Shown piece by piece: positions 1 to 64,000 of a stretch of 64,000 bases of DNA. The stretch spans positions 256,001 to 320,000 of the forward strand of contig JBEPYN010000001.1 of NCBI GenBank assembly GCA_041641305.1, given 5' to 3'. How positions within the stretch are numbered: position 1 is the first letter of the stretch; every line of letters starts with the position of its first letter. The position numbers were made by a program, and so were the translations under genes. This DNA is from Nitrososphaerota archaeon. Lineage in GTDB: Archaea; Thermoproteota; Nitrososphaeria_A; Caldarchaeales; Caldarchaeaceae. A model generated the notes under the pieces. That model was not told the DNA's origin, did not search any database, and worked only from the letters and a program-made list of their open reading frames with translations.

Positions 1-397
1 CTATCAGCACGAAAACCAGTAGAACACCTATCTCGCTCCTGTAAATTACCCAGTACTCGCTGAATGGTAGGAAGGCGAAGAGGAGGGCTGATAGGAAAAG
101 TGCTGTGAGCGGCATGGAGACGAACAGCTTTTTCTTAGCCCGTGCAGGGATGATAAACTCTTTTGAAAGGAATTTGACTGCGTCGGCGATTACCTGCAGC
201 CATCCGCCGTACTTGCCAACGTGCAGTGGCCCGGGGCGGAGCATAATTCGTGCCAGAAGCTTTCTCTCATACCAGACGGATAATATTCCCAATACCGCTA
301 CGAAGGTTGCTCCCGGGAAAACAGCGGCCTTGACGAAGCTCTCGCTAGCCAGAAACCTGACCAGCTCCTGTAATGGTGGAGGTAGGGCGACAACCAT
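1..397 (-). CDS. nuoH: NADH-quinone oxidoreductase subunit H (5' part; runs off the window)
   Basis: Manual translation from ATG 397: MVVALPPP...WYERKLLARIMLRPGPLHVGKYGGWLQVIADAVKFLSKE, the NuoH ERK..AR..R.GP..G..G.LQ..AD..K signature; directly downstream of nuoA. Confidence 0.92.
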   Translation of the reverse strand, partial: MVVALPPPLQELVRFLASESFVKAAVFPGATFVAVLGILSVWYERKLLARIMLRPGPLHVGKYGGWLQVIADAVKFLSKEFIIPARAKKKLFVSMPLTALFLSALLFAFLPFSEYWVIYRSEIGVLLVFVLI

Positions 398-401
398 GGC
401 T

Positions 402-776
402 CTACAGCCTCTGCGGCAAATTCTTCAAGGTAACAGCGGCGTAGATCGATGAAACGCTTAGAACAGCTAGCAAAATCACCACGTTAAGGGCGGCTCCGGG
501 GTTGTCGATAACAGCTGCAACCGAGAGAAAAACAGCCAACGCTATGACTGCATAGGCTATGTAGATAATCGCGTAGGGAAAATATTCAACTGGGAATGAT
601 GACTCTGTCCAGCCGAATGGAACCTGGCCACTCTCGAAAGACAGCCTCTTCCTTCTCGTAGACCTTTTGGTGGAAAGTAGCTTAGACCCAATGATGAGGA
701 GAATGGGCAGCAGCGCCGAGACAACCACGTATATGATGAGTGAGAGAGTGTCCGCCATCGGTTTATCGGCGTCCAT
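402..776 (-). CDS. nuoA: NADH-quinone oxidoreductase subunit A
   Basis: 124 aa, three hydrophobic helices, loop K..SFESG..P and F.VEYF.YAIIY; upstream of nuoH. Confidence 0.8.
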   Translation of the reverse strand: MDADKPMADTLSLIIYVVVSALLPILLIIGSKLLSTKRSTRRKRLSFESGQVPFGWTESSFPVEYFPYAIIYIAYAVIALAVFLSVAAVIDNPGAALNVVILLAVLSVSSIYAAVTLKNLPQRL

Positions 777-797
777 GGATTATTTAAACATGCGCGG

Positions 798-2246
798 CTA
801 TATCACAAGTTTCGCCGAGAGGTAATTCTTGAGCTCCTCTATTTTCACTCGCTCCTGTTTCATAGTGTCTCTGTCCCGTACTGTTACCGTGTCATCTTCT
901 ATGGTTTGGTAGTCGACTGTGACGCAGAAGGGTGTGCCTATCTCGTCCTGTCTCCTGTATCTCCTGCCTATGCTTCCTTTTTCGTCGTAGAAAGTGTCAA
1001 AATCCAGCTGCAGCATGGCGTGTACCCGTTGTGCAACCTCTGTTAGCTCAGGTTTGTCGAGTAGGGGGAAAACCGCCACGGTGTAAGGCGCTATATATGG
1101 GTGAAGACGAAGAACAGTTCTACCATTTTCCTCAACATATCCAAGCTCAAGTAATGCGAGAAGGCTTCTGTCAACACCCATAGAAAGCTCAAAGACATGA
1201 GGCAGGAAACTTTCTCCGTCTTCTGTTATACGGAGGTCTACGCCGCTAACTCTCTGATGCCCACCGAGGTCATAGTCGGTTCGGTTGTTGCAGGCGACGA
1301 GCTCCATCCACCCAGTCGAGGTAAGAACCTCGAGGTCCCAAGCCTCGGCTGCATAGAACGCCTTCTCATCATCGCCGAGCCTCCTGAACCTCAACCTATC
1401 GGAGCTTATACCCAAACGGAAGTAAAAGTCCTGCACTAGCCAAAGATAGTAGGCGACGAGCCAGCTCGAAACCAGGCCTTTCTCAACAGCTTGTCTACAT
1501 GTGACTTTTTCGACCCTTTCCCCAACCCACATGTTCAACTCTTTGCCGGCAACTTCTCTGGCTTTCGCGGGGTCGTTGGCTGTTCTTGGGTTGAAGAAAA
1601 CCTCTATCTCAGCCTGTGTAAACTCCCGCAGCCTGACAAGTGATTGACGAGGCGATATCTCGTTGCGAAAGCTTTTCCCGACCTGTGCCAGTGGAAGCGG
1701 TAGCTTCCGTCTCGAAATCTTGTAAATACGTGGAAAATCTATGAATATGTTTTGACATGTTTCGGGCCTAAGATATCCTTCGTCTCCTGATGCTCCCAGC
1801 GAAACACCGAACATCATGTTGAATAGGGATACCTTGTCCAGCTCGCCGCCGCAGGTTGGACAACGGAAACCATGCTCTGCAATAATTTCATCAATTTTCT
1901 CGGGCTGAGTACGTTCAGGAACCTTGATGCCGAGCTTCTCCTCCAGCAGCCTGTCAATTCTATAAACAGCTTTGCATGACCTGCATCTTGTTATTGGGTC
2001 GGCAAAGGTTGCAAGATGCCCAGAGGCAATGAACACTGCTTTGGGGAGAATCTGGGAGCCGTCTAAGAGAAGCATCTCATCCCTGCGAACCATTAGACGA
2101 TGCCAAGCGTCGATGAACTTGCGTTTGAGAAGAGCTCCGAGATGTCCGTATTCCCAGAAGCCGGCTGGAGACCCTGGGTAGATCTCCGCCGATGGAAAGA
2201 AAAACCCGCGCTCGAGACCAAGTTTAACAATTTCCTCGAGGCCCAT
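798..2246 (-). CDS. glyS: Glycine--tRNA ligase (alpha2 type)
   Basis: LRPETCQ, GKSFRNEISPR..L.RLREFTQAEIE, SIGRRYRRQDEIGTPFCVTVD motifs. Confidence 0.97.
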   Translation of the reverse strand: MGLEEIVKLGLERGFFFPSAEIYPGSPAGFWEYGHLGALLKRKFIDAWHRLMVRRDEMLLLDGSQILPKAVFIASGHLATFADPITRCRSCKAVYRIDRLLEEKLGIKVPERTQPEKIDEIIAEHGFRCPTCGGELDKVSLFNMMFGVSLGASGDEGYLRPETCQNIFIDFPRIYKISRRKLPLPLAQVGKSFRNEISPRQSLVRLREFTQAEIEVFFNPRTANDPAKAREVAGKELNMWVGERVEKVTCRQAVEKGLVSSWLVAYYLWLVQDFYFRLGISSDRLRFRRLGDDEKAFYAAEAWDLEVLTSTGWMELVACNNRTDYDLGGHQRVSGVDLRITEDGESFLPHVFELSMGVDRSLLALLELGYVEENGRTVLRLHPYIAPYTVAVFPLLDKPELTEVAQRVHAMLQLDFDTFYDEKGSIGRRYRRQDEIGTPFCVTVDYQTIEDDTVTVRDRDTMKQERVKIEELKNYLSAKLVI

Positions 2247-2257
2247 GTGGGCTCACG

Positions 2258-2950
2258 CTATACAACGGCTCTTCCGCAGTTGGGACATGTTCCGTTTATG
2301 TTTACGTAGGCGTCTAAACACCCCGAGTGAAACACGACGCCGCAGGATGAGCATTTGACAGCGTTTTCAGCCTCCACAGAGGTGTAGCAAATGGGGCAGA
2401 CAATCCCTTCCTCAACATCGCCAGCTACTTCGAAAGAGGTCGTCTCCAAAGACTGGGATGCTCCAGCCGTGGCCCCGCCCACTCCCCCGTAACTCTGATA
2501 AGGTATCTCGACGACCCGCGGCCGTGTCAGTAAAGCCACAATGCCGAGAGCGAGTATCACTACGGCCGAGAAAAGGGCGACGAAGAAACCTATCCCAGGC
2601 TCGCCGGCTACGCTAAGCGCCGGAACTCTGATGAACCCGAGATATAGGGGGGATACTAGGGCCATCCCACCTCCTAGTAGCGATAAGGCCACTAAAATTG
2701 TTCGCACGGACGTGACACGCTGGCTAAAAGATGTCACCAGCAAGGACAAACCAGCCAAAACACCCCCTAAAACGGATAGAAGCAGTGTCTCGGGCAATAT
2801 GTATCCGCTGAGGACAGAGGTGGAGACAGCGTCAGCCCTAACCGTGTACCATGGAAGAAGAAGCGTCAACACATGTACGCTGCCAGCCAAAGCCAGCACC
2901 GACCCTATCTGAAAAAACCGAATAAGCAACCGTCTCTCTGACACAACCAT
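2258..2950 (-). CDS. Four-TM membrane protein with C-terminal C4HC3 RING finger (putative membrane-anchored E3 ligase)
   Basis: Four hydrophobic segments, then CPIC-x11-CSSC-x4-H-x2-C-x10-CPNC. ORF is open to 3022; ATG 2950 preferred because a TTTTATA lies about 30 nt upstream. Confidence 0.8.
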   Translation of the reverse strand: MVVSERRLLIRFFQIGSVLALAGSVHVLTLLLPWYTVRADAVSTSVLSGYILPETLLLSVLGGVLAGLSLLVTSFSQRVTSVRTILVALSLLGGGMALVSPLYLGFIRVPALSVAGEPGIGFFVALFSAVVILALGIVALLTRPRVVEIPYQSYGGVGGATAGASQSLETTSFEVAGDVEEGIVCPICYTSVEAENAVKCSSCGVVFHSGCLDAYVNINGTCPNCGRAVV

Positions 2951-3078
2951 GCCGCTAAAAACCACATGCTCCACCATATAAAAACATGCCCTACGAGAAA
3001 CCCAAAAACTATCCTTGGCCATTCTCCATCTAATACGACCAAGTAGAGTTTATAACCACGTAGACCATCCTGTCACAC

Positions 3079-3912
3079 ATGGGTCTGCTCCCCAGAAAGT
3101 CCGACAGCTTGGCCGACCTCCGGAAAGAGGTGGCGGCCATACGGGTACAGGTTATAGAGAAACTTGAGGAAAGAATAAGTCTGCTCGAGGAGGCTTTGGC
3201 CAAGCTTAAAGAAGATGTCCGCCAGGTTCTTGAACAGGTTTCGTCTCCCCAGAGGACACTTTCATCGCTGCAATCCGTTGTGGAGAAAGCGTATCTACTT
3301 GATCAGGCGCTGGACTCGTACAAGGCTCTTACAGAGGAGGTTCGGTCCCTTAGTGAGAGTCTGCATGAGACGGCCGACCTTATTTCCAACCAACGGTCTG
3401 AACTGTTTAAGGAGACGCAGAGGCTTTTGCAGGAAAGGGAGAGTTTGTCGAGGCTTCGTGAGGAGGTGCTGAAGTGGCGTGAGGAGCTTGAGACCAAGGA
3501 GAAACAGATAGCGGAGGCCCAGGAGACGCTGAAGCAGCTTATCACCAAGAAGGAATCACTAGAGGCTGAGATAAATGTTCTGACGGAACGTTACTTTGCC
3601 GCGTTTGAGGAGGCTCAGAAAAAGCTGGAAAACTTCGGAAGGGAGATGGATAAGCTGTTCAAGTTGCGGGAGATACGGATGGAGAGGATGATACGTAGGG
3701 AGAGAGAGCTTGAGGAGCGTCTCGCCGAGCTGGAGAAAAGCAAGACCGAGGCCGAGGCCCTAATAGAAACATCCAACAAGCTCAGGGAAGAGGTCAAGAA
3801 GCTGGAGTCCCTTAAGGAGTCGCTGGCAAGAGAGATAGCTGATATGGAGAAACGGAGGAAGGAGCTTAACGAACTAATAACAGAGATGAGGCGCGCATTC
3901 CTGACATCATAG
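3079..3912 (+). CDS. Long coiled-coil protein, function unknown
   Basis: 277 aa, E/K/L/R-rich heptad pattern throughout. Confidence 0.8.
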   Translation: MGLLPRKSDSLADLRKEVAAIRVQVIEKLEERISLLEEALAKLKEDVRQVLEQVSSPQRTLSSLQSVVEKAYLLDQALDSYKALTEEVRSLSESLHETADLISNQRSELFKETQRLLQERESLSRLREEVLKWREELETKEKQIAEAQETLKQLITKKESLEAEINVLTERYFAAFEEAQKKLENFGREMDKLFKLREIRMERMIRRERELEERLAELEKSKTEAEALIETSNKLREEVKKLESLKESLAREIADMEKRRKELNELITEMRRAFLTS

Positions 3913-4218
3913 CTTCAGCGCCTTCTTTATCTGGGCAACAGTGGCGGACAGCTCCCCAAGAGCGTTGAGAATCTCTCTAACGTCGTCGCTAAGCACCATC
4001 AGCTGCTCCTCTATGTATTTTAGCCTGCGCTCGAGGCCCTCGGGCACTTGGCTGCTCTCAGGCAGATTTTCCAGTCTCTCCTTCATCTTGTCAATCTCTT
4101 CTATAACCTCTGCGAGGACTTCGGCCAACTGTCGGACACCCTCGAACCTTGCGACCGCTCCTTTAGGCGTCTCCAGGTAATCCAGCTCAATAACTTTCTC
4201 GTTCTCTTCTCCACTCAT
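3907..4218 (-). CDS. Small coiled-coil protein, last gene of the ubiquitin operon
   Basis: 103 aa; starts 1 nt after the RING E3 stop; two heptad-repeat helices. Confidence 0.8.
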   Translation of the reverse strand: MSGEENEKVIELDYLETPKGAVARFEGVRQLAEVLAEVIEEIDKMKERLENLPESSQVPEGLERRLKYIEEQLMVLSDDVREILNALGELSATVAQIKKALKL

Positions 4219-4219
4219 T

Positions 4220-4450
4220 TCACATCTCTACCAACGGCCTTCGGCAAAGCGGGCACGTCTGCCTAACCACGAGCCAGTCATCGAAACAGGCCATGTGGCC
4301 AACTGCTCCACAGTGAGGACACGAATACGTTTTCTCATTCCCCATCTCCAGCCCACATATCACGCAACTCTCCTGCTTAAGCCGTTGCTTCTGCTCCTCA
4401 AACGGGTTCCAGAACCCTGCGTTAATCTCCTTAATTACCAGCCTCAACAA
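4220..4450 (-). CDS. Small RING finger protein (ubiquitin E3, srfp-like)
   Basis: CVIC-x11-CPHC-x4-H-x2-C..W..CPLCRR; overlaps the E1 3' end. Confidence 0.92.
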   Translation of the reverse strand: MLRLVIKEINAGFWNPFEEQKQRLKQESCVICGLEMGNEKTYSCPHCGAVGHMACFDDWLVVRQTCPLCRRPLVEM

Positions 4451-5630
4451 GCCTCACCTTTACAGCAACCGGTGTTGCTCTTCTGCTTGAATGGATATAA
4501 AGTATGTCACCGTCGACTATGCCCGCTGACTCTATCTCCATATCATCGCTTAACAATTTTGCACCATGCTGTAACCTCGTGTCCGGGAACATGAGCAGGT
4601 TAGATAGCCTCTCTCTCAAATCGGCGACAGTCTCGTCTGGCGAGACGTTAACCTGCATAGGCTTATCTTCATCGTAGCCGCATACATGGCAGTTAATGTT
4701 TCTCTCCAGCTTTATCCGCGTAAGCCTTCCCTTCAGCCCGTCGAAAACCATCATCCCGTTCAACGGCCTGCCCAAAGAACCTTTATGCAGTATTCGGACG
4801 ACCTCGAAAGCAGCCAAGCCGGAGACTGTAGCCGATATGCTCTGTAAAGCAGGCATCTTGGGGTTGAGCAGTGAGCGGAGCTGTATAACCTGGTCTCGGA
4901 GACCCTTATCCATTTGGTCTAACACGGTCTGTGGAGCAAACTTAATGTCGTAAACAGTCTTGATATTGTATTTGAAGAGTGCCTCAGCCTCTGAAACTTC
5001 CAGTACTATGCCTCGTTCACTCAGCTCCTTTACGAGGTCGTTTGGGGTGCGGCGGCGTAGAGAGCATTCGGACGCCTGTATGTCGGCGGGAATAAGGGCC
5101 TCTGCGTGGCATTCGAGGCAGCTTGTAACACGAGGTATCACAGTTTGAACATTGCCATAATATCCGTCTGTTGCGACGTCAACAAGCGCAGTTCCAACAT
5201 GCACCGCCATCGAGTTTATCCATCTTCTAGTAGGCCAGTTGTCAACAGCGGAAACTATGACATCAACCTCTCCGAAGGTTTCTTCGGGGATTCTTCGAAC
5301 ATCTGTTTGTAAGCCTTTTACTTTTACGAGAGGGTTCATCATGGATATTTTTTTCTCGGCCGTAGATGCTTTTGGCTGGCCTATGTCTTGGTCGGTGTAG
5401 AGCATCTGGCGGCTGAGGTTGGAGAGCTCAACGTAGTCGTTGTCTATGAGGAGCAGCTCACCCACGCCCATAAGCGATAGGTTTTTCGCCACCTCGCATC
5501 CCAGCGCCCCCACACCCGCGATAACCACCCTCCCCGACAGGAGCCTGCTCTGGTCCCATCCCTCGAGCCTTAGCTGACGGTCGTACCTCGACAGAGCGTC
5601 AACCTCGCCCAAAACTACAAACCCTTCCAA
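4431..5630 (-). CDS. Ubiquitin-activating enzyme E1-like (ThiF family with C-terminal ubiquitin-fold domain)
   Basis: RYDRQ, GVGALG, D.D.VELSNLSRQ, Zn pairs CLEC/CHVC, candidate catalytic Cys in ASECSL, C-terminal beta-grasp (SPDETVADLRERL...GIVDGDILYI). Confidence 0.95.
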   Translation of the reverse strand: MEGFVVLGEVDALSRYDRQLRLEGWDQSRLLSGRVVIAGVGALGCEVAKNLSLMGVGELLLIDNDYVELSNLSRQMLYTDQDIGQPKASTAEKKISMMNPLVKVKGLQTDVRRIPEETFGEVDVIVSAVDNWPTRRWINSMAVHVGTALVDVATDGYYGNVQTVIPRVTSCLECHAEALIPADIQASECSLRRRTPNDLVKELSERGIVLEVSEAEALFKYNIKTVYDIKFAPQTVLDQMDKGLRDQVIQLRSLLNPKMPALQSISATVSGLAAFEVVRILHKGSLGRPLNGMMVFDGLKGRLTRIKLERNINCHVCGYDEDKPMQVNVSPDETVADLRERLSNLLMFPDTRLQHGAKLLSDDMEIESAGIVDGDILYIHSSRRATPVAVKVRLVEAGN

Positions 5631-6121
5631 CGCTTCTTTCCAAAAGCCTGCTCAGGCGTAGCAAATGTTTCAACAAACTGTCTAACACGGGCGTAGAATA
5701 GGTCGGGCCTGTTCTTGTACTCAAATGCTGCGACGGGGTTAAGAGGATCCTCGGGGTTGGGGTTCGTCAGAAGGTTTCTCAGCGACTCGATAACCGCCAC
5801 AATGCGGAGAGAAGGTGACCAATGGTCTTTGAAAATTGATTCACAAACCCTTGCAGGGACGCTGTCCGAGAAATTTGGGTGCCATATACGTGTGTGCCAT
5901 ATAACATCTGGCGGGAAATATGGATAGGACCTCGGAATGATTATTTCTACTCTGAAGTAGCCTCCCTCATATTCGCCTGAGCCAACTATAACGCCTTCGT
6001 AATGGGTTAGGTCGTTTTCAACAGGTGTGAAGGTGGGCTCATTCTCCTGAATCAACGCATACTCGAGAGCCAGCCGCCTGTACCACGCGTTTTCAGGCAG
6101 CTCGACGTATTGGCTCTCCAT
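5615..6121 (-). CDS. Ubiquitin-conjugating enzyme E2
   Basis: YEGG.F, YP..PP, IWHPN...RVC (catalytic Cys), WSP, L..PNPEDPLN. Confidence 0.96.
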   Translation of the reverse strand: MESQYVELPENAWYRRLALEYALIQENEPTFTPVENDLTHYEGVIVGSGEYEGGYFRVEIIIPRSYPYFPPDVIWHTRIWHPNFSDSVPARVCESIFKDHWSPSLRIVAVIESLRNLLTNPNPEDPLNPVAAFEYKNRPDLFYARVRQFVETFATPEQAFGKKRWKGL

Positions 6122-6356
6122 ATCCGCCCACCGTCCTCGTTATGAGTACGAATTTGTCTCCATCGGCTACTCCGAGGCTCTCAAGTGTTTCCGTGTCTTT
6201 GAGAGCTCTTCCTTTATAGGTTAGACGTGTGGTGTCGGGTGGAAGTTTCTTCATGGCGCAAACCTTCGTCCGAACTGCTCCGACGGTGGCGTTTGGAGCA
6301 ACCTCGAGCTCTAAGGGTGAACCTCCTCCGACAGCTGGAACGATCTTAATCTTCAT
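6093..6356 (-). CDS. Ubiquitin-like modifier precursor (GG plus 9-aa propeptide)
   Basis: MKIKIV...TVGAVRTKV...RLTYKGRALKDTETLESLGVADGDKFVLITRTVGG-YGEPIRRAA; TATA box about 30 nt upstream of ATG 6356. Confidence 0.95.
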   Translation of the reverse strand: MKIKIVPAVGGGSPLELEVAPNATVGAVRTKVCAMKKLPPDTTRLTYKGRALKDTETLESLGVADGDKFVLITRTVGGYGEPIRRAA

Positions 6357-6497
6357 TTCTGAACTCCTGATAACCACAGCGTATATAAGGATTAACCAGA
6401 AGTCAAACCTCGAGCCAGCTTACAAAATACCTCGGTAATATTCAATATCGTTTCTTGCAGCGTCATTTTTATTACCGTCCGAGTCATCGGTCTCCCA
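6357..6497. promoter_or_regulatory. Divergent promoter region for the ubiquitin operon and Rpn11
   Basis: CTTATATA on the minus strand at about 6382-6389; TTTTTATTA on the plus strand at about 6466-6474; each about 25-30 nt from a start codon. Confidence 0.55.
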
Positions 6498-7106
6498 ATG
6501 CGTGTGCGTATCTACCCACTGGCCTTGGCGAAGGTTGTAAAGCACGCTGCCTCAAGCCTCAACCGAGAGGTGGCGGGCCTCCTCGTCGGCAAATCGGCTG
6601 GGAAAGTTCTGGAGATATGGGACGCGGTCACAGGTGAGCAATATGGTACCCCTGCTTACGTGCAGCTTGATGAGCTGGTCATGGCTAGGGTTGCGGAAGA
6701 CCTCTCTAAATCGGATAAAAACCTGTACATAGTCGGATGGTATCATTCTCATCCGGGGCTTGATGTTTTTCTATCGCCGACAGACATCGACACGCAGAAA
6801 AGATACCAGGCCATGTACAGCAAGGCCGTCGCGCTCGTGGTGGACCCTGTTGAGTATGCCAAGACACGTAGAATCTCTGCTCTTAAGTTCAAGGTTTTCC
6901 AGATATCGAAAGAGGGGAAGGTTGTTTCTCTTCCTGTAAGCATTGGAGTACACAGAGCTAAGCTTCTTGAAAGCACTCTCCACGCCCTGAGCACTTTTGA
7001 TTTTATACATATCTTCGGAGAGTCTTCCAGTAAGACGAGGGAGAAGCCTTCGTTGGATGAACAGGAGAGTTTGCTGGAAAAAGCTAAAAAGTTATTCGGA
7101 GTGTAG
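6498..7106 (+). CDS. rpn11: Rpn11-like JAMM metalloprotease (deubiquitinase / pro-ubiquitin processing)
   Basis: EVAGLLVG...IVGWYHSHPG...FLSPTDIDTQ..YQ...AVALVVDP. Confidence 0.93.
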   Translation: MRVRIYPLALAKVVKHAASSLNREVAGLLVGKSAGKVLEIWDAVTGEQYGTPAYVQLDELVMARVAEDLSKSDKNLYIVGWYHSHPGLDVFLSPTDIDTQKRYQAMYSKAVALVVDPVEYAKTRRISALKFKVFQISKEGKVVSLPVSIGVHRAKLLESTLHALSTFDFIHIFGESSSKTREKPSLDEQESLLEKAKKLFGV

Positions 7107-7137
7107 AAGAGAATAGCTGGGACGGGGTCGCTGAAGC

Positions 7138-7929
7138 TTGCCGAAAAAAATCGTTCTCCGCATAAAGCCGTCGACGCAGCATCAAGAGACCTCTCCAGAC
7201 ATAGAGATGGTTACTCCTCAACCTTCACAAGAGGAACAACCTGCTAAAGAAGAGAATGTGAAACCTGTTGAGGAGCCTGTTCAACAGCCGGTTGGTGACG
7301 ACCTTGACGCGGCTCTAAAAATGTATGAGGAGCTGATGCGAGAGGTTGAACGGCTGCGCGGTCTCGACCGTAACTTCATGCTTTACTGCATCAAAATGGA
7401 GGAGCTGAGACCTCAGCTGGTGAGAAACATTTTGGGCAGACTTGCCGAGAAAAGGAACGCGTTGCTGGAGAAAAGTGAAGAGGTTTTGGAGAGGCTTAAG
7501 GCGGCGAGAGAAGCCATAGGCTCAGAGTTTGCCCAAGTAGAGGAGGAGCTGATTTGGTCCAGCATCGAGCTAAACACCATGCAGCTTGAGAAGGATACAG
7601 ACTCTGATAAGGGTGTCGGATTAAGGGAGGAGCTTGAGGCAAAGATACCTGAGCTAAGAAAAAAGCTCGCAAGCCTACGAAACAGGTTAAAGATGATTGA
7701 GGAGATGGTGAAACAGCTCTCTGACCTACCGCGCAACATAGCAGACATGACGACAAATAAGGAGGAGCCGGCCAAACTTTTCGAGGAAATCAAGAAAAAA
7801 TACATGCTATCATATGGGCAGCGCGCCGAGGCTGTTGCGAGGGCGGAGGTTGAGAAAATCGCTCAACAGGAGTCGATACCGCGGGAGTATGCTGTTATTA
7901 TTCTCTGGAAAAGCATGTCCAACCGTTAA
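7138..7929 (+). CDS. Coiled-coil protein with low-complexity N-terminal linker, function unknown
   Basis: 263 aa, TTG start 31 nt after rpn11; P/Q/E-rich linker, long helices, small C-terminal helical domain. Confidence 0.75.
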   Translation: MPKKIVLRIKPSTQHQETSPDIEMVTPQPSQEEQPAKEENVKPVEEPVQQPVGDDLDAALKMYEELMREVERLRGLDRNFMLYCIKMEELRPQLVRNILGRLAEKRNALLEKSEEVLERLKAAREAIGSEFAQVEEELIWSSIELNTMQLEKDTDSDKGVGLREELEAKIPELRKKLASLRNRLKMIEEMVKQLSDLPRNIADMTTNKEEPAKLFEEIKKKYMLSYGQRAEAVARAEVEKIAQQESIPREYAVIILWKSMSNR

Positions 7930-8324
7930 AGCACTGGCCTGAATTTTACGCCATAGATTATTAGCTTCGACTCGCCGTCTACACGGATTTTTCTCACGAC
8001 CGTTTCGACATCCATTCCAACTGTAAGCTCTGATGGTTCGCAGTCTGTCATCTGACCTATTACCTGCGTGCCGTCGGGCATCTCAACCCATGCTACAATG
8101 TATGGAACATTTTTCTCAAGACCTGTCTGAGGTTGATAAACTACGGTGAAATGCTTCAGTTTGCCGTGGTTGGCGAGCCTATCTCTTTCAAGTCTGCGTG
8201 AACCACATTTTCTACATATCTTCCGAGAAAACGGGTTGAAGTGGCCGCACTGTGTGCAACGGTTTCCCTCAAGCCTGTAGAGATAGGGGCGGAGACGCCA
8301 GTATGAGGATGGCCGGGTTGACAT
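7926..8324 (-). CDS. DUF35 Zn-ribbon/OB-fold protein (thiolase-HMGS scaffold)
   Basis: CTQC..CRKC zinc ribbon, PYIVAWVE, GQMTD, YGVKFRP; in an operon with the thiolase-like gene and HMGS. Confidence 0.92.
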   Translation of the reverse strand: MSTRPSSYWRLRPYLYRLEGNRCTQCGHFNPFSRKICRKCGSRRLERDRLANHGKLKHFTVVYQPQTGLEKNVPYIVAWVEMPDGTQVIGQMTDCEPSELTVGMDVETVVRKIRVDGESKLIIYGVKFRPVL

Positions 8325-8325
8325 G

Positions 8326-9483
8326 CTACACCCACTCCTCTACAACGGCAACTGCTGAGAAGGAGCCGAGTCCAGCCATCGAGGACACAAGACCCGCCTT
8401 AGCGCCGTCGACCTGATTTTTTCCAGCGCGTCCAGACAGTTGCAGAAAGCTTTCAACCAAGGCGTAGAGACCCGAGGCCCCTACCGGGTTCCCGCGGCCC
8501 TTCAAACCACCGAATGTGTTGACAGGCACCTCACCCGACAGCGACCACCTGCCTTTACGCGCGAGATGACATGACTCACCGGCCTCTGCCAACCCAATAG
8601 CTTCAAGAGAAAGCGGCGTCAACAAGCTGTAGCTATCATGAACTTCCACGAAGTCAAGATCAGACACCTTTCTCCCCGCCATCTCCAAAGCCCTCTGAGA
8701 AGCCAGAGATAGGCTCCTCAGCCATAGAGGGTCTTCGCGGTCAAACGGAGAGAGATAATCCGTGGCCGCACCAATGCCTGAAACCACAGCCTTGTAGCCG
8801 TCTGTTTTCTGGGCTGTTTCCAGTGACGTGATTACAACAGCGGCTGCTCCGTCCGCCGGAGCAGTTGTCTCCAGCCGCCTAATTGGTTCTGCTACGCTTG
8901 GCGAGTTTACGACTGTGTCGAGGGTGATTTTGAACTGGTATTGAGCGTGCGGCACGGTTTGAGAATGCTCATGGCTGAGGACTGAGAAGTAAGCAACATC
9001 TTCATGCTCCAGCCTGTTGCGTTTCAAATACTCTTTGTAGAGTAGAGCCGCTTCGGCCAGTTGTGTCACTCCAAGTGCAGCAACAGTTTCCGCGGGCTCC
9101 TCCGTCGTGAGCAGTGACACGTAATCCTCGGAAGTGGCCTCAGACATTTTTTCGCCGCCGACAACGAGGACAGATTTGTATAGGCCGGATGAAACAGCTG
9201 CGACGGCGGCTATTGCTGCAGCCAGGCCGGAGGCCCCGCCGGCCTCAACCCTTGAGGCGGCCACACCTCTTATCCCAAGCTCTTCCGCGAGATATGCTCC
9301 GATGTTGGACTGCTCCTGCAGAACCTGCCCAAATGTGTTTGAGACATATACCGCGTCTACTGCGGATATGCCAGCGGAATCGAGTGCTTGTACCGAGGCT
9401 TCCGCCATAAGCTCTGTCAAGCCTTTGTCCCAGTGCTCCTCAACCTTCGTCAACCCAGCGCCTACCAACGCAGCCCGCAACAC
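8326..9483 (-). CDS. Archaeal thiolase-family protein (catalytic Cys/His apparently absent)
   Basis: VLVVGGEKM, DGAAAVV, EVHD, PVNTFGGLK.RG.PVGASG; VEAGGASG replaces VEAACASG. Confidence 0.85.
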   Translation of the reverse strand: MLRAALVGAGLTKVEEHWDKGLTELMAEASVQALDSAGISAVDAVYVSNTFGQVLQEQSNIGAYLAEELGIRGVAASRVEAGGASGLAAAIAAVAAVSSGLYKSVLVVGGEKMSEATSEDYVSLLTTEEPAETVAALGVTQLAEAALLYKEYLKRNRLEHEDVAYFSVLSHEHSQTVPHAQYQFKITLDTVVNSPSVAEPIRRLETTAPADGAAAVVITSLETAQKTDGYKAVVSGIGAATDYLSPFDREDPLWLRSLSLASQRALEMAGRKVSDLDFVEVHDSYSLLTPLSLEAIGLAEAGESCHLARKGRWSLSGEVPVNTFGGLKGRGNPVGASGLYALVESFLQLSGRAGKNQVDGAKAGLVSSMAGLGSFSAVAVVEEWV

Positions 9484-9484
9484 G

Positions 9485-10531
9485 CTACACCCTTATCTTC
9501 TCCCTGAATTTGAGGTAGGTCGAGTAATCGATCGGCTTTCTGCGGCTGAGCAGTTGGCTGAAGCTCGGGCCCCTGCCGCGTTTCTCCTCCACGCCGTCGC
9601 AGACAGTTAACACGAAAGAGTCGCTTCCAGCTCCCGAGCCATAAGAGGTCATCAGTATACGCTGACCCGGCTTAGCTATGTCTAAGACCTTTGCAAGACC
9701 AATCATCGAGCAGGCGGCATAAGTGTTTCCGACCACGTCAGCCACTATGCCGGGCTTCACCTTCTCAACGGGAATGGAAAGTATCTTTGAGACCGCGAGA
9801 GGGAATTTTACGTTAGGCTGGTGGAAAACAAAGTAGTCTATGTCGGTGACGGTGAACCCGTTTTCCTCGAGCACGGTCTTGACAGCAGAAAGGGTGTGGT
9901 GGAAGTAGGCTGGTTCCCCTGTGAAGCGGGACCCATGCATCGGATACCGTTCATAGCTTCTTCTCCAGAAGTCAGGAGTGTCGGACACGTATGATGTCGA
10001 GTATTCGAATTTCGCTACACAGTCTGAGCCGTTTCGTCCTATGAGGAAGGCCGCGGCCCCGCTTGCCGCGGTGTATTCGAGGGCATCCCCAGGCCTCCCC
10101 TGAGCTGTGTCAGCTCCTATTGCAAGCCCAAACTCAATCCTCCCTGTCTCGACGAGAGCTGTAACCATCTGCATAGCCTCTGTCCCCGCTTTGCAGGCGA
10201 ACTCGAAATCAGCGGTGGTCACGTGGCGGGATACACCGAGGATTTCGGCGACCAACGTGCCAGAGGGTTTGACCGCATATGGCTTTGACTCTGTTCCCAC
10301 ATGAACCGCCTGAACCCTTGAAGGCTCCACATCAGCCCTAGCCAGAGCCATTCGAGCGGCCTCGGCGGCCATTGTTATAGTGTCTTCATCCAAACCCGCC
10401 ACTGCCTTCTCTTTGACAGGCAGGTCGGCGGAGGATTTCCCCCAGACCCTTGCTATCTCCTCACCAGCAATCCTATACCTGGGGAGATAGCAACCATAAC
10501 CATGAATAGCCGCGTCCCTTATCTTCGGCAT
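9485..10531 (-). CDS. Hydroxymethylglutaryl-CoA synthase (archaeal)
   Basis: GTESKPYAVKP, EFACKAGT, FHQPN.KFP, GNTY, SYGSGAGSD. Confidence 0.95.
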   Translation of the reverse strand: MPKIRDAAIHGYGCYLPRYRIAGEEIARVWGKSSADLPVKEKAVAGLDEDTITMAAEAARMALARADVEPSRVQAVHVGTESKPYAVKPSGTLVAEILGVSRHVTTADFEFACKAGTEAMQMVTALVETGRIEFGLAIGADTAQGRPGDALEYTAASGAAAFLIGRNGSDCVAKFEYSTSYVSDTPDFWRRSYERYPMHGSRFTGEPAYFHHTLSAVKTVLEENGFTVTDIDYFVFHQPNVKFPLAVSKILSIPVEKVKPGIVADVVGNTYAACSMIGLAKVLDIAKPGQRILMTSYGSGAGSDSFVLTVCDGVEEKRGRGPSFSQLLSRRKPIDYSTYLKFREKIRV

Positions 10532-10642
10532 GGAGAATGGATTTGTCCTGTCCTATTAAAAGGCTTTTGTAGATAAAGATTTCGACAACCAGCGAACAAC
10601 GGCAAAAATATTACAAGGTCTTGCCAATAATCATCCGTCATT

Positions 10643-11092
10643 ATGACAATGGAACTCGATGAAAAGGATTTGAGAATTCTTCAAGAGCTTGTGGAGGATG
10701 CTGAGCAGGCGGTTTCAGCCATAGCGGCTAAGGTTAAGATGCCTCGCACAACTGTTCAGGAGAGGATTAAGCGGCTTAAGCAGCTGGGCGTGATAAAGAA
10801 GTTCACGGTTCAGCTTGATCATTCTAAGCTGGGCAAACCCGCCACAGCATTTGTCCTCGTCTCCTTCCAGCAGGGAACAACTTCGCAGAAGAAACTGGCC
10901 GAGGAAATAGCGAAGCTTCCCGAGGTCGTTGAGGCACATGTCATAACCGGTGAATGGGACATAATCGTGAAAGTAAGGTCCGAGTCTATGCAGTCCATCG
11001 GCGCTCTCGTTGTCGACAAAATCAGGAACATGCCAGGCGTCGGAAAAACTATTACATGTGTTTCGCTCGCAGCCGTCAAAGAAAGCGTCTAA
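10643..11092 (+). CDS. Lrp/AsnC family transcriptional regulator
   Basis: LDEKDLRILQEL N-terminal HTH; RAM domain ITGEWDIIVKV. Confidence 0.92.
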   Translation: MTMELDEKDLRILQELVEDAEQAVSAIAAKVKMPRTTVQERIKRLKQLGVIKKFTVQLDHSKLGKPATAFVLVSFQQGTTSQKKLAEEIAKLPEVVEAHVITGEWDIIVKVRSESMQSIGALVVDKIRNMPGVGKTITCVSLAAVKESV

Positions 11093-11093
11093 C

Positions 11094-11894
11094 ATGGGGG
11101 TGAAGAAAACGCTGGAAAACGTGAAGGGCCTCGTCCTCGACATGGACGGAACAATCTACATCGGCTCTAAGCCACTGCCCGGCGCGCCGGAGGCCGTCAA
11201 CAAACTCCGAAAAAAGCTAAGGCTGGTATTCATGACAAACAACTCCACTATGACGAGGGTCCAATACCTTGAGAAGCTACACCGTATGGGCATTCACGCC
11301 TCTGTCTCAGAGATTTTGACATCGGGTTACCTTGCAGCAAGATATGTGGCCGCGGAGCATCCCGGGGCCCGTGTACTCGTCGTGGGAGAGGAAGGAATAT
11401 CAGCCGAGGCCAGGCAACTGGGTCTGCGGATAATTGAACACAGCGAGTGGAAGTCCGCCGATTACGTCGTAACAGGCCTTGATAGACATTTCACCTACCA
11501 GAAAGCAGCGGACGCAGCTCGCGCCATCAGAAACGGTGCAAAATTCATAGCAACAAACCTTGACAACATCTATCCGACTGAGCAGGGGTTTATGCCGGGC
11601 GCCGGCTCAATCGTCGCCATGCTTTCAGCTGCCACGGGCGTGAAGCCATTATCGGTGGGAAAACCGTCGATTACTTCCTCCCAAATGGCTCTTGAGACCT
11701 CGGGTCTCCAAGCCTCGGAGGTGATTTTTGTCGGCGACCGTGTGGACACAGATGTTGCAGCAGCAAGGATGGTTGGGGCCCGTTGCATACTCGTGAAAAC
11801 CGGTGCCTTCGAGCTTTTCAGAGACAAGACATCCGACGCCGACATGGTTATAGAAAGTTTAGCCGAGCTGCCGAGCCTCCTATCCATAGAGTAA
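11094..11894 (+). CDS. HAD-IIA family hydrolase (NagD-like)
   Basis: DMDGT, TNNS, ATNLD, GKPS, VGDRVDTD; start moved to ATG 11094. Confidence 0.9.
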   Translation: MGVKKTLENVKGLVLDMDGTIYIGSKPLPGAPEAVNKLRKKLRLVFMTNNSTMTRVQYLEKLHRMGIHASVSEILTSGYLAARYVAAEHPGARVLVVGEEGISAEARQLGLRIIEHSEWKSADYVVTGLDRHFTYQKAADAARAIRNGAKFIATNLDNIYPTEQGFMPGAGSIVAMLSAATGVKPLSVGKPSITSSQMALETSGLQASEVIFVGDRVDTDVAAARMVGARCILVKTGAFELFRDKTSDADMVIESLAELPSLLSIE

Positions 11895-11929
11895 ATGTTT
11901 TATTCACCAGAAAGCCGTATTATGATAGG

Positions 11930-12313
11930 TTGCTAGAGGTAAAGGTTTCAGAAATAATGTCCCGTCGAGTCGTGACAGCAAACGCCGATGAGAAGCTATC
12001 CGATATTGCGGAGAAGATGATTCAGTCAAAGGTTAGCAGCGTCGTAATTGTTTCGGATGGAAAAGTCGCAGGCATAGTTACGGAGAAAGATTTCGTGAAG
12101 TTCTTTGCGTTACGTGTGGATTATGACTCTAAAGTCAGCGACTACATGACGCGTAATGTCATCGTTGTTAGGGAGTATGCCTCCTTGAACGAGGCTAAGA
12201 ACATTATGATCTCCAACAATATTAGGCACCTGCCAGTCGTCGACCGCGGCAACAACTTGGTGGGCATGATAACAATCAGAGATATTGTGGAATCCGTGGA
12301 GACGCTGGTTTAG
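11930..12313 (+). CDS. CBS-domain pair protein
   Basis: Two CBS repeats (VSEIMS..GIVTEKD; VSDYMT..IRHLPVV..GMITIRD); likely TTG start. Confidence 0.88.
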   Translation: MLEVKVSEIMSRRVVTANADEKLSDIAEKMIQSKVSSVVIVSDGKVAGIVTEKDFVKFFALRVDYDSKVSDYMTRNVIVVREYASLNEAKNIMISNNIRHLPVVDRGNNLVGMITIRDIVESVETLV

Positions 12314-12371
12314 CGGCTCAGATACCCCAGAGACTATCACGTGTTCAAGTGTCTCTGTTCATCATCGCCGC
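12313..12371 (-). ncRNA. Putative box C/D guide sRNA
   Basis: GCGGC G ATGATGA(C) ACAGAGACAC TTGA(D') ACAC GTGATAG(C') TCTCTGGGGTAT CTGA(D) GCCGC, with a 5-bp terminal stem. Confidence 0.7.
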
Positions 12372-12397
12372 CTATCCCAGCAATGGGGCTGGAGCTG

Positions 12398-14866
12398 TTA
12401 AACCTTGCCCTCAACCCTGTAAAGCCTCTCAGCTAGCCGCCTGTTTTCCTCACGTATCTTCTCAAGCTCCTCCCGCAGCGACTTGTATTCAACACCTTTC
12501 TCGAGATGGTCTCTGATCTTCTTGGCAACCTCCCTTGCGCTCCTCCGCACCCTTTCATTCAAATCCTTCTCAGCCATTTTGTCAAGCATCGGCAGAAGCC
12601 TCGGGTCCATCATCTCCCGAGCCGCGGCGACAACCGCATGGCGAACCCGTTCGTTACTGTCCTCTGACAACCTCTCGAGCAAAGTGTATGTTTCGCGTTT
12701 CTCCGGGAACTTTGCGAGAGCGACGGCTGCCGACACGCGTACGGGTGTCGGGTAGCTTTTCTCAACTCTCTTCACCACATGTTCATAGGCTTTTTCGAGA
12801 CCTGTTTCAGCCAATCCCTGAACTGCGCCAGACGAGATAACATGGGCGTGAGAGGGGTAGTCAAGGGCCTTGACAAGGACAGGGACCGCTTCCTCCAGTT
12901 TCAACCTTCCAAGCGAGATCGCGGCAGCCTGCCGAACATAATATGACTCGCCCGTGTCTTCAACCACCTTTGCCAACATCTTCATCACTTCGGTGTCTTT
13001 TTCGAAGGAGCCTAGGGCCTCGACTATTCCACGCCTGATTTTGGGATGCGTTACTTTGTCGAGTACCTGAAGTAGAGCGGCCTTCGCTTCCTCGGACTTT
13101 ATTTCGCCGAGGGCCTTCGCGGCGCTGTAAGACACTCCCCAGAACGGGTCACCCAAGACAAGCCTCTCCAGCACCTCTACGACTCTACGGCCGCCATGTT
13201 TAACCAGCGAGTCAATCATCTCTATTCTGCAGACAACGCTTCCACATTTCTCAACCATGGCGAGGGCCTCTTCGAGGGGTCTCTCGACGTCGAGGACTCG
13301 GAGAATCTTTAGCTCTGGATCGACGCAGACATGTTTCGGCTTATTTTTCATAGGTATGTAAAGCGTTGTTTCACGCTCTTCGAGAGATATCTTTCTCTCT
13401 ACCCTCTCTTCATCGACATGGATTACTACATCCAGAGTCAGTCCATAGGTTTCAGGTGAATCATCTCCCTGAACCTGCTTAAAACCAATTTTGAATAGGC
13501 TGGTTTCCGGGTCCCATCGGTAGCTAATTTTGACTACTGGATGCCCGGCAGAGTAGACGAGCTGTTCAAACACCTTCTCCAGCATCATTCCCGATGATTC
13601 TTCGAGGGCTTTCCTCAAATCCTCTGTGTCGGCGTTAGAGTATTGGTGGCGGGTGAGAAACAGGTTCAGGGCTTTGCGGAAGCTTTCCTCGCCCACGATG
13701 TTTTTGATTGTGTGTAGTATGAGGCCGCCTTTTGGATAGGCGTGTCTGTCGAAAAGCTCCTCTGGATATTTGTAGACCCGGTAGACTACGGGACGTGAGT
13801 ATCGGCGTTTGTATTCGTCGAGGTAGGATTGGAGGTCGTTGTAGAGCTCGTAGAGGAATTCGTCGTGTCCTTTGTCGTGCTGTAGGTAGAGGTTTTCGAG
13901 ATATGTTGCGAATGATTCGTTGAGCCAGATGTGTGACCAGTCTCGGCAGGTTACGAGGTCTCCGAACCACTGGTGTGCGGCCTCGTGGGCTACGAGAGGG
14001 TCGCTGCTGAAATCCATGTGAGCGTGGTCGTCGTGTAGGGTGAGGTCTGTCAAGGTTGTGGCTGTTGTGTTCTCCATGCCTCCGACAACGAACTCGGGAA
14101 CACAGACCTGTCGATACACCTTAAATGGATAGGGATAATTTAGATAGCTGCTGAAAAACTTGATGATGTCCGCTGTTTTGCTGAAGGAGTTTTTAACCAG
14201 TTTTCCAAGGGTTTTCGGCACATAGTATTCAAGACGTATGCCGTCGACAGCTTCTTCTTCCTTGTCGAAGACTCCTGCTACGAAGCTAATGAGGTAGGCT
14301 GGGTGAGGCTTGTCCATGAGCCAGTGGAAGGTGGATGTGCCGTCTCCGTTGTCCCTCCTGTTCAAAAGCTCACCGTTGGAGACGACTTCAAGCGGCTGCG
14401 GAACCGTAACCAAAAGCCCTGTCGAGAACTTCATGTTGGGATAATCGTACACCGGCATCCAGTTTCTGTGGTACTCGGGCTCGCCGTGGCTCCAGACGAA
14501 AGGAAAACCATAACCTTTCTCCTTCTCCACGAAATGGACACCAGTCCGCGGCCAAGCCCGGTACCTGATCCCGACAGTTTTTTCACCCGGTTCCTCGAAA
14601 CGCAGAGTCAAGACCTTGCCGTCATAGTCGCTTGTTTTCACTCCGGAAACTTCAAGAATCTGGAGATCGACGCCGTCAAGCTCAACTACAGGGCTGTTCG
14701 TCTTTAACCTGAGCTCCGCGTAGCCGTCCACCCTTCTATCCTCCACGTCGACTTTAATGTCTAGACGGTAATGTGTTATCTTGAAGCTGGGTTGACGAGG
14801 ATATCTTGGCCTGTAATCTGGGAAAGCGAAGTCTCTTCCAGCCTTGAGATATGGCTGTGTCGCCAT
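12398..14866 (-). CDS. pepN: M1 family zinc aminopeptidase with HEAT repeats and C-terminal coiled coil
   Basis: GGMEN, HEAAHQWFG...WLNES, Y.KG; HEAT-like repeats in the C-terminal third. Confidence 0.92.
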   Translation of the reverse strand: MATQPYLKAGRDFAFPDYRPRYPRQPSFKITHYRLDIKVDVEDRRVDGYAELRLKTNSPVVELDGVDLQILEVSGVKTSDYDGKVLTLRFEEPGEKTVGIRYRAWPRTGVHFVEKEKGYGFPFVWSHGEPEYHRNWMPVYDYPNMKFSTGLLVTVPQPLEVVSNGELLNRRDNGDGTSTFHWLMDKPHPAYLISFVAGVFDKEEEAVDGIRLEYYVPKTLGKLVKNSFSKTADIIKFFSSYLNYPYPFKVYRQVCVPEFVVGGMENTTATTLTDLTLHDDHAHMDFSSDPLVAHEAAHQWFGDLVTCRDWSHIWLNESFATYLENLYLQHDKGHDEFLYELYNDLQSYLDEYKRRYSRPVVYRVYKYPEELFDRHAYPKGGLILHTIKNIVGEESFRKALNLFLTRHQYSNADTEDLRKALEESSGMMLEKVFEQLVYSAGHPVVKISYRWDPETSLFKIGFKQVQGDDSPETYGLTLDVVIHVDEERVERKISLEERETTLYIPMKNKPKHVCVDPELKILRVLDVERPLEEALAMVEKCGSVVCRIEMIDSLVKHGGRRVVEVLERLVLGDPFWGVSYSAAKALGEIKSEEAKAALLQVLDKVTHPKIRRGIVEALGSFEKDTEVMKMLAKVVEDTGESYYVRQAAAISLGRLKLEEAVPVLVKALDYPSHAHVISSGAVQGLAETGLEKAYEHVVKRVEKSYPTPVRVSAAVALAKFPEKRETYTLLERLSEDSNERVRHAVVAAAREMMDPRLLPMLDKMAEKDLNERVRRSAREVAKKIRDHLEKGVEYKSLREELEKIREENRRLAERLYRVEGKV

Positions 14867-14925
14867 GGGGAGAATGGCGTGGATTGTTGGTAAAAAATTT
14901 TAGCGACCAAGGACACGCGGGCTAC

Positions 14926-15135
14926 GTGGAGCTTGACAGATTGGTGGAAGCGGTTAGAAGCTATCTTGAGAGGAAGTATGGTGAGGTGGAGGTCGAGGTT
15001 GTCCGAACCTATGATAGGGGAGAGGTGTATGAGGTTGCTGGTGTATTTAGGAGAAAGGGGGAGAGGATGTTTAGGCGGTTTACCTTTTTAATCAACTCCA
15101 AAACATATTCTGTTGAGGCGTTTGGTCTCAGGTAA
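14926..15135 (+). CDS. Small hypothetical protein (helix plus three strands, PepSY-like pattern)
   Basis: About 69 aa from GTG 14926; ORF is open from 14851. Confidence 0.55.
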   Translation: MELDRLVEAVRSYLERKYGEVEVEVVRTYDRGEVYEVAGVFRRKGERMFRRFTFLINSKTYSVEAFGLR

Positions 15136-15415
15136 CGAGGATTTCGAGGCTGCGTTGATGGACAAGGTGGAGAAGCTCTATTCACTCGTAAACAGGATAC
15201 GGTTTTACCGCGACCTCAAAATGGACAGCGAGGTATCATCCCTCGCATCGGAGATGGAAAAGCTACGAAGCTCTCTCATGCTTTCAGAGGATGAGGTGGA
15301 GAAGCTTGCTGACGAGCTTGACGAATACTATATCTCAGGGGCCTCCCCCCATGGTGATACTGACCCGCTAACCTATTGGACACTCTACGTCAAGGACAAA
15401 CTCTCTAAAAAGTGA
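15113..15415 (+). CDS. Hypothetical helical protein
   Basis: 100-aa ORF overlapping the previous gene; protein-like composition; start uncertain. Confidence 0.65.
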   Translation: MRRLVSGNEDFEAALMDKVEKLYSLVNRIRFYRDLKMDSEVSSLASEMEKLRSSLMLSEDEVEKLADELDEYYISGASPHGDTDPLTYWTLYVKDKLSKK

Positions 15416-16529
15416 CACGAAGTATTCTATCGTCGGCTGCGGTGGGAGAGCCTCTTCCGTCTCGGTTGCTTGTCAGAATGTAGAGGTTGCCGTCGGGTCC
15501 TTCAACGACGTCCCGTAGCCTACCGAACTCGCCGTCGAAGAGCTTCTCGGATAAAATTACTCTGTATCCGTCTTCGTCGAAGACGAGCCTATGTAAATGC
15601 CTGCCACGCAGGGCCGCGAAGAAAAACGAGTTGCGATATTCCTGATTCCCACGGCCTGTGTAGAAGCAGCATCCCGAGGGCGCCCATGTCTCTAACCCGC
15701 TGTGTATCACTGGTTTGATGAACTTTTCATCTCCAGCGTCGCCGATGACGATGGGCCATCCATAGTTGGCTCCGGTCTCAACCAGGTTTACCTCGTCGTG
15801 GGCTATTCTAAGACCTTCGCCGCTGGGGCCGTGGTCTGTGCAATAGAGCTTCCGAGTATCTGGATGCCATGCGATGCCCTGCGGGTTTCTCAAGCCCAGC
15901 GCGTAAACTGCTGTTTTGAAGGGGTTGTCTTGAGGAATTCCGCCCTCAGGTGTTAGTCGGAGAATTTTTCCGCCCAGTGAACTCGGGTTCTGTGAAAGCT
16001 CGGGCACACCTCCTTCGCCCGTCGTGATGTAGAGCATGTTGTCGGGCCCTATCTTTAATCGTCCACCGTTGTGAACGGTTCCACCAGGAATACCTGAGAT
16101 TATATCAACTGGGTCCTGCAGTCCACCGCTGTATATGGTTTTGATGACTTTGTTGTAGATTTTTCCGTTTTCTCTGTAGCTATGGTAAAGGTATACATGT
16201 GTTTTTCCACCGGTGTATAGTGTCTCTATTCCGAGGAGACCGCCTTCGCCTACCGCCGCCACCTCTAGTCGCCCAATCTCCTCAACCCTGCCTGAACATA
16301 AGGTGAGAAGCTTGACTGCACCGTTTCTCTCGGTTAACAAGGCCTCATCACCTGAGATGAACGCAATAGACCATGGCACAGACAACTGTTTAGCAACGAC
16401 CTCTACGCCTGAAGACGGCTTCTCCCATATTCTGGTGAATAAAGCGGCCAACGCCGCAGCCCCCAAAGCCGCAGCCGAGCCAAGTAGGGTAAGAAAAATC
16501 CGTCTCCTCACAGCCAAACCCATACACAA
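15405..16529 (-). CDS. PQQ-dependent soluble aldose sugar dehydrogenase (Tat-exported)
   Basis: RRRIFL Tat-like signal; GEGGLLG, HNGGRL, GLRNPQG, HGP..DEVN, GRLRDV. Confidence 0.9.
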   Translation of the reverse strand: MCMGLAVRRRIFLTLLGSAAALGAAALAALFTRIWEKPSSGVEVVAKQLSVPWSIAFISGDEALLTERNGAVKLLTLCSGRVEEIGRLEVAAVGEGGLLGIETLYTGGKTHVYLYHSYRENGKIYNKVIKTIYSGGLQDPVDIISGIPGGTVHNGGRLKIGPDNMLYITTGEGGVPELSQNPSSLGGKILRLTPEGGIPQDNPFKTAVYALGLRNPQGIAWHPDTRKLYCTDHGPSGEGLRIAHDEVNLVETGANYGWPIVIGDAGDEKFIKPVIHSGLETWAPSGCCFYTGRGNQEYRNSFFFAALRGRHLHRLVFDEDGYRVILSEKLFDGEFGRLRDVVEGPDGNLYILTSNRDGRGSPTAADDRILRVTF

Positions 16530-16559
16530 TACTGTTGTTAAACCTTATCCAAATTAAAG

Positions 16560-16633
16560 TGGACCGGCTGGGATTTGAACCCAGGACCTCCCGCACGCCA
16601 AGCGGGCGATCTTCCAGACTGATCTACCGGCCC
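16560..16633 (-). tRNA. tRNA-Ala(GGC)
   Basis: GGGCCGG...CCCGC-TTGGCGT-GCGGG...GGTTCAAATCC...CCGGTCC-A; G3:U70 identity pair; no intron; CCA not encoded. Confidence 0.97.
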
Positions 16634-16702
16634 GACGAGTATGTTTCTAAATGTTTCTATAAAGTTTTTTGTTGAAACATTTTTATCCTTTTGATTTGAG
16701 GA

Positions 16703-17929
16703 ATGGTTGTGAGCGTTGTTGATTTTCTGACTATCGATGATTTTGATGTTTCGGGGAAAACCGTTTTTGTGCGCGCCGACCTCAACACGCCTATAGACCC
16801 TGAAACCGGGCGTCTACTCGAGCTGCATCGTATAAAAGAGTCGTCGTTCACGGTTAGGCATTTGAATGGCGCTAGGATTGTTCTCGGCTCTCATCAGGGC
16901 AGAGTGGGTAGATATGATTATGTCTCGCTCAGCATGCATGCTGAGGCGCTTTCCGAGGTTTTGGGCAAGCCGGTGAAGTTTGTCGAAGATGTTTTCGGTG
17001 AAGCGTCGCGGGCCGCTATACGGAGCCTCAACCCCGGCGAAGTTCTTCTTCTCGAAAACCTACGGTTTGCCGCTGAAGAGAATTATGAGTATAGCCCGCA
17101 GGATGCTGCGAAGACGCACATCGTAAGGAAGCTTGCGCCGCTCTTTGACTTATGTGTGTTGGATGCCTTTCCCACCGCTCACCGAGCTCATCCATCCATC
17201 GTCGGATTTGCAGAGGTTTTGCCCACATGTGCAGGATATCTTGTGGCACGGGAGCTAAAATCGCTTAACCGCGTCATGATGACCTCCAAAGCACCCTACA
17301 CAGCTGTTCTCGGCGGCTCAAAGGTCTCAGACAGGCTTGAAGCAATAACAGCACTGATACAGAACGGCCGAGCAGACAATGTACTGTTAACAGGGTTGAT
17401 AGGTCTTGTTTTCCTTAGGGCAGCCGGTGTTTTGAAGAAGCCACTGCCATCTGAGATTGAAAAACATGTTCCAAAAGCTCAGTCTATTTTGTTAGAATAT
17501 CGTGGAAAGTTTAGCCTGCCCGAGGACGTGGCAGTTGAAAAAGACGGCGAACGTGTGGAGATACCTGTCTCAGAGATAGAGGACCCTGTGAACGTGCTTG
17601 ACATCGGCGAGCAAACAATAAGGAAATACTCTAGGATAATCAAAAGCTCTGGTACTATTTTCATCAGCGGTCCTCCGGGCATGTTTGAGAAGAAGGGCTT
17701 TGAGAAGGGTACTGATGAGCTTTTGCTGGCGACAGCCGGCTCCCTTGGTACATCGATAGTCAGTGGAGGGCATCTTTCCGCGGCTTTGGAGCGGCTTGGG
17801 GTAAAGGATTGGGTGGACCATGTCAGCACGGCAGGCGGGGCCTTGGTTATGTTTTTAGCTGGGCAGCGTCTCCCGCTCATAGAGGCTTTGACACGGAGCG
17901 CGAGAAAGTATAGAGGTGGTTCGGCGTGA
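16703..17929 (+). CDS. pgk: Phosphoglycerate kinase
   Basis: RADLNTP, SHQGR, LLENLRF, DAF..AHR, LGGSK, STAGGA. Confidence 0.97.
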   Translation: MVVSVVDFLTIDDFDVSGKTVFVRADLNTPIDPETGRLLELHRIKESSFTVRHLNGARIVLGSHQGRVGRYDYVSLSMHAEALSEVLGKPVKFVEDVFGEASRAAIRSLNPGEVLLLENLRFAAEENYEYSPQDAAKTHIVRKLAPLFDLCVLDAFPTAHRAHPSIVGFAEVLPTCAGYLVARELKSLNRVMMTSKAPYTAVLGGSKVSDRLEAITALIQNGRADNVLLTGLIGLVFLRAAGVLKKPLPSEIEKHVPKAQSILLEYRGKFSLPEDVAVEKDGERVEIPVSEIEDPVNVLDIGEQTIRKYSRIIKSSGTIFISGPPGMFEKKGFEKGTDELLLATAGSLGTSIVSGGHLSAALERLGVKDWVDHVSTAGGALVMFLAGQRLPLIEALTRSARKYRGGSA

Positions 17930-18936
17930 TAACTGTGGGGATAAACGGTTACGGAACCATCGGCCGAAGAGTTGCTGACGCGGTCATGAAGCAGAGTGAC
18001 ATGAAGCTTGTGGGAGTGGTGAAGAACACACCGGATTACAAGGCGCGTCTGGCGGCCTCAAGGAATATTCCGATATACTGTGTAGATGAGGCGGGTGTCT
18101 CCAAGTTCAGGAAGGCTGGGTTCGATGTTTCGGGTGTTTTGGACGACCTGCTTAAGGAGGTGGACGTGATTGTTGACTGCACCCCCGGCGACGTGGGTAA
18201 AAACTATCGTGAGAAATATCTCGGAGCGGGTGTGAAGGCGGTTTTTCAGGGTGGAGAGGATGCGGATGTGGCTGAGACGAGTTTTGTTGCTCAGTGCAAC
18301 TATGAGAAAGCGATTGGACGAAAAAGTGTTAGAGTTGTTTCCTGTAACACGACTGGCTTATGTAGGGTTTTGAATGCTTTCGACACCTCTTTTGGCGTGG
18401 AGAAGGCCCGTGTAGTTATAGCGAGAAGGGCTGTGGACCCCGAGGAAACATCTAAAGGTGTAATTGATGCAGTTGTTCTTGACCCTGTCGAGATACCTTC
18501 CCACCATGCTGAAGACGTAAACACGGTTCTTCCACATATCGACATCGTGACTATGGCGCTCAAAGTCCCCACAACACATATGCATCTCCACAGCCTAATC
18601 CTATCTCTCCGCCAAAAACCTACGAGGGAAAAAGTGTTGAACACTCTTGCCGAGACTACACGGGTTAAGCTTTTCTGGAAATCCGACGGCTTCAAAGGAA
18701 CCGCTAACCTGTACGAATACGGCCGCGAACTCGGCAGACCTCGTGGAGACCTATACGAAGCATGCATAATCGGAGACTCTGTAACCGTCAAGGATAACGA
18801 GGTCTTTCTCTACCTAGGTGTTCATCAAGAAGCGATAGTCGTTCCCGAAAACATAGACGCCATTAGGGCCCTAGCCGGAGAAGCGTCAGCCGAGCAGAGC
18901 ATAAAAACCACCAACCAGTCACTCGGAATAGTTTGA
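17926..18936 (+). CDS. gap: Glyceraldehyde-3-phosphate dehydrogenase (archaeal type II)
   Basis: INGYGTIGRRVA, VSCNTTGL, HQEAIVVPENIDAIRA. Confidence 0.97.
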   Translation: MITVGINGYGTIGRRVADAVMKQSDMKLVGVVKNTPDYKARLAASRNIPIYCVDEAGVSKFRKAGFDVSGVLDDLLKEVDVIVDCTPGDVGKNYREKYLGAGVKAVFQGGEDADVAETSFVAQCNYEKAIGRKSVRVVSCNTTGLCRVLNAFDTSFGVEKARVVIARRAVDPEETSKGVIDAVVLDPVEIPSHHAEDVNTVLPHIDIVTMALKVPTTHMHLHSLILSLRQKPTREKVLNTLAETTRVKLFWKSDGFKGTANLYEYGRELGRPRGDLYEACIIGDSVTVKDNEVFLYLGVHQEAIVVPENIDAIRALAGEASAEQSIKTTNQSLGIV

Positions 18937-19553
18937 AAGCGGTTTTCCTCGACATCGACGGCACACTCTACAGGAACAGCGACTATGAGCAGCATCTGTT
19001 AACCTCGGCGGTGTACGTGATAGCGGAATGCCTTGGATTGGACAGGGCGGAGGCTTTCAAAAAACTCTACGAGACAAAAAAGGTTTACAAAACCGTGAGC
19101 AAATCTGTAGAAGTTCTTGGAATAGACCGGCACAAATTCTACTCTCTGCTCGCGGAGAAGGTTCAGCCATGCAGATATCTCTCACCTGACCCATTGCTGA
19201 AGCAGTTCTTCGCCGCAGTGAAAGGCAGGAGGCTTTTCGTCGGGCTGCACACGAATTCGGGGAAAATGCTTGCGTTGAAGGTTCTCGACTGCTTGGGTGT
19301 TGATGATGGATGTTATGATGTTCTTGTAACGAGTGATGACGCGGAGCCTAAACCGAGTATCGAGGGGTTTCGTCTACTGTTGTCGATGGCTGATGTTTCT
19401 CCCGAGGATGCTCTATACGTTGGGGACAGGTGTGAGGTGGAGCTGGAGCCTGCGAAGAGGATTGGTATGAGGACCGCTGCCATACATATCAGCGGCTGCC
19501 CCTACGCAGACATCCACCTCAACAGCTTGCAAGACCTGCTACACATCATTTGA
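18933..19553 (+). CDS. HAD-IA family hydrolase
   Basis: DIDGTL, TNS, KPS, YVGD...EL. Confidence 0.88.
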   Translation: MKAVFLDIDGTLYRNSDYEQHLLTSAVYVIAECLGLDRAEAFKKLYETKKVYKTVSKSVEVLGIDRHKFYSLLAEKVQPCRYLSPDPLLKQFFAAVKGRRLFVGLHTNSGKMLALKVLDCLGVDDGCYDVLVTSDDAEPKPSIEGFRLLLSMADVSPEDALYVGDRCEVELEPAKRIGMRTAAIHISGCPYADIHLNSLQDLLHII

Positions 19554-20253
19554 TGCCGAGGTAAAGCTTCCCCAGCTCCTCGTGGGTAAGCAAAGCGTTG
19601 GCATCTCCCTGGTAGACGGTTTTCCCGCTCACTAGGAGGATGGCCTTGTCCCCTATCTCGAGAGCTTTTTTCGCGTTCTGTTCTGCGAGGAGAATCGTTT
19701 TCCCATAGCTGTCTCGGAGATCCTTTATTATGTTGAATATGGTGATGGCCATTTTTGGTGAGAGGTTCCCGGTCGGCTCGTCGAAGAGCATGATCTTGGG
19801 TTTTCTGAGAAGCGACATGGCTATGGCCAGCATCTGTCTCTCTCCCCCGCTCATCAAAGCAGCTTTCTTGTTGCGGTAGGTTCTCAGATGCGGAAACATC
19901 TCCATGACATCGTCTATAGCTGACTCATCGAGGTCTAGTCCATGTGTTGCGATTAGTAGGTTTTCGTAGACTGTTAGGTTGCTGAATATATTATCCACCT
20001 GTGGAACGTATGATATGCCGTGGTATGCGATTTCATGGGGCTGGAGACCCGTGATATCCACTCCGTTGAGCAGTATTTTGCCCGAGTAGATTTTTGTGAG
20101 TCCGAAAATTGTTTTGAGGAGTGTGCTTTTGCCGCTTCCGTTTGGGCCCACGACCACGGTGAGATGCTTCTCAGTCACCGTCACAGAAACGTCGAACAAT
20201 ACTTGAAGCTGTCTGTACCCGGCTCCGAGGCCCTCCGTCCGCAGCATCTTCAC
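19546..20253 (-). CDS. livF: Branched-chain amino acid-type ABC transporter ATPase
   Basis: GPNGSGKST, MSGGERQMLA, FDEP. Confidence 0.9.
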   Translation of the reverse strand: MKMLRTEGLGAGYRQLQVLFDVSVTVTEKHLTVVVGPNGSGKSTLLKTIFGLTKIYSGKILLNGVDITGLQPHEIAYHGISYVPQVDNIFSNLTVYENLLIATHGLDLDESAIDDVMEMFPHLRTYRNKKAALMSGGERQMLAIAMSLLRKPKIMLFDEPTGNLSPKMAITIFNIIKDLRDSYGKTILLAEQNAKKALEIGDKAILLVSGKTVYQGDANALLTHEELGKLYLGIK

Positions 20254-21011
20254 CCACCCAAGTAGCTCTCAACAACCATGCTGTTTGTCAAAACTTCCTG
20301 AGGCTCTCCCTCGGCGATGACTTTGCCCAAGTGCATGGCGTAGACGTGGTCCACGTACGGTATTGCTATGTCGAGCCTGTGTTCGACGATCAGAAGCGTT
20401 ATGCCGAGGCTTTTGCAGACGTTTCTTAGATGGGTGAAGACTTCATGTGCGAGCACTGGGTTGAGGCCGGCTGCGGGCTCATCCATCAGTATCATCTTGG
20501 CCCCGCTCATCAACGCTCTCCCTGTTTCGAGAAGCTTCATCTGGCCTCCGCTTAGCTCGCTTGCCCTGTGGTCCCAGAGATGGTCAAGCCTAAGCAGCCG
20601 CAGTATATCAAAAGCTTTCTGAGCCAGCTCCACCTCCGTATTTATCCAACGTGACCTGAGCAGCGCTGTCAGCAATCCATCTCCTTTCTTGCTCTTCGCT
20701 GAGACGAGAAGATTTTCAAGCACAGTCATGGAGTAGAAGGGCTGCGGTATCTGCCATGTTCGTACTAGGCCAAGTTTGTAGATGCTGTGCGGTTTTTGGC
20801 CTGTGATGTCTTTGCCTTCGAATACTATGCGGCCCGCCTCGGGTTTGTAGACACCTGTTACTGTGTTGATGAGGGTTGTTTTCCCGCTTCCGTTGGGCCC
20901 GATTAACAGAGAAATAGAGCCTTTCCTAACCTTTAGAGAAGCTCCGTTAAGAGCATACAGTCCCCCGAAGCTTTTGTAAACATCCCGCACATCCAAGATA
21001 ATATTTTCCAT
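20250..21011 (-). CDS. livG: Branched-chain amino acid-type ABC transporter ATPase
   Basis: FGGLYAL, GPNGSGKTT, DEPAAGL, VEH, YLG. Confidence 0.9.
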   Translation of the reverse strand: MENIILDVRDVYKSFGGLYALNGASLKVRKGSISLLIGPNGSGKTTLINTVTGVYKPEAGRIVFEGKDITGQKPHSIYKLGLVRTWQIPQPFYSMTVLENLLVSAKSKKGDGLLTALLRSRWINTEVELAQKAFDILRLLRLDHLWDHRASELSGGQMKLLETGRALMSGAKMILMDEPAAGLNPVLAHEVFTHLRNVCKSLGITLLIVEHRLDIAIPYVDHVYAMHLGKVIAEGEPQEVLTNSMVVESYLGG

Positions 21012-21044
21012 GACTAAAAAAGGTGTGGGAAATATATAAGAGGT

Positions 21045-22376
21045 TTATGGGGTGAAGCCCTCGGCCCACTCGAAGTTTCCTGTCGTGTAGACGTACCGTC
21101 CGGCCTCAACCCATCTCGGCTGTCCTCCGACGGTTTTGACGACCCATAGTATGTAGTCGGAGTATGGGAGGTCTCCGGCGTCGTCGAGTTTGAGGCTGAG
21201 GAACTCAGAAGCGATTGTGGGCAAAACCGCTCTCACGGCCTCTGCGTCATATTTCTGGGTAGCCATAAGCGCTAATGCGTAAGCCCACACAGCGCTGTAT
21301 GCCGCGTAGGAGTAGGCGTCGGGCGGTGATCTGCCGAGAACTCGGAGAACCTCTGCGTCGACGCGGGCCTTTCTATCGGGAGTGGTTGCGAAGAAAAGCG
21401 GGTTAATCCACTTCACCTCTTCGGCGAAGCCTGCGGCGGCCGGGTCCTGGAAAATGGCTGCAGTCACAGCGGTTCCGTCGCTTCCAAACCATCTGATACG
21501 CTTAAGGTTCGGGTAGTCGTTGGCGGCTGAGAGGAATGCGACAACCTCGTCAAAGCCGACGATTTCGACCATGATTTTCTCGGGTGATACTCCCTGGCCG
21601 ATGAGTTCTGTTACCTTGGCGTTGAGCTGAGAGACCTCGGCCGAGAACTCGGTTTTGTCAGGAGCGTATCTGAGCTCGAAGACAAGGTTTAGTCCGAGTT
21701 TGTTTGCCTCATTTGTGGAAACTGTGTGCAAGCCATCCCCCCATGCATCACCTCTCCACACATAGAGGAAGTGTGTGACACCAAGTAGCTTGGCAAGCCT
21801 CGGCCCTATTGGGCCCTGTATGTCGTCTGCTGTCGTGAACCTGAAGACAAAGTCGTTGGGTATCTTGAGGTCAGGAGCTGTGGAGGACTGAGAGATTATC
21901 AAGATTTTGTTTGCGTCAACGTAGCTCTTTATCTGCCTAATCTCCGCGGATGTCATGGGGCCAACAATTAGCTTAACGCCTCTGGCGTTGAGGCTTCTAA
22001 CCTTTTCCTCCGCGTTTGCTGGGTTGCAGGCCGTGTCTTCATGAATCAGACGAATTCTGAACCCTGCGCCTGATCTCTGGAGGAAATCATTAACCTCTCT
22101 GGCGGCGAGGTCCATCGCGACACGCTCGTTCTCAGCATAGGAAGAGAGTACAGCGCTTAGACAAAGCAAAGTACCGATGGTGACCTCGCCTGTTAAACCC
22201 GCAGCAGCCGTAACAGTCGCGGTGGTGGCCACTGTTCTGGTCAGGGTAATGGTCTGGGCTGGTGATAATACTGGTCCGAGACCGATGCCGCCTATCAACA
22301 GACCGACAACAAGTGCAACAACAGCAGCGGCGCCTGCCACAGAAGACGAAACCCCGGCTGAGCTTTTCCTCTTCAT
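21045..22376 (-). CDS. ABC transporter substrate-binding protein (LivK/PBP1 type)
   Basis: N-terminal membrane anchor, Thr-rich linker, EDT..NP, IVGPMTS, SSTAP.L, FVFR. Confidence 0.88.
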   Translation of the reverse strand: MKRKSSAGVSSSVAGAAAVVALVVGLLIGGIGLGPVLSPAQTITLTRTVATTATVTAAAGLTGEVTIGTLLCLSAVLSSYAENERVAMDLAAREVNDFLQRSGAGFRIRLIHEDTACNPANAEEKVRSLNARGVKLIVGPMTSAEIRQIKSYVDANKILIISQSSTAPDLKIPNDFVFRFTTADDIQGPIGPRLAKLLGVTHFLYVWRGDAWGDGLHTVSTNEANKLGLNLVFELRYAPDKTEFSAEVSQLNAKVTELIGQGVSPEKIMVEIVGFDEVVAFLSAANDYPNLKRIRWFGSDGTAVTAAIFQDPAAAGFAEEVKWINPLFFATTPDRKARVDAEVLRVLGRSPPDAYSYAAYSAVWAYALALMATQKYDAEAVRAVLPTIASEFLSLKLDDAGDLPYSDYILWVVKTVGGQPRWVEAGRYVYTTGNFEWAEGFTP

Positions 22377-22481
22377 GAGCTTTACGGTGAGGCTAGGCCT
22401 TTATAAACGTTTTCAAAAATCCGTAATTAGACACTTTGCTATAAAAATTATTTTAACAGGGCTTTAGGAAAGAATGAGTAA

Positions 22482-23420
22482 ATGGTGTTCCTCGACCCTG
22501 TCATCAGGGATGCCGTCATTTTCGCCAGTATGCTCAGCCTCTTAACTCTTGGACTCACGCTTAATTATCTCACAACTAAGGTTCCGAACTTTAGCCACGG
22601 TAGCTTTGCGTCGATAGGTATGATGACTATGTTGACGATGACTGAGGCGTTTAAACAGCCCGCCTATCTTTCCCTTGTTCCCGCGTTTATCCTCGGAGGA
22701 GCCGCTGCCATCTCCCTCTACATGCTTGTGCTGAGGCCCCTGATTTCACGCGACGCCGGCCTCGTTTCGCAGATGATTGCGACAATAGCGTTTGAGCTCA
22801 TACTGATTGCGGTGCTCAACATCTATGCTGACTACTTTACCCAGACCTTCAAGGTGCAGAGCAGAGGTTTTCTTATAAGGAGAAACGATGTAAGGATTTT
22901 CGGCGAACCCGGTGTATTCATAATAGCTCCCACAATTGCAGTGTCCACAGTTATTCTGCTTTATCTTCTACTAAATAGGACAAGGTTCGGCATAGGGCTC
23001 CGCGCAGCCATAGAGAACCCGTCACTCGCGGGAACACTTGGCATCAACGTCAAGCGAGCTTATTCCTTCTCATGGTTCCTCGCCGGCGGCTTGGGCGGAG
23101 TAGCCGGCTCGCTGCTGGCTCTCTGGTTTCAGGGAAGCCCCAACTACGGCAGCGAATTGCTCATCAGCATTTTCGCGGCTGCCATAGTGGGCGGGCTGCA
23201 AAACATCTACGGCGCCGTTGCCGGGGGTTATCTGCTAGGGTTTGTTGAGATACTTGGGACGCGTCAACTGGGTTTAACCCTTGGGCCATGGATAACGGTT
23301 TATAGGCCGCTGATTCCGATCACCGCGATGGCGATAACGCTTCTCTTTCTTCCACAGGGTCTGGTCTCACTCCGTATACGCAGAGTCCTTAAACAACCTG
23401 TGGGAGGTGGGGCGGAGTGA
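22482..23420 (+). CDS. livH: Branched-chain amino acid-type ABC transporter permease
   Basis: PNFSHG, TRFG..LRA..EN, IVGGL. Confidence 0.88.
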   Translation: MVFLDPVIRDAVIFASMLSLLTLGLTLNYLTTKVPNFSHGSFASIGMMTMLTMTEAFKQPAYLSLVPAFILGGAAAISLYMLVLRPLISRDAGLVSQMIATIAFELILIAVLNIYADYFTQTFKVQSRGFLIRRNDVRIFGEPGVFIIAPTIAVSTVILLYLLLNRTRFGIGLRAAIENPSLAGTLGINVKRAYSFSWFLAGGLGGVAGSLLALWFQGSPNYGSELLISIFAAAIVGGLQNIYGAVAGGYLLGFVEILGTRQLGLTLGPWITVYRPLIPITAMAITLLFLPQGLVSLRIRRVLKQPVGGGAE

Positions 23421-24544
23421 TAGACCAGCAGCTTATCATCTTCTTGTTGAACGTTCTCTCCTACGTGGCTATCTACTTGATGGTTAACGTCAGCCTCAAT
23501 TTCGAGTATGGGTTCACTGGGATACCCAACTTCGGAAAAGTGCTCGCAGTGGCGGGTGGAGCCTTTGTGGTGGGCGCTGTTCCGGGACGTATATTGGCGG
23601 GTCAGCTCAACCTCTACGGGGGTTTCAGAGCTGTGCAGGATAACCCTGTGCTGGCGGAGTGTCTCAGCACACTTGTACAGGTAAAGCCTAAGCTCATGGA
23701 GAGTATAGACTACATCGAGGACAATGCCGTGGTAATAGACTGTGTTAGACGGGTTCTCGGAAACGACCCCATGCTCTCGATAACCTTGTTGGTTGCCACG
23801 GTTGGGTTGGCGGCCATTGTAGGGGCGGGACTCGGCTTCATAGCGTCCTATCCAAGCATCAGGCTTAGGGAGGATTATCTCGCGATGACGCTGCTGGCGA
23901 TGGGTGAGTTTCTCCGACAGGTGGGTTATCTTGACAGGACCCTGGTTGGAGGTACACTGGGTGTGGCTGTCCCCGACCCATATGGCTGGCTTGGCGACCT
24001 GCGTCCCTATGCCTCAACCTTCATCATGCTCACCGTGGCGGTGCTTTTCTTCCTCTATGTGCGGGCCGTCACCTATTCTCCGGCCGGCCGCGTGCTAAGG
24101 GCTGTTCGAGACAATGAGATATCCGCCGAGGTTCTCGGCATAGATGTTGTACGGGTTAAGCAGAAGATTCTGGTCGTCTCGTCTATGATGGCGGCAGTCG
24201 CGGGCGCTCTCTGGGCCTTCAACTCGGTCGCCGTCATAGCAAACAACTATGACCGCTTCACATGGACTTTCTGGCCGTGGGTTATGGTGATTATCGGCGG
24301 CGCGGGAAACAACAGGGGAGTACTGCTTGGAACACTTGTCTTCGTAATTCTACGCCAAGCCATACTCACATACAACTACTTGCTCGAGCCGTTTATACCG
24401 TTCAGCATTGTCTGGCTGGATAGGCTGCTCTTCGGCATCGCGTTGATAATCGTTTTAATCATCAGGCCTCAGGGAATTGTTCCCGAGAAGCCGACGCCTG
24501 CCATCAGCTTCGATAAGATAAGGAAGATGGTTCAGAAAAGTTGA
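23417..24544 (+). CDS. livM: Branched-chain amino acid-type ABC transporter permease
   Basis: GIPNFG, RLREDYLA.TLL, GRVLRAVRDNE, RPQG. Confidence 0.88.
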   Translation: MIDQQLIIFLLNVLSYVAIYLMVNVSLNFEYGFTGIPNFGKVLAVAGGAFVVGAVPGRILAGQLNLYGGFRAVQDNPVLAECLSTLVQVKPKLMESIDYIEDNAVVIDCVRRVLGNDPMLSITLLVATVGLAAIVGAGLGFIASYPSIRLREDYLAMTLLAMGEFLRQVGYLDRTLVGGTLGVAVPDPYGWLGDLRPYASTFIMLTVAVLFFLYVRAVTYSPAGRVLRAVRDNEISAEVLGIDVVRVKQKILVVSSMMAAVAGALWAFNSVAVIANNYDRFTWTFWPWVMVIIGGAGNNRGVLLGTLVFVILRQAILTYNYLLEPFIPFSIVWLDRLLFGIALIIVLIIRPQGIVPEKPTPAISFDKIRKMVQKS

Positions 24545-25056
24545 GCGGAAAAAGAGACGATGAGACTTTTTTGCCTGGCAGGGGCGAGGTTAGGAAAAGC
24601 CATCCACTGTTGGAGGCTCTGGGAGCGGTTGACGAGTTGTCCGCATTCGTCGGCGTAGCCCGTTCGCTTACAGAGGACGAGGAGCTGAGAAAGGCTCTAA
24701 AAACTGTTCAAGAAGCGTTATTCAACATCGGGTCATATCTTGCGGTTCCAAATCGCCCCCTCGACCGAGTCAGGCTCTGCATGGAGGAGCTAAAGACTTT
24801 TGAGAAATTGATGGAAAGCAGGCTCCCTGCTTTGACGCGGTTTATCTATCCCGGTGGAGCAGAGGCGGCGGCATTCATGAATGTTTGTAGAGCAGTGGCT
24901 CGCAGGGCTGAGAGAACAATTGTCAAGCTAAGCGAAACTATGGAGGTAGACCCACTCACAATCTCTTTTCTCAATTTTTTATCGAAGTTTTTCTTTACAG
25001 CGGCACGTTACATAAACCATTTGTCCGGAGTTGCTGATGAGGAGTGGTTTAGCTAG
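24541..25056 (+). CDS. ATP:cob(I)alamin adenosyltransferase (PduO type)
   Basis: D..T..., K....EALGAVDEL, FIYPGG, RAVARRAER, FLN.LS.FFF..AR. Confidence 0.9.
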   Translation: MSGKRDDETFLPGRGEVRKSHPLLEALGAVDELSAFVGVARSLTEDEELRKALKTVQEALFNIGSYLAVPNRPLDRVRLCMEELKTFEKLMESRLPALTRFIYPGGAEAAAFMNVCRAVARRAERTIVKLSETMEVDPLTISFLNFLSKFFFTAARYINHLSGVADEEWFS

Positions 25057-25745
25057 GTTTTCTGCTTCTTAACCGTCTTGGTCAAGAGGGTTGCCAGAAT
25101 TTCGAAGGATAGGAGAAGTGGAGTGGGTTTGAGAAACTTTGCCGCAGACGTGTTATAGGAAGCGTTTATCGATGTCTTGCGCATCTCGCTTTCGTCTCCG
25201 AACCAAACCTGTATCAGCAGCCTGACCTTGGGTAGAAAAGTGAAGGAATAGGCTGTTCCACCCAGTTTCTCCCTTTTGCCCCCGAGCATCCGCGAAGCAT
25301 CTTCGAACAACTGTCCCTGGTTACCAAAGGTTTTCAAAAGCGGGTTGAGCACATTTTTCTGGTAATAGGAGAGATAAGCCGATGTCTTGAGGACTGTGTC
25401 GAGAGGCTGCCAAACGTCCTGCCCACCACCCCCCTCACCCAGCAAATACTCCAATATCACGTAGCTGAGTTTTTCGCCCGCATCTTTTCCTGTCATCAAG
25501 TCGACCACCTTACCCTCGTCAAGCTCAACCGTGAAAGTTTTGTTCAACACATTGACTATGTATCGGCTTGGCTTGTCTCCCCCGCCCCTAAGAAAAACCA
25601 CATCACATTTCTTCATGACAGCGCTGTGGTTCACAGACCTCAGCCTCTGAAAATCACTTGCAACCCACTCCGCAAAAGTCGACTGCGAAGCACCGAACAA
25701 AACCTCATCCCCAGGCAACAAACCACCTCCCAAAATCACAAACAC
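25053..25745 (-). CDS. Hypothetical protein, DUF3786-like
   Basis: VILEYLL, LGG....., F..LPKVRL....W.GDE. Confidence 0.6.
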   Translation of the reverse strand: MFVILGGGLLPGDEVLFGASQSTFAEWVASDFQRLRSVNHSAVMKKCDVVFLRGGGDKPSRYIVNVLNKTFTVELDEGKVVDLMTGKDAGEKLSYVILEYLLGEGGGGQDVWQPLDTVLKTSAYLSYYQKNVLNPLLKTFGNQGQLFEDASRMLGGKREKLGGTAYSFTFLPKVRLLIQVWFGDESEMRKTSINASYNTSAAKFLKPTPLLLSFEILATLLTKTVKKQKT

Positions 25746-25782
25746 ATGTAAACATGTTCACATAGCAACCGCATAAATGATG

Positions 25783-25826
25783 GAAAAAAAGGTGGTATAA
25801 AAAAATAGGGGGAGGGGTGGGGGAGT
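25783..25826 (-). terminator. Pyrimidine/oligo-T tract downstream of archaellin
   Basis: After the stop codon: C-rich run, then two T7 tracts on the minus strand, typical of archaeal terminators. Confidence 0.5.
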
Positions 25827-26405
25827 TTAAGTCAGGTCCATGACAGGGTCGAAAGACGGCGGAAGCCTTCTCTCAACCTTGAGCAACGAACCCTGTGGCG
25901 GCTTGATCTCTACGCTGAAGATGTCGTTGGGTGCGAGGCTGGCTCCAGAAATGCTCGATACATTGATTTTGACCGCGAAGACTTCACAGTATTCGAGGAC
26001 GGTGTCGCCGTCACCCGTTACCTGATAAACAGTTGTTATGGTTGAGTTGTTGGGGTAGATGTTCTCCCTGAAGATGGCCTTGTCTCTATATGTGATGACA
26101 AGCTTGCCCGGCCGTACGTCGACCTCGCCCTTACCCACCGACGACTTGATGTAGATAACGACCTCGGTGATGCTTCCGTTAGAGCTCTTTGCCACAACTG
26201 CTCCAGCCGTCTCTATCGACGACAGAGTCTCCTCGAGACCGGCCTGCATAACCTCGCCCGTCTTCTGCGTCGTGAAAAGTCCGAGGTTCAGGACGGCGAA
26301 GCTGAAGGCGCTGGCCACGATGACGAAGGCTATCAGTATTATGGCCGTCTCTAGGCCCGTCAGACCTTTGTTCTGTTTTTTCATTCTTTTTGTTTGGTTT
26401 TTCAT
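25827..26405 (-). CDS. flaB: Archaellin
   Basis: Class III signal KG|LTGLETAIILIAFVIVAS; DGDTVLE..E; EIKPPQG. Confidence 0.95.
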   Translation of the reverse strand: MKNQTKRMKKQNKGLTGLETAIILIAFVIVASAFSFAVLNLGLFTTQKTGEVMQAGLEETLSSIETAGAVVAKSSNGSITEVVIYIKSSVGKGEVDVRPGKLVITYRDKAIFRENIYPNNSTITTVYQVTGDGDTVLEYCEVFAVKINVSSISGASLAPNDIFSVEIKPPQGSLLKVERRLPPSFDPVMDLT

Positions 26406-26533
26406 TTCTGCAACTGATAGGCTACATTGGTGTTTTTTAAATTTTTTTAGAATTTTTTTGGACGAATGTATGATTTTTGTCTTATTCTAGTAAAGCTTAT
26501 TTTTTAAGATACCCCAATCCAGGCGAATGAAAC

Positions 26534-27184
26534 ATGTCATTGGTGGAGGTGTTAAAATTGGCCGAGAACAGCGTTGGGGATAAACGAATCAAGAAGCTGG
26601 AGGAGGAAATTCGGCGTATCAGGGAGCCTCTTGAGAAGACTTTGCTGGAGATAAGGGAAATGATGAACATGGCTGAGAACCCGTTTATCTATCTAAAAGG
26701 AGGAGACTTGGGCGAAGTATCCTCCGAGGAAGTTCGGCCAAAACAGTCTGCGGACAAGCATGCAGTGGAGAACAATTTGGCCATTCATGAGAAAGCGGCG
26801 GACAAGGAGCTGCATGGTTTGCGTCAGGGCTTCAACGGGCTTGACTCCTTCATCACAACGTTGGCGGCTGTTGACTTAATGGTGGTGATAGTTGGCCGAG
26901 AAAACCTGGTCAACCTTGTTAACATGCTGGCTTGGCGTAACCTAATCCCGAGGACTTTGCTCGAGGGAATTAAGGAGGCCCTCGAATTCATTTCTACCCT
27001 TGAAAAGGATACAAGGATAGAGCAGGCTCCGACACATCCGCCTGGTTTCAACGACCTCCTGATAGTTCTCTACATGCTTTCGCTTTTGGTCAAAGACCGT
27101 GAGAACCCGATAACGTTCCTGCTTCTCTCTTCGGCGGGGAACCTGAAGTTTCTCAGCAGGAACTGGGGTGGTCGCCAGGTTTGA
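26534..27184 (+). CDS. Archaellum accessory protein, ArlC/D/E-like
   Basis: Coiled coil ending ENPF (FlaC-like), then VG.ENL..L....LI...D.L..L (FlaD/E-like); first gene of the fla operon. Confidence 0.55.
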   Translation: MSLVEVLKLAENSVGDKRIKKLEEEIRRIREPLEKTLLEIREMMNMAENPFIYLKGGDLGEVSSEEVRPKQSADKHAVENNLAIHEKAADKELHGLRQGFNGLDSFITTLAAVDLMVVIVGRENLVNLVNMLAWRNLIPRTLLEGIKEALEFISTLEKDTRIEQAPTHPPGFNDLLIVLYMLSLLVKDRENPITFLLLSSAGNLKFLSRNWGGRQV

Positions 27185-27669
27185 CAGGCGCCTACATAGT
27201 GGCCGAAGCAATCTTCGTCATCTCGCTCATCATAACGGCGTCGGCCTATGCATCGACTATGTTCAGCTTTGTGGACGACCTGAAACAAGCCAACCAAGTC
27301 AAGGTGAACAGGATGAAGAGAGAGGCTATGACCAGTGTCGAGCCTTTGATGGGCTATGTAGGCGATAACCGCAGCATAGTCTATCTCTGGCTGAAGAACG
27401 TGGGGACAGAGAGGATTTCCTATGCCGAAATCGAGGCCTCCGACATATTCCTCATAGGTAGAGAAACATTTTATTTACTCAAGCATGGACAGGGGCCATC
27501 TCGCTGGACATACAACATCTTAGGAGAAACTCTGCCGGACAACGGCTGGTCGTGGGGAGAAACTCTAGAGATCACCATGGAGCTCGAAACACCGCTCAAC
27601 CCCGGCGAATACACTGTGAAAATTGCCGGCCCATATTTCTCCACGACCTATGTTTTCTCTGTAGGGTGA
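27181..27669 (+). CDS. flaG: Archaellum protein FlaG/ArlG
   Basis: EAIFVIS N-terminal helix, WLKNVG, W..GETLEI. Confidence 0.78.
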   Translation: MTGAYIVAEAIFVISLIITASAYASTMFSFVDDLKQANQVKVNRMKREAMTSVEPLMGYVGDNRSIVYLWLKNVGTERISYAEIEASDIFLIGRETFYLLKHGQGPSRWTYNILGETLPDNGWSWGETLEITMELETPLNPGEYTVKIAGPYFSTTYVFSVG

Positions 27670-27676
27670 GTGAAAA

Positions 27677-28174
27677 ATGTCGGTCTACGGATTACTGGCC
27701 TCATTCGGCATCACGACCCTGATAATTCTACAGTTTCTGGGATACTTTCTAAACGTCTACGATGTGGCTGCGACGGTGGCACAGCTAAGCCAAGCACACA
27801 AACCATCCATGAAGAAACTGGAGCCAGTATTTACAAATGCTTCGGGAAACGCGGTAACTCTAGGCATACGCAACGAAGGGCCTGTGGACATCTCCTCAAA
27901 ACAAATCAAGACAGCCGACCTATTCATCATCTACTTCAACGAGGACGGGGTACGTAGGGTGCGTAGGCTGGGGTACGGCGAGATACCTGGATGGCAGGTA
28001 ACGGATGTCAGGCTCGGCGATTCTGCTGAGGTTCTTGACCCTATTGGGCTGAGCCCGGAGCTCGAGGGCGTTTGGAACGTCGGGGAAACAATCTACATCA
28101 CGGCGACACTCGACGAAACTGTCAACACTTCTCTGCCCATATTGGCCAGATTTTGGGTGGTGACCGAAAGTTGA
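27677..28174 (+). CDS. flaF: Archaellum protein FlaF/ArlF
   Basis: N-terminal TM, IRNEG, WNVGET; lies between flaG and flaH. Confidence 0.7.
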   Translation: MSVYGLLASFGITTLIILQFLGYFLNVYDVAATVAQLSQAHKPSMKKLEPVFTNASGNAVTLGIRNEGPVDISSKQIKTADLFIIYFNEDGVRRVRRLGYGEIPGWQVTDVRLGDSAEVLDPIGLSPELEGVWNVGETIYITATLDETVNTSLPILARFWVVTES

Positions 28175-28872
28175 CCGATGGATACATCAGGGCGTTTAAC
28201 AGTGAGCTGGACCGTAAAATAGGCCCGATAAAGACCCCGGCCCTATGCCTCGTCGAAGGCCCCAACGACAGCGGAAAATCAGTCCTCACTCTACAATACT
28301 GCTATGGCGCTCTTCTCTCAGGGTTCAACTGCTACCTGCTCAGCACGGAGGGGAGTATGAAGGCGGTTAGGGAGAGCATGGCATCACTGTCGTGGAACCC
28401 ATCCTATTTCATCATAACAGGCAGGCTGAAAATCGGCGAGATGCATGTCAAAAACTTCACCTGGGCTCCACAGCAATATACCAAGCTACTCCGCCTCGTA
28501 ACATCATTTATACAGAGCCGCTCAAAAGAGAATGTCTTCTTCATAGACTCGATGACCTATCTCCTCACCAACGCGTCTACAACAGACATCCTCAACTTCT
28601 TCACAGTCCTGCGAAACATCGTAGACGAACAGGAGAAGACAATTTTCCTCACCATACATTCCCACGCCCTTGACACAGACCTTTTCCTCAGACTGCGCTC
28701 AATCTCCGATGTCCACTTTGTTCTAAGCGTCAAGGAGATGGGAGAGAGGATAGTGAGGGTGTTGCAGGTCATGAAGCTCAAGGGAGCTGAGAAAAGCGGG
28801 TTAACCATAGCGTTCGAGGTTGACCAGGTCTTCGGCATAAGGGTGCTGCCTTTCTCACAGGCCAAGGCGTAG
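28171..28872 (+). CDS. flaH: Archaellum KaiC-like ATPase FlaH
   Basis: ELDRKIG, EGPNDSGKS, STE, IDS, KLKG, FEV...GI; TTG start overlapping the flaF stop. Confidence 0.9.
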   Translation: MTDGYIRAFNSELDRKIGPIKTPALCLVEGPNDSGKSVLTLQYCYGALLSGFNCYLLSTEGSMKAVRESMASLSWNPSYFIITGRLKIGEMHVKNFTWAPQQYTKLLRLVTSFIQSRSKENVFFIDSMTYLLTNASTTDILNFFTVLRNIVDEQEKTIFLTIHSHALDTDLFLRLRSISDVHFVLSVKEMGERIVRVLQVMKLKGAEKSGLTIAFEVDQVFGIRVLPFSQAKA

Positions 28873-30539
28873 TGGCGATGAGCAGCGTCCCCTCAGGGGT
28901 TCTTATGGATAACCCGCATCTAGGGATGTATCTCGAGGAGCTGAGGCTCCGGGGGAAAACCGCGAACTACGTCGAGCAGCTCAGCAGAGAAATGCGTAGC
29001 CTGAGAAGCTTCAGCTTCATCTACCCCGTCGGAGACCCATTATTCATACACATAGAGTCAAGACCAAACGAGAGATCCTCTTACAACGTCATAAGCCCCT
29101 TCACGATGGCTCCCGTGGAGATAAACAGAATTGTCGAAAAAGGGTTGGCGAGACTCATCACACCCGACATGGACTATTCCACACGCGAAGAACATGAAAA
29201 ACTACTCAACGAGCTTCTTGACATGTTTCTCGAGATAGATGATTCTCTAGAGGACTTTGACTATAGGCCTATTTATAGGAAAGGGCTTGTGGAGAAACTT
29301 GTCGCCAACCAGACGACCGTTGAAATAATCAGAAACAGCGTAATTCTCGACAAGGTCTACCTCGGAACACTTGAGCCATTCATCCGTGACCAATATATCG
29401 AAGATGTTTCATGCAACGGCGTCGGCCCCATATTCGTCGAGCACAAAGTCTTCGGAAGCTGCGAAACCAACATAACTTTCTCAGACCAGGAGGAGCTCGA
29501 CACCTTCGTGGTCAAGCTCTCGGAAAGAATAGGTAGGCCCGTCAACTTCCGCAAACCAATAGTGGATGCATCTCTTCCAGACGGCAGTAGAATAAACATA
29601 GTTTTCGGCAGCGACGTCAGCAGACATGGTAGCAACTTCACCATCAGAAAATTCTCCGAAAAACCCGTGAGCATAGCAGATTTGATAAGCTGGGGGACGA
29701 TGAGCGGCTTGGAAGCAGCCTATCTATGGATAATGCTCGAGCATGGGATGAGCATATGGTTCTGCGGAGAAACAGCTTCAGGCAAAACCACGGCCCTCCG
29801 AGCCGCAAGCGTCTTCATCAACCCGTCGGCGAAAATAGTCAGCATAGAAGACACGCCCGAGATAGTTGTGCCTCATGAAAACTGGGTGCGGGAGGTTACG
29901 CGCCAAGGCGAGCAGGGAGAGGGTGATGTCACGTTGTTCGACCTACTCAAAGCAGCTCTCCGGCAACGTCCGAACTACATCATAGTCGGAGAGATCAGAG
30001 GAGCGGAGGCGTCTGTCGCTTTCCAGGCCATGCAGACAGGGCACCCCGTTCTCGCCACCTTCCACGCAGGCAGCGTCGAGAAGCTTATCCAGAGGCTTAC
30101 AGGCGATCCGATAAACATCCCGAAAACATACATCGACATACTCAACTGCGTGTTGATACAGAGCGCAGTGAGGCTGCCGACCACGGGAAAGATTGAGAGA
30201 CGAGTCCTGAGCATCAACGAGATAGTTGGCTACGACCCGACTACTCAGAGGTTTGACTACATCGAGCTCTTCAACTGGGACTCCTCCACAGACAAACACG
30301 AGTTCAGAGGCGAGGGCAACAGCTACCTGCTCGAAAACAAGATAAGAACCATGCTCGGCGTCTCGCCGCGTGAAGTACACAGAATCTATCAAGAACTCTT
30401 TGACAGAGCCCAGCTCCTCGAGTTGCTCGTCAGCCGTAAAACCACAGATTTCGAAACGGTCTGGAGAACAGTCAAAGAGGTCTACCACATGGGCGCCCAA
30501 AATGTTTTGGAGAAGCTGGAGAGCGTGCAGAGAATTTGA
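28872..30539 (+). CDS. flaI: Archaellum motor ATPase FlaI
   Basis: IYPVGDPLFIHI, GETASGKTT, LRQRPNYIIVGEIRG, QTGH. Confidence 0.95.
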   Translation: MAMSSVPSGVLMDNPHLGMYLEELRLRGKTANYVEQLSREMRSLRSFSFIYPVGDPLFIHIESRPNERSSYNVISPFTMAPVEINRIVEKGLARLITPDMDYSTREEHEKLLNELLDMFLEIDDSLEDFDYRPIYRKGLVEKLVANQTTVEIIRNSVILDKVYLGTLEPFIRDQYIEDVSCNGVGPIFVEHKVFGSCETNITFSDQEELDTFVVKLSERIGRPVNFRKPIVDASLPDGSRINIVFGSDVSRHGSNFTIRKFSEKPVSIADLISWGTMSGLEAAYLWIMLEHGMSIWFCGETASGKTTALRAASVFINPSAKIVSIEDTPEIVVPHENWVREVTRQGEQGEGDVTLFDLLKAALRQRPNYIIVGEIRGAEASVAFQAMQTGHPVLATFHAGSVEKLIQRLTGDPINIPKTYIDILNCVLIQSAVRLPTTGKIERRVLSINEIVGYDPTTQRFDYIELFNWDSSTDKHEFRGEGNSYLLENKIRTMLGVSPREVHRIYQELFDRAQLLELLVSRKTTDFETVWRTVKEVYHMGAQNVLEKLESVQRI

Positions 30540-32026
30540 GACTCTTTAGCCGAACAGGTCTTAGTAGGGATGATGTCGACAGGCTGATGCTGCTGTTCGT
30601 CATCTACGGCTCCTCAAAGCTCTCCGTTAGGCAAATGATTAAGCAACTGTCCCACTCGGAGGCGTTGCCAGCACATATCGGGAAAATTTTCAGGAAAAGC
30701 CGCAACCTTTTGGAGAGATGGAACTACGGTGTCTCGGAGACTCTTGAATATCTCGAAACCGTTCTAAGATATCCAAAGCTTAGAGGGCTTGTAGTCAGGC
30801 TCCAGCACTCGATCAAGGCAGGTGTATCTATAGAGGATTTTGCCAAGATAGAGTATGTTAAACACAGGGCTGAGCAGGATAACGAGCTGGAGAAGGGGCT
30901 TGAAAAGCTTAGACGTCTCGTAGAAGCCTACACCACGTTGATAAGCGTAGTCTCTCTACTCAGCGTCTCCTTCCTCCTCATCGGAACCATAATCGGAGGA
31001 GGCGGCGCATCGTTTCTCGACACAGCCTTTCTCTCGATAACCGCCACACTCGGCTCCACAACCCTCCTCTTCCTCACAAACAACCTCAAGAGACCGATTT
31101 TCAACAAATACCCTGACAAGCCTGGAAGACTCGGCCTACTCCTAAAAACCACTACACCACTACTCGCCGCATCCGTGGCTACGCTCTTCTTCGCACAGCC
31201 TGTCGCGAACCTTATGGGGGCATCAACCGTGGAGACAATGTCCGCAGTCCTCATCTCCGTTGGGACAGCCCTCTTCATACATGGGTACCTCGGTAGAAGA
31301 TGGCACAAGAAAATCCACCAAACCGAGACGATGCTGCCCATAGTTTTGAAAAGCTTCGGAGACTACCTGTCCGCGACAGGGTCGGTTAAGTCATCGGCGC
31401 ACATGTTAACCCTAAGCGACCTCGGGCCACTCAACAGACTTGTCAAAGCATTTGAGCAGAGGCTTAGGCTGGGCATATCCCAGAAAGAGTCGATAACCAT
31501 GGTTGGGCGTGAAACCATGGGAAAACTGGGGGACACCGTCTTCACTATACTCGGGGAGGTTATTGAGGCTGGGGCGAGGCCCGCAACGGCCTGCGGCATC
31601 CTCAGCGAATACGTATCCAACGTCTTGTTCAGCGACAAGAGACGCGAACAAATAACATCCACGCTCAAAACCCTATCCATACCGCTTCATGCAACCCTCG
31701 CAGCCATATACGCACTTCTCACAACCCTACTAGCCATCCTCTCAAAAATAAGCGCCCTCCTCGAAAACTATCTCATGCTCATAAAACCCATACCATCCTC
31801 AATAGTGGTCACCTACTTCTACATAATCATCGCAGCCACATCCATCATCACGGGGCTGAACATCTACCTCGCCGACGGCGACTCATTATTCACACTCACC
31901 TACTACCTCGGCCTGCTGCTGCTGGTAAGCGGCATCAGCTACCTCGTCATGACAAACCTCAGCATGCAGCTTCTCTCAACATTCATCGGACTGGGCGAAA
32001 GCCTCAAAGCACTTACGGCGGGGTGA
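30536..32026 (+). CDS. flaJ: Archaellum membrane platform protein FlaJ
   Basis: Polytopic T2SS F-like duplicated architecture following flaI. Confidence 0.85.
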   Translation: MRLFSRTGLSRDDVDRLMLLFVIYGSSKLSVRQMIKQLSHSEALPAHIGKIFRKSRNLLERWNYGVSETLEYLETVLRYPKLRGLVVRLQHSIKAGVSIEDFAKIEYVKHRAEQDNELEKGLEKLRRLVEAYTTLISVVSLLSVSFLLIGTIIGGGGASFLDTAFLSITATLGSTTLLFLTNNLKRPIFNKYPDKPGRLGLLLKTTTPLLAASVATLFFAQPVANLMGASTVETMSAVLISVGTALFIHGYLGRRWHKKIHQTETMLPIVLKSFGDYLSATGSVKSSAHMLTLSDLGPLNRLVKAFEQRLRLGISQKESITMVGRETMGKLGDTVFTILGEVIEAGARPATACGILSEYVSNVLFSDKRREQITSTLKTLSIPLHATLAAIYALLTTLLAILSKISALLENYLMLIKPIPSSIVVTYFYIIIAATSIITGLNIYLADGDSLFTLTYYLGLLLLVSGISYLVMTNLSMQLLSTFIGLGESLKALTAG

Positions 32027-32030
32027 AAAC

Positions 32031-32519
32031 ATGGTGGCTAAAACAGCCCTCATCCCACCATCCGACGGCACAATAAACATCCTCTTCATAACGGTCCTCA
32101 CCGCGGTCGTCACACTACACATACTCACACTCATACTGGGTTCGAGAAAACTCTCACCAACGGTCCCGACAGCACCCGTCCTCCCGACACCCGTTCACCA
32201 GCCTCTTCCAAGACCGAGGCCAACAACCCCTGACCCGCCGACTCAAGACTATCAAAAGAGGCTGGAAAAACTTGACGAAACACTAAAAATGCTCGAAGAA
32301 AAGATAAAAAGCCAGCCGGCAAAAAACACTGAACCGGCGAAAACGCCGGCATCCAGCGTCGAAAAAACCCAGGAAGTGGAGCACCCGACCACCGCTGATG
32401 CGGATGAGGGGGAAACACTAGCACCCGAGAGCCTCGATGACATCATAAGGCTGGCGCGTGAGTTGAGGGATGAGCTGAACACGTTGATGAAATCACATCG
32501 GCAAAATGCCGCCATATAA
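32031..32519 (+). CDS. Membrane-anchored Pro-rich/coiled-coil protein at the end of the fla operon
   Basis: N-terminal TM, P/T-rich linker, two helical segments; 4 nt after flaJ. Confidence 0.65.
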   Translation: MVAKTALIPPSDGTINILFITVLTAVVTLHILTLILGSRKLSPTVPTAPVLPTPVHQPLPRPRPTTPDPPTQDYQKRLEKLDETLKMLEEKIKSQPAKNTEPAKTPASSVEKTQEVEHPTTADADEGETLAPESLDDIIRLARELRDELNTLMKSHRQNAAI

Positions 32520-32600
32520 CGTTAAAAATCGTCTAAACGCCATAATATCTTCACCTTAGCTGGAAAAACGCTAAATACCCACCTCATCCACTTAAAACCC

Positions 32601-33581
32601 ATGCTCAAGCCACCTGTAGAGCAATTGGAGAAATACTACAAAACTGTGCGGACACCTCGGATGCGGCTGATACTCAGGGTACAGGCTGAGGCGAGCAAAG
32701 CCGTTAGAAACTGGCTAGACTCTCACGGTTTTCTCGAGCTTCTCCCACCGATTATCGGCCCGGTCACGGACCCGGGGATAAGGGGTGCGAAACAGGTAAC
32801 CATAGACTATTACGGCCGAGAATACAAGGTGATGAGCAGCGCAATCCTCTACAAGCAGATGCTCGCAACCGCCTTCGACAAGATCTACTTCTTCTCCCCC
32901 AACGTGAGGTTGGAGCCTCTCGAGTCTGCGACAACAGGCCGACACCTCGTCGAGTTCGTCCAAATAGACATTGAGGAGGCGGATGTTGACTACACGGCGG
33001 CTATGTCGACGGCTGAAAACCTTCTCACACACGTGGTCAACACAGTCGCGGAAACAGCCAGACAAGAGCTGGAGCAGCTTGGTCGGAAGCTGCCAAGGTT
33101 CAAAACCCCGTTCAAGAAAATTACACACGCAGAAGCTGTTGAAATCCTCCGAGCCCACGGCGAACAAGTCAGCCCAAACGCGGAGATACCGTGGCCTCAG
33201 GAGGAAAAGCTCTCAAAAATAATTAACGAGCCATTCTTCATCACAGATTATCCCAAGGGCGCCAGAGGCTTCTACGACAAAGAAGACCCACAGCGCCCCG
33301 GCATACTCAAGGACTTTGACCTCATGTACCCTGAAGGCTACGGAGAAGCTGCTTCCGGCGCTGAAAGAGAATATGAGTACAGCAAGGTTCTGGCGAGGCT
33401 TAAGCAGAGCGGTGAAAACCCTGCAAAATATGGCTGGTATCTCGACATGTTGAGAGAAGGAATTAGGCCAACTTCGGGGTTCGGCATCGGTGTCGAGAGG
33501 TTGACAAGGTATCTCTGCGGCCTCCAAGCGGTGTGGGAGGCTAGGCCCTATCCAAAAGTCGCGGGAATATACTCGCCGTGA
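32601..33581 (+). CDS. asnA: Archaeal asparagine synthetase A (AsnRS paralog without anticodon domain)
   Basis: Class IIb catalytic core only: SPNVRLE, RHLVEF.Q.D.E, GYGEAASG.ERE, GFGIGVERL. Confidence 0.85.
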   Translation: MLKPPVEQLEKYYKTVRTPRMRLILRVQAEASKAVRNWLDSHGFLELLPPIIGPVTDPGIRGAKQVTIDYYGREYKVMSSAILYKQMLATAFDKIYFFSPNVRLEPLESATTGRHLVEFVQIDIEEADVDYTAAMSTAENLLTHVVNTVAETARQELEQLGRKLPRFKTPFKKITHAEAVEILRAHGEQVSPNAEIPWPQEEKLSKIINEPFFITDYPKGARGFYDKEDPQRPGILKDFDLMYPEGYGEAASGAEREYEYSKVLARLKQSGENPAKYGWYLDMLREGIRPTSGFGIGVERLTRYLCGLQAVWEARPYPKVAGIYSP

Positions 33582-34939
33582 AGGCATCCAACCTATTCAG
33601 CATACTCACGAAGCTGGCCCGAAACCCAGGAGCCGCGCGAACACTCTTCCAGCAATACCCTGTCAAGGAGCTGGTGGAAAAAGCAGAGAAAGGCCGCCAA
33701 TCTGTCTTCCCTTTATCCGAGCTGGATGAATTCGGGAAAGCCTTACTCGGAGCACCTATCTACGTCGACCGCCCAACACGCTTCGACACCCTCGACAAAA
33801 TCCTGATAATTCCCCCGCTATATACACCTCTTAGACTCCGGAAAATGGAGGAGCTGGTGCGTGAACCACTCTTCACCGATGTGGACACTTCATGCAGCGT
33901 TGGAGGATTCATGTCCAGCCTCCCCGTCGTCGTAGCGTCGATGGGCTCAACACCTGTCTACAACAAGGTCTCCCTCGATGTGGCAAGGTCGGCCGCCGAA
34001 TCTGGTATACCTATGGGTGTGGGTGAAAACGTGGCAACCGTCTGGGGATACTCTGAGCGTGTGAAACCCAGTCAGCCATGCTTCAAGGAAAGGGTGATGA
34101 CCTATCTCGAAAACCTCGGCTACGATGGGAAAGGAGGCGTCTTCATACAGCAAAATGTGGAAGACGCATACGACGAGCTCTGGAACAGGGTCTACTCAGA
34201 CCCCGACATAACACCCTATCTTGACAAGGGGCTTGTGGGGTTTGAGATTAAGCTGGGGCAGGGAGCCAAGCCGGGTCTCGGCGGTGAAACATTCGTCGAA
34301 AAAGACCTTGCCATAAAGCTCGCAGACAAATACGTGTTCGACGCAGACCCGCGGACAGTTCAGAAAGAACTTTATGAGAGACATTCCGCACCCGGCACAT
34401 ACACCCCCGAAATCCTCCGAAGCATGATAAGGATAATGCGGAACAACTATCCACGTGCGAGGATATGGGTCAAGATGGGGCCATACAGAGACCTCGAGGA
34501 TGTTGCGAGACTCTGCAGCGAGGAGAAGGTTGATGCCTTCTGGGTTGACGGAAAAGAGGGTGGAACAGGTCTGAGCCCTGTCACGGCGTTAAAAGATTTA
34601 GGGCTCCCTCTGCTGGCGCTTCTGGGGAAAATCTTGAAGCTAAGCCGCGAAACATCCATCGACTATGTATGTAGCGGGAGACTAGTAGACGGCGCCGACG
34701 TCGTCAAAGTCCTCTGCTTCGGAGCCAAGGCCGCGGGCCTCGGGCGCCCCTTCGTGGTCACGGCATACGCCGGAGGAACAGAAGGTGTGAAAAAATATCT
34801 CGAGACAATCAGGATCGAGGTTCAGCTCCTCACCTCAGCTGTGGGAAAATACAGCGTCTCAAGCCTTGGACCCGAGGACATTAGGGCGACTGATAGAGAT
34901 GTCGCAGAGGCCCTCGGGATAAAAAGCGTCTACGATTGA
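33578..34939 (+). CDS. Glutamate synthase FMN-binding domain family protein
   Basis: MGS, GE, EIKLGQGAKPGLGG, VK, VDGKEGGTG.SP, SGRL..G.DVVK. Confidence 0.82.
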   Translation: MKASNLFSILTKLARNPGAARTLFQQYPVKELVEKAEKGRQSVFPLSELDEFGKALLGAPIYVDRPTRFDTLDKILIIPPLYTPLRLRKMEELVREPLFTDVDTSCSVGGFMSSLPVVVASMGSTPVYNKVSLDVARSAAESGIPMGVGENVATVWGYSERVKPSQPCFKERVMTYLENLGYDGKGGVFIQQNVEDAYDELWNRVYSDPDITPYLDKGLVGFEIKLGQGAKPGLGGETFVEKDLAIKLADKYVFDADPRTVQKELYERHSAPGTYTPEILRSMIRIMRNNYPRARIWVKMGPYRDLEDVARLCSEEKVDAFWVDGKEGGTGLSPVTALKDLGLPLLALLGKILKLSRETSIDYVCSGRLVDGADVVKVLCFGAKAAGLGRPFVVTAYAGGTEGVKKYLETIRIEVQLLTSAVGKYSVSSLGPEDIRATDRDVAEALGIKSVYD

Positions 34940-35391
34940 GAATACGCTGCCGAGACGAGGTATTGATAATCTTTTTCAGGAATTTTTCTCACGCTTCCGC
35001 GGAAATATCCATACCATCTAAACTTGTTTTTTATGAAGCTTAGGTTCTCCAGAACGTCTTCGAGTTTAACCGGGTTTGTCCAGAGCCGCGCCGCATCAAG
35101 CTTGATGAAGTGGGTGAGTTTTTCCGAGGGATAGCCCTTGATGTGAAACCTCAACTCATCGGTTATGGGCACAGGCTGTTGAGAAAAGACACCTTCGCCG
35201 ATAAACAGTCTACCCTCCATCCCCGTAGAGAAAAACACCGCCGACCCCCCGTCTGAGAGCTCCTTCATCGCAGCTATTCTCGAACTCACCAGCCAGAACC
35301 CGTGCTTTACCCTTTCAGCGGCAATCGCGCTTGCGGGGATTACTTCTTTCCCATGGACATGGTCTTTGACGACGAATATCCAGAAACCCAC
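34930..35391 (-). CDS. EVE domain protein
   Basis: FWIF...W, L..G...VFF.T, L.FIKNK..W...FRG.VRKI...DY; likely GTG start at 35391. Confidence 0.7.
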   Translation of the reverse strand: MGFWIFVVKDHVHGKEVIPASAIAAERVKHGFWLVSSRIAAMKELSDGGSAVFFSTGMEGRLFIGEGVFSQQPVPITDELRFHIKGYPSEKLTHFIKLDAARLWTNPVKLEDVLENLSFIKNKFRWYGYFRGSVRKIPEKDYQYLVSAAYSQS

Positions 35392-35425
35392 AGCCCTCGA
35401 TACCTTGGAGGCTGTATAAATTTTT

Positions 35426-37243
35426 TCAAAGTACTGTGACCGATTTGGCCAAGTTCCGCGGCTTATCCGGGTCATATCCCTTGAGGACGGCCAAGTAGTA
35501 GGCGAGAAGTTGGAACGGGACCGTGTAGATTATGGGAGACAGCAGTGGATGGATTTTCGGGAGTCCGATGTAGTGGTCGGAGATGCTCTTCAGCTCTTCA
35601 TCCTCTTTGTCGCCGAAGACGATTATTTTTGCTCCGCGGGCCTTCATCTCCATAATGCTGCTTATGTTTTGTTTTCGGTATTCGTCGGGCGGAGCCACGA
35701 AGATGACAGGGACCTTTTCCTCTATCACGCTGATTGGGCCGTGTTTGCTTTCACCCGATGGGTAAGCTATGCAGGGTATGTAGGAGAGCTCCATGACCTT
35801 TAGACGTCCTTCATAGGCTGTGCTGACGGAGATGCCGCGTCCCAAGATGAAGAGAAAAGGTGAGTTGACGAGTGTTTCCGCGAGCTCCCTCACCTTAGCC
35901 GGTGCGGTGAGCAAAACTTCTTCAACAAGCTTCGGAACCTTTGACAACTCGTGTCCAAACTCATCCATCTCAAACTGTGAAATCTTGCCTCTCAGCCTCG
36001 AAAGCCTCAAAGCAATCTGCGCCAACACGAGGACCTGCGAAGTAAAAGTCTTGGTGGCGGCCACACCTATCTCGGGCCCCGAGTTCTGGAGAACATACGC
36101 CCGCGATACACGGGTGAGCGTGGAGCCGACGGTGTTTGTTAGTCCGAGGATTGTGCATGCTCTCATCCTCGCGAAATCAAGCGCATTCAGCACGTCGGCC
36201 GTCTCGCCTGACTGGCTTACGGCGAGTATGACCGTGTCCGCTCCAACCGCTCCCCCATAGTTTGCAACAAACTCAGACGCTATGACGGGGTAGGAGGGCA
36301 TGCGAGCCACGGCTGAGAACATGTAGGAGCCTGCGAGACACGCGTTGTAGGAGGTCCCCGCACCCAGTAGAAAAACCACACGCCCCTTGTCCAGAAGCTC
36401 CGCAAGCAAATCCACATACTCTCGCTGGGTTCTCAAAGCATCTCTCAGAGAACTCGGCTGCTCAAAAATCTCCTTCAACATAAAATGTGGATGGCCTTGT
36501 TTCTCAGCCATCTCAACCGTGAGCGCAACCGTTTTCACCTGTCTATCAACAGCTGCACCATCGGCCAGACGGAAAATCTTGTAGCCGTCGACCCTAACAG
36601 CGGCGGCATCGCCGTCATTCAGAAAAACCATCTGATTGGTCATCTCTATCAAAGCAGTCATGTCAGAGGCAATCATGTTAAACCCGGCGCCTACACCGAT
36701 GATGAGTGGGGCCTCTTTACGTGCAACCATAATCACATTCGGCTCTCTCAAACATATTGCTGCAAGCGCGTAGCTTCCCTCGAGCCTTCGAACCGCGTGT
36801 ACAAAGGCCTCCTCAAACCCCATGCCACGCTTCATGAAATCCTCAATCAGATGCGGGACAACCTCGGTGTCTGTTTTTGAGACAAGGTTGTGGTTGAGGT
36901 CGGTGAGCTCTTTTCTCAGTTGAAGAAAATTCTCCAACACACCGTTGTGGACCACCGCAACCGTTCCCATGCAGTCGGTGTGAGGATGCGCGTTTACCTT
37001 AGAAGGCGCTCCATGCGTCGCCCACCTTGTATGAGCTATACCGATGCTGCCAGGCAACTTGTCCAGCGACAGTTTAGCATTCAACTCATCAACCTTCCCC
37101 GCATCCTTCTCCACAAACAAAGCATCCTCCGCAATAGTGGCCAAGCCAGCGGAATCATAGCCTCTATACTCGAGACGCTTGAGACCTTTCACCAAAATGG
37201 GAGCAGCGTCTACGGATCCGATATAACCCACGATGCCGCACAT
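35426..37243 (-). CDS. glmS: Glutamine--fructose-6-phosphate aminotransferase
   Basis: MCGIVG, LEYRGYDS, HTRWATHG, SQSGET, PRNLAKSVTV. Confidence 0.97.
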   Translation of the reverse strand: MCGIVGYIGSVDAAPILVKGLKRLEYRGYDSAGLATIAEDALFVEKDAGKVDELNAKLSLDKLPGSIGIAHTRWATHGAPSKVNAHPHTDCMGTVAVVHNGVLENFLQLRKELTDLNHNLVSKTDTEVVPHLIEDFMKRGMGFEEAFVHAVRRLEGSYALAAICLREPNVIMVARKEAPLIIGVGAGFNMIASDMTALIEMTNQMVFLNDGDAAAVRVDGYKIFRLADGAAVDRQVKTVALTVEMAEKQGHPHFMLKEIFEQPSSLRDALRTQREYVDLLAELLDKGRVVFLLGAGTSYNACLAGSYMFSAVARMPSYPVIASEFVANYGGAVGADTVILAVSQSGETADVLNALDFARMRACTILGLTNTVGSTLTRVSRAYVLQNSGPEIGVAATKTFTSQVLVLAQIALRLSRLRGKISQFEMDEFGHELSKVPKLVEEVLLTAPAKVRELAETLVNSPFLFILGRGISVSTAYEGRLKVMELSYIPCIAYPSGESKHGPISVIEEKVPVIFVAPPDEYRKQNISSIMEMKARGAKIIVFGDKEDEELKSISDHYIGLPKIHPLLSPIIYTVPFQLLAYYLAVLKGYDPDKPRNLAKSVTVL

Positions 37244-37317
37244 GCATGACATGACACCGTGGTTCTTTATAAACACGTTTCAAAAAACTTAAGACCGGTC
37301 AAAAAATTCTTTACATC

Positions 37318-38244
37318 ATGCGCATAGTCGAGCTTGTCAAGGATGATGCCGAGGCGGATGTTCTCCTCGCAGACCCGGTTAGTCTACGTGCTCTTTCGAC
37401 TCCGACGGCTTGGAAAGTTTTGCGCGCCTTCGTGGATGACAACTACATTTCGAGGGCGGCTTCGCAGACGGGTTTAAGCAAACAGTTGGTCAGCATGCAT
37501 GTTACGAGGCTGGTGAGGGCTGGTTTGTTGAAGGAAGTAGGTGGAAGTGTTCACAGAGGCGGATACGCTAGAATTTATCGGACCACTTCATCGGGATTAG
37601 CTTTCGTCTACTCTCGCAGATGCTGGAAAAAGAATCACCAGGCTAGGCGTATGCCCGAGCAGCTGGCGAAGTTTCTCACCCCAATCATAACCGATGGTAT
37701 ACTCGATGGACTTGTGGTGGTGGGTTCACCGCATCCACATGGACCCTTCCGAGCCGTTGCAACCGATGGACACTATGGTTTCCAGCTGGGGTTGTTCCTC
37801 GGAAAATACATCGCCTCCCAGAAGGATTTCGCCGTTAGGCTGGACGTCGACGTCAAATCGGAAAAACTATACACCGAGAACCTACTCCTCATCGGAGGCC
37901 CCGGCACAAACCTCATAACCGCGGAGATAAACAAAGAGATGCCAATATATTTTCTCGAGAACAACTACTGGGGAGGCCTCGTCTCGCCCAAAGCTGTATA
38001 CACAAGCGAGTTCACAGGACTTGTCGCAAAAACAGTCAACCCATTCAACCAGAGCAAACAGGTCATAGTTTTAGCTGGGCTAAGGGCCGCTGGAACAAAA
38101 GCGGCGGTAATAGCTCTAACGAACCACTGGCAAAGCCTCTTGAGCAGCTACACAGGGCAAGAGAGATGGGCAGCCGTTGTCGAGGGCCTAGACCTTGACG
38201 GCGACGGAAAAATAGACTCGGTCAACGTGTTAGAGACCGCTTAA
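37318..38244 (+). CDS. Winged-helix transcriptional regulator with C-terminal alpha/beta domain
   Basis: N-terminal ArsR-like wHTH (SKQLVSMHVTRLVRAGLL); NLLLIGGPGTN; C-terminal DLDGDG. Confidence 0.7.
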   Translation: MRIVELVKDDAEADVLLADPVSLRALSTPTAWKVLRAFVDDNYISRAASQTGLSKQLVSMHVTRLVRAGLLKEVGGSVHRGGYARIYRTTSSGLAFVYSRRCWKKNHQARRMPEQLAKFLTPIITDGILDGLVVVGSPHPHGPFRAVATDGHYGFQLGLFLGKYIASQKDFAVRLDVDVKSEKLYTENLLLIGGPGTNLITAEINKEMPIYFLENNYWGGLVSPKAVYTSEFTGLVAKTVNPFNQSKQVIVLAGLRAAGTKAAVIALTNHWQSLLSSYTGQERWAAVVEGLDLDGDGKIDSVNVLETA

Positions 38245-38814
38245 TAGGTCCAGCTGCTTCTCGGCCTCTTTCAAGTCCTCTACTTTGTCGATGTCCAGCA
38301 GCATCCATTTCTCAACATCAACCACAACAGGCCTTATCTCCGACAAGACTCCTCTCGCTCCCACGTCGCCATGCAGATTCAACAACTTATGGAAAACTCG
38401 TTTGCTGAAGACTGCGGGAGTTACCGGCACCCCGTTCAACCCGGCGGCCACAGCGTCAACATCCTTTTCCAGAAACACCTCCACCAGCTTACGTACAACC
38501 GGTTTTATGAAAGGCATGTCACCCAACACAGCCAAGAGGCCATTGGCTTGATACGGTGTCCAAGAAACTGCGAGCTTCAACGCCTCTGACATTCCCTTAT
38601 CAGCTCTCCTGTTAACCAGCACCGAGAAGCCGTCGGGAAAACGGTACTTTCCAAGCTGCTCAGACCTTACAACGACAGCTCTGTAATCACAAAACTCAAC
38701 AGCTTCGAGAGCCCACATGTAAAGAGGCTTCCCGCCCAACATAGTTGACATCTTATCCGCCCCAAACCTCTTAGAAAAACCTGAGGCGAGAACAGCAGCG
38801 GCCACCGTTGTCAT
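38230..38814 (-). CDS. MocA/MobA-like NTP transferase
   Basis: LASGFSKRFG.DK, GM..AL, LGDMP, L.GD.GAR, DID..EDL. Confidence 0.85.
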   Translation of the reverse strand: MTTVAAAVLASGFSKRFGADKMSTMLGGKPLYMWALEAVEFCDYRAVVVRSEQLGKYRFPDGFSVLVNRRADKGMSEALKLAVSWTPYQANGLLAVLGDMPFIKPVVRKLVEVFLEKDVDAVAAGLNGVPVTPAVFSKRVFHKLLNLHGDVGARGVLSEIRPVVVDVEKWMLLDIDKVEDLKEAEKQLDLLSGL

Positions 38815-38887
38815 CGCACATGTATTCGTCGACCAGTTAAAAAAATTTAAAACTTGACGCAACACATACATAATAGGTGTTTTAAGG

Positions 38888-39553
38888 TTGTACTCAGCTA
38901 GGGAAAGGGTTGAGGATTATCGCTCAAGATTACTCTCGCTAACACAGGACCAGATGCGGAGAATTCTGGACCTTCTCCGCAAAACCGTGCTGATGGTGGA
39001 GATTGCGAGCAAAGAACCAGACAGTAAGAAGGTTGAGGAAACATATTCCGAGGTCATGCAGATAGACGAGGCTGCGAAAAACTGTCGCAGACAGGTAGAG
39101 AAGGAGGTATCCGAGATAGGGGCCCTGCTTACGAACAGAGAAGACTTCATCCGTTTGGTCAACTCTTTAGACAAAATAGCAGACATCGCGGAGGGAGTCG
39201 CGTTTAGGGTGGTCGGCCTCGTTAAATCTAGGATGAAGCTCGATAAAGAGATAATGACGCAGGTTCTCAGCCTTGCCGAGCTCGTTCTTCAGACCGTTAC
39301 ACGTCTGAGGGAAGCTATACTGGCGGTCACACTAAACAGCGAAACCTTCTACCAAAAACTCAAGGAGACCGAGGAATTTGAGAGAAAAGTGGACGAACTC
39401 TATAGGAACATTGATTTGACCCTCCTAATGTCGGACATGAAGATAGGCCAGCTTCTGCTGGTGCGTGAAATAGTCTCGATGCTGGAAGACATCGCCGACA
39501 TGGCTGAGGAATCTGTGGAAACCCTCCGTGTACTCTCATTCGTTATCCTATGA
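38888..39553 (+). CDS. DUF47 / PhoU-like phosphate transport regulator family
   Basis: REDF..L...LD.IAD; ERKVDELYR; LEDIAD.AE. Confidence 0.82.
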   Translation: MYSARERVEDYRSRLLSLTQDQMRRILDLLRKTVLMVEIASKEPDSKKVEETYSEVMQIDEAAKNCRRQVEKEVSEIGALLTNREDFIRLVNSLDKIADIAEGVAFRVVGLVKSRMKLDKEIMTQVLSLAELVLQTVTRLREAILAVTLNSETFYQKLKETEEFERKVDELYRNIDLTLLMSDMKIGQLLLVREIVSMLEDIADMAEESVETLRVLSFVIL

Positions 39554-39556
39554 CGT

Positions 39557-40102
39557 GTGCCGCGGATGTTTGAGGGCCTGCTTCTAGGAGACAGCGTAGT
39601 TGTATGGAATGTTGACCAAGCGCGGGAGCTTTACCGCACAGGATTCTATGGAAAACCCCTAGGCGTCCCCAAGCCAAGAGACCTCAACTTCGATGCCCCC
39701 CTTGTCCTCGACCTTGTCGAGGCTCTTTACCTCGCTAAGCAGCGAAAGCTGCGTATTCTCCGCGGCGACACAGAGATTTCTCCCGAGGATTTTGAGGAAT
39801 ATGCCGCATCGGTGGAGCCGAACTTCAAAACAAAGTACCATGTCTACGCAGACCTACGTGAACGTGGTTTCATAGTCCTGCCGGGGATAAAGTTCGGCAG
39901 CGACTTCGCGGTTTACCGACATGGCCCCGGCATAGACCATGCGCCATTCATCATACAGATTAAGAAGGGTGATGATAGGCTTTCTGCCTTGGAGATAATT
40001 AGGGCGGGGCGCCTCGCCACCTCTGTCAAAAAACATTTCACGATATCTGTGCCCACTGATGATAAAGTTGTGTACCTGATGTTTGAGTGGTGGAGAGCTT
40101 AA
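39557..40102 (+). CDS. endA: tRNA-splicing endonuclease catalytic subunit
   Basis: L.LVEALYL, VY.DLRERG, GIKFGSDFAVY, H, RLATSVKK (Y/H/K triad). Confidence 0.93.
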   Translation: MPRMFEGLLLGDSVVVWNVDQARELYRTGFYGKPLGVPKPRDLNFDAPLVLDLVEALYLAKQRKLRILRGDTEISPEDFEEYAASVEPNFKTKYHVYADLRERGFIVLPGIKFGSDFAVYRHGPGIDHAPFIIQIKKGDDRLSALEIIRAGRLATSVKKHFTISVPTDDKVVYLMFEWWRA

Positions 40103-40755
40103 ACCATACGGATGTAGATGACGTGGAGTAGTTTTCCAAATTTCTTGATTTCGAGCAGCTTGTGCCCCGTGCGCTCGGCGTAGGCAATCATGTCAACCTC
40201 TGTAGCCGGTTCAGAGGTTATCACATGCAGGCTCTCCCCAACCTTGAGGTAACGCGAGATAAAGTCGCCGACCTGTGTCAGGATGTTTTCACATGTTTCG
40301 CCGAAAACTGTGAGACGGAAATCGGCAAGTGTTTCTAAACAGGCCACGCCTCTCTCCGCGTTTATCGCGGCAAATTTTTCGGCGGCTGTCGACGAGTCCA
40401 CAGCATTTGTCAGGGGTTTCTCCGCACGCACCTTTGCTAGCCATCCCTCATCGTAGGTGTTTTTCACCAAAAGCTCCGGTGTCAAAACCGGGTTAGTCTC
40501 AAGTATAATGCAGTCGACTGGTGCAAGCAAGGCGGCGTCGGCCCGTGGGTTGGACAACACCGCCAGCATGGTGTTTTTCTTGGCCAGCGTACCTGATTGC
40601 CTCACGGTGACCCGGTGAGGTTTTCCGACAAAAAATAGATAGGGTTTTACGACGCCTACTAGGTAGGTGTTGTCTGAGAGAGGCTGCATCCAGAGGTCGT
40701 GTTCCACAACGTATAGTCTGTCGCTTGGGTAAATGCAGCCGTCAGCCTGGGTCAA
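40099..40755 (-). CDS. GcvH/LbpA-like domain (lipoyl Lys replaced by Arg) fused to TusA-like domain
   Basis: P.DRLY...H.W, APV...I.E.N, Y.EGWL; C-terminal L...G..C...GESL.V...EP....D......TGH. Confidence 0.75.
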   Translation of the reverse strand: MTQADGCIYPSDRLYVVEHDLWMQPLSDNTYLVGVVKPYLFFVGKPHRVTVRQSGTLAKKNTMLAVLSNPRADAALLAPVDCIILETNPVLTPELLVKNTYDEGWLAKVRAEKPLTNAVDSSTAAEKFAAINAERGVACLETLADFRLTVFGETCENILTQVGDFISRYLKVGESLHVITSEPATEVDMIAYAERTGHKLLEIKKFGKLLHVIYIRMV

Positions 40756-41603
40756 CGCTGCCGCTCAATCGGGAAACGGACGAGGTTCCCCCACTCAGTC
40801 CAGCTGCCGTCGTAAACTCTTACCCTCGGGTATCCGAGGAGATGCTTGAGGACAAACCATGTGACGCTGGCTCGTTCACCGATGCGGCAGTATGTCACCA
40901 CGTCCTTTTCAGGAGTCACACCTTTCGACGCGTAGAGCTGCTTAAGCTCCTCGGCCGACTTGAATGTTCCGTCTTCTCTGATAGCTTGTCCCCATGGAAT
41001 GTTTATGGCGCCCGGTATGTGGCCTCCTCGTTGTGCATGCTCGTTGGGGTACTCTGGTGGGGCTGTTATCTCGCCTGTGAACTCGGCTGGTGAACGGACG
41101 TCGACAAGAACGAGGTCGGCTTTCCCAACTTTTTCTCTGAGAAGCTCGTCGAAGAAGACGCGGTTTTCATATTTGACCTTCTCCACTTTATAGACCGCTG
41201 GCTTAGGTGTTGGAACCTCCTTAGTCAATTCCCCGCCCGTGTCTATCCATTTTTTTCTCCCGCCGTTTAGTATCTGAACTTTCTTGTGACCATATATTTC
41301 GAAGACCCAGAAGGCGAATGTTGCGAACCAGTTGTTGTAGTCGCCGTAGAGGATGACGTGTGTGTCGTTTGAGACGCCGAGTCTGCTCAACAGTTTCTCA
41401 AACTCCTCCGGACCTATGATGTCCCTCTGATCGGGCTTGTTCATGTCCTTTCTCCAGTCTATCAACAGCGCGCCTGGGATGTGACCCTGCTCGTAGGCCA
41501 GCTTCGGGTCATAGTCCACCTCTATCACTGTTATGCCTGGTTTTCCGAGATTTGCTTTCAGCCACTCAACCTCTACCAAAACCGATGGGTTTGCGTATGT
41601 CAT
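40752..41603 (-). CDS. Tandem-domain thiosulfate sulfurtransferase (rhodanese)
   Basis: GHIPGA twice, LNGG...W, active loop YCRIGERA, YDGSWTEWG. Confidence 0.94.
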   Translation of the reverse strand: MTYANPSVLVEVEWLKANLGKPGITVIEVDYDPKLAYEQGHIPGALLIDWRKDMNKPDQRDIIGPEEFEKLLSRLGVSNDTHVILYGDYNNWFATFAFWVFEIYGHKKVQILNGGRKKWIDTGGELTKEVPTPKPAVYKVEKVKYENRVFFDELLREKVGKADLVLVDVRSPAEFTGEITAPPEYPNEHAQRGGHIPGAINIPWGQAIREDGTFKSAEELKQLYASKGVTPEKDVVTYCRIGERASVTWFVLKHLLGYPRVRVYDGSWTEWGNLVRFPIERQR

Positions 41604-41665
41604 GTGGTTTATATGCATGATGCAAGATTTATAGGTTATTATTCTACAATAATAATTGGGAAATA

Positions 41666-43363
41666 TCACCCGTACCTGAACTTAACCCCGTGCCCATGCC
41701 ACTCATGGCCAAACCTCACGACCTCAGACGGCCCTATGACCCCGCATGTTCCACACGCCACGCACGCCACATGGTCAAACTTCAACAACCCATTCCTGAT
41801 GTCGTTCCAGGTCATTTCAAGGGCCTTTTTCTCGGCCTCGTTTATGTTTAGTCCCTGTTTCATTAGGTTCTCAAGGTTTAGACGATAAAGGTCTCTGAAG
41901 CTGGAGAACACCCCTTTCTCGGTTACGAGGGTGTAGCAGCTCACCGGACAGAGCGGTATCCATGCCTTGTATGGGTCGCGGGATGCAGCATCCTCATCTA
42001 CCGCTATGTGACTCCTGACCTTATCCTCGTGATACTCGAGTTTACCAATATATTGCTGAATTTTCTGAACCATGTCCCGCTGCACATCCCTCATGTTGAT
42101 GACGCGGCCCACCGAAGATTTCCCGAAACCCAAACTGAACCCGATAGATGGGAGAACAGAATAGGCGAAACGACCCTCTGTTAGCCTACTGTTTGACCGC
42201 GATTTCTCCACTCTCCTGTATAACGGCTCTAGGAGAATGCGGTAAACAGAGAGGGAGGCGTCGCTGAAGTCGTTTCGTTTCTTGGCTTCGATGAAGGTTT
42301 TAGCGGCAGCTATTCCCGAGGCTACGGCTGGTCTCATCCCGTCGATCAAGGCACCCATTTTGTAGAAGACGCCGAGGGAGTCTCCGGCCATCAGGAAACC
42401 CGGTGCATAGGGTTTCTGCGGCAGGATTTTGTAGCCACGCGGTATGTTGTGGGCCGAGTACTCGACGAGGGTTGCACCCTCGAGCAAGGGGCCGAGAAAC
42501 GGATGCTCCTCCATCTCCTCTAAGAGGTCGAGCGGCTTACCAACTTCCGTGAAGTCTTTCGTGAACTTTTCTATGCCCGATGAGAGGTCTATGACTATGC
42601 CGACCGATACGGTGTCACGGTTTGGGTACACGAACCCGCCTCCCACAACGCCGTGCATAAAAGGCCCGATAAGGTAAACAGATTTGTAGCCATCTCCCGT
42701 GGAGAAAAATTCCTCTATCCGTTCTGGGTTGACTTTGAAGATGTGCTTAACGCCGTGGTAGACCTGGTCTGGTGTGAGCTTGGACCTTATGCCAGCCTTT
42801 TCGGGAAGTAGGCTGGTGACCCCTCCGCAGTCTATAACCAAGTCCGCGTAAACCTCTTCGTCAACAGTCTTCACACCCACAACTCTCCCATCTCTCCAAA
42901 CAAGCTCTTCAACAGTTTTACGGCTGGTAAGCATAGCTCCCTCCTCGGTCGCGACACCGGCAAGCCAACGGTCAAACCGAGCCCTCAAAACAGAATAATC
43001 ATGTCCGGTGGAGGCGTCGAGCATGGTGAAACCCAGCTTGGTAAAGAGAGATGATTTGTCGAGCTTGATGTATCGGTAACTCGCCTCACCGTCTTGCTTA
43101 CGCGGCGAGCTCAACATGTACAACTCATGGCCAACGATTTTCCGCTCTAATGGTGCGTGTTCCTCAAACTCCGGCACCAAGTCAACTAGCCCGAGCCCGT
43201 TCTCAAATGCTCCGAATAATACGCCGCCGGAAACATTTCTCTGCCCCGGGAGCTGCGCCTTCTCCAACACGAGAACATCAAAACCTTCCCGGGCGAGTTT
43301 AATCGCCGCCGCACTTCCCGCGGGCCCCGCCCCAACAACAACGACGTCAAACTTTTCAACCAT
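41666..43363 (-). CDS. fixC: FixC-type FAD oxidoreductase fused to FixX-like ferredoxin (ETF:quinone oxidoreductase-like)
   Basis: GAGPAG, NVSGG, RARFDRWL, EYSAH.IP, AGD; C-terminal CP..CY and CVACGTC, G.GVKFRYG. Confidence 0.87.
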   Translation of the reverse strand: MVEKFDVVVVGAGPAGSAAAIKLAREGFDVLVLEKAQLPGQRNVSGGVLFGAFENGLGLVDLVPEFEEHAPLERKIVGHELYMLSSPRKQDGEASYRYIKLDKSSLFTKLGFTMLDASTGHDYSVLRARFDRWLAGVATEEGAMLTSRKTVEELVWRDGRVVGVKTVDEEVYADLVIDCGGVTSLLPEKAGIRSKLTPDQVYHGVKHIFKVNPERIEEFFSTGDGYKSVYLIGPFMHGVVGGGFVYPNRDTVSVGIVIDLSSGIEKFTKDFTEVGKPLDLLEEMEEHPFLGPLLEGATLVEYSAHNIPRGYKILPQKPYAPGFLMAGDSLGVFYKMGALIDGMRPAVASGIAAAKTFIEAKKRNDFSDASLSVYRILLEPLYRRVEKSRSNSRLTEGRFAYSVLPSIGFSLGFGKSSVGRVINMRDVQRDMVQKIQQYIGKLEYHEDKVRSHIAVDEDAASRDPYKAWIPLCPVSCYTLVTEKGVFSSFRDLYRLNLENLMKQGLNINEAEKKALEMTWNDIRNGLLKFDHVACVACGTCGVIGPSEVVRFGHEWHGHGVKFRYG

Positions 43364-44450
43364 TGTATCCGCCCTCTATCAACTCGATTAAACGCGGCAC
43401 GATTTGGTAAAGGTCTCCCTTGACACCGTAGTGCGCGATCTCGAATATGGGGGCTTTGGGGTCGGTGTTTACGGCGACTATTTTCTTGGATTTTATCATG
43501 CCGACCCTATGCTGCACCGAGCCGCTTATCCCGAGAGCAACGTAGACGTCAGGCGATACTGTTTTACCCGTCTGCCCCACTTGTCTCTCAGATGTTATCA
43601 ATCCCTCCAGCTCCTTCAGTTCAGCGTGTATCAACGCACGGGTCGCGCCCAGCTCGGCTTTGACGCCGAGGCGTGTTTTGATGACTTCCACAAGTTTCTT
43701 GGCCAGTTCATAGCCCTCCCTCGGGTTGCGTGGGTTGCCCTTGCCGTCCTTGAGAATGCCCAAACCTATGCTAACAACTACCTTGGCCTCCTCGAGCTCG
43801 ACAGGGCTCTTCGGCACCTCCCTTTCCTCCAAAACCTGAACAAGAAAATCGTCGGGGTTCGGCTCGGGCCTCAGCCTAACCTTTTCACCGGCCCTGCTCC
43901 TGTCCTCGGGAAGGGGGTCGAAGTTCCCGGGCCTAATGCTCGCTATCTGAGGCCTGTGACGAGGTGTGTAGATTTTCGCCACACGTGTCGCGAAGTCAGG
44001 CCTTATCTGGGCCAAAACGTTTTTGAAAGTTGTGTTGAGCGGCCCGAAGTAGTAGTCTTCGACGGCGAGGTTGATGTTGTCGGTGGCCAATCCTGTGTTG
44101 AGCCTGTAGGCGACACGTGGAGAAAGGTCTCGCCCAAGCTCGTCTGCGACAAAAAGCAGCGCATAGGGCTTGTATCTCTCCACCATCTCGCAGACTATGC
44201 GAGTATATGGTAGACACTGGTAGCTCCGTAGCCAAGGCTCATCTGCATAGTAGACCACGTCAGCGCCCCTTGCAATTGCTTCGTCCACTGCATTCTCCAC
44301 ATCATATCCTATGATAACGGCTCCAACCCTCTGCTCAATTTTGTCAGCTACTTTCCGAGTCGCGGCGATAATCTCAAGGCTCGGCCTCGTCAGCCTTCCT
44401 TTATCCAAGGCGCAGTAAGCCCACACATCCCTATACTGCTCGAGCGACAA
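43356..44450 (-). CDS. etfA: Electron transfer flavoprotein subunit alpha (FixB)
   Basis: GRDLSPRVA, QVGQTGKTVSP..Y.ALGISG.VQH..GM, NTD..APIF. Confidence 0.93.
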   Translation of the reverse strand: MSLEQYRDVWAYCALDKGRLTRPSLEIIAATRKVADKIEQRVGAVIIGYDVENAVDEAIARGADVVYYADEPWLRSYQCLPYTRIVCEMVERYKPYALLFVADELGRDLSPRVAYRLNTGLATDNINLAVEDYYFGPLNTTFKNVLAQIRPDFATRVAKIYTPRHRPQIASIRPGNFDPLPEDRSRAGEKVRLRPEPNPDDFLVQVLEEREVPKSPVELEEAKVVVSIGLGILKDGKGNPRNPREGYELAKKLVEVIKTRLGVKAELGATRALIHAELKELEGLITSERQVGQTGKTVSPDVYVALGISGSVQHRVGMIKSKKIVAVNTDPKAPIFEIAHYGVKGDLYQIVPRLIELIEGGYNG

Positions 44451-45678
44451 CCTTCACACCTCCGAAAACCTCCTCAACCAAGTCTTCTAGAGTAAATACG
44501 TCAACAGCTTTTTGCGCCGCCAGTGAGTCGATAAGCTCCTTGGGAAGGTTGTTTACAGGGTCTCCTTTCTTGAATGGCCCATATGTTTTCCCGTTCCATT
44601 CAAGCTTCTCAACATCTTTCTTGAAGACAAGGGTCTCGCCGACAAACTTCTGGGTTGGAGGCTTTCCTATCTCATAGCCTGGGCCAACTATCGTGGGAGA
44701 GCCCATCAGCCCCAGCTTGGTTGGGTCGGCGTTTATGTAATCGGCGTTCCAGACAAGTGGATTCTCAAGCTTATGCGGATAGCTGTGCGCCCGTGCTTTT
44801 TTCTGGCTGGTGGCCGGGGGCGTTCTCGGCTCATAGTGGTGGTCTATCGTAAGAAGACATGGAAGAACCGTCCTCATCTTCTGTATTATGTTTCCGATTT
44901 TCCTCTCAGCAATAACATGGTCAAGCTCCGGCGAAATCTCGAAATCACGTGTGAAGGCTATGCTGGGAATGGTTACGCCGAGCATCTGGCTCAACGCTTC
45001 AGCCGTCTGCGGCCCAACATTTCCCGTCTCGCCGTCGCTGGTCTTCATACCGGTCAAAATAATGAATTTTGACAAACGTTCCCGGTATTTCTCCAACTCC
45101 GCCGACACATCCTCTCTACTTATTTCACCTCTTGCATAACGGGAGAAAACAGAGTCCTTCACAGATGGTAATTTGCTGTAGATGTGGTGTGGGAGAAAGT
45201 TCTGTTCATACAGCTCTTCTGCAAGCTTGAGAGCCTCATCCACCGAGGACTTCTCAACAACATCCTTGAGCCTGTCAACAGCATCGAAATGGTTCTGGAG
45301 ATATCGCTTGATCCCGCAGGCCAATGTGTAGGAAGTGGCCCATGTATCCGCCCCAGCCATGCGTCTGTCACTTAGGATAATTCTTTCATCAAAGCCTTCG
45401 AAAGATATCCTTGGCACATACTTGCTTTCTTCACGTGGCTCGACGAGGTCTGACATTATGGGGACGAGCTTGGGCTCGGGCCCCATCGTCATCGCCACAA
45501 TTTTTCCGCCGACAGTTTTCTTCACATAGTAAGCTGCCTCAACCGCTTTCACATCATGTGGGTTGAGGACTAGCTCCATCTCCTCACGTCGCAGAACACC
45601 CGACACCGTCACAACCTGCGTGGTTTTAGCCGGCACGCCCTTGACGAGACAAATAATCAACATGTCAGCCTTCCCCAC
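44431..45678 (-). CDS. etfB: Electron transfer flavoprotein subunit beta (FixA) with insertions
   Basis: LNPHD..AVEAA, MGP, SDRRMAGADTWATS, DGETGNVGP, GL.GSPT.V. Confidence 0.9.
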   Translation of the reverse strand: MGKADMLIICLVKGVPAKTTQVVTVSGVLRREEMELVLNPHDVKAVEAAYYVKKTVGGKIVAMTMGPEPKLVPIMSDLVEPREESKYVPRISFEGFDERIILSDRRMAGADTWATSYTLACGIKRYLQNHFDAVDRLKDVVEKSSVDEALKLAEELYEQNFLPHHIYSKLPSVKDSVFSRYARGEISREDVSAELEKYRERLSKFIILTGMKTSDGETGNVGPQTAEALSQMLGVTIPSIAFTRDFEISPELDHVIAERKIGNIIQKMRTVLPCLLTIDHHYEPRTPPATSQKKARAHSYPHKLENPLVWNADYINADPTKLGLMGSPTIVGPGYEIGKPPTQKFVGETLVFKKDVEKLEWNGKTYGPFKKGDPVNNLPKELIDSLAAQKAVDVFTLEDLVEEVFGGVKVVARAV

Positions 45679-45694
45679 TATTTTCAGGCGTTTA

Positions 45695-47038
45695 CTATTT
45701 AACTTGTTTTTCTTTCAACACAACTGCAGTGTAGCGGTCGAAGTGGATTTCGGATTCGCCGAACTGATTTCTCTTTATCAGAGGAAAAACCAGAGTTAGC
45801 GACTCTCCCTCGGTTAATTCTCTGACTTTCTCAGACACAGGGCCCCATGCGACTCCGCTGTATATTTTGTTCTGAACCTTGAGCCAGAAACGTATAAGCT
45901 GCCTCACGCCAAAACGTGTCTCAATCATGGAAAGCTGTGTCTTTCTCAGAAGCTCTGCCTGTAGACAGACGTCGACGAGTCTTCCGTCAAATGATTCCAA
46001 CTCGCCCCCAAACAAAGGCAACTCTCCAACCTCAATCGACGCATCTACATCCTCGAACCGCTCCCAGTAGATATGCGGCACGCCGTTTATATCGAGAACG
46101 AAAAAATTTCTGCACAAGATATCTTGAGACGCTGTCTCAAGCTGGGGGGCTCTGTAAAATTTTTTCCCATTCCATACAACTGGGACCTCGTCGAAACATC
46201 GTGCCACAGGTCGGGCCTCTGTTGTCCCTGCTTTTTCAAGAATGCGGTTAACAAGAGAGGCGTCTTCTCCGACATACTCTATACATGTGTCATATAATGT
46301 GAAAAACTCGTTTCCGCGACGCTGCAGGTTGGCGGCGACAAATTTTTTCGCTCGAGAGCCGGCGAAGTATGAGGCGTTCTCTCTATATGCGTGAAGTATG
46401 TAGATGTCCTGTCCATCGGTTACAATCACGTCATTCAAGATGATGCCGTCGCCTGTTTTCCGTGGGCCTGTGTCAAAGACAACAACACCCCAGAAATCAG
46501 AGCTCTCTTCCCCGGAGCCCTCTCCCAACGGCTTAACAAGATTTTCCAGAGGAGGCATATTTGGCGCATCTTTTTTGATAACTGTGTTGGGTGAGAGGCG
46601 GATTGTTATCTTGTTGTTTCTCCGAACCACCGTGCAGCCGTGAGCAGCTAATACATCACCTACACGTATCTCCCGCAGAACATCTGTATCATCTCCCAAA
46701 ACCTCCACAGACGCGGTGCCATCCGAGAGCTTAAGTACTGTGTACGCTCTCCCATCCTGTGATACAGCAGTCCTTTTTCCGACAACTCTGCCAGCGACGT
46801 TGATGTTCTGGAGACCAGGTGTAACATTCTTTAGCTGTAAATATTCTCCGAATTCCTTTCCCGATATAAGCTCCTGAGCGATCCTCATCTCCTCGAGAAT
46901 TATGAGCAGAGCTCCGCGTCTCGTGAGAAAGGGCGAGCTCCGAATCTTCTCCTCAACCAGCCTGTCAAGAGCCGCTTTATCAAGCGACCTGTCCTTCTCC
47001 AAGATTGCTTTCTCTAGGTCTTCTTCGCGCATCCCCAA
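45695..47038 (-). CDS. Multi-OB-fold single-stranded DNA-binding protein (RPA-like)
   Basis: N-terminal helical LT..GAL..I motif; OB folds (INVAGRV..LSDGTASV; IETRFG...AWG). Confidence 0.65.
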   Translation of the reverse strand: MGMREEDLEKAILEKDRSLDKAALDRLVEEKIRSSPFLTRRGALLIILEEMRIAQELISGKEFGEYLQLKNVTPGLQNINVAGRVVGKRTAVSQDGRAYTVLKLSDGTASVEVLGDDTDVLREIRVGDVLAAHGCTVVRRNNKITIRLSPNTVIKKDAPNMPPLENLVKPLGEGSGEESSDFWGVVVFDTGPRKTGDGIILNDVIVTDGQDIYILHAYRENASYFAGSRAKKFVAANLQRRGNEFFTLYDTCIEYVGEDASLVNRILEKAGTTEARPVARCFDEVPVVWNGKKFYRAPQLETASQDILCRNFFVLDINGVPHIYWERFEDVDASIEVGELPLFGGELESFDGRLVDVCLQAELLRKTQLSMIETRFGVRQLIRFWLKVQNKIYSGVAWGPVSEKVRELTEGESLTLVFPLIKRNQFGESEIHFDRYTAVVLKEKQVK

Positions 47039-47161
47039 AATTGATGTTTACGATTGAATAAAAACCAGCTATGCCGTGTTTTCGGAAAATTTTTAAATAG
47101 CGTATGAAGGTGGATTTTCCGGTGTGCGTGGAGTGACAGGAGGTGGACGTCTTCCAGAGAG

Positions 47162-47977
47162 GTGTTGGCCTTCCAGCTGGGTGCTGCGTTTAAGCCCAGC
47201 CTATTAGGCGACAACAAGCTCGATACAGCCATATTTTATGCGAAGGTATTGGCTCGCCTTGGCTACAGGTATCTCGTACTTGACTCGGAGAGAGCCGTTG
47301 ATGACTTGTCTTTGAGAGATTTCGAGGAGCTTGTCTCGGTCTGTAAATTGCTGGGCTTCCCTGAACCTGTTATCACTATTCCTGTTAGACGTGGTGATTG
47401 CTGGGAAAGGCTCGGTGCTGTGGTTGATGTTGTGAGCAGGGACGGGTTTGGCGGTGTCTGCCTTGTCGCGGGAAACTCGGCTTATCTTACTCGGGAGGAG
47501 GCTTCGCAGAAGCCCGGCAAATTGTTGCTCGAAGCCGCCGAAGTTTTTCGTAGGAAATGCCGGTTTAACCTTTTGATGGTTGGCACCGAACGTGTCGAGA
47601 AAACGGCTGCCAAAATAGCGGCAAACCATCGCGCTATACCAGTCATGCTAATGACACCCAACATCGTTGAGGAGACTAGACTTTATTCACATAATGGTTT
47701 ACGGAGAGCTGTTTATGTCCCTTACTATTTTGGGGAGGAGCTTCCGAGAGATGTGGCGGAAAAGGTTCATGCCTATGTTTCGCGACGCGTCGGAGACAAA
47801 AACGTAGATGAAACTTGGCGGCAATTTGTCTACACTGGCCCCCTCAACGAATTCACACAGCTTCTACGTGATTTGTCGGCAAACAACATCGACGTCTTCA
47901 TAGGCTATCCGCTGGATAAACGCGTCAAACAGCTGACAGCCCTTTCTAAGGCCGTGACAGGCTTATCAACGGCTTAG
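47162..47977 (+). CDS. Hypothetical protein, probable TIM-barrel
   Basis: 271-aa ORF with alternating strand/helix pattern; convergent with gcvT. Confidence 0.65.
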   Translation: MLAFQLGAAFKPSLLGDNKLDTAIFYAKVLARLGYRYLVLDSERAVDDLSLRDFEELVSVCKLLGFPEPVITIPVRRGDCWERLGAVVDVVSRDGFGGVCLVAGNSAYLTREEASQKPGKLLLEAAEVFRRKCRFNLLMVGTERVEKTAAKIAANHRAIPVMLMTPNIVEETRLYSHNGLRRAVYVPYYFGEELPRDVAEKVHAYVSRRVGDKNVDETWRQFVYTGPLNEFTQLLRDLSANNIDVFIGYPLDKRVKQLTALSKAVTGLSTA

Positions 47978-49028
47978 TCCTAACAACCGCTTTCCTGCGA
48001 CGGCCTCTGACATCGACAAAGACCTCGGCACCGTCAACGTGAATTGACGGCGGAAGATATGCTAGGGCTATTCCTTTGTTAATCGTCGGCGAGAGGCAAC
48101 CGCTTGTCACCTTTCCTGCCTCAACATCACCAACATAAACTTTGTATCCGGGCCGCGGCACACCCGGCTCCACCATCTCAACCAACATGAGTCGTTTGAC
48201 CGGGCCATTAGCCTGTTTTTTCTCCAGCGATTCTTTACCTATGAAAAACCGTTTATCCATTTTGACAGCCCAGAAGAGACCCGCCTCGATAGGGTCATTC
48301 TTCTCGTCAAAATCCTGTCCATATAGCGGGAAGCCGGCCTCTATTCGGCAGACGTCGCGGCAGGCCAGCCCACATGGCTTGACACCCTGATCGGTGAAAA
48401 ATTTCCAGACTTTCTCATAGAGTTCCTGTATCCCGCATAAAACCATCAACTCGTACCCGTCGCCACCGGTGTAGCCGCTTCGCGTAACCAATAGTCTGCA
48501 ATCGCCCATGTTTCTGAACCCGCCCTCAAACCATTTAAAACCAGAAACATCCCCAACCAAATTTGAAACATATGCTGAGGACTTCGGGCCCTGCACCGCG
48601 AAGAAGGCGCTGCTCTCCGTGATGTCTTCAACTAACACCTCGCCCTCTATGTTATGCTCCAACCACTCCAGGACACGATTTCTCGTCAAGGCGTTTGAGA
48701 CCATGAGATAACTGTTGTCCGCGACTTTGTAGACCGTGACATCGTCTATGATGCCTCCATCCATGTTAAGAATCAATCCATACTTCATCCGGCCTGGCTT
48801 CAGCCTCTCAACATCTATTGTCAGGATTTTTTGGAGAAGCTGAGTCGCGTCTGGGCCGGATATCTTTGTCCGGGTCATGTGGCTAATGTCGAAAATGCCA
48901 GCATCCCTTCTCACAGCCTCGTGCTCCTCGCGGAGAGAAGTGAATGTGATTATTGTCCGCCAGCCAGCGAACTCGCCCAGCTCCTTCGCATTCTTCTCAT
49001 GAAGATGAAGCAGAGGTATTTTGTTCAT
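47946..49028 (-). CDS. gcvT: Glycine cleavage system T protein
   Basis: FAGW, FDISHM, GGIIDD, RSGYTG.DGYE, RIEAG.PLYG. Confidence 0.96.
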   Translation of the reverse strand: MNKIPLLHLHEKNAKELGEFAGWRTIITFTSLREEHEAVRRDAGIFDISHMTRTKISGPDATQLLQKILTIDVERLKPGRMKYGLILNMDGGIIDDVTVYKVADNSYLMVSNALTRNRVLEWLEHNIEGEVLVEDITESSAFFAVQGPKSSAYVSNLVGDVSGFKWFEGGFRNMGDCRLLVTRSGYTGGDGYELMVLCGIQELYEKVWKFFTDQGVKPCGLACRDVCRIEAGFPLYGQDFDEKNDPIEAGLFWAVKMDKRFFIGKESLEKKQANGPVKRLMLVEMVEPGVPRPGYKVYVGDVEAGKVTSGCLSPTINKGIALAYLPPSIHVDGAEVFVDVRGRRRKAVVRTKPLISLSRP

Positions 49029-50535
49029 TCTGTCTCCTCCGCAACATGCGCATACTGAGGGTTAAATGCATTGGGTGGGAGGCTTTGGCCTCGTTTATTC
49101 TCCCAACGGCTGTGTTGTGTGGAGCCGATTTAACCAGCTGAGGCGAGTCATAGCATTCCTGAATCACTTTGGATAGGGCTTCGTAGAAGTTGTCGAGCGT
49201 TTCCTTGCTCTCTGTCTCTGTCGGCTCTATCATGAAAGCCTCCTCAATAATCAGCGGAAAATATATCGTCGGCGCATGGACGCCATAGTCGAGGAGGCGC
49301 TTCGCGACCTCAAGCGCTCCGAGTCCAGTCTCTTTTCTGAGCTTGGCGAGGCTGACGACGAACTCGTGTTTTCTTGGACGTGTCGGGTCGTAGGGGAGTG
49401 TGACGCCTCGCAGCCTCCTCACCTTGCTTAGCAGATAGTTTGAAGACGAGACCGCGTAGAGTGCGGATCGTCTCAGACCTTCACCGCCAAGCGCAAGGAT
49501 GTAAGCATATGCTCGTAGAAGAACAGCGAAGTTTCCTGTAAAGAGCTTGACTGGGCCTATGCTAGATGGCCCACCATCGTCTAATAAGTATCGTCCGTCG
49601 CCTGTTTTGACCACTCTCGGAGGAGGCAGGTATTTTGCCAGTTTTGCGACGACTCCTACTGGCCCTGCGCCCGGGCCTCCTCCACCATGTGGTGTGGAGA
49701 AGGTTTTGTGAAGATTGAGGTGAACGATGTCGAAGCCCATGTCACCCGGCCTCGCGACACCGACTATTGCGTTGAGGTTTGCGCCGTCGTAGTATAGCAG
49801 GGAATCGTTTTGATGCATGATTCGGACGATTTCTTCGATGCCTTTCTCGAACAATCCGATTGTGTTGGGGTTTGTCAGCATTATGCCGGCGACGTCTCCG
49901 TCAACCATTTTCTCGAGCATCTCGAGGTCGACGCATCCGTCTTCACGTGTTCTCACCACCTTGACGTCGAAGCCCGCCATGGCGGCGCTTGCAGGGTTTG
50001 TCCCGTGGGCTGAGTCTGGGACGATGATTTTCGGCCTCGGCTTCCCTTCTTTCTCGCTGTGGTAGGCTCTGATGATGAGGCATCCAACCAGTTCTCCATG
50101 CGCACCGGCCGCGGGAACCATCGAGAAAGCATCCATGCCCGTCAACTCCTTCAGCGCCTGCTCGAGGTTGTATAGAATCTCGAGACATCCCTGTACGGTT
50201 TCCACTGGCTGGAGTGGATGAATGTCGGCGACTTGGTCGGCGATTTGGTTGTTTACTACGGGGTTGTATTTCATGGTGCAGCTGCCGAGTGGGTAGAAGC
50301 CTGTGGAGATACTGTAGTTCATTTGGCTTAGGCGTGTGAAGTGTCTCACAACAGTCAGTTCTGAGAGCTCTGGCAGGGTGAGGCTATCTCTGAGGAGTTT
50401 TCCCGGAATTTTGCTGAGGCTTCTTTCTCCCGCCTCCCTAATCTCTCGAGGATTTGATGGAACCTTGAAACCTATGACACCGGGACGTGACAACTCGTAG
50501 ACAAGTTTCTCATCCCAGTAAGCCTGACGGAACAT
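48997..50535 (-). CDS. gcvPB: Glycine dehydrogenase subunit 2
   Basis: YPLGSCTMKYNP, AHGTNPASA, HLNLHKTFSTPHGGGGPG, EPTETES. Confidence 0.96.
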   Translation of the reverse strand: MFRQAYWDEKLVYELSRPGVIGFKVPSNPREIREAGERSLSKIPGKLLRDSLTLPELSELTVVRHFTRLSQMNYSISTGFYPLGSCTMKYNPVVNNQIADQVADIHPLQPVETVQGCLEILYNLEQALKELTGMDAFSMVPAAGAHGELVGCLIIRAYHSEKEGKPRPKIIVPDSAHGTNPASAAMAGFDVKVVRTREDGCVDLEMLEKMVDGDVAGIMLTNPNTIGLFEKGIEEIVRIMHQNDSLLYYDGANLNAIVGVARPGDMGFDIVHLNLHKTFSTPHGGGGPGAGPVGVVAKLAKYLPPPRVVKTGDGRYLLDDGGPSSIGPVKLFTGNFAVLLRAYAYILALGGEGLRRSALYAVSSSNYLLSKVRRLRGVTLPYDPTRPRKHEFVVSLAKLRKETGLGALEVAKRLLDYGVHAPTIYFPLIIEEAFMIEPTETESKETLDNFYEALSKVIQECYDSPQLVKSAPHNTAVGRINEAKASHPMHLTLSMRMLRRRQNEQNTSASSS

Positions 50536-51905
50536 CAAACCACACCCTTCACAGTCTCCAAATAATCCCGGATGTCCTCGACGCTGTGAACCTCTGTCAC
50601 ACACGTCAACACACCGTCGCCCAGTTGCGGAAAATCATCCACAATCCTGATGCCCCCAACTATTCCGATGCTTAGAAGCCTCTTCAACAGCTCCTCAGAT
50701 GAGTGTCCCTCTTTTCTGTAGGTGAACTCCATGTAATGTGGGGCATTTAGCAGCGGCGCCTTTACTCCATCCACCTTCTGGAAACATTCGATGAAGTAGG
50801 CCGTCTTCTCGAAGATGTGTCGAGCGAGTGATTGAAGTCCATGTTTGCCCAGAAGCGAGAGATAGGCTGCGGCTGTTATGGCGCAGAGAGCCTGGTTGGT
50901 GCAGATGTTTGAGGTGGCTTTTTCGCGTTTGATGTCTTGTTCTCTGGCCCTTAGCACCATCGTGAAAGCTCGCCTCCCATCCCCAAGTGTCTCAGCCATA
51001 CCCACCATCCTGCCAGGCATGCTGTGGATAAGCTTCCGGTCGCCGCTGCACCCCAATACCCCAAGCAGTGGGCCGCCAAAATTCATCGGAAGACCGAGCG
51101 GCTGACCCTCGCCGACGACGATGTCGGCTCCCATCGCTCCCGGCGGCCGCAGCAAACCGAGAGAAATCGGCTCTGCACCTACTACGAACAAGGCGTTTCT
51201 GTCGTGGGCAATTTCGCCTACCGCTTCAACATTCTCCACTAAGGCCCCGAGGTAGCACGGGTTCTCGACATAAACAGCAGAAGTCTCATCGTCAACCAAC
51301 GTTTTCAACTCCTCCTCATCCACTTTTCCCGTCTCGTCGAATGATGCCTTAACGAGCTTGAGGCCCAACGGCTTAACATATGTCTCGGCCACACGTATTC
51401 TCCCGGGGCCACAGTGGCCTGCGTAGACGATCTTGTCTCGGCCGTTGTATCGATATGCCATTCTGAAGGCCTCTCCCAAGGCTGTGGCCCAGTCATACAT
51501 GGAGGAGTTTACGACGTCCACTTCATAGAGGTCTGCGACAAGGCTCTGGAACTCGAACAAGGCTGTTAAAACACCCTGCGAAACCTCGGGCTGATAAGGG
51601 GTATAGCTTGTTACAAACTCGCTTCTTGAAGCAATCTCCTTCACAGCGGCTGGAACATGGTGTGGCCATACACCTCCTCCCAAGAAGAGACGGAGACCCT
51701 GCCTATTTTTGGACAAAATGTTTTTGACATGTTTGATCAGCTCAGGTTCGGAGAACGGACCTTCAAGACTCGGCGGAGAACTGAGAATATAACGGGATGG
51801 GATGTCTGCGTAGAGCTCCATTATGTCTTTGACACCTATCGCGTGAAGCATCTGACGCAGGTCTTCTTCCGTATGATGCCCGATGTAGGGAAAAACCTTA
51901 TCCAT
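50535..51905 (-). CDS. gcvPA: Glycine dehydrogenase subunit 1
   Basis: YTPYQPEVSQG, FGGP, REQDIKREKATSNICTNQ. Confidence 0.96.
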   Translation of the reverse strand: MDKVFPYIGHHTEEDLRQMLHAIGVKDIMELYADIPSRYILSSPPSLEGPFSEPELIKHVKNILSKNRQGLRLFLGGGVWPHHVPAAVKEIASRSEFVTSYTPYQPEVSQGVLTALFEFQSLVADLYEVDVVNSSMYDWATALGEAFRMAYRYNGRDKIVYAGHCGPGRIRVAETYVKPLGLKLVKASFDETGKVDEEELKTLVDDETSAVYVENPCYLGALVENVEAVGEIAHDRNALFVVGAEPISLGLLRPPGAMGADIVVGEGQPLGLPMNFGGPLLGVLGCSGDRKLIHSMPGRMVGMAETLGDGRRAFTMVLRAREQDIKREKATSNICTNQALCAITAAAYLSLLGKHGLQSLARHIFEKTAYFIECFQKVDGVKAPLLNAPHYMEFTYRKEGHSSEELLKRLLSIGIVGGIRIVDDFPQLGDGVLTCVTEVHSVEDIRDYLETVKGVV

Positions 51906-51976
51906 TCCAAGCCCATAACAGTATAGGCTGCTACTTATACCGATACCGTTTAAAACAAGCCCGTGGAATCAACTCC

Positions 51977-52657
51977 GTGAATCTCCGCTATCCTCTGATC
52001 GTCCTCAACTTTAAGACATACAGGGAGTCTATCGGAAGAAAAGCTCTCGAGCTCGCCAAAACGGCTGAGAAAGCCGCTGAACAGACGGGTGTATCCGTAG
52101 CTGTGTGCCCATCTATGGTTGATCTTGCGATGGTTGCATCAAGTGTCTCCATACCTGTTTTTGCTCAGCACTGCGACCCCTACACCCCGGGAGCCTACAC
52201 GGGCTCGGTTGTGGCAGAGGCGTTGAAGGAATCGGGGGCCGCCGGCTCTCTCCTCAACCATTCTGAGAAAAAGCTGAGGCTAAGCGATTTATCGGAATCT
52301 GTGAAACGGCTCAAAAGCAACGGCCTGATTTCTATTGTCTGTGCTGACGATCCATCGGCTGCGACAGCCGCTGCTGCTCTTGGCCCGGACGTGTTGGCGG
52401 TGGAGCCTCCTGAGCTGATTGGGACAGGGATATCGGTTTCGACAGCCAGGCCCGAAGTGGTTACGGAGACTGTTTCTCGTGTGAAGTTCCTTGCATCGGG
52501 TGTCAGAGTGCTGTGCGGAGCCGGCGTATCGACTGCCGAAGATGTTTCAAGGGCCCTTCAGCTGGGCACCGACGGAGTGTTGTTATCCAGCGCATATGTC
52601 AAGGCACGCGACCCGTTGGCCCTTCTCGTCAAGATGTGTGAAGCCGCACTCCGCTAA
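51977..52657 (+). CDS. tpiA: Triosephosphate isomerase (archaeal)
   Basis: NFKTY, NHSE, AVEPPELIGTG, LCGAG. Confidence 0.96.
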   Translation: MNLRYPLIVLNFKTYRESIGRKALELAKTAEKAAEQTGVSVAVCPSMVDLAMVASSVSIPVFAQHCDPYTPGAYTGSVVAEALKESGAAGSLLNHSEKKLRLSDLSESVKRLKSNGLISIVCADDPSAATAAAALGPDVLAVEPPELIGTGISVSTARPEVVTETVSRVKFLASGVRVLCGAGVSTAEDVSRALQLGTDGVLLSSAYVKARDPLALLVKMCEAALR

Positions 52658-53037
52658 ACAATCATCAGCTTCATTCTCCTACCTTCTCCGTCGAGAACAT
52701 GGATGTCACTTTCGTTGCGATAAGGAGATGTTACGATAACCATCAGCTCACCCATCATGTTGTTTAGGTCTTCAACGGAGGGGTGCGGGGCTCCTGATGG
52801 GTGGGAATGAGCCACTCCGAGGAAAGATTCGTCAATGGGTAGCAGGTAGGGGTTGAATGAGGAGAAGCTTTCGCCATATGTTGACTGGGGTGGAAAAGAA
52901 ACTTCCTCGACAAGGTAACCGGTCTTGTCTCTGCGGCCATGGAGAAGAACTATCATCTCCCTGGGGTGGATGTTGCGGGATATTTCTAGAAGAAGCGCCG
53001 CGACCTCCCTGCGCATATGGACAATTTCTCGAGCCAT
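52654..53037 (-). CDS. JAMM/Mov34 metalloprotease (archaeal JAMM1 type)
   Basis: HPRE...LL.G; HSHPSG...PS.EDL. Confidence 0.88.
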   Translation of the reverse strand: MAREIVHMRREVAALLLEISRNIHPREMIVLLHGRRDKTGYLVEEVSFPPQSTYGESFSSFNPYLLPIDESFLGVAHSHPSGAPHPSVEDLNNMMGELMVIVTSPYRNESDIHVLDGEGRRMKLMIV

Positions 53038-53041
53038 GTAT

Positions 53042-53674
53042 CTATTTTCTAGGCCTATGCTGCCCCTCCAGTATGTAAGCAACAGCTTCACCTATGTAGG
53101 TGGCGTGGTCCGCGATTCTCTCAAGATACCTGAGAATGAGCATGGTAGCCATGTCGCATTTCTTTGATCCTGGATTGCTCAGACTTCGTTGGAGATGATT
53201 CTTGTAGGCTTTGTCGACAATCGAGTCAAGTTTCTCAAGCTCTGCGGCGAGCTCAAGGTTCTTCTCCACGAAGCTTTTTACGCTCTTCTCTATCATGGTT
53301 TTGACTACTTCAGCTGTTTCGAGTACCTCGGTTTTCTCACATTCATGAAGTTCTCCAAATGTGGTTATAACCTGTGATATGTCGTAGGCGTATCTGCCGA
53401 AACGTGAGAACCCATAGGCGACCTCCATGCATGAGCGAAGAAAACGTAGGTCAGTCGCCACAGGCTGGTAACGTGCTATCAGCTCAACGGCGAGGTCCGA
53501 CACCTCGTCCTGAAGCCAGCGAAGCTTCTCCGAAAGCTGGAAAACTTCATCCTCGTTAGGTGTGCCTTTGATGAACCCTTCCACAGCGGCTTCCACAGCG
53601 GTCCGGCTGAGAGAAGCCATGTCGTTGAGCATGTTGACGAGCCTCTCCAAACCCAAATCCATCAGACGCGGCAA
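53042..53674 (-). CDS. phoU: Phosphate signalling protein PhoU
   Basis: ARYQPVATDLR, D..VD, YLERIADHA..I.E. Confidence 0.92.
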   Translation of the reverse strand: MPRLMDLGLERLVNMLNDMASLSRTAVEAAVEGFIKGTPNEDEVFQLSEKLRWLQDEVSDLAVELIARYQPVATDLRFLRSCMEVAYGFSRFGRYAYDISQVITTFGELHECEKTEVLETAEVVKTMIEKSVKSFVEKNLELAAELEKLDSIVDKAYKNHLQRSLSNPGSKKCDMATMLILRYLERIADHATYIGEAVAYILEGQHRPRK

Positions 53675-53681
53675 ACCATCC

Positions 53682-54512
53682 TCAACCTATTCTTCCAGAG
53701 ATGTAGTCCTCGGTCCTCTTGTCACGTGGGTTGGTGAAAATCTCCTTAGTCGGCCCAAACTCGATAAGTCTGCCTATCATGTTCTCATCAGGCATCATAA
53801 CGGCTGTGTAGTCGGAGACGCGTGCGGCCTGCTGCATGTTGTGGGTGACTATGATTATGGTGTAGTCCTGTGAAATGTTGCGCAGAAGCTGCTCAATCTT
53901 CGCTGTTGATATTGGGTCGAGGGAGACGGTTGGCTCGTCGAGGAGGATTACGTCTGGGTCTACTGCGAGCGCTCTCGCGATGCAGAGCCTCTGTTGCTGT
54001 CCTCCCGAGAGCGAGAAAGCCTGTGCATCGAGCCTATCTTTCACCTCTTCCCATAGAGCCGCTTTCTCGAGAGCGTCCTTAACTTTCTCGTAAAGCTGCT
54101 GCTTGGACAGCTTCACTCCGTTAACACGTAGGCCGAAAGCGACGTTATCAAAAATCGACATAGGGAATGGGTTGGGCCTCTGGAAAACCATCCCAATAGC
54201 TGTCCTCACCGCAACTGGGTCGACATCCTTCGAGTAAATGTCTACACCCCTGTAGAAGACCTTGCCCTCCACCTTTGCATCAGGTATTAGGTCATTCATT
54301 CTGTTGATGCATCTGAGAAGGGTTGATTTTCCGCATCCCGAGGGCCCTATGATGGCTGTTATCCGTGACCGCTCAAACTTGAGGTCGATATCCTTTATGG
54401 CGTATTTTCGACCATAGACCACTGCTAGGCCGACCGTTTCAACAACAACTTTCCCATCCTGTGACAAATCCATAGATTCTCTCTCCGCCAATAATTTTTT
54501 CAGCATCGTCAT
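53682..54512 (-). CDS. pstB: Phosphate ABC transporter ATPase
   Basis: [38 protein letters not shown]. Confidence 0.96.
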
Positions 54513-55406
54513 TTAAAGCATCACCCTCCTTTGGTAACGATACCTAATAGCTATTGCAGCGGCGTTCAGCATCATCAGCAAAGCAAGTAGAACAATTATC
54601 GCTGCAGAGGATAGTTCTTGAAACGCGGGCTGAGGCCTGCTCACCCAGTTGAATATCTGGAGAGGCATCACCGTAAACCTGTCGAAAATGGATGTGGGGT
54701 CGGTGCGTATAAACAGGAGACCGCTTATGACAAGTATTGGCGCTGCTTCCCCGATTGCGCGGGAAATCGCCAGTATAGCGCCCGTCATCATCATGGGAAG
54801 AGCCCTCGGAAGAATTATGTAACGCGTTACCTGTAGCTTGGTTGCTCCGAGAGCGTAGGCCCCTTGTTTCAACGCCTCAGGCACGGACTTGAATGCCTCG
54901 GCAGCTGAAACGGTTACTAGAGGAAGGGTCATTATACCGAGTGTGAATGCACCAGCTATTATTGAGCGGCCGAGACCCAGACCATAGGTGAGGATGCTCA
55001 GCCCAACAAGGCCGAAGATAATTGAGGGAACTCCCGCGAGATTGGCCATGTTGAATTCGAGAAACCTTCTGAGCCGCCGGTGGGTAGACCACTCGGTGAA
55101 GTACAGGGCCGAGGCTATTCCCAGCGGTATACTGACCAGCGCCGACAACCCAACTGTCCAAAAGCTTCCGAGAAAAGCTGAGCGCATTCCAGCTGTCTGC
55201 GGGTTAGCTGAAGGATATGAGAAAATCAGGCTCCATGAAAGCCGATCCCAACCCGTTGTAATCACGGTGAAGAGGAGAGCAGTGACCGCGGCGACGCCTA
55301 TAAAGACGCCGAGAGAAAGCAGAACGGGTGTCAGGCGGTCGAGGACCTGTTTGGCCCTGTCTCTTCTCTTAAATGTGTTGACCTGGCCTAGTATCGTATC
55401 TGCCAC
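54513..55406 (-). CDS. pstA: Phosphate ABC transporter permease
   Basis: LAGVPSIIFGL, RAIGEAAP. Confidence 0.93.
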   Translation of the reverse strand: MADTILGQVNTFKRRDRAKQVLDRLTPVLLSLGVFIGVAAVTALLFTVITTGWDRLSWSLIFSYPSANPQTAGMRSAFLGSFWTVGLSALVSIPLGIASALYFTEWSTHRRLRRFLEFNMANLAGVPSIIFGLVGLSILTYGLGLGRSIIAGAFTLGIMTLPLVTVSAAEAFKSVPEALKQGAYALGATKLQVTRYIILPRALPMMMTGAILAISRAIGEAAPILVISGLLFIRTDPTSIFDRFTVMPLQIFNWVSRPQPAFQELSSAAIIVLLALLMMLNAAAIAIRYRYQRRVML

Positions 55407-56314
55407 CTCCTCACAATCGCTAACGCCACAAGGTTGAAGGCCATGGTGATAATGAAGAGGAGAATCCCTACGGCGAATATTGATTGGTATTCTATGGTTC
55501 CGTGTGGAGCGTCACCGGTGGCCACCTGCGCGATGAAACTCGTCATGGTCTGCATGGCTTCGCGTGGGTCGAAGCTGTAGAAGGGTCTAAAACCTCCAGC
55601 TATAGCCGCTATCATAGTCTCACCCATAGCACGTGTGAAAGCAAGTATGATGGCTGCTAGAATTCCTGACAAAGCGGCTGGTACGATCACCCTGAAAACT
55701 ACGTCGATTTTTCTGGCCCCTAGGCTGTATGCTGCTAGCCTGAAATCCTCAGGCACCGCATACAATGCATCCTCGCTCAGAGAGGCGACTATGGGGATTA
55801 TGAGGACACCTATCATGAGCCCGACCGCTAAAGCGCTGAAAACACCTGTACCCGGTATAAACTTCATCAACAGGTTAGGTGATACGAAGTATAGCGCGAA
55901 ATAACCATAAACCACTGTGGGTATGCCGGCGAGGAGCTCAATGACATTTTTTATCGGGCCCCGTATACTTGGCCTGGCGTATTCGCTGAGGTAAATCGCT
56001 GTCGCGAGACCCGCTGGAATCGCAACTAGCAACGCTATGGCTGATGTGATGGCCGTGGCTGTTAGAAGAGGAAGAACGCCGAACTTCTTCTCGCTGAAGA
56101 GAACTGTCCATTCGGTGCCCGTCAAAAACTCAACTGGGGAAACTTGGCCAAAAAATATCGATGACTCCAGCAACAATGAACCCAGTATAACCATTATCGC
56201 GATGAAAGAGACCGATGACGCGGCCAGAAACAGGATGTTTACAAGTTTTGTGGCACGCTGCCTTCTCCGAAGGTTATCCAAAAAATTTTTGTCGAGAAAA
56301 ATATTGTGGGACAT
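55388..56314 (-). CDS. pstC: Phosphate ABC transporter permease
   Basis: ELLAGIPTVVYG, RAMGETM. Confidence 0.93.
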   Translation of the reverse strand: MSHNIFLDKNFLDNLRRRQRATKLVNILFLAASSVSFIAIMVILGSLLLESSIFFGQVSPVEFLTGTEWTVLFSEKKFGVLPLLTATAITSAIALLVAIPAGLATAIYLSEYARPSIRGPIKNVIELLAGIPTVVYGYFALYFVSPNLLMKFIPGTGVFSALAVGLMIGVLIIPIVASLSEDALYAVPEDFRLAAYSLGARKIDVVFRVIVPAALSGILAAIILAFTRAMGETMIAAIAGGFRPFYSFDPREAMQTMTSFIAQVATGDAPHGTIEYQSIFAVGILLFIITMAFNLVALAIVRRWQIRY

Positions 56315-56325
56315 TTTCTCCCCAT

Positions 56326-57426
56326 TTAATGTGGTCCTGCGTTCTTGTTCTTTAAGGTTGTCAGCTCAAAGAGTCCATCTGTTATGCCTGCTTTCAATAG
56401 TGCCGCTGCTTTTTTGTAGTAGTGGTCTGGAAACGGTGTATAGGCTACTTTATGCGCGAGCCTAGCCCCGTTTTCGACATAGTAGATTACGAATTCTCTT
56501 AGATGCGGCTTGGTTTCCCATGATTTCTTGTTGACGTAGATGAATAATGGTCTGGATAGCGGATATGTAAACGTGCTCGCGGTTTCATCGCTTGGTTCAA
56601 CGCATTCTCCGCCTACTTTGTCGTCTTTCACTTTCAGAACCTTAATTCTGTCTTTGGCCTCTGCGAAGTATGCGAAGCCGAAGTATCCCAGGGAGAGCGG
56701 GTCTGACTCCACACCTGCTACAAGGACGTTGTCATCCTCCGATGCCACGTAATCTGTTCGGCTGGCCTTGGATTTTCCAACCACTCTTTCGGTGAAGTAG
56801 TCGAATGTTCCGCTGTCCGGGCCCGCGCCGTAGAGTTTGATAGGCTGGTTTGGCCATTCTGGTCTGATGTCGCTCCAAAGTTTGACGGTGCTGTCGGGTT
56901 TCCAGATTTCCCTAAGCTCAGATATGGTTATGCAGTCAACCCAGTTGTTCGAGGGATGTACTACGACAACGAGGGCGTCGATAGCCACAGGTACCTCAAT
57001 CCACTCTATCCCATTTTTGGCTGCTGTGTCGGCCTCTGCAACCAGTATTGGCCGGGAGGCGTCGTTGATGTCTGTTTCACCGATGACAAACCGTTTAAAG
57101 CCGCCGCCTGTGCCCGATATGCCGACGCTGATAGTTACTCCGCTGTGCAGGTTCATGAACTCTTCAGCGGCGGCCTCGGTTAGCGGGTAAACGGTGCTCG
57201 AGCCGTCGACCTCTATGTCTCCCTTAAGCTGTTGCTGAAGAACTGTCCCAGTCAATGTTGTTGTCACTGTTATTGTCTCGGTTTTTGTCACCGTTCTCCC
57301 CTCGCCTGTTGCTCCACCTCCGAACAAAGTAGGACCAGTCACGATGCCGGCAAACAATCCTATTACCAGAGCCGCAACAATTCCTCCCACGAAAGATGCT
57401 GAGACACCTTTTTTCCAGTTTTTCAT
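56326..57426 (-). CDS. pstS: Phosphate ABC transporter substrate-binding protein
   Basis: DGSSTVYP, SGTGGGFKRF, DASR, SGTFDYF, YPLSRPLFIY. Confidence 0.95.
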   Translation of the reverse strand: MKNWKKGVSASFVGGIVAALVIGLFAGIVTGPTLFGGGATGEGRTVTKTETITVTTTLTGTVLQQQLKGDIEVDGSSTVYPLTEAAAEEFMNLHSGVTISVGISGTGGGFKRFVIGETDINDASRPILVAEADTAAKNGIEWIEVPVAIDALVVVVHPSNNWVDCITISELREIWKPDSTVKLWSDIRPEWPNQPIKLYGAGPDSGTFDYFTERVVGKSKASRTDYVASEDDNVLVAGVESDPLSLGYFGFAYFAEAKDRIKVLKVKDDKVGGECVEPSDETASTFTYPLSRPLFIYVNKKSWETKPHLREFVIYYVENGARLAHKVAYTPFPDHYYKKAAALLKAGITDGLFELTTLKNKNAGPH

Positions 57427-57450
57427 GGCGGTCGAGGGGGTGTTACCCCA

Positions 57451-57503
57451 CGATATATAGATTGGCGGGCTGGAATATTTTCCTGAAATATGTCTATATA
57501 TCG
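57451..57503. promoter_or_regulatory. Inverted repeat (TCTATATATCG on each strand) over the divergent pstS / PhoU-regulator promoters
   Basis: CGATATATAGA 57451-57461 and TCTATATATCG 57493-57503 are exact reverse complements. Confidence 0.6.
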
Positions 57504-57522
57504 GCCAAAACTGGACAAAAAC

Positions 57523-58527
57523 ATGGAGACAGAATACACAAGACGCGTCCAGAAAACAGGCCGCTCCACATTTATAATATCTCTCCCGAAAGATTGGGTT
57601 GAGAAGAATGGGCTCAAGAAGCTTGATACTGTGAGGGTTGTTACGCTGCCGTCTGGGCTGCTCATAACCACAGATACTCAGGAACAGGGCCGTGAAACTG
57701 TTATTAGGCTCAAGGGCGGTGAGACACCTGACGAGGTTGTGCGACTCTTCTTCTCAAAATATCTCGACGGCTGCGACAAAATACGGGTAGAGCTTGCCGG
57801 CTACTCACCGCAGACAATTTCGGTTTTGAAGGATAGGATAAGGCGGTGGCTTGTGGGTGTGGAGATAGTCGGTGAAACAGCGACGGAGCTCACGGCACAG
57901 GTTCTGCCTGTGAGTGACAAGCTGCCTCTACGTACATCGCTGGAGAGAATGGGCGAAATCGCTTCTCACATGCTTGAGGAGGCTATGACAGCATTCTTCA
58001 GAAACGACAAAGCCCTCGCAGAAGATGTTGTGAGCCGGGATGACGAGGTTGACAGGTTTTACCACTTTATCACTAGACAGCTCAACATAGTTGTGCGGGA
58101 CTATGCTAAGTTGAGAAACGTCAACCTCTCCGACCCAAGCGACTGCATAAACTATGTTCTCGTCGCCAAGAACATAGAGAGGGCCGCTGACCACGCCGTC
58201 ACGATAAGCAACAGAACCCTCGCCACAACCAACAACACAAAACCAGACCAACGCATAATCAAGATAAACTCCAAGGTTGTGGAGATCTTCAAAGCCTCTC
58301 TAAACTCATTCCTCTATCCAAGCATCGAGCTTGCAAACAAGACGCTCTCCCAGATAGCTGAGATATCGTCGGAGATGAACACTTACATTAGTTCGCAGAA
58401 GAGGAATCTGGATTTGGAGAGGAGGCTTTCGGAGCTTGTCGTGATAAACAGCGTGCGGAGGGTGGCTGAATACGCTGCCGACATCTGTGAAGCAGCCATC
58501 AACCTAGCAACAAAGTATTCAGAGTAG
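57523..58527 (+). CDS. AbrB-PhoU fusion phosphate uptake regulator
   Basis: RRVQKTGRSTFIISLPKDW (AbrB), D.EVDRFY, ERAADHA, RVAEYAADI. Confidence 0.9.
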   Translation: METEYTRRVQKTGRSTFIISLPKDWVEKNGLKKLDTVRVVTLPSGLLITTDTQEQGRETVIRLKGGETPDEVVRLFFSKYLDGCDKIRVELAGYSPQTISVLKDRIRRWLVGVEIVGETATELTAQVLPVSDKLPLRTSLERMGEIASHMLEEAMTAFFRNDKALAEDVVSRDDEVDRFYHFITRQLNIVVRDYAKLRNVNLSDPSDCINYVLVAKNIERAADHAVTISNRTLATTNNTKPDQRIIKINSKVVEIFKASLNSFLYPSIELANKTLSQIAEISSEMNTYISSQKRNLDLERRLSELVVINSVRRVAEYAADICEAAINLATKYSE

Positions 58528-58812
58528 AGTGTTCATTTTCTGGGCTAGTGCAAGGTCGTATGTGCTGATGCCGCCGAGGTCGTGGGTGACGAGCCAAATC
58601 TCCAGCCTGTTGTAGACGTTGAACCACTCCGGGTGATGCTGCATCTTCTCAGCCTCAATAGCCACCTTGACCATAAACCCTATGCATTCGACAAAGTCTC
58701 TGAACTCGATTTTACGGTAGAGCTTTCCATCCCTTAGGCTCCAGCCCTCGAGAGTTTTCAGGGCTTTAGCTAACTCCTCCTCTGTCAACAAACGGTACTC
58801 GTCAATGGCCAT
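58519..58812 (-). CDS. Pterin-4-alpha-carbinolamine dehydratase
   Basis: AE...HHPEW.NVY, THD.GG....D..LA. Confidence 0.93.
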   Translation of the reverse strand: MAIDEYRLLTEEELAKALKTLEGWSLRDGKLYRKIEFRDFVECIGFMVKVAIEAEKMQHHPEWFNVYNRLEIWLVTHDLGGISTYDLALAQKMNTLL

Positions 58813-58861
58813 GCATGTGTTTAGATTTGATGGGATTTATCCTGATGGTTTATACACGCCG

Positions 58862-59944
58862 TTATTGTATAAGGCCTGCTCGGAGGACGTGGTCTGCGAG
58901 TACGAAGGCTACGACTGCTTCGACGACGGGAACAGCTCTTGGTACAACGGTTGGGTCATGTCGTCCCGGCACCACTATCTCGGTCTCCCTTCTCTCAAGC
59001 ATGTCTACGGTTCTCTGGGGCCTAGCTATTGAGGAGGCGGGTTTAAACGCCACTCTCGTGACAAGCGGTGCTCCAGTTGATAAGCCGCCGAGTATTCCGC
59101 CCGAGTTGTTGGACGCCGTTGTTATTTTTCCGTCTACGAGTATGAAGGGGTCGTTGTTCTCGCTTCCCCGTAACCGTGTCGCTTCAAACCCTCGGCCAAA
59201 TTCTACGCCCTTCACCGCCGGTATGGAGAAGAGAGCTTTGGAGAGGTCTGAGTCAAGACTGTCGAAAACCGGCTCCCCGAGGCCGATGGGCAGGTTGAGG
59301 GCTATGCATTCTACGATTCCGCCTACGCTGTCACCTTGTTTCCGAGCCTCTAAAATCACGTGCTTCATTTTCTCCGCGGCCTCGAAATCCGGGCACCGCA
59401 CCTCGTTGGCGTACCTATTTTTCCTGATCTCGTCGACGGATAGTTGACGAGACCTCACTCCGCCTATTTCAAGCGAGTAGGCGAGAACCTCGACCCCGAG
59501 CTTGCTCAACAATTTTTTCGCAACAGCCCCCGCCATCACATATCCCGCCGTGACGCGTCCAGAAAACCTTCCACCACCCCTGTAGTCGTTGAACCCTCTA
59601 TACTTGATGTATGCGGGGTAGTCGGCGTGTCCAGGCCGAGGCGTTTTGCGGATCATCTCATAGGGCCGTGAGTCAACATCCTTGTTCCAGACAAGCATCA
59701 ATATGGGTGCGCCTGTTGTCCTGCCTTGGAAGACGCCTGACAAGATTTCTACACGATCCTCCTCCGTGCGGGTTGTTGTCACCAGCGACTGCCCCGGCTT
59801 TCTGCGGTCAAGCTCGACCTGTATATCGGCTTCCGACAGCTCTATGCCTGGTGGACAGCCGTCCACCAGCGCACCCACACATCTACCGTGACTTTCCCCG
59901 AAGCTGGCGACGACAAACCTCTCTCCGATGATGTTTCCCGTCAT
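58862..59944 (-). CDS. aroC: Chorismate synthase
   Basis: FGESHG, RPGHAD, RGGGRFSGR, SNNSGGILGG, GRHDP. Confidence 0.97.
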   Translation of the reverse strand: MTGNIIGERFVVASFGESHGRCVGALVDGCPPGIELSEADIQVELDRRKPGQSLVTTTRTEEDRVEILSGVFQGRTTGAPILMLVWNKDVDSRPYEMIRKTPRPGHADYPAYIKYRGFNDYRGGGRFSGRVTAGYVMAGAVAKKLLSKLGVEVLAYSLEIGGVRSRQLSVDEIRKNRYANEVRCPDFEAAEKMKHVILEARKQGDSVGGIVECIALNLPIGLGEPVFDSLDSDLSKALFSIPAVKGVEFGRGFEATRLRGSENNDPFILVDGKITTASNNSGGILGGLSTGAPLVTRVAFKPASSIARPQRTVDMLERRETEIVVPGRHDPTVVPRAVPVVEAVVAFVLADHVLRAGLIQ

Positions 59945-62535
59945 CAGCCATAGCCTCGCCGACGTTTCTCTTTAGCCTTTACCAAAACAGCAGAGGAAAC
60001 CGCTAAAAATGCAGCCAAGATGAGCAGTGTCGGAAGAGACACACCCGCCCGGACGACTGAGTGTCCTGTCTCCGGTTCCAGGGTAAGCGTTTGGCTCCAA
60101 AACACGTAATCGAGCACAGCGGTTTTAGCGTCATGGCTAACTGGATGGAGGATCGCTCTCCCACTGCGGTCAACCACACCAGAGGCCTCCACAACCCCCA
60201 TGCCATTAACGAGAGAAACCCGTGCACCCGTCAAAGGCACCCCCAACAAATCAGACACAACAAACTCAACCCTGTAAACCCGCACAGGTATGTTGAAGAG
60301 ACCCGGGCCAGTTACTTGAAGTTGCCCCGATGTTTTGACATCGACTGAGTTAAATCCAATTTTCTCCACGGTGTATGCCCCTGTTGGAAGCCACGTCTTC
60401 GACAAAGGTTGCAGAACATATTCGAGTCGATTCATGTCATCGCGCAGCCTCATCTCCGCCGAGACGAGAAAACCTTCAGCATCGACGAAAACAAACTCCA
60501 CCAACGCTTCTTCGCGGTAAACCTGTTTCAAGTATTTCGGACCATCCACGACAACTGTTATCACAGGTTCCCTGCTCTCGATGTCGCCGGCCCATCCAAG
60601 AAACAAGAATCTTCTGCCATATCCTGTTTCAACAATTTCTTCAGCGGCTAATTGGACATTCTCGCCCAAAGCGTGCCAGCTTATCTCTTCGCCTCTAAGG
60701 CCTTCTACCAGCAGCCTAGCCTCATCAGCCCAGAGCGCCACGACAGTGACAGGCCTCTCGATTGATAGGGTTGTCTGGTTTCCAAATTTTTCCCATCCGA
60801 TGAAGCGGCTGCGAACACCTTCTTCATGTATTCTGATCCGCTGCCCCGGGTCAAGCAAAATTACTTCACCCCTCCTAACCCAGCCGGTTGAAACATTTAC
60901 GGGAAAACGTGAAACCACTTCAACATAGTAGTAGACGTCGTATTCCGCCAGTAGGCTCACAGGCTTGTCGACAACTATGAATAGTGTTGGGCTGGAACTG
61001 TTTGCCCCACTCCAGTTGCGGAAAACGGCTTTCGTGCCGTTGCCCCATGCGATCTCTTGCAGGGCCTGCAGGTTCAAAACCTTTCCTTCTGCAACCCAAC
61101 CATCAAACAGGTCGGTATCGCCATGAGTAGCCCTCGCCACAACTCTGTACTCCTTCAGCCAATAGACGGTAACATTCACAGGGCCGCGGACATTAAATCT
61201 TATAACATCGTCTACGACCTCGCCGTCGCTCGATAGAGATATGTTGTAAAGCCGCAGACGCATATCATCCCCAAGGTACACTATTTTGCTCAGCACAACA
61301 ACCTCCGCCTTCTCGCCCTCGTCGTACCAGCCCTCACCCTCGAAAACGTCAACGGGCGAATCCACTCTCACAAGATACTGGCGGCGGTAAATGGCCTCTA
61401 TGTTGACTGGGCCGTTGACCACAATTTTCCTGACATTCTTGTCAAAACCGTCGCTCCATCCAGCGAAGACCATCCGTGTCGCGTTCTCAAAGTCGATAAA
61501 CTCTCTCGCCGTAACAGGCAGTTCCTCACCTAAACGATACCAGCCCGACACAACATCCTCAAACATTTTAACCCTCACAAAGTAGAAAACACGATAAACA
61601 GCGACAAGATCCAAATCATCGTTAACAACAACCTGAACATTAGAGGAGTCGATCTCCATCCCCGAATTCAGAACCCAGAGGTCGAAAACGAGTTTTGTCC
61701 AGTTTTGATACTGTTTCTCCAACTCTGCGGCCTGTGTGAAAACAGTTCCCCTTGGCAAGTAATAGGTGTTAACCAAGATTTTTCCGAGTTCCGACTGCAT
61801 ATAGACGCGGACCCGACGTATCTCAGTGATGGGTGGAACCTGTTTGTAGGCGATGGATGAGGGAAGCGAGCTTATCTCAAAAGCGGGTGGAGGTCTGTAG
61901 ACGCTGTCCTCGACCCATGAGTACGCCACCGCGAGAGCATAGAGGTTGAGTGTCGAGGGATAGATTGCCGTGTTCACTCTCTCATACATGAGGTCAACGG
62001 AGTTGCTTGCGTGACCTATTCCAAGAGCGTGTCCGTACTCATGTGCCGCCACTTTGTAAGCGAGTTCAGTGTCTGTGCCTACACATGATTTTGAAATCTG
62101 TATAGTTGCGCTGGAGATTTCGTAGGTAATGCTTCTATACCTGATTGTGGTGAGCCCGCATACATTTCCACCCAGTGTCGATACAAATCTTAAGGTTATG
62201 TCTGCGTCTTCGACTGTTGTAGCAAGTGACACAGATAGCGAGAGAAGATAGTTGTAGCCGTATTCTTGGACGAATGCTCTCATGCTTCCATACCAGACCT
62301 CAACACCTCTACGAGCGGCCTCATCCAAGGCGTCGGAGCCGGATGAATAGAGGTAGACTTTTAGGGCCTTCTTACCCCAAGCGCCCAAGATTTCTATCGA
62401 GCCGCTAGTTGTCTGAGCGAGGGAGATTGTGTCTGATGGACTTTGCGTCAACAGGGTGATTTCGCTGAAGGCGTCAATCTTAATTACTGGGGCAAACGGG
62501 GTAGTCGCGAACAGCAGTATTAGGATTGTCCACAC
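59944..62535 (-). CDS. Membrane-anchored surface metzincin (matrixin-like) protease with beta-rich repeats
   Basis: Signal peptide, HEYGHALGIGH plus Met-turn DLMY, repeated GW[YV]..G / F.GW units, C-terminal TM and basic tail. Confidence 0.8.
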   Translation of the reverse strand: MWTILILLFATTPFAPVIKIDAFSEITLLTQSPSDTISLAQTTSGSIEILGAWGKKALKVYLYSSGSDALDEAARRGVEVWYGSMRAFVQEYGYNYLLSLSVSLATTVEDADITLRFVSTLGGNVCGLTTIRYRSITYEISSATIQISKSCVGTDTELAYKVAAHEYGHALGIGHASNSVDLMYERVNTAIYPSTLNLYALAVAYSWVEDSVYRPPPAFEISSLPSSIAYKQVPPITEIRRVRVYMQSELGKILVNTYYLPRGTVFTQAAELEKQYQNWTKLVFDLWVLNSGMEIDSSNVQVVVNDDLDLVAVYRVFYFVRVKMFEDVVSGWYRLGEELPVTAREFIDFENATRMVFAGWSDGFDKNVRKIVVNGPVNIEAIYRRQYLVRVDSPVDVFEGEGWYDEGEKAEVVVLSKIVYLGDDMRLRLYNISLSSDGEVVDDVIRFNVRGPVNVTVYWLKEYRVVARATHGDTDLFDGWVAEGKVLNLQALQEIAWGNGTKAVFRNWSGANSSSPTLFIVVDKPVSLLAEYDVYYYVEVVSRFPVNVSTGWVRRGEVILLDPGQRIRIHEEGVRSRFIGWEKFGNQTTLSIERPVTVVALWADEARLLVEGLRGEEISWHALGENVQLAAEEIVETGYGRRFLFLGWAGDIESREPVITVVVDGPKYLKQVYREEALVEFVFVDAEGFLVSAEMRLRDDMNRLEYVLQPLSKTWLPTGAYTVEKIGFNSVDVKTSGQLQVTGPGLFNIPVRVYRVEFVVSDLLGVPLTGARVSLVNGMGVVEASGVVDRSGRAILHPVSHDAKTAVLDYVFWSQTLTLEPETGHSVVRAGVSLPTLLILAAFLAVSSAVLVKAKEKRRRGYG

Positions 62536-62572
62536 TGAGATTTCCTGATGCCTGGGGCATATAGGTTTTTAG

Positions 62573-62632
62573 GCGGCTCAGTCAAATGCCTTCTCTTCAC
62601 CAGTCTGCATAACTCTGAGACATCACCGCCGC
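62573..62632 (-). ncRNA. Box C/D guide sRNA, double guide to LSU rRNA
   Basis: GCGGC G GTGATGT(C) CTCAGAGTTATG CAGA(D') CTG GTGAAGA(C') GAAGGCATTTGA CTGA(D) GCCGC; two 12-nt guides complementary to conserved LSU motifs. Confidence 0.82.
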
Positions 62633-62672
62633 GTCACATAAATAGTGAGGGGCTTATCTTAACTTTTCAGAG

Positions 62673-63449
62673 ATGCAGCAACATGTTTTCCGTGAGGGTG
62701 ACAAGGTTCTGATCGTAACGGAGAAGAAGAAAAGATACATGGTTCAGCTAAGAAGCGGGAAAAAGTTTCACACAAGTGAGGGGTTCATCGAGCTCTCAAA
62801 CCTCATAGGACAACCGAGCGGATGCGTCATCCACTCCAACACGGGTGCGGTCATGCATGTTTTTGAGCCAACACTCCTAGACCTGCTGATGTTCTTGCCA
62901 CGCACTACTCAGATAGTTTATCCGAAGGACCTTGGCTACATAGCGGCTGTTTCGGGTGTCGGGCCGGGTTCACGGGTTGTTGAGGCTGGGACGGGTACAG
63001 GTGTTTTGGCCGCTTTTCTCACACACCTAGTCAGGCCCACGGGCAAGGTATACAGTTATGACGTCAAGCTCGAGAACATCGAGACAGCAACAGTTAGGAT
63101 GAGGCAGCTGGGGCTTCATGACTACATCGAGCTGAAGGTAGGCGACGTATGCGAAGCGATTCCCGAAAAGGAGCTTGACGCCGTCGTCATAGACATTCCG
63201 GAGCCGTGGAGAGCTGTCCAAACATGTTATGATGCTTTGAGGCCAAGCGGTGTATGGGTCTCGCTAAGCCCAACAGTCGAGCAAGTAATTCAAACCTATG
63301 AAGCGCTCGAGGAAAAAGGCTTCTCAGATCTTTCATGTGTTGAGCTGCTTCTCAGAAACATGAGGGTGAAACGTGGCATGACAAGGCCCGAGTTCCTCAT
63401 GAGAGGGCACACAACATATATAGTCACAGCCCGAAAACTAATACGCTAA
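62673..63449 (+). CDS. trmI: tRNA (adenine-57/58-N1)-methyltransferase
   Basis: TQIVYPKD, EAGTGTG, DIPEPW, P..EQ, GHT. Confidence 0.93.
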   Translation: MQQHVFREGDKVLIVTEKKKRYMVQLRSGKKFHTSEGFIELSNLIGQPSGCVIHSNTGAVMHVFEPTLLDLLMFLPRTTQIVYPKDLGYIAAVSGVGPGSRVVEAGTGTGVLAAFLTHLVRPTGKVYSYDVKLENIETATVRMRQLGLHDYIELKVGDVCEAIPEKELDAVVIDIPEPWRAVQTCYDALRPSGVWVSLSPTVEQVIQTYEALEEKGFSDLSCVELLLRNMRVKRGMTRPEFLMRGHTTYIVTARKLIR

Positions 63450-64000
63450 ACCCCTGAAAGAGACCTGATCGCCTGCACTATCTCCTCAGCCGCCGCCTCA
63501 GCATGTTCAAAAGGCCTCTTCTGCTCATACCGCAGTGAAATTACCTTGAGATAGCAAGCCGCCGTGTTAGCCGCGGCTGCAACGAATAACTTTCCCATCT
63601 GCTGGTCCGCCTCAATCACTTCAACGCTGTCTGTCTCACGTCTCCGGTCAACACCCTCAGTAGCGTCCTTAAGCCTCCTACTAAGAATGTCCTCGGGCCT
63701 ACACTCGATAAAAACAATCAAATGAGGGTTCATCACCTGAACCGCTTCAGAAGGCAGCCCAGGATAATAGCCGAAGGGAGTTTTGATAACAGAATGTGTA
63801 TCAACTACGACATGATTCATCTTGGCTATCCTCTCCGCAGCACTCATCTGAAGCCTTTGATAATCCTTGAGAACAAGCTTTTTCCTCATTTCATCCCTGT
63901 GAGCGATGCCATAGAGCTTAGCGGCCTCCTCGAACATTAGGTCGCCAAAGTTGACAACACTCAAGCTAGGCATCTTTTCCACAACTTTCTTGATGGTTGT
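63446..64000 (-). CDS. adkA: Archaeal adenylate kinase (5' end outside the window)
   Basis: VVNFGD.M, RDEMRK, VDTH....TP.GYYPGLP, RR.KD; frame open to the window edge. Confidence 0.92.
   Translation of the reverse strand, partial: TTIKKVVEKMPSLSVVNFGDLMFEEAAKLYGIAHRDEMRKKLVLKDYQRLQMSAAERIAKMNHVVVDTHSVIKTPFGYYPGLPSEAVQVMNPHLIVFIECRPEDILSRRLKDATEGVDRRRETDSVEVIEADQQMGKLFVAAAANTAACYLKVISLRYEQKRPFEHAEAAAEEIVQAIRSLSGV

Follow-up and report, generated by a model that had tools for sequence, protein, structure and literature searches.

A predicted claudin-like membrane RING protein encoded beside the ubiquitin genes of Caldarchaeum suggests that its ubiquitin system is also active at the cell membrane

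Introduction

Does the ubiquitin system of the Caldarchaeales end with its five known proteins, or do the neighboring genes belong to it as well? The system of C. subterraneum (CSUB_C1473 to CSUB_C1477) has been treated as a minimal set of five soluble proteins (PMC3082918, PMC5654768, PMC6043591). E1 charges E2, srfp stimulates transfer, and Rpn11 matures and removes ubiquitin (PMC5654768, PMC6043591). The proven RING E3 of this system, srfp, is active in vitro without any accessory protein and requires its residues I30 and W58 for activity (PMC5654768). Both biochemical studies used artificial substrates (PMC5654768, PMC6043591).

We analyzed a 64,000-nucleotide window from the genome of a Caldarchaeum species that is the sister of C. 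subterraneum (here, the host genome). A first-pass annotation of this window had proposed that the five core ubiquitin genes are joined by four further components, namely a membrane-anchored second RING (TM-RING) and three coiled-coil proteins (CC277, CC103, and CC263), and that the whole has an ERAD-like or ESCRT-sorting-like logic. In passing, Fuchs 2018 (PMC6043591) names a neighbor “a second E3 protein” in one sentence; in the literature on the C. subterraneum system, we found no mention of the TM-RING membrane domain or the three coiled-coil genes.

Results and discussion

Nine genes under purifying selection

All nine open reading frames (9/9) are present at the positions, strands, and sizes first assigned to them. 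Together with Pfam matches and dN/dS ratios of 0.01 to 0.10 for all nine genes against the sister genome (G009, C. subterraneum), this bears out a run of nine genes between glyS and the HMGS operon (Table 1). The four accessory genes are single-copy and under purifying selection. Given homologue starts and TATA-like boxes, found by eye 22 to 26 nt upstream, we corrected two starts: TM-RING most likely begins at 2950 (230 rather than 254 aa) and ubiquitin at 6356 (87 aa). TM-RING is probably the first gene of a TM-RING-glyS operon. Scans for sigma-70 promoters and terminators, with models unsuited to archaea, gave only chance-level results.

Table 1. Features of the ubiquitin locus and its flanks, in window positions
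Feature	Position	Strand	Remarks
glyS	798-2246	-	Flank of nine-gene locus
TM-RING	2258..2950	-	230 aa; ORF open to 3022; Pfam zf-RING_2 (2258-3022)
Divergent promoter region	2951..3078	.	Common to TM-RING and CC277; one TATA-like box per direction, read by eye
CC277	3079..3912	+	Continuous coiled coil
CC103	3907..4218	-	Last gene of Ub-E2-E1-srfp operon
srfp	4220..4450	-	RING E3, CSUB_C1477 orthologue; Pfam zf-RING_2
E1	4431..5630	-	ThiF with C-terminal UBL; CSUB_C1476 orthologue
E2	5615..6121	-	UQ_con; CSUB_C1475 orthologue, 98% identical
Pro-ubiquitin	6093..6356	-	87 aa, GG78 plus 9-residue propeptide
Divergent promoter region	6357..6497	.	Common to Ub operon and Rpn11-CC263; read from sequence
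Rpn11-like JAMM deubiquitinase	6498..7106	+	JAB; CSUB_C1473 orthologue
CC263	7138..7929	+	Probably co-transcribed with Rpn11
DUF35-OB/thiolase/HMGS genes	7926-10531	-	Other flank of locus

Pfam, orthology, and synteny confirm that the five core genes are the known aigarchaeal ubiquitin system: a Ub-E2-E1-srfp operon with a divergent Rpn11, orthologous to CSUB_C1473-1477 in the same order and at 88 to 99% identity, with ThiF, UQ_con, ubiquitin, and JAB found by Pfam. All four accessory genes are likewise present, in identical order, in the sister genome. Solved structures of the C. subterraneum ubiquitin (2mqj, 6fnn) match the one encoded here, and no E2/UEV-fold gene other than the locus E2 was found in the host genome.

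Conservation and gene order

The three coiled-coil genes are near-universal in Caldarchaeales (CC103 in 71, CC277 in 70, and CC263 in 70 of 75 genomes). Full-length TM-RING occurs in 52/54 Caldarchaeales and 0/346 other Thermoproteota, matching the E2 clade. All four accessory genes share the distribution of the ubiquitin system, and the three for which the search covered other Thermoproteota (TM-RING, CC103, and CC263) were not found outside Caldarchaeales; because this co-distribution is confined to one clade, it amounts to one event.

The full block is intact in three families; in a fourth, an arrangement with srfp and CC103 convergent with CC277, and TM-RING divergent from it, lies apart from Ub-E2-E1, yet is intact in 3 of 4 genera. 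CC103 and CC277, whose stop codons overlap, are adjacent in 70/70 genomes, and srfp and CC103 in 67/69, being separated in two Calditenuis genomes. Rpn11 and CC263 are together in 45 of 68 genomes, including lineages in which Rpn11 has gone from ubiquitin; in the other 23, all of one clade, CC263 parts from Rpn11 and remains with the HMGS operon. As a crude background for these counts, with shadow ORFs included, 97 convergent or divergent pairs at the flanks of these loci in other families were compared, and about 13 are neighbors in the host genome too. Across four families, synteny ties CC103 and CC277 to srfp and TM-RING, also where these lie apart from Ub-E2-E1; it ties CC263 more weakly. 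It also retains glyS: the flanks that had been read as a housekeeping frame do contain housekeeping genes, but the frame is not neutral, since glyS and the HMGS genes belong to the same conserved block.

That block invites a different explanation, in which the accessories are order-specific housekeeping genes, for example for cell shape or envelope, that stay next to the Ub operon because they share promoters and their ends overlap, and the TM-RING finger has a structural or binding role rather than an E3 one. Overlapping stops and shared promoters can hold gene order without shared function, and the unrelated glyS, DUF47-endA, HMGS-thiolase-OB, and Lrp genes sit in the same ancestral block. 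TM-RING always precedes glyS, a tighter tie than that to CC277, and in Calditenuis it keeps glyS while leaving CC277, CC103, and srfp. The position of CC103 argues the other way: it is co-oriented with srfp at a gap of 1 bp, and the two stay together through the family-wide break from E1. TM-RING and srfp, moreover, are the only RINGs found in the host genome, and they lie within 1.8 kb of each other; nearly all of the 75 genomes have two RING genes. Together with the residues of the TM-RING finger described below, these observations make hitchhiking unlikely in our view.

A predicted claudin-like membrane domain that carries a RING

In the predicted structure (pLDDT 88), TM-RING has four TM helices in a claudin/PMP22-like fold (residues 5 to 141), then a disordered linker and a C4HC3 RING (residues 185 to 225) on the cytoplasmic side. 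Both termini are inside by computation; the net charge is +2.4 for the TM2-TM3 loop and -1.2 for the first outer loop. Searches with VIA and Foldseek matched the fold to Cav gamma, GARLH4, and claudins at Z 13 to 14, and the top rows of both were all claudin-superfamily (Z 13.5, 145 residues, 3.3 A); helical bundles as such can attain Z scores near these, yet the strands of TM-RING are correctly placed. TM-RING shares with the claudin/PMP22/TARP/Cav-gamma/LHFPL superfamily (Z 12 to 14) the four-helix bundle, a beta hairpin after TM1, a strand before TM4, an invariant Trp after TM1, and the outer beta sheet, built by loops 1 and 2, that marks the tetraspan proteins of the claudin/PMP22 superfamily. 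It differs from them in a first outer loop of just two strands, a fused RING, 6 to 19% identity, and the lack of a Pfam match. The W-GLW-C-C signature, four-stranded first loop, and Pfam match of the claudin family proper are all absent from TM-RING.

Among eukaryotic E3s, Hrd1, Doa10/MARCH, and RNF/PA-TM-RING likewise have a membrane domain holding a cytoplasmic RING, and in the MOSMO-MEGF8-MGRN1 complex a RING ligase works jointly with a claudin-like tetraspan. We know of no eukaryotic membrane RING E3 with a claudin fold fused to its RING, and we found no homology between the TM-RING membrane domain and those of eukaryotic membrane RING E3s.

The RING finger resembles that of srfp. Its eight cross-brace zinc ligands, in srfp spacing, are invariant in 34/34 sequences, and the two RING profiles match at 99% (HH). 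On the E2-binding face, TM-RING has Ile in 32/34, Trp in 29 and Tyr in 5 of 34, and Pro in 34/34, the Ile and the aromatic being the counterparts of srfp I30 and W58; this Ile, aromatic, and Pro are more conserved in TM-RING than in srfp, which argues against a finger kept for other reasons. The linchpin (srfp R69, after the last Cys) is Arg or Lys in 36 of 37 srfp sequences; in TM-RING it is Gly (19), Lys (11), Gln (2), or Asn (2), and Gly in the host genome, a variability in favor of the hitchhiking explanation. Some active RINGs are without a basic linchpin. Also in favor of hitchhiking, the same RING type recurs where E2 is missing: membrane proteins that we call TM-bPH2-RING carry the C4HC3 RING in archaeal genomes without detected E2 (87 to 93% complete), at 34% identity to TM-RING, compared with 32% for srfp. 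The RING tree is unresolved and does not place TM-RING beside srfp. Ribosomal protein aS34 is also matched by the srfp profile and counts on the same side. The C4HC3 type is therefore not diagnostic of E3 activity. The proposal of a membrane-anchored second RING as E3 thus stands as to the four-pass anchor, the cytoplasmic srfp-type RING, and the E2-binding residues, and is qualified as to RING type; we consider it probable that TM-RING acts with the locus E2.

Coiled coils: partners, scaffold, or substrates

CC277 and CC103 show a heptad period near 3.5 along their length, and CC263 is a mixed helical bundle; all three have only below-threshold coiled-coil hits in Pfam. Two elements of CC277 are conserved, an M-(G/S)-hydrophobic-hydrophobic-G-x-K-K motif at its N terminus and an FKLREIRLERL segment. 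In CC103, an acidic N-terminal strand-turn-strand with an invariant T-P-x-G precedes the coiled coil, and srfp has a conserved basic N-terminal strand and an invariant G-x-W; the net charges of these strands are -4.1 and +1.7, respectively. Complex predictions of srfp with CC277, CC263, and CC103 scored 0.02, which is uninformative either way. It is likely that CC103 and CC277 work together, and we lean slightly toward the view that the pair serves the RINGs.

The charge complementarity of srfp and CC103 would also fit a minimal cullin-RING-like ligase, in which srfp, as an Rbx1/Apc11-like RING, inserts its N-terminal strand into a CC103/CC277 scaffold and TM-RING is an independent ligase. G-x-W-x-W is conserved in srfp ahead of the first Cys pair, and the alignment of RBX1 chains to the srfp profile starts at position 2 and takes in the strand (E 1e-4 to 4e-4). 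Yet ordinary monomeric RING-H2 proteins outscore RBX1 by far on this profile, and the srfp N-terminal profile alone did not retrieve RBX1/APC11 at E 10, so the Rbx1-type strand is not significant by itself. Cullin (PF00888) had no match at E 1 in the 99% complete host genome, a search that a very remote form could escape. We regard a cullin-like arrangement as improbable.

The coiled coils could instead be substrates: CC277 and CC103, perhaps with CC263, would form a filament or scaffold that is attached to the membrane and serves division or cell shape, and both RINGs would ubiquitinate it for timed removal, by analogy with Sulfolobus, where CdvB is removed by the proteasome. By eye, the CC277 N-terminal motif resembles motifs of the host ESCRT-III proteins, and in at least 5 genera of three families, a Vps4-cdvB pair is located within 4 to 9 kb of some part of the locus. 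The coiled coils contain 8 to 10% lysine, although this is ordinary for thermophile coiled coils. In the host genome, however, cdvB-Vps4 is about 68 kb off, and the link passes via the HMGS operon. In vitro, srfp modified Rad50 coiled-coil lysines (PMC5654768). ESCRT-III identity was rejected for the coiled coils themselves (HHalign 0.7, 6.8, and 1.4% for CC277, CC103, and CC263, against 0.4, 17.7, and 1.3% for the reversed profile), and the three ESCRT-III genes of the host genome are located elsewhere. We attach little weight to the substrate explanation.

Nor did the suggested eukaryote-like pathways find support. As to an ERAD-like pathway with a Hrd1/Doa10-type channel, the membrane fold of TM-RING is claudin-like and no DER1/Derlin match was found in the host genome; as to an ESCRT-sorting-like one, no VPS28 or UEV match was found, and the coiled coils are not ESCRT-III. 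The Derlin and VPS28 searches were run without a positive control. An EAP30 match (Vps22/36) was below cut-off only. As in the Asgard ubiquitin-ESCRT clusters (PMC10936438, PMC9192718), ubiquitin genes lie near ESCRT-III and Vps4 in several Caldarchaeales genera; unlike those clusters, the host genome is without UEV, Vps28, and above-threshold EAP30 matches, and the ESCRT link is loose, and lost in the host genome.

A proposed membrane arm of the ubiquitin system

We favor, at a probability of roughly 55%, the known Ub/E1/E2/srfp/Rpn11 system extended by a membrane-anchored second E3 and a coiled-coil module tied to srfp. Linkage and RING residues support TM-RING, CC103, and CC277 as the further components that had been proposed, and CC263 less well. 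This order-wide E3 module would carry part of the system's activity to the membrane. TM-RING would recruit ubiquitin-loaded E2 to the inner membrane face, while its tetraspan domain would dock laterally to membrane complexes, in the manner of TARP, Cav-gamma, and LHFPL subunits, and therefore select membrane or membrane-near substrates. Because it has no conserved linchpin Arg, TM-RING may depend on srfp as a partner RING or work slowly. CC103 may bind srfp, acidic hairpin to basic N-terminal strand, and pair with CC277; the N terminus of CC277, short and amphipathic, could anchor the rod to the membrane. Tagged proteins would most likely be extracted by Cdc48/PAN and then degraded by the proteasome; Cdc48 is present in the host genome. 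CC263, the least secure member, is a possible Rpn11 adaptor, and that it serves Rpn11 is a tentative assignment.

That all nine proteins form one physical system is doubtful. More improbable still is a multi-subunit membrane-tethered ligase (TM-RING and srfp on a CC103-CC277 rod) with a tethered deubiquitinase (Rpn11-CC263), working on membrane complexes or neighboring CdvB/Vps4, which would be TACK ubiquitin-membrane remodeling without ESCRT-I/II and of an origin apart from Asgard.

Should TM-RING prove to be an E3, a prokaryote would have membrane-anchored ubiquitin ligation, and the most thoroughly studied archaeal system would exceed its “minimal” five-protein set. A claudin-shaped membrane RING beside the ubiquitin genes suggests that this archaeal system is also active at the cell membrane, and the fusion of a claudin-like fold to a RING in an archaeon is relevant to how the claudin fold arose. 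The four order-wide genes are named partners that can be added to the existing reconstituted system.

Further searches with the coiled-coil proteins

As SMC/Rad50 candidates, the coiled coils gave only compositional matches far under cut-off, and ATPase motifs are absent. CC263 is modeled (pLDDT 82) with a basic N-terminal strand motif (PKKIVIK-like), an acidic disordered linker, a three-helix coiled-coil bundle, and a small C-terminal helical domain with a conserved EGIPREYA motif. Its model matches CdvA (9s9g) at Z 9.9 (3.2 A over 130 residues), a score that generic coiled coils equal, and HHalign gives 60% over 120 columns, with 32% for the reversed profile and 57% for CC103. CC263 as the missing aigarchaeal CdvA was not upheld; the CdvA profile picks a different gene in the genome. 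Fold searches with CC263 returned generic coiled-coil rows only, an exhaustive profile search gave 14 strong clusters with no bridging relative, and Atlas searches gave no match for CC263 and its own cluster alone for CC277. PF28019 is listed for relatives of CC277.

Layout and conservation of the locus

The nine open reading frames outlined by the first-pass annotation are all present in the window sequence, namely five core genes (ubiquitin, E1, E2, the RING E3 srfp and the JAMM deubiquitinase Rpn11) and four accessory genes (TM-RING, CC277, CC103 and CC263). The core proteins matched Pfam ThiF, UQ_con, ubiquitin, JAB and zf-RING_2 as well as solved C. subterraneum structures, and they belong to the known aigarchaeal ubiquitin system. 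These five genes were first described by Nunoura 2011 (PMC3082918); the cascade was later reconstituted on Rad50, an artificial substrate, in a study where physiological substrates could not be determined (Hennell James 2017, PMC5654768). Fuchs 2018 (PMC6043591) solved the Rpn11 structure and placed a second E3 protein next to the operon. Our literature search found nothing on the membrane domain of this second E3 or on the coiled-coil genes. The core is known; the accessory module is well conserved and previously undescribed.

The closest genome, C. subterraneum, has an identical gene order, with protein identities of 87 to 99% and dN/dS of 0.01 to 0.10 in each of the nine genes. TATA-like boxes and the start positions of homologues give four putative transcription units: Ub-E2-E1-srfp-CC103, Rpn11-CC263, CC277 alone and TM-RING-glyS.

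We detected E2 in all 60 Caldarchaeales genomes searched and, among 75 such genomes, Rpn11 in 73, CC103 in 71, and CC277 and CC263 in 70 each. The named CC263 loci are all MAGs of Caldarchaeales type (Caldarchaeum, Pelearchaeum, Terraquivivens, Benthortus, Geocrenenecus, Calditenuaceae). Full-length TM-RING occurred in 0 of 346 non-Caldarchaeales Thermoproteota, and CC103 had just two matches outside Caldarchaeales, both weak and of coiled-coil type.

The entire block is unbroken in three families. In a fourth, Ub-E2-E1 is separated from srfp-CC103-CC277-TM-RING-glyS (CC103/CC277 convergent, CC277/TM-RING divergent), a segment that is whole in three genera and broken further in Calditenuis. 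The CC103-CC277 junction is kept in 70 of 70 cases and srfp-CC103 in 67 of 69, against a crude background, from loci picked around core genes, of roughly one-eighth of flanking non-co-directional gene pairs common to different families. Rpn11 and CC263 are adjacent in 45 cases, apart in 23 (a single clade) and unresolved in one. The argument from linkage is limited because CC263 stays beside the HMGS genes where it parts from Rpn11, and because glyS, DUF47-endA, HMGS-thiolase-OB and Lrp, too, are old members of the block.

Coordinates of the accessory genes and of related features (unprefixed positions, window; G000, the window's genome; G043, another relative; L numbers, relatives' loci)
Feature	Location	Strand	Remark
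TM-RING	2258..2950	-	
CC277	3079..3912	+	
CC103	3907..4218	-	
srfp	4220-4450		profile match to aS34 over the RING
Ubiquitin propeptide	6093-6122		variable
CC263	7138..7929	+	
Terraquivivens insertions	L041:10253-12265, L045:10302-11146		between E2 and E1
glyS	L046:13820		inverted in one genome
G043 ubiquitin	L055, L222		separated from E2-E1, still beside Rpn11
Vps4/cdvB near ubiquitin-locus genes	L035:15356-16455, L037, L055, L101-L103, L223, L228		beyond Lrp and HMGS operon
ESCRT-III paralogue with Cdc48/VCP-type AAA gene	G000:C1:566814-569727		immediately downstream of Cdc48/VCP-type AAA gene, same orientation
279-aa protein	G000:C1:320075-320914	-	75 bases past the window's right end
Second ubiquitin-like cassette	L224:2881-6531, L225:3417-8816		Calditenuis-type genus (g8)
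JAMM-Ub-E2-E1 operons	L230:4046-8607, L231:3674-7371		other Thermoproteota families
TM-bPH2-RING genes	L232:4273-5211, L233:4099-5025		immediately ahead of ATPase-like gene; no E2 found in these genomes

Accessory proteins and a proposed membrane-anchored E3

AlphaFold models TM-RING (pLDDT 88) with four helices; a hairpin follows the first of them (TM1) and a strand precedes the last (TM4). Its best structural matches were exclusively claudins, TARPs, Cav gamma and GARLH4, at Foldseek E-values no better than 2e-3; the protein carries no claudin signature, and its claudin-like domain has no Pfam match. Charge bias places the RING and both protein ends in the cytoplasm. The finger shares the zinc-ligand spacing of srfp and retains counterparts of srfp I30 and W58, though not of R69, and these two are the only RINGs detected in the window's genome, as in nearly all relatives. 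The finger should not be over-read, because TM-bPH2-RING proteins, which carry one of the same type in two Thermoproteota genomes with no E2 detected, resemble TM-RING to the same degree as srfp does.

CC277 and CC103 have a heptad period of 3.5 and conserved N-terminal motifs, a basic, amphipathic tip in CC277 and an acidic hairpin (T-P-x-G) in CC103. In srfp, a basic strand with G-x-W is conserved, and no published function accounts for it. In its predicted fold, CC263 has a three-helix bundle that is preceded by a disordered arm and capped by a small helical part. CC263 bears a possible resemblance to CdvA: its model aligns with CdvA 9s9g at Z 9.9 (130 residues, 3.2 A), level with generic coiled coils; HHalign scores the pair at 60% over 120 columns, against 32% for a reversed profile and 57% for CC103; and a CdvA profile selects another gene in the genome. 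As a separate observation, the srfp profile matches archaeal ribosomal protein aS34 (9fhl, E 2.4e-4) along the RING.

The likeliest reading is that TM-RING is a membrane-anchored second E3, accompanied by a CC103-CC277 rod tied to srfp. We infer each binding step: the claudin-like domain would select membrane partners, and the rod would attach to srfp. Taken strictly, the proposed ERAD-like or ESCRT-sorting-like pathway finds no support, because the genome yielded no Derlin or Vps28 match (both searches without a positive control), no UEV and no EAP30 match over threshold. CC277, CC103 and CC263 were also considered as ESCRT-III proteins and rejected; none belongs. Vps4-cdvB lies 4 to 9 kb from parts of the ubiquitin locus in at least five genera and about 68 kb from it in the window's genome. 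Proteasome beta genes are nearby in one family (f2).

CdvA has been reported missing in Aigarchaeota (PMC6053391), and Pfam found none among 29 Caldarchaeales genomes. In the 279-aa protein, an N-terminal zinc ribbon and an acidic linker accompany a domain that resembles CdvA (a CdvA profile made here gives E 1e-5; the match is under the Pfam cut-off), a layout reminiscent of Thermoproteales arCOG03733 (PMC10936438).

Ubiquitin maturation and other cassettes

The propeptide is missing in many relatives, where ubiquitin stops at GG78 (L043, L044, L046 and L049-L059 compared). Rpn11 is retained in relatives lacking it and is therefore needed for deconjugation, beyond maturation.

In the second cassette of the Calditenuis-type genus, ubiquitin is fused to a divergent E2 and accompanied by a JAMM protease, with a small RING-like gene close by; in L225 there is an E1-like gene as well. 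In the JAMM-Ub-E2-E1 operons, the JAMM protein is 525 aa long and includes an Ig-like part plus a single hydrophobic segment, and an srfp-type RING was found in 0 of 5 genomes with such operons; in L230 a zinc-ribbon four-TM gene is located upstream. The ATPase-like gene that follows TM-bPH2-RING is probably of pilus or archaellum type.

What the first reader, a model, noticed from the sequence alone, without database searches (positions are those of the whole stretch)
40099..41603. Rhodanese coupled to a lipoyl-less LbpA/GcvH-TusA fusion: candidate lipoate-independent sulfur relay
Seen: the genes overlap by 4 nt (TTGA). Residues 1-140 have H-protein motifs, but the lipoyl hairpin reads LSNPR (Arg71) instead of ES.K. 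The domain has an N-terminal GC..P (Cys7) and a C-terminal GVAC (Cys139). Residues about 146-218 look like TusA with G.TC (Cys155). Established: LbpA proteins of sHdr sulfur-oxidation systems differ from GcvH by such terminal cysteines and work with rhodanese/DsrE/TusA. Inference: a Rosetta-stone fusion in which persulfide passes rhodanese -> TusA Cys -> Cys7/Cys139 without lipoate. No sHdr genes are in this window.
Basis: partly seen in the sequence, partly recalled or inferred. Interest (0 to 1): 0.75.

Follow-up and report, generated by a model that had tools for sequence, protein, structure and literature searches.

The report
Rhodanese with lipoate-free LbpA-TusA carrier
A hot-spring archaeon (Candidatus Caldarchaeum) pairs an ordinary sulfur-transferring enzyme (rhodanese) with an undescribed protein that fuses a lipoate-carrier-like domain, which no longer needs its lipoate-bearing lysine but keeps a conserved cysteine pair, to a TusA sulfur-carrier domain; it probably shuttles reactive sulfur on cysteines alone.

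Summary
On the minus strand a 283-aa tandem rhodanese (40752-41603) overlaps by TTGA a 218-aa gene (40099-40755). That gene has a GcvH fold at the N-terminus and a TusA fold at the C-terminus (AF2 pLDDT 96.7; TM 0.87 and 0.90).

- **Lipoyl lysine:** it is Arg71 here. Across 31 family representatives the position is R19, K10, T1, V1, and it flips about 9 times on the tree, so lipoylation is not under selection.
- **Cysteines:** Cys7 and Cys139 (the pair that marks LbpA) are each kept in 30/31 and are lost together in one member. Cys155 is invariant and aligns with the TusA active-site Cys.
- **Affinity of the N-domain:** it scores closer to sHdr-linked LbpA than to GcvH.
- **No sHdr:** I found no sHdr gene in this 99%-complete genome or in 35 related genomes from the two fusion-bearing families.
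- **Gene neighbourhood:** the rhodanese sits next to the fusion in most contexts read across Thermoproteota. The upstream ETF-FixCX genes are not a conserved neighbour.
- **Complex model:** it supports binding (0.68; controls 0.00), through the former lipoyl hairpin.

Best reading: a cysteine-based, lipoate-independent sulfane-sulfur carrier that works with rhodanese. The transfer order and the sulfur's destination are inferred. No paper describes the fusion. This scan reached the same reading before on another genome.

The parts
40752..41603 (-). Tandem-domain rhodanese (thiosulfate sulfurtransferase type), 283 aa, catalytic Cys239 (40887-40889) in the loop CRIGERA
   Evidence: Pfam Rhodanese 137 bits, two stretches. 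345 bits to T. thermophilus rhodanese 1uar and about 300 bits to mycobacterial thiosulfate sulfurtransferases. Neighbour-gene orthologues are 55-95% identical with an invariant C239-R240.
40099..40755 (-). LbpA-like::TusA fusion gene, 218 aa, TTG start overlapping the rhodanese stop (TTGA at 40752-40755)
   Evidence: Orthologues of the same length and N-terminus. AF2 model with pLDDT 96.7 and pTM 0.89.
40327..40755 (-). N-terminal GcvH-fold, LbpA-like domain (residues 1-143) with Cys7 (40735-40737), Arg71 at the former lipoyl-lysine position (40543-40545) and Cys139 (40339-40341)
   Evidence: Pfam GCV_H. Foldseek 1onl, TM 0.87, rmsd 1.7 A. Lys/Arg alignment. Residue tallies. LbpA-type relatives, including one in an sHdr cluster.
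40102..40326 (-). C-terminal TusA-fold domain (residues 144-218) with invariant Cys155 (40291-40293) at the N-terminus of helix 1
   Evidence: Foldseek E. coli TusA 3lvj_C, TM 0.90, rmsd 1.6 A. Cys155 aligns with the CPxP Cys of the genome's three stand-alone TusAs. Invariant in 31/31.
41604..41665 (-). A+T-rich 62-nt spacer between fixCX and the rhodanese, with a TATA-like box TATAAA at 41628-41633, 24 nt before the ATG. It is a possible own, leaderless promoter for the pair.
   Evidence: Sequence. An A+T-rich box sits at the same place in four related loci. This is inference only; no archaeal promoter tool was available.

Best explanation
The two genes encode a cysteine-based, lipoate-independent sulfane-sulfur handling unit. 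The rhodanese takes sulfane sulfur from thiosulfate or another donor onto its Cys239. It works in a physical complex with the fusion protein, which carries the sulfur on its own cysteines: the TusA-type Cys155 and/or the LbpA-type Cys7/Cys139 pair.

The N-domain derives from the same branch of H-protein-like carriers as LbpA of the sHdr sulfur-oxidation pathway. It no longer depends on a lipoyl arm. Its former lipoyl hairpin now appears to serve as the docking surface for the rhodanese.

Shown here: domain folds, residue conservation, neutral K/R exchange at the lipoyl position, gene linkage, absence of sHdr, and a predicted interface.

Inferred: that the cysteines carry persulfide, the order of transfer, and the destination. 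Candidate destinations are the genome's separate DsrE-TusA-SQR-like clusters and small molybdoenzymes, or biosynthetic sulfur use.
For: - **Folds:** GcvH TM 0.87 and TusA TM 0.90 on a model of pLDDT 96.7, pTM 0.89.
- **Cysteines:** Cys155 is kept in 31/31 and aligns with the TusA catalytic Cys; 5/31 members still read CP at that site. Cys7 and Cys139 are each kept in 30/31 and are missing together in P0035. This is the pair that distinguishes LbpA from GcvH (PMC6067878). It is modelled within disulfide distance in LbpA (bioRxiv 10.64898/2026.10.01.755906).
- **Lipoyl position:** R19/K10/T1/V1. Lys versus not-Lys needs 9 changes on the family tree, no fewer than shuffled labels (mean 8.7). Syntenic Caldarchaeum orthologues differ K/R.
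- **Closer to LbpA than GcvH:** stand-alone relatives with N-Cys, ESGK and C-Cys score above canonical GcvH. One stand-alone relative lies in an HdrA/C/B-DsrE-radical-SAM cluster. The fusions fall outside the GcvH clade (SH-aLRT 99).
- **Rhodanese adjacency:** in all Caldarchaeum contigs read, in all six distant contexts (Pelearchaeum, Bathyarchaeia and unnamed), and in 7 of 12 genome loci.
- **Complex model:** score 0.68, best of 3 controls 0.00. That mark was reached by 58 of 80 solved complexes and 2 of 110 mismatched pairs; these counts hold only roughly because my own alignments were used. The runs agree in at least 92% of contacts and the partner's pLDDT is at least 90. The interface uses fusion residues 59-63, 66, 70-75 and 77.
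- **No sHdr:** nothing in the genome matched sHdrA/B/C or LipS, and only two long ORFs carry CCG domains.
- **TusA-LbpA contact is known:** pull-downs in Aquifex (PMC11094781) show it, so the fusion has a Rosetta-stone logic.
Against: - No biochemical evidence exists. Persulfidation, thiosulfate use and the acceptor are all untested.
- The predicted interface lists neither the rhodanese Cys239 nor any fusion cysteine, so the model does not show a transfer-competent geometry.
- The position stays basic (K or R) in 29/31 and Glu68 is kept in 28/31. The hairpin is therefore under some other constraint that I cannot explain with certainty.
- Rhodanese adjacency is not universal. One genus (four loci) and one other locus have ABC-2 transporter or unrelated genes instead.
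- TusA by Pfam is borderline: 27.6 bits against a 28.6 cut-off for the whole protein.
- A conserved Cys pair could be a structural disulfide in thermophiles.
Confidence: 0.6

Rival explanations
1. Protein dithiol in place of dihydrolipoate. The Cys7/Cys139 pair resolves the persulfide made by the rhodanese (directly or through Cys155). This releases H2S and leaves a Cys7-Cys139 disulfide, which a thiol reductase recycles. The pair would then act as a thiosulfate-to-sulfite-plus-sulfide system, for example for sulfide supply or detoxification, and not as a carrier feeding oxidation.
For: The classical rhodanese reaction with dihydrolipoate gives sulfite, H2S and oxidised lipoate (Villarejo and Westley, as cited in PMC6067878). 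In LbpA the two cysteines are modelled at disulfide distance (10.64898/2026.10.01.755906). They are conserved and lost together here. The lipoyl arm is dispensable. There is no sHdr to receive the sulfur.
Against: It does not explain why an invariant TusA-type Cys155 domain is fused on. No thioredoxin or reductase gene is a conserved neighbour. It is chemistry by analogy only.
Confidence: 0.2
2. Non-catalytic partner. The fusion is a scaffold or regulator that binds the rhodanese through the old lipoyl hairpin and tunes or targets it. The Cys7/Cys139 pair would be only a stabilising disulfide of a thermophile protein.
For: The predicted interface is centred on the hairpin and lists no cysteine. 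The basic residue and Glu68 of the hairpin are conserved although lipoylation is not.
Against: Cys155 is invariant at exactly the TusA catalytic position, and some members retain the CPxP motif. One family member sits with DsrE2, TusA and a class-V aminotransferase (Aminotran_5, possibly a cysteine desulfurase), which points to sulfur chemistry.
Confidence: 0.12
3. A lipoylated H-protein paralogue. It would work in glycine cleavage (gcvT and gcvP lie 7 kb away), or as a true LbpA, with Arg71 being a peculiarity of this strain.
For: gcvT, gcvPB and gcvPA lie at 47946-51905 in the window without a gcvH. Ten of 31 family representatives do have Lys. The genome has LplA and LipA.
Against: Arg cannot be lipoylated, and R is the majority state, exchanging freely with K. 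A canonical GcvH (141 bits) is on another contig. The fusions lie outside the GcvH clade. No sHdr was found. The gcv genes are separated from the pair by opposite-strand genes and the ETF operon.
Confidence: 0.03

Closest known systems
LbpA, the lipoate-binding protein of the sHdr (heterodisulfide-reductase-like) sulfur-oxidation pathway (Cao et al. 2018, PMC6067878)
   Same: H-protein fold. One conserved Cys near the N-terminus (GC..P) and one near the C-terminus. Higher profile scores than canonical GcvH. Known to work with rhodanese, DsrE and TusA, and TusA pulls down LbpA in Aquifex (PMC11094781).
   Different: The lipoyl lysine, strictly conserved in LbpA, is Arg here and is not conserved in the family. 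The domain is fused to TusA. No sHdr genes or LipS-type lipoate-assembly genes were found in this genome, and no HdrB-like gene was found in the related genomes searched in the two fusion-bearing families.
TusA (sulfur carrier, Pfam PF01206; E. coli TusA, 3lvj)
   Same: Two-layer alpha/beta fold (TM 0.90). The Cys sits at the start of helix 1, at the catalytic position.
   Different: CPxP is replaced by CENI here; CP is kept in only 5/31 family members. The N-terminal third is too diverged for the Pfam model. TusA is a domain of a larger protein here, not a free 80-aa carrier. The genome also has three ordinary TusAs.
GcvH, H-protein of the glycine cleavage system
   Same: Fold and overall length of the N-domain (TM 0.87 to 1onl). 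The PY..GW motif.
   Different: No lipoyl lysine, extra cysteines, and a position outside the GcvH clade. The genome has its own canonical GcvH.
Rhodanese acting on dihydrolipoate (classical thiosulfate:dithiol reaction)
   Same: A thiosulfate-type rhodanese paired with a member of the lipoyl-carrier family. The predicted contact is at the hairpin that would carry the lipoyl arm.
   Different: There is no lipoate. A protein cysteine pair may stand in for the dithiol, which is an inference.

Membership tests
LbpA (sHdr-associated lipoate-binding protein) | H-protein / lipoyl-domain fold | tested here: met
   Pfam GCV_H 39 bits. Foldseek 1onl TM 0.87.
LbpA (sHdr-associated lipoate-binding protein) | Two conserved cysteines, one near each terminus, absent from GcvH (PMC6067878) | tested here: met
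   Cys7 in 30/31 and Cys139 in 30/31, missing together in P0035. Same pattern in stand-alone LbpA-type relatives.
LbpA (sHdr-associated lipoate-binding protein) | Strictly conserved lipoyl-lysine | tested here: not met
   Arg71 here. The family reads R19/K10/T1/V1, with 9 K/not-K changes on the tree.
LbpA (sHdr-associated lipoate-binding protein) | Genomic association with sHdr genes and sLpl/LipS lipoate assembly | tested here: not met
   No sHdrA/B/C or LipS by tblastn in the 99.3%-complete genome. CCG domains occur only in two long ORFs. HdrB-like was found in 0/16 and 0/19 genomes of the two fusion-bearing families.
LbpA (sHdr-associated lipoate-binding protein) | Sequence affinity to LbpA over GcvH | tested here: inconclusive
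   Profile scores favour LbpA-type proteins, and the fusions lie outside the GcvH clade (SH-aLRT 99). The backbone between fusions and LbpAs is unresolved.
TusA (PF01206) | TusA fold | tested here: met
   Foldseek 3lvj_C TM 0.90, rmsd 1.6 A over 77 columns.
TusA (PF01206) | Catalytic Cys at the start of helix 1 | tested here: met
   Cys155 is invariant and aligns with the Cys of the genome's own TusAs. Helix 155-169 in the model.
TusA (PF01206) | CPxP motif and a score over the Pfam gathering threshold | tested here: inconclusive
   The motif reads CENI here; CP is kept in 5/31. Pfam gives 27.6 bits for the whole protein (below 28.6) and 30.0 bits for the domain alone (above).
TusA (PF01206) | Carries a persulfide or thiosulfonate on the Cys | not testable with these tools
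   Needs mass spectrometry of the protein after incubation with a sulfur donor.
GcvH (glycine cleavage H-protein) | Lipoyl-lysine in the E-S-x-K hairpin; sole H-protein serving GcvP/T | tested here: not met
   The hairpin reads LSNPR. A canonical GcvH lies elsewhere (141 bits). NCBIfam gcvH gives 33-38 bits against cut-offs of about 116.
Tandem-domain rhodanese / thiosulfate sulfurtransferase | Two rhodanese domains, with the catalytic Cys in a six-residue CRxGxR-type loop in the C-terminal domain | tested here: met
   Two Pfam stretches. CRIGER is invariant among neighbours. 345 bits to 1uar. Activity was not tested.

The most novel reading that the evidence does not exclude
The fusion is a natural 'lipoate-free LbpA'. 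The former lipoyl hairpin, now tipped by Arg or Lys, docks at the rhodanese. The Cys7/Cys139 pair does the sulfur or redox chemistry that the field has so far attributed to the lipoyl arm. Together with the fused TusA Cys155 this would form a self-contained three-cysteine relay that works without sHdr. If so, the conserved but unexplained cysteine pair of all LbpA proteins is itself a sulfur-handling site, and the lipoate-dependent sHdr pathway has a simpler cysteine-only relative in archaea.
Probability: 0.25. Interest if true: 0.8.

Novelty: new variant of a known kind. Interest (0 to 1): 0.62.

Why it matters
LbpA proteins are essential for sHdr-type sulfur oxidation, yet the role of their two conserved cysteines is still open. 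A 2026 preprint shows only that the ligase does not need them.

This family is a natural experiment. The lipoyl lysine is dispensable, the cysteine pair is kept, a TusA domain is welded on, a rhodanese is the standing partner, and sHdr was not found. That makes a direct test possible: do the LbpA-type cysteines handle sulfane sulfur on their own?

It also gives a testable function to a rhodanese module that recurs in Caldarchaeum and in several other Thermoproteota named by the sources (Bathyarchaeia, Thermoprotei). Genome annotation currently calls the fusion 'glycine cleavage system H protein' or 'hypothetical'.

Tried and rejected
- **Link to ETF-FixCX.** The etfB-etfA-fixCX genes lie directly upstream here and in close Caldarchaeum contigs, and type II sHdr clusters carry etfAB (PMC11094781). 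But the whole neighbourhood is syntenic in these close relatives. The ETF genes are absent next to the pair in another genus of the same family, in Pelearchaeum and in all distant contexts. I rejected it as a conserved functional link.
- **Link to glycine cleavage.** Rejected; see the fourth rival.
- **Third Pfam GCV_H hit in the genome (C2:228256).** It is a stand-alone lipoyl domain of about 90 aa with ETEKA, unrelated to the fusion.
- **The search for related loci with the wide alignment.** It failed for lack of a conserved stretch. With the close alignment it returned only Ca. Caldarchaeum MAGs.
- **Tree of N-domains against LbpA and GcvH.** The backbone is too weak to say whether the fusions arose once or from within LbpA.
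- **Literature.** No paper holds GcvH/TusA/fusion together. Only the LbpA papers mention GcvH, TusA and rhodanese together.
- **PF03099 search for lipoate ligase.** It gave only 20 bits. The current Pfam model PF21948 found the LplA catalytic domain clearly.
Full report
**What is there.** On the minus strand of the window, a 283-aa gene (40752-41603) and a 218-aa gene (40099-40755) overlap by four bases. The TGA stop of the first lies inside the TTG start region of the second (TTGA, 40752-40755).

The first protein is a tandem-domain rhodanese with the catalytic loop CRIGERA (Cys239). It scores 345 bits to the T. thermophilus rhodanese 1uar and about 300 bits to mycobacterial thiosulfate sulfurtransferases. 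It is one of only two rhodanese-domain genes in the genome.

The second protein matches Pfam GCV_H over residues 14-114 (39 bits) and TusA over 170-216 (borderline: 27.6 bits whole protein, 30.0 bits domain alone, cut-off 28.6). An AlphaFold2 model built on 31 family members is very confident (pLDDT 96.7, pTM 0.89). Foldseek matches its N-terminal part to H-proteins (1onl, TM 0.87, rmsd 1.7 A) and its C-terminal part to E. coli TusA (3lvj_C, TM 0.90, rmsd 1.6 A).

**The residues.** Against T. thermophilus H-protein, the lipoyl lysine of ESVK aligns with Arg71 of LSNPR. Cys7 (DGCIYP), Cys139 (RGVAC) and Cys155 (FGETC) are as described. Cys155 aligns with the CPxP cysteine of the genome's three stand-alone TusA proteins and sits at the start of helix 155-169.

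**The family.** A word-indexed search found 11 close relatives, all named Candidatus Caldarchaeum. A profile search of 1.8 billion cluster representatives found about 30 further full-length fusions of 215-250 aa. Their sources name them as Aigarchaeota/Pelearchaeum, Bathyarchaeia, Thermoprotei and Thermoproteota.

In 31 representatives:
- Cys155 is invariant.
- Cys7 and Cys139 are each present in 30, and the one member lacking one (P0035) lacks both.
- Position 71 is R in 19, K in 10, T in 1 and V in 1.
- Glu68 is kept in 28.
- Five members still read CP after the TusA cysteine.

On a tree of the 31 fusions, Lys versus not-Lys needs 9 changes, no fewer than randomly shuffled labels (mean 8.7). 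Syntenic Caldarchaeum orthologues differ K/R. Lys and Arg exchange freely at this position, so lipoylation is not what selection maintains there. The position stays basic in 29/31, however, so the hairpin has some other constrained role.

**Relation to LbpA.** A 2026 preprint (10.64898/2026.10.01.755906) adds three points. In models the two cysteines (Cys7 and Cys145 in one LbpA2) lie within disulfide distance. The ligase does not need them. Their role is unknown.

In my profile search, stand-alone proteins of about 145 aa with GC..PEDLLY, ESGKWVGP and a C-terminal Cys score above canonical GcvH. One of them (P0053) lies in an HdrA/HdrC/HdrB-DsrE-radical-SAM cluster, which makes it a bona fide LbpA by context. 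In whole genomes of the phylum, stand-alone hits from one family score about 130 bits against about 98 bits for GcvH. In a tree the canonical GcvHs, including this genome's own, form a clade with SH-aLRT 99. The fusions and LbpA-type proteins lie outside it, and the branching among them is unresolved.

**No sHdr.**
- The genome (99.3% complete) has a canonical GcvH on another contig (141 bits).
- It has LplA and LipA and three free TusAs. Two of these sit beside DsrE-like genes, and one also beside an SQR-like gene.
- It has nothing resembling sHdrA, sHdrB, sHdrC or LipS (tblastn with the proteins of the P0053 cluster). CCG domains occur only in two long ORFs.
- Within the order the pattern is complementary. 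The fusion was found in families f1 (15/15) and f3 (13/15) and not in f2 or f4. An HdrB-like protein was found in f2 (11/20) and f4 (4/4) and in none of 16 f1 and 19 f3 genomes.
- These are only four families and kin are not independent. The pattern does show that the fusion works without sHdr.

**Gene linkage.** The rhodanese directly precedes the fusion, overlapping or nearly so, in all Caldarchaeum contigs read. It is adjacent, upstream or convergent, in all six distant contexts read from metagenomes. One of these also carries DsrE2, TusA and a class-V aminotransferase gene (Aminotran_5, possibly a cysteine desulfurase). It is adjacent in 7 of 12 loci from reference genomes. In one genus, and in one other locus, ABC-2 transporter or unrelated genes stand there instead.

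The upstream etfB-etfA-fixCX genes (41666-45678) are neighbours only in the closest lineages. A TATA-like box sits 24 nt before the rhodanese ATG, in an A+T-rich spacer that is conserved in position. This fits an own, leaderless transcript, but that is inference.

**Physical contact.** The complex predictor supports binding of the rhodanese and the fusion:
- Score 0.68; best of 3 controls 0.00.
- That mark was reached by 58 of 80 solved complexes and 2 of 110 mismatched pairs. These counts hold only roughly because my own alignments were used.
- The runs agree in at least 92% of contacts, and the partner's pLDDT is at least 90.
- I know of no solved rhodanese/H-protein complex, so memory of a template seems unlikely. 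That rests on my own knowledge.
- The interface uses fusion residues 59-63, 66, 70-75 and 77, which form the former lipoyl hairpin including Arg71, plus 135, 146, 148, 165 and 168-169.
- On the rhodanese side it uses 32-40, 88, 116-128 and 178-186.
- Neither Cys239 nor any fusion cysteine is listed.

The model suggests a standing heterodimer held by the old lipoyl hairpin. It does not show a TusA-face encounter complex.

**How it most likely works.** The rhodanese mobilises sulfane sulfur. The fusion, bound to it, carries that sulfur on cysteines, without lipoate. Cys155 is the obvious TusA-type acceptor. The Cys7/Cys139 pair is either a second station or a resolving dithiol. In the second case it would release H2S and form a disulfide, by analogy with the classical rhodanese/dihydrolipoate reaction.

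The destination is unknown. The genome has DsrE-TusA-SQR-like clusters, two small sulfite-oxidase-family ORFs and a SufS/IscS-like desulfurase. Everything chemical in this paragraph is inference.

**Novelty.** Source annotations call these proteins 'hypothetical', 'glycine cleavage system H protein' or 'H lipoate-binding protein/TusA-related sulfurtransferase'. I found no paper on the fusion. This scan noted the same module before on other genomes, and one follow-up (e1-1410138) reached the same reading. I tested its claims independently here. I rate it a new variant of a known kind (LbpA/TusA sulfur carriers), of real interest to the sulfur-trafficking field, but without a shown mechanism.

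Noticed in passing
window 41666-45678 (-): The ETF operon is unusual. The ETF-beta-like gene encodes 415 aa (Pfam ETF matches only residues 28-126), the ETF-alpha gene 364 aa, and a 565-aa FixC-like flavoprotein ends in a cysteine-rich, FixX-like ferredoxin tail (CPVSCY...CVACGTCG). Its electron donor is unknown.
   Followed up: partly
window 47946-51905 (-): gcvT, gcvPB and gcvPA form a cluster without gcvH. The canonical gcvH lies on another contig (G000:C2:179185-179544).
   Followed up: partly
G000:C2:228256-228459 (-): A stand-alone lipoyl/biotinyl-type domain ORF of about 90 aa (ETEKA motif) gives a weak GCV_H hit. Its partner enzyme was not identified.
   Followed up: partly
G000:C2:188539-191961 (L015) and C2:45090-48431 (L016): There are two separate DsrE-like/TusA gene pairs (TusA motifs CPGP and CPWP). 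One is followed by a 397-aa SQR-like flavoprotein. They are candidate acceptors or parallel routes for sulfane sulfur.
   Followed up: partly
L035, L036, L042, L043 (same order, family f3, genus g9): In this high-GC genus the fusion gene is followed by an ABC ATPase and an ABC-2 permease instead of lying next to a rhodanese. P0025's contig (L025) also has an ABC-2 transporter about 1.5 kb away.
   Followed up: no
G050:C6:58344-58781 and G230:C6:20092-20529 (same genus): There is a second, stand-alone LbpA-like hit (143 bits, profile positions 4-149) with one in-frame TGA, in genomes where no HdrB-like gene was found. It may be a further lipoate-carrier-like paralogue or a broken gene.
   Followed up: no
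P0008: This partial database protein has a different, GcvH-like N-terminus (IESVEE) joined to a C-terminal half almost identical to P0004's. It is probably an assembly or gene-call chimera.
   Followed up: no
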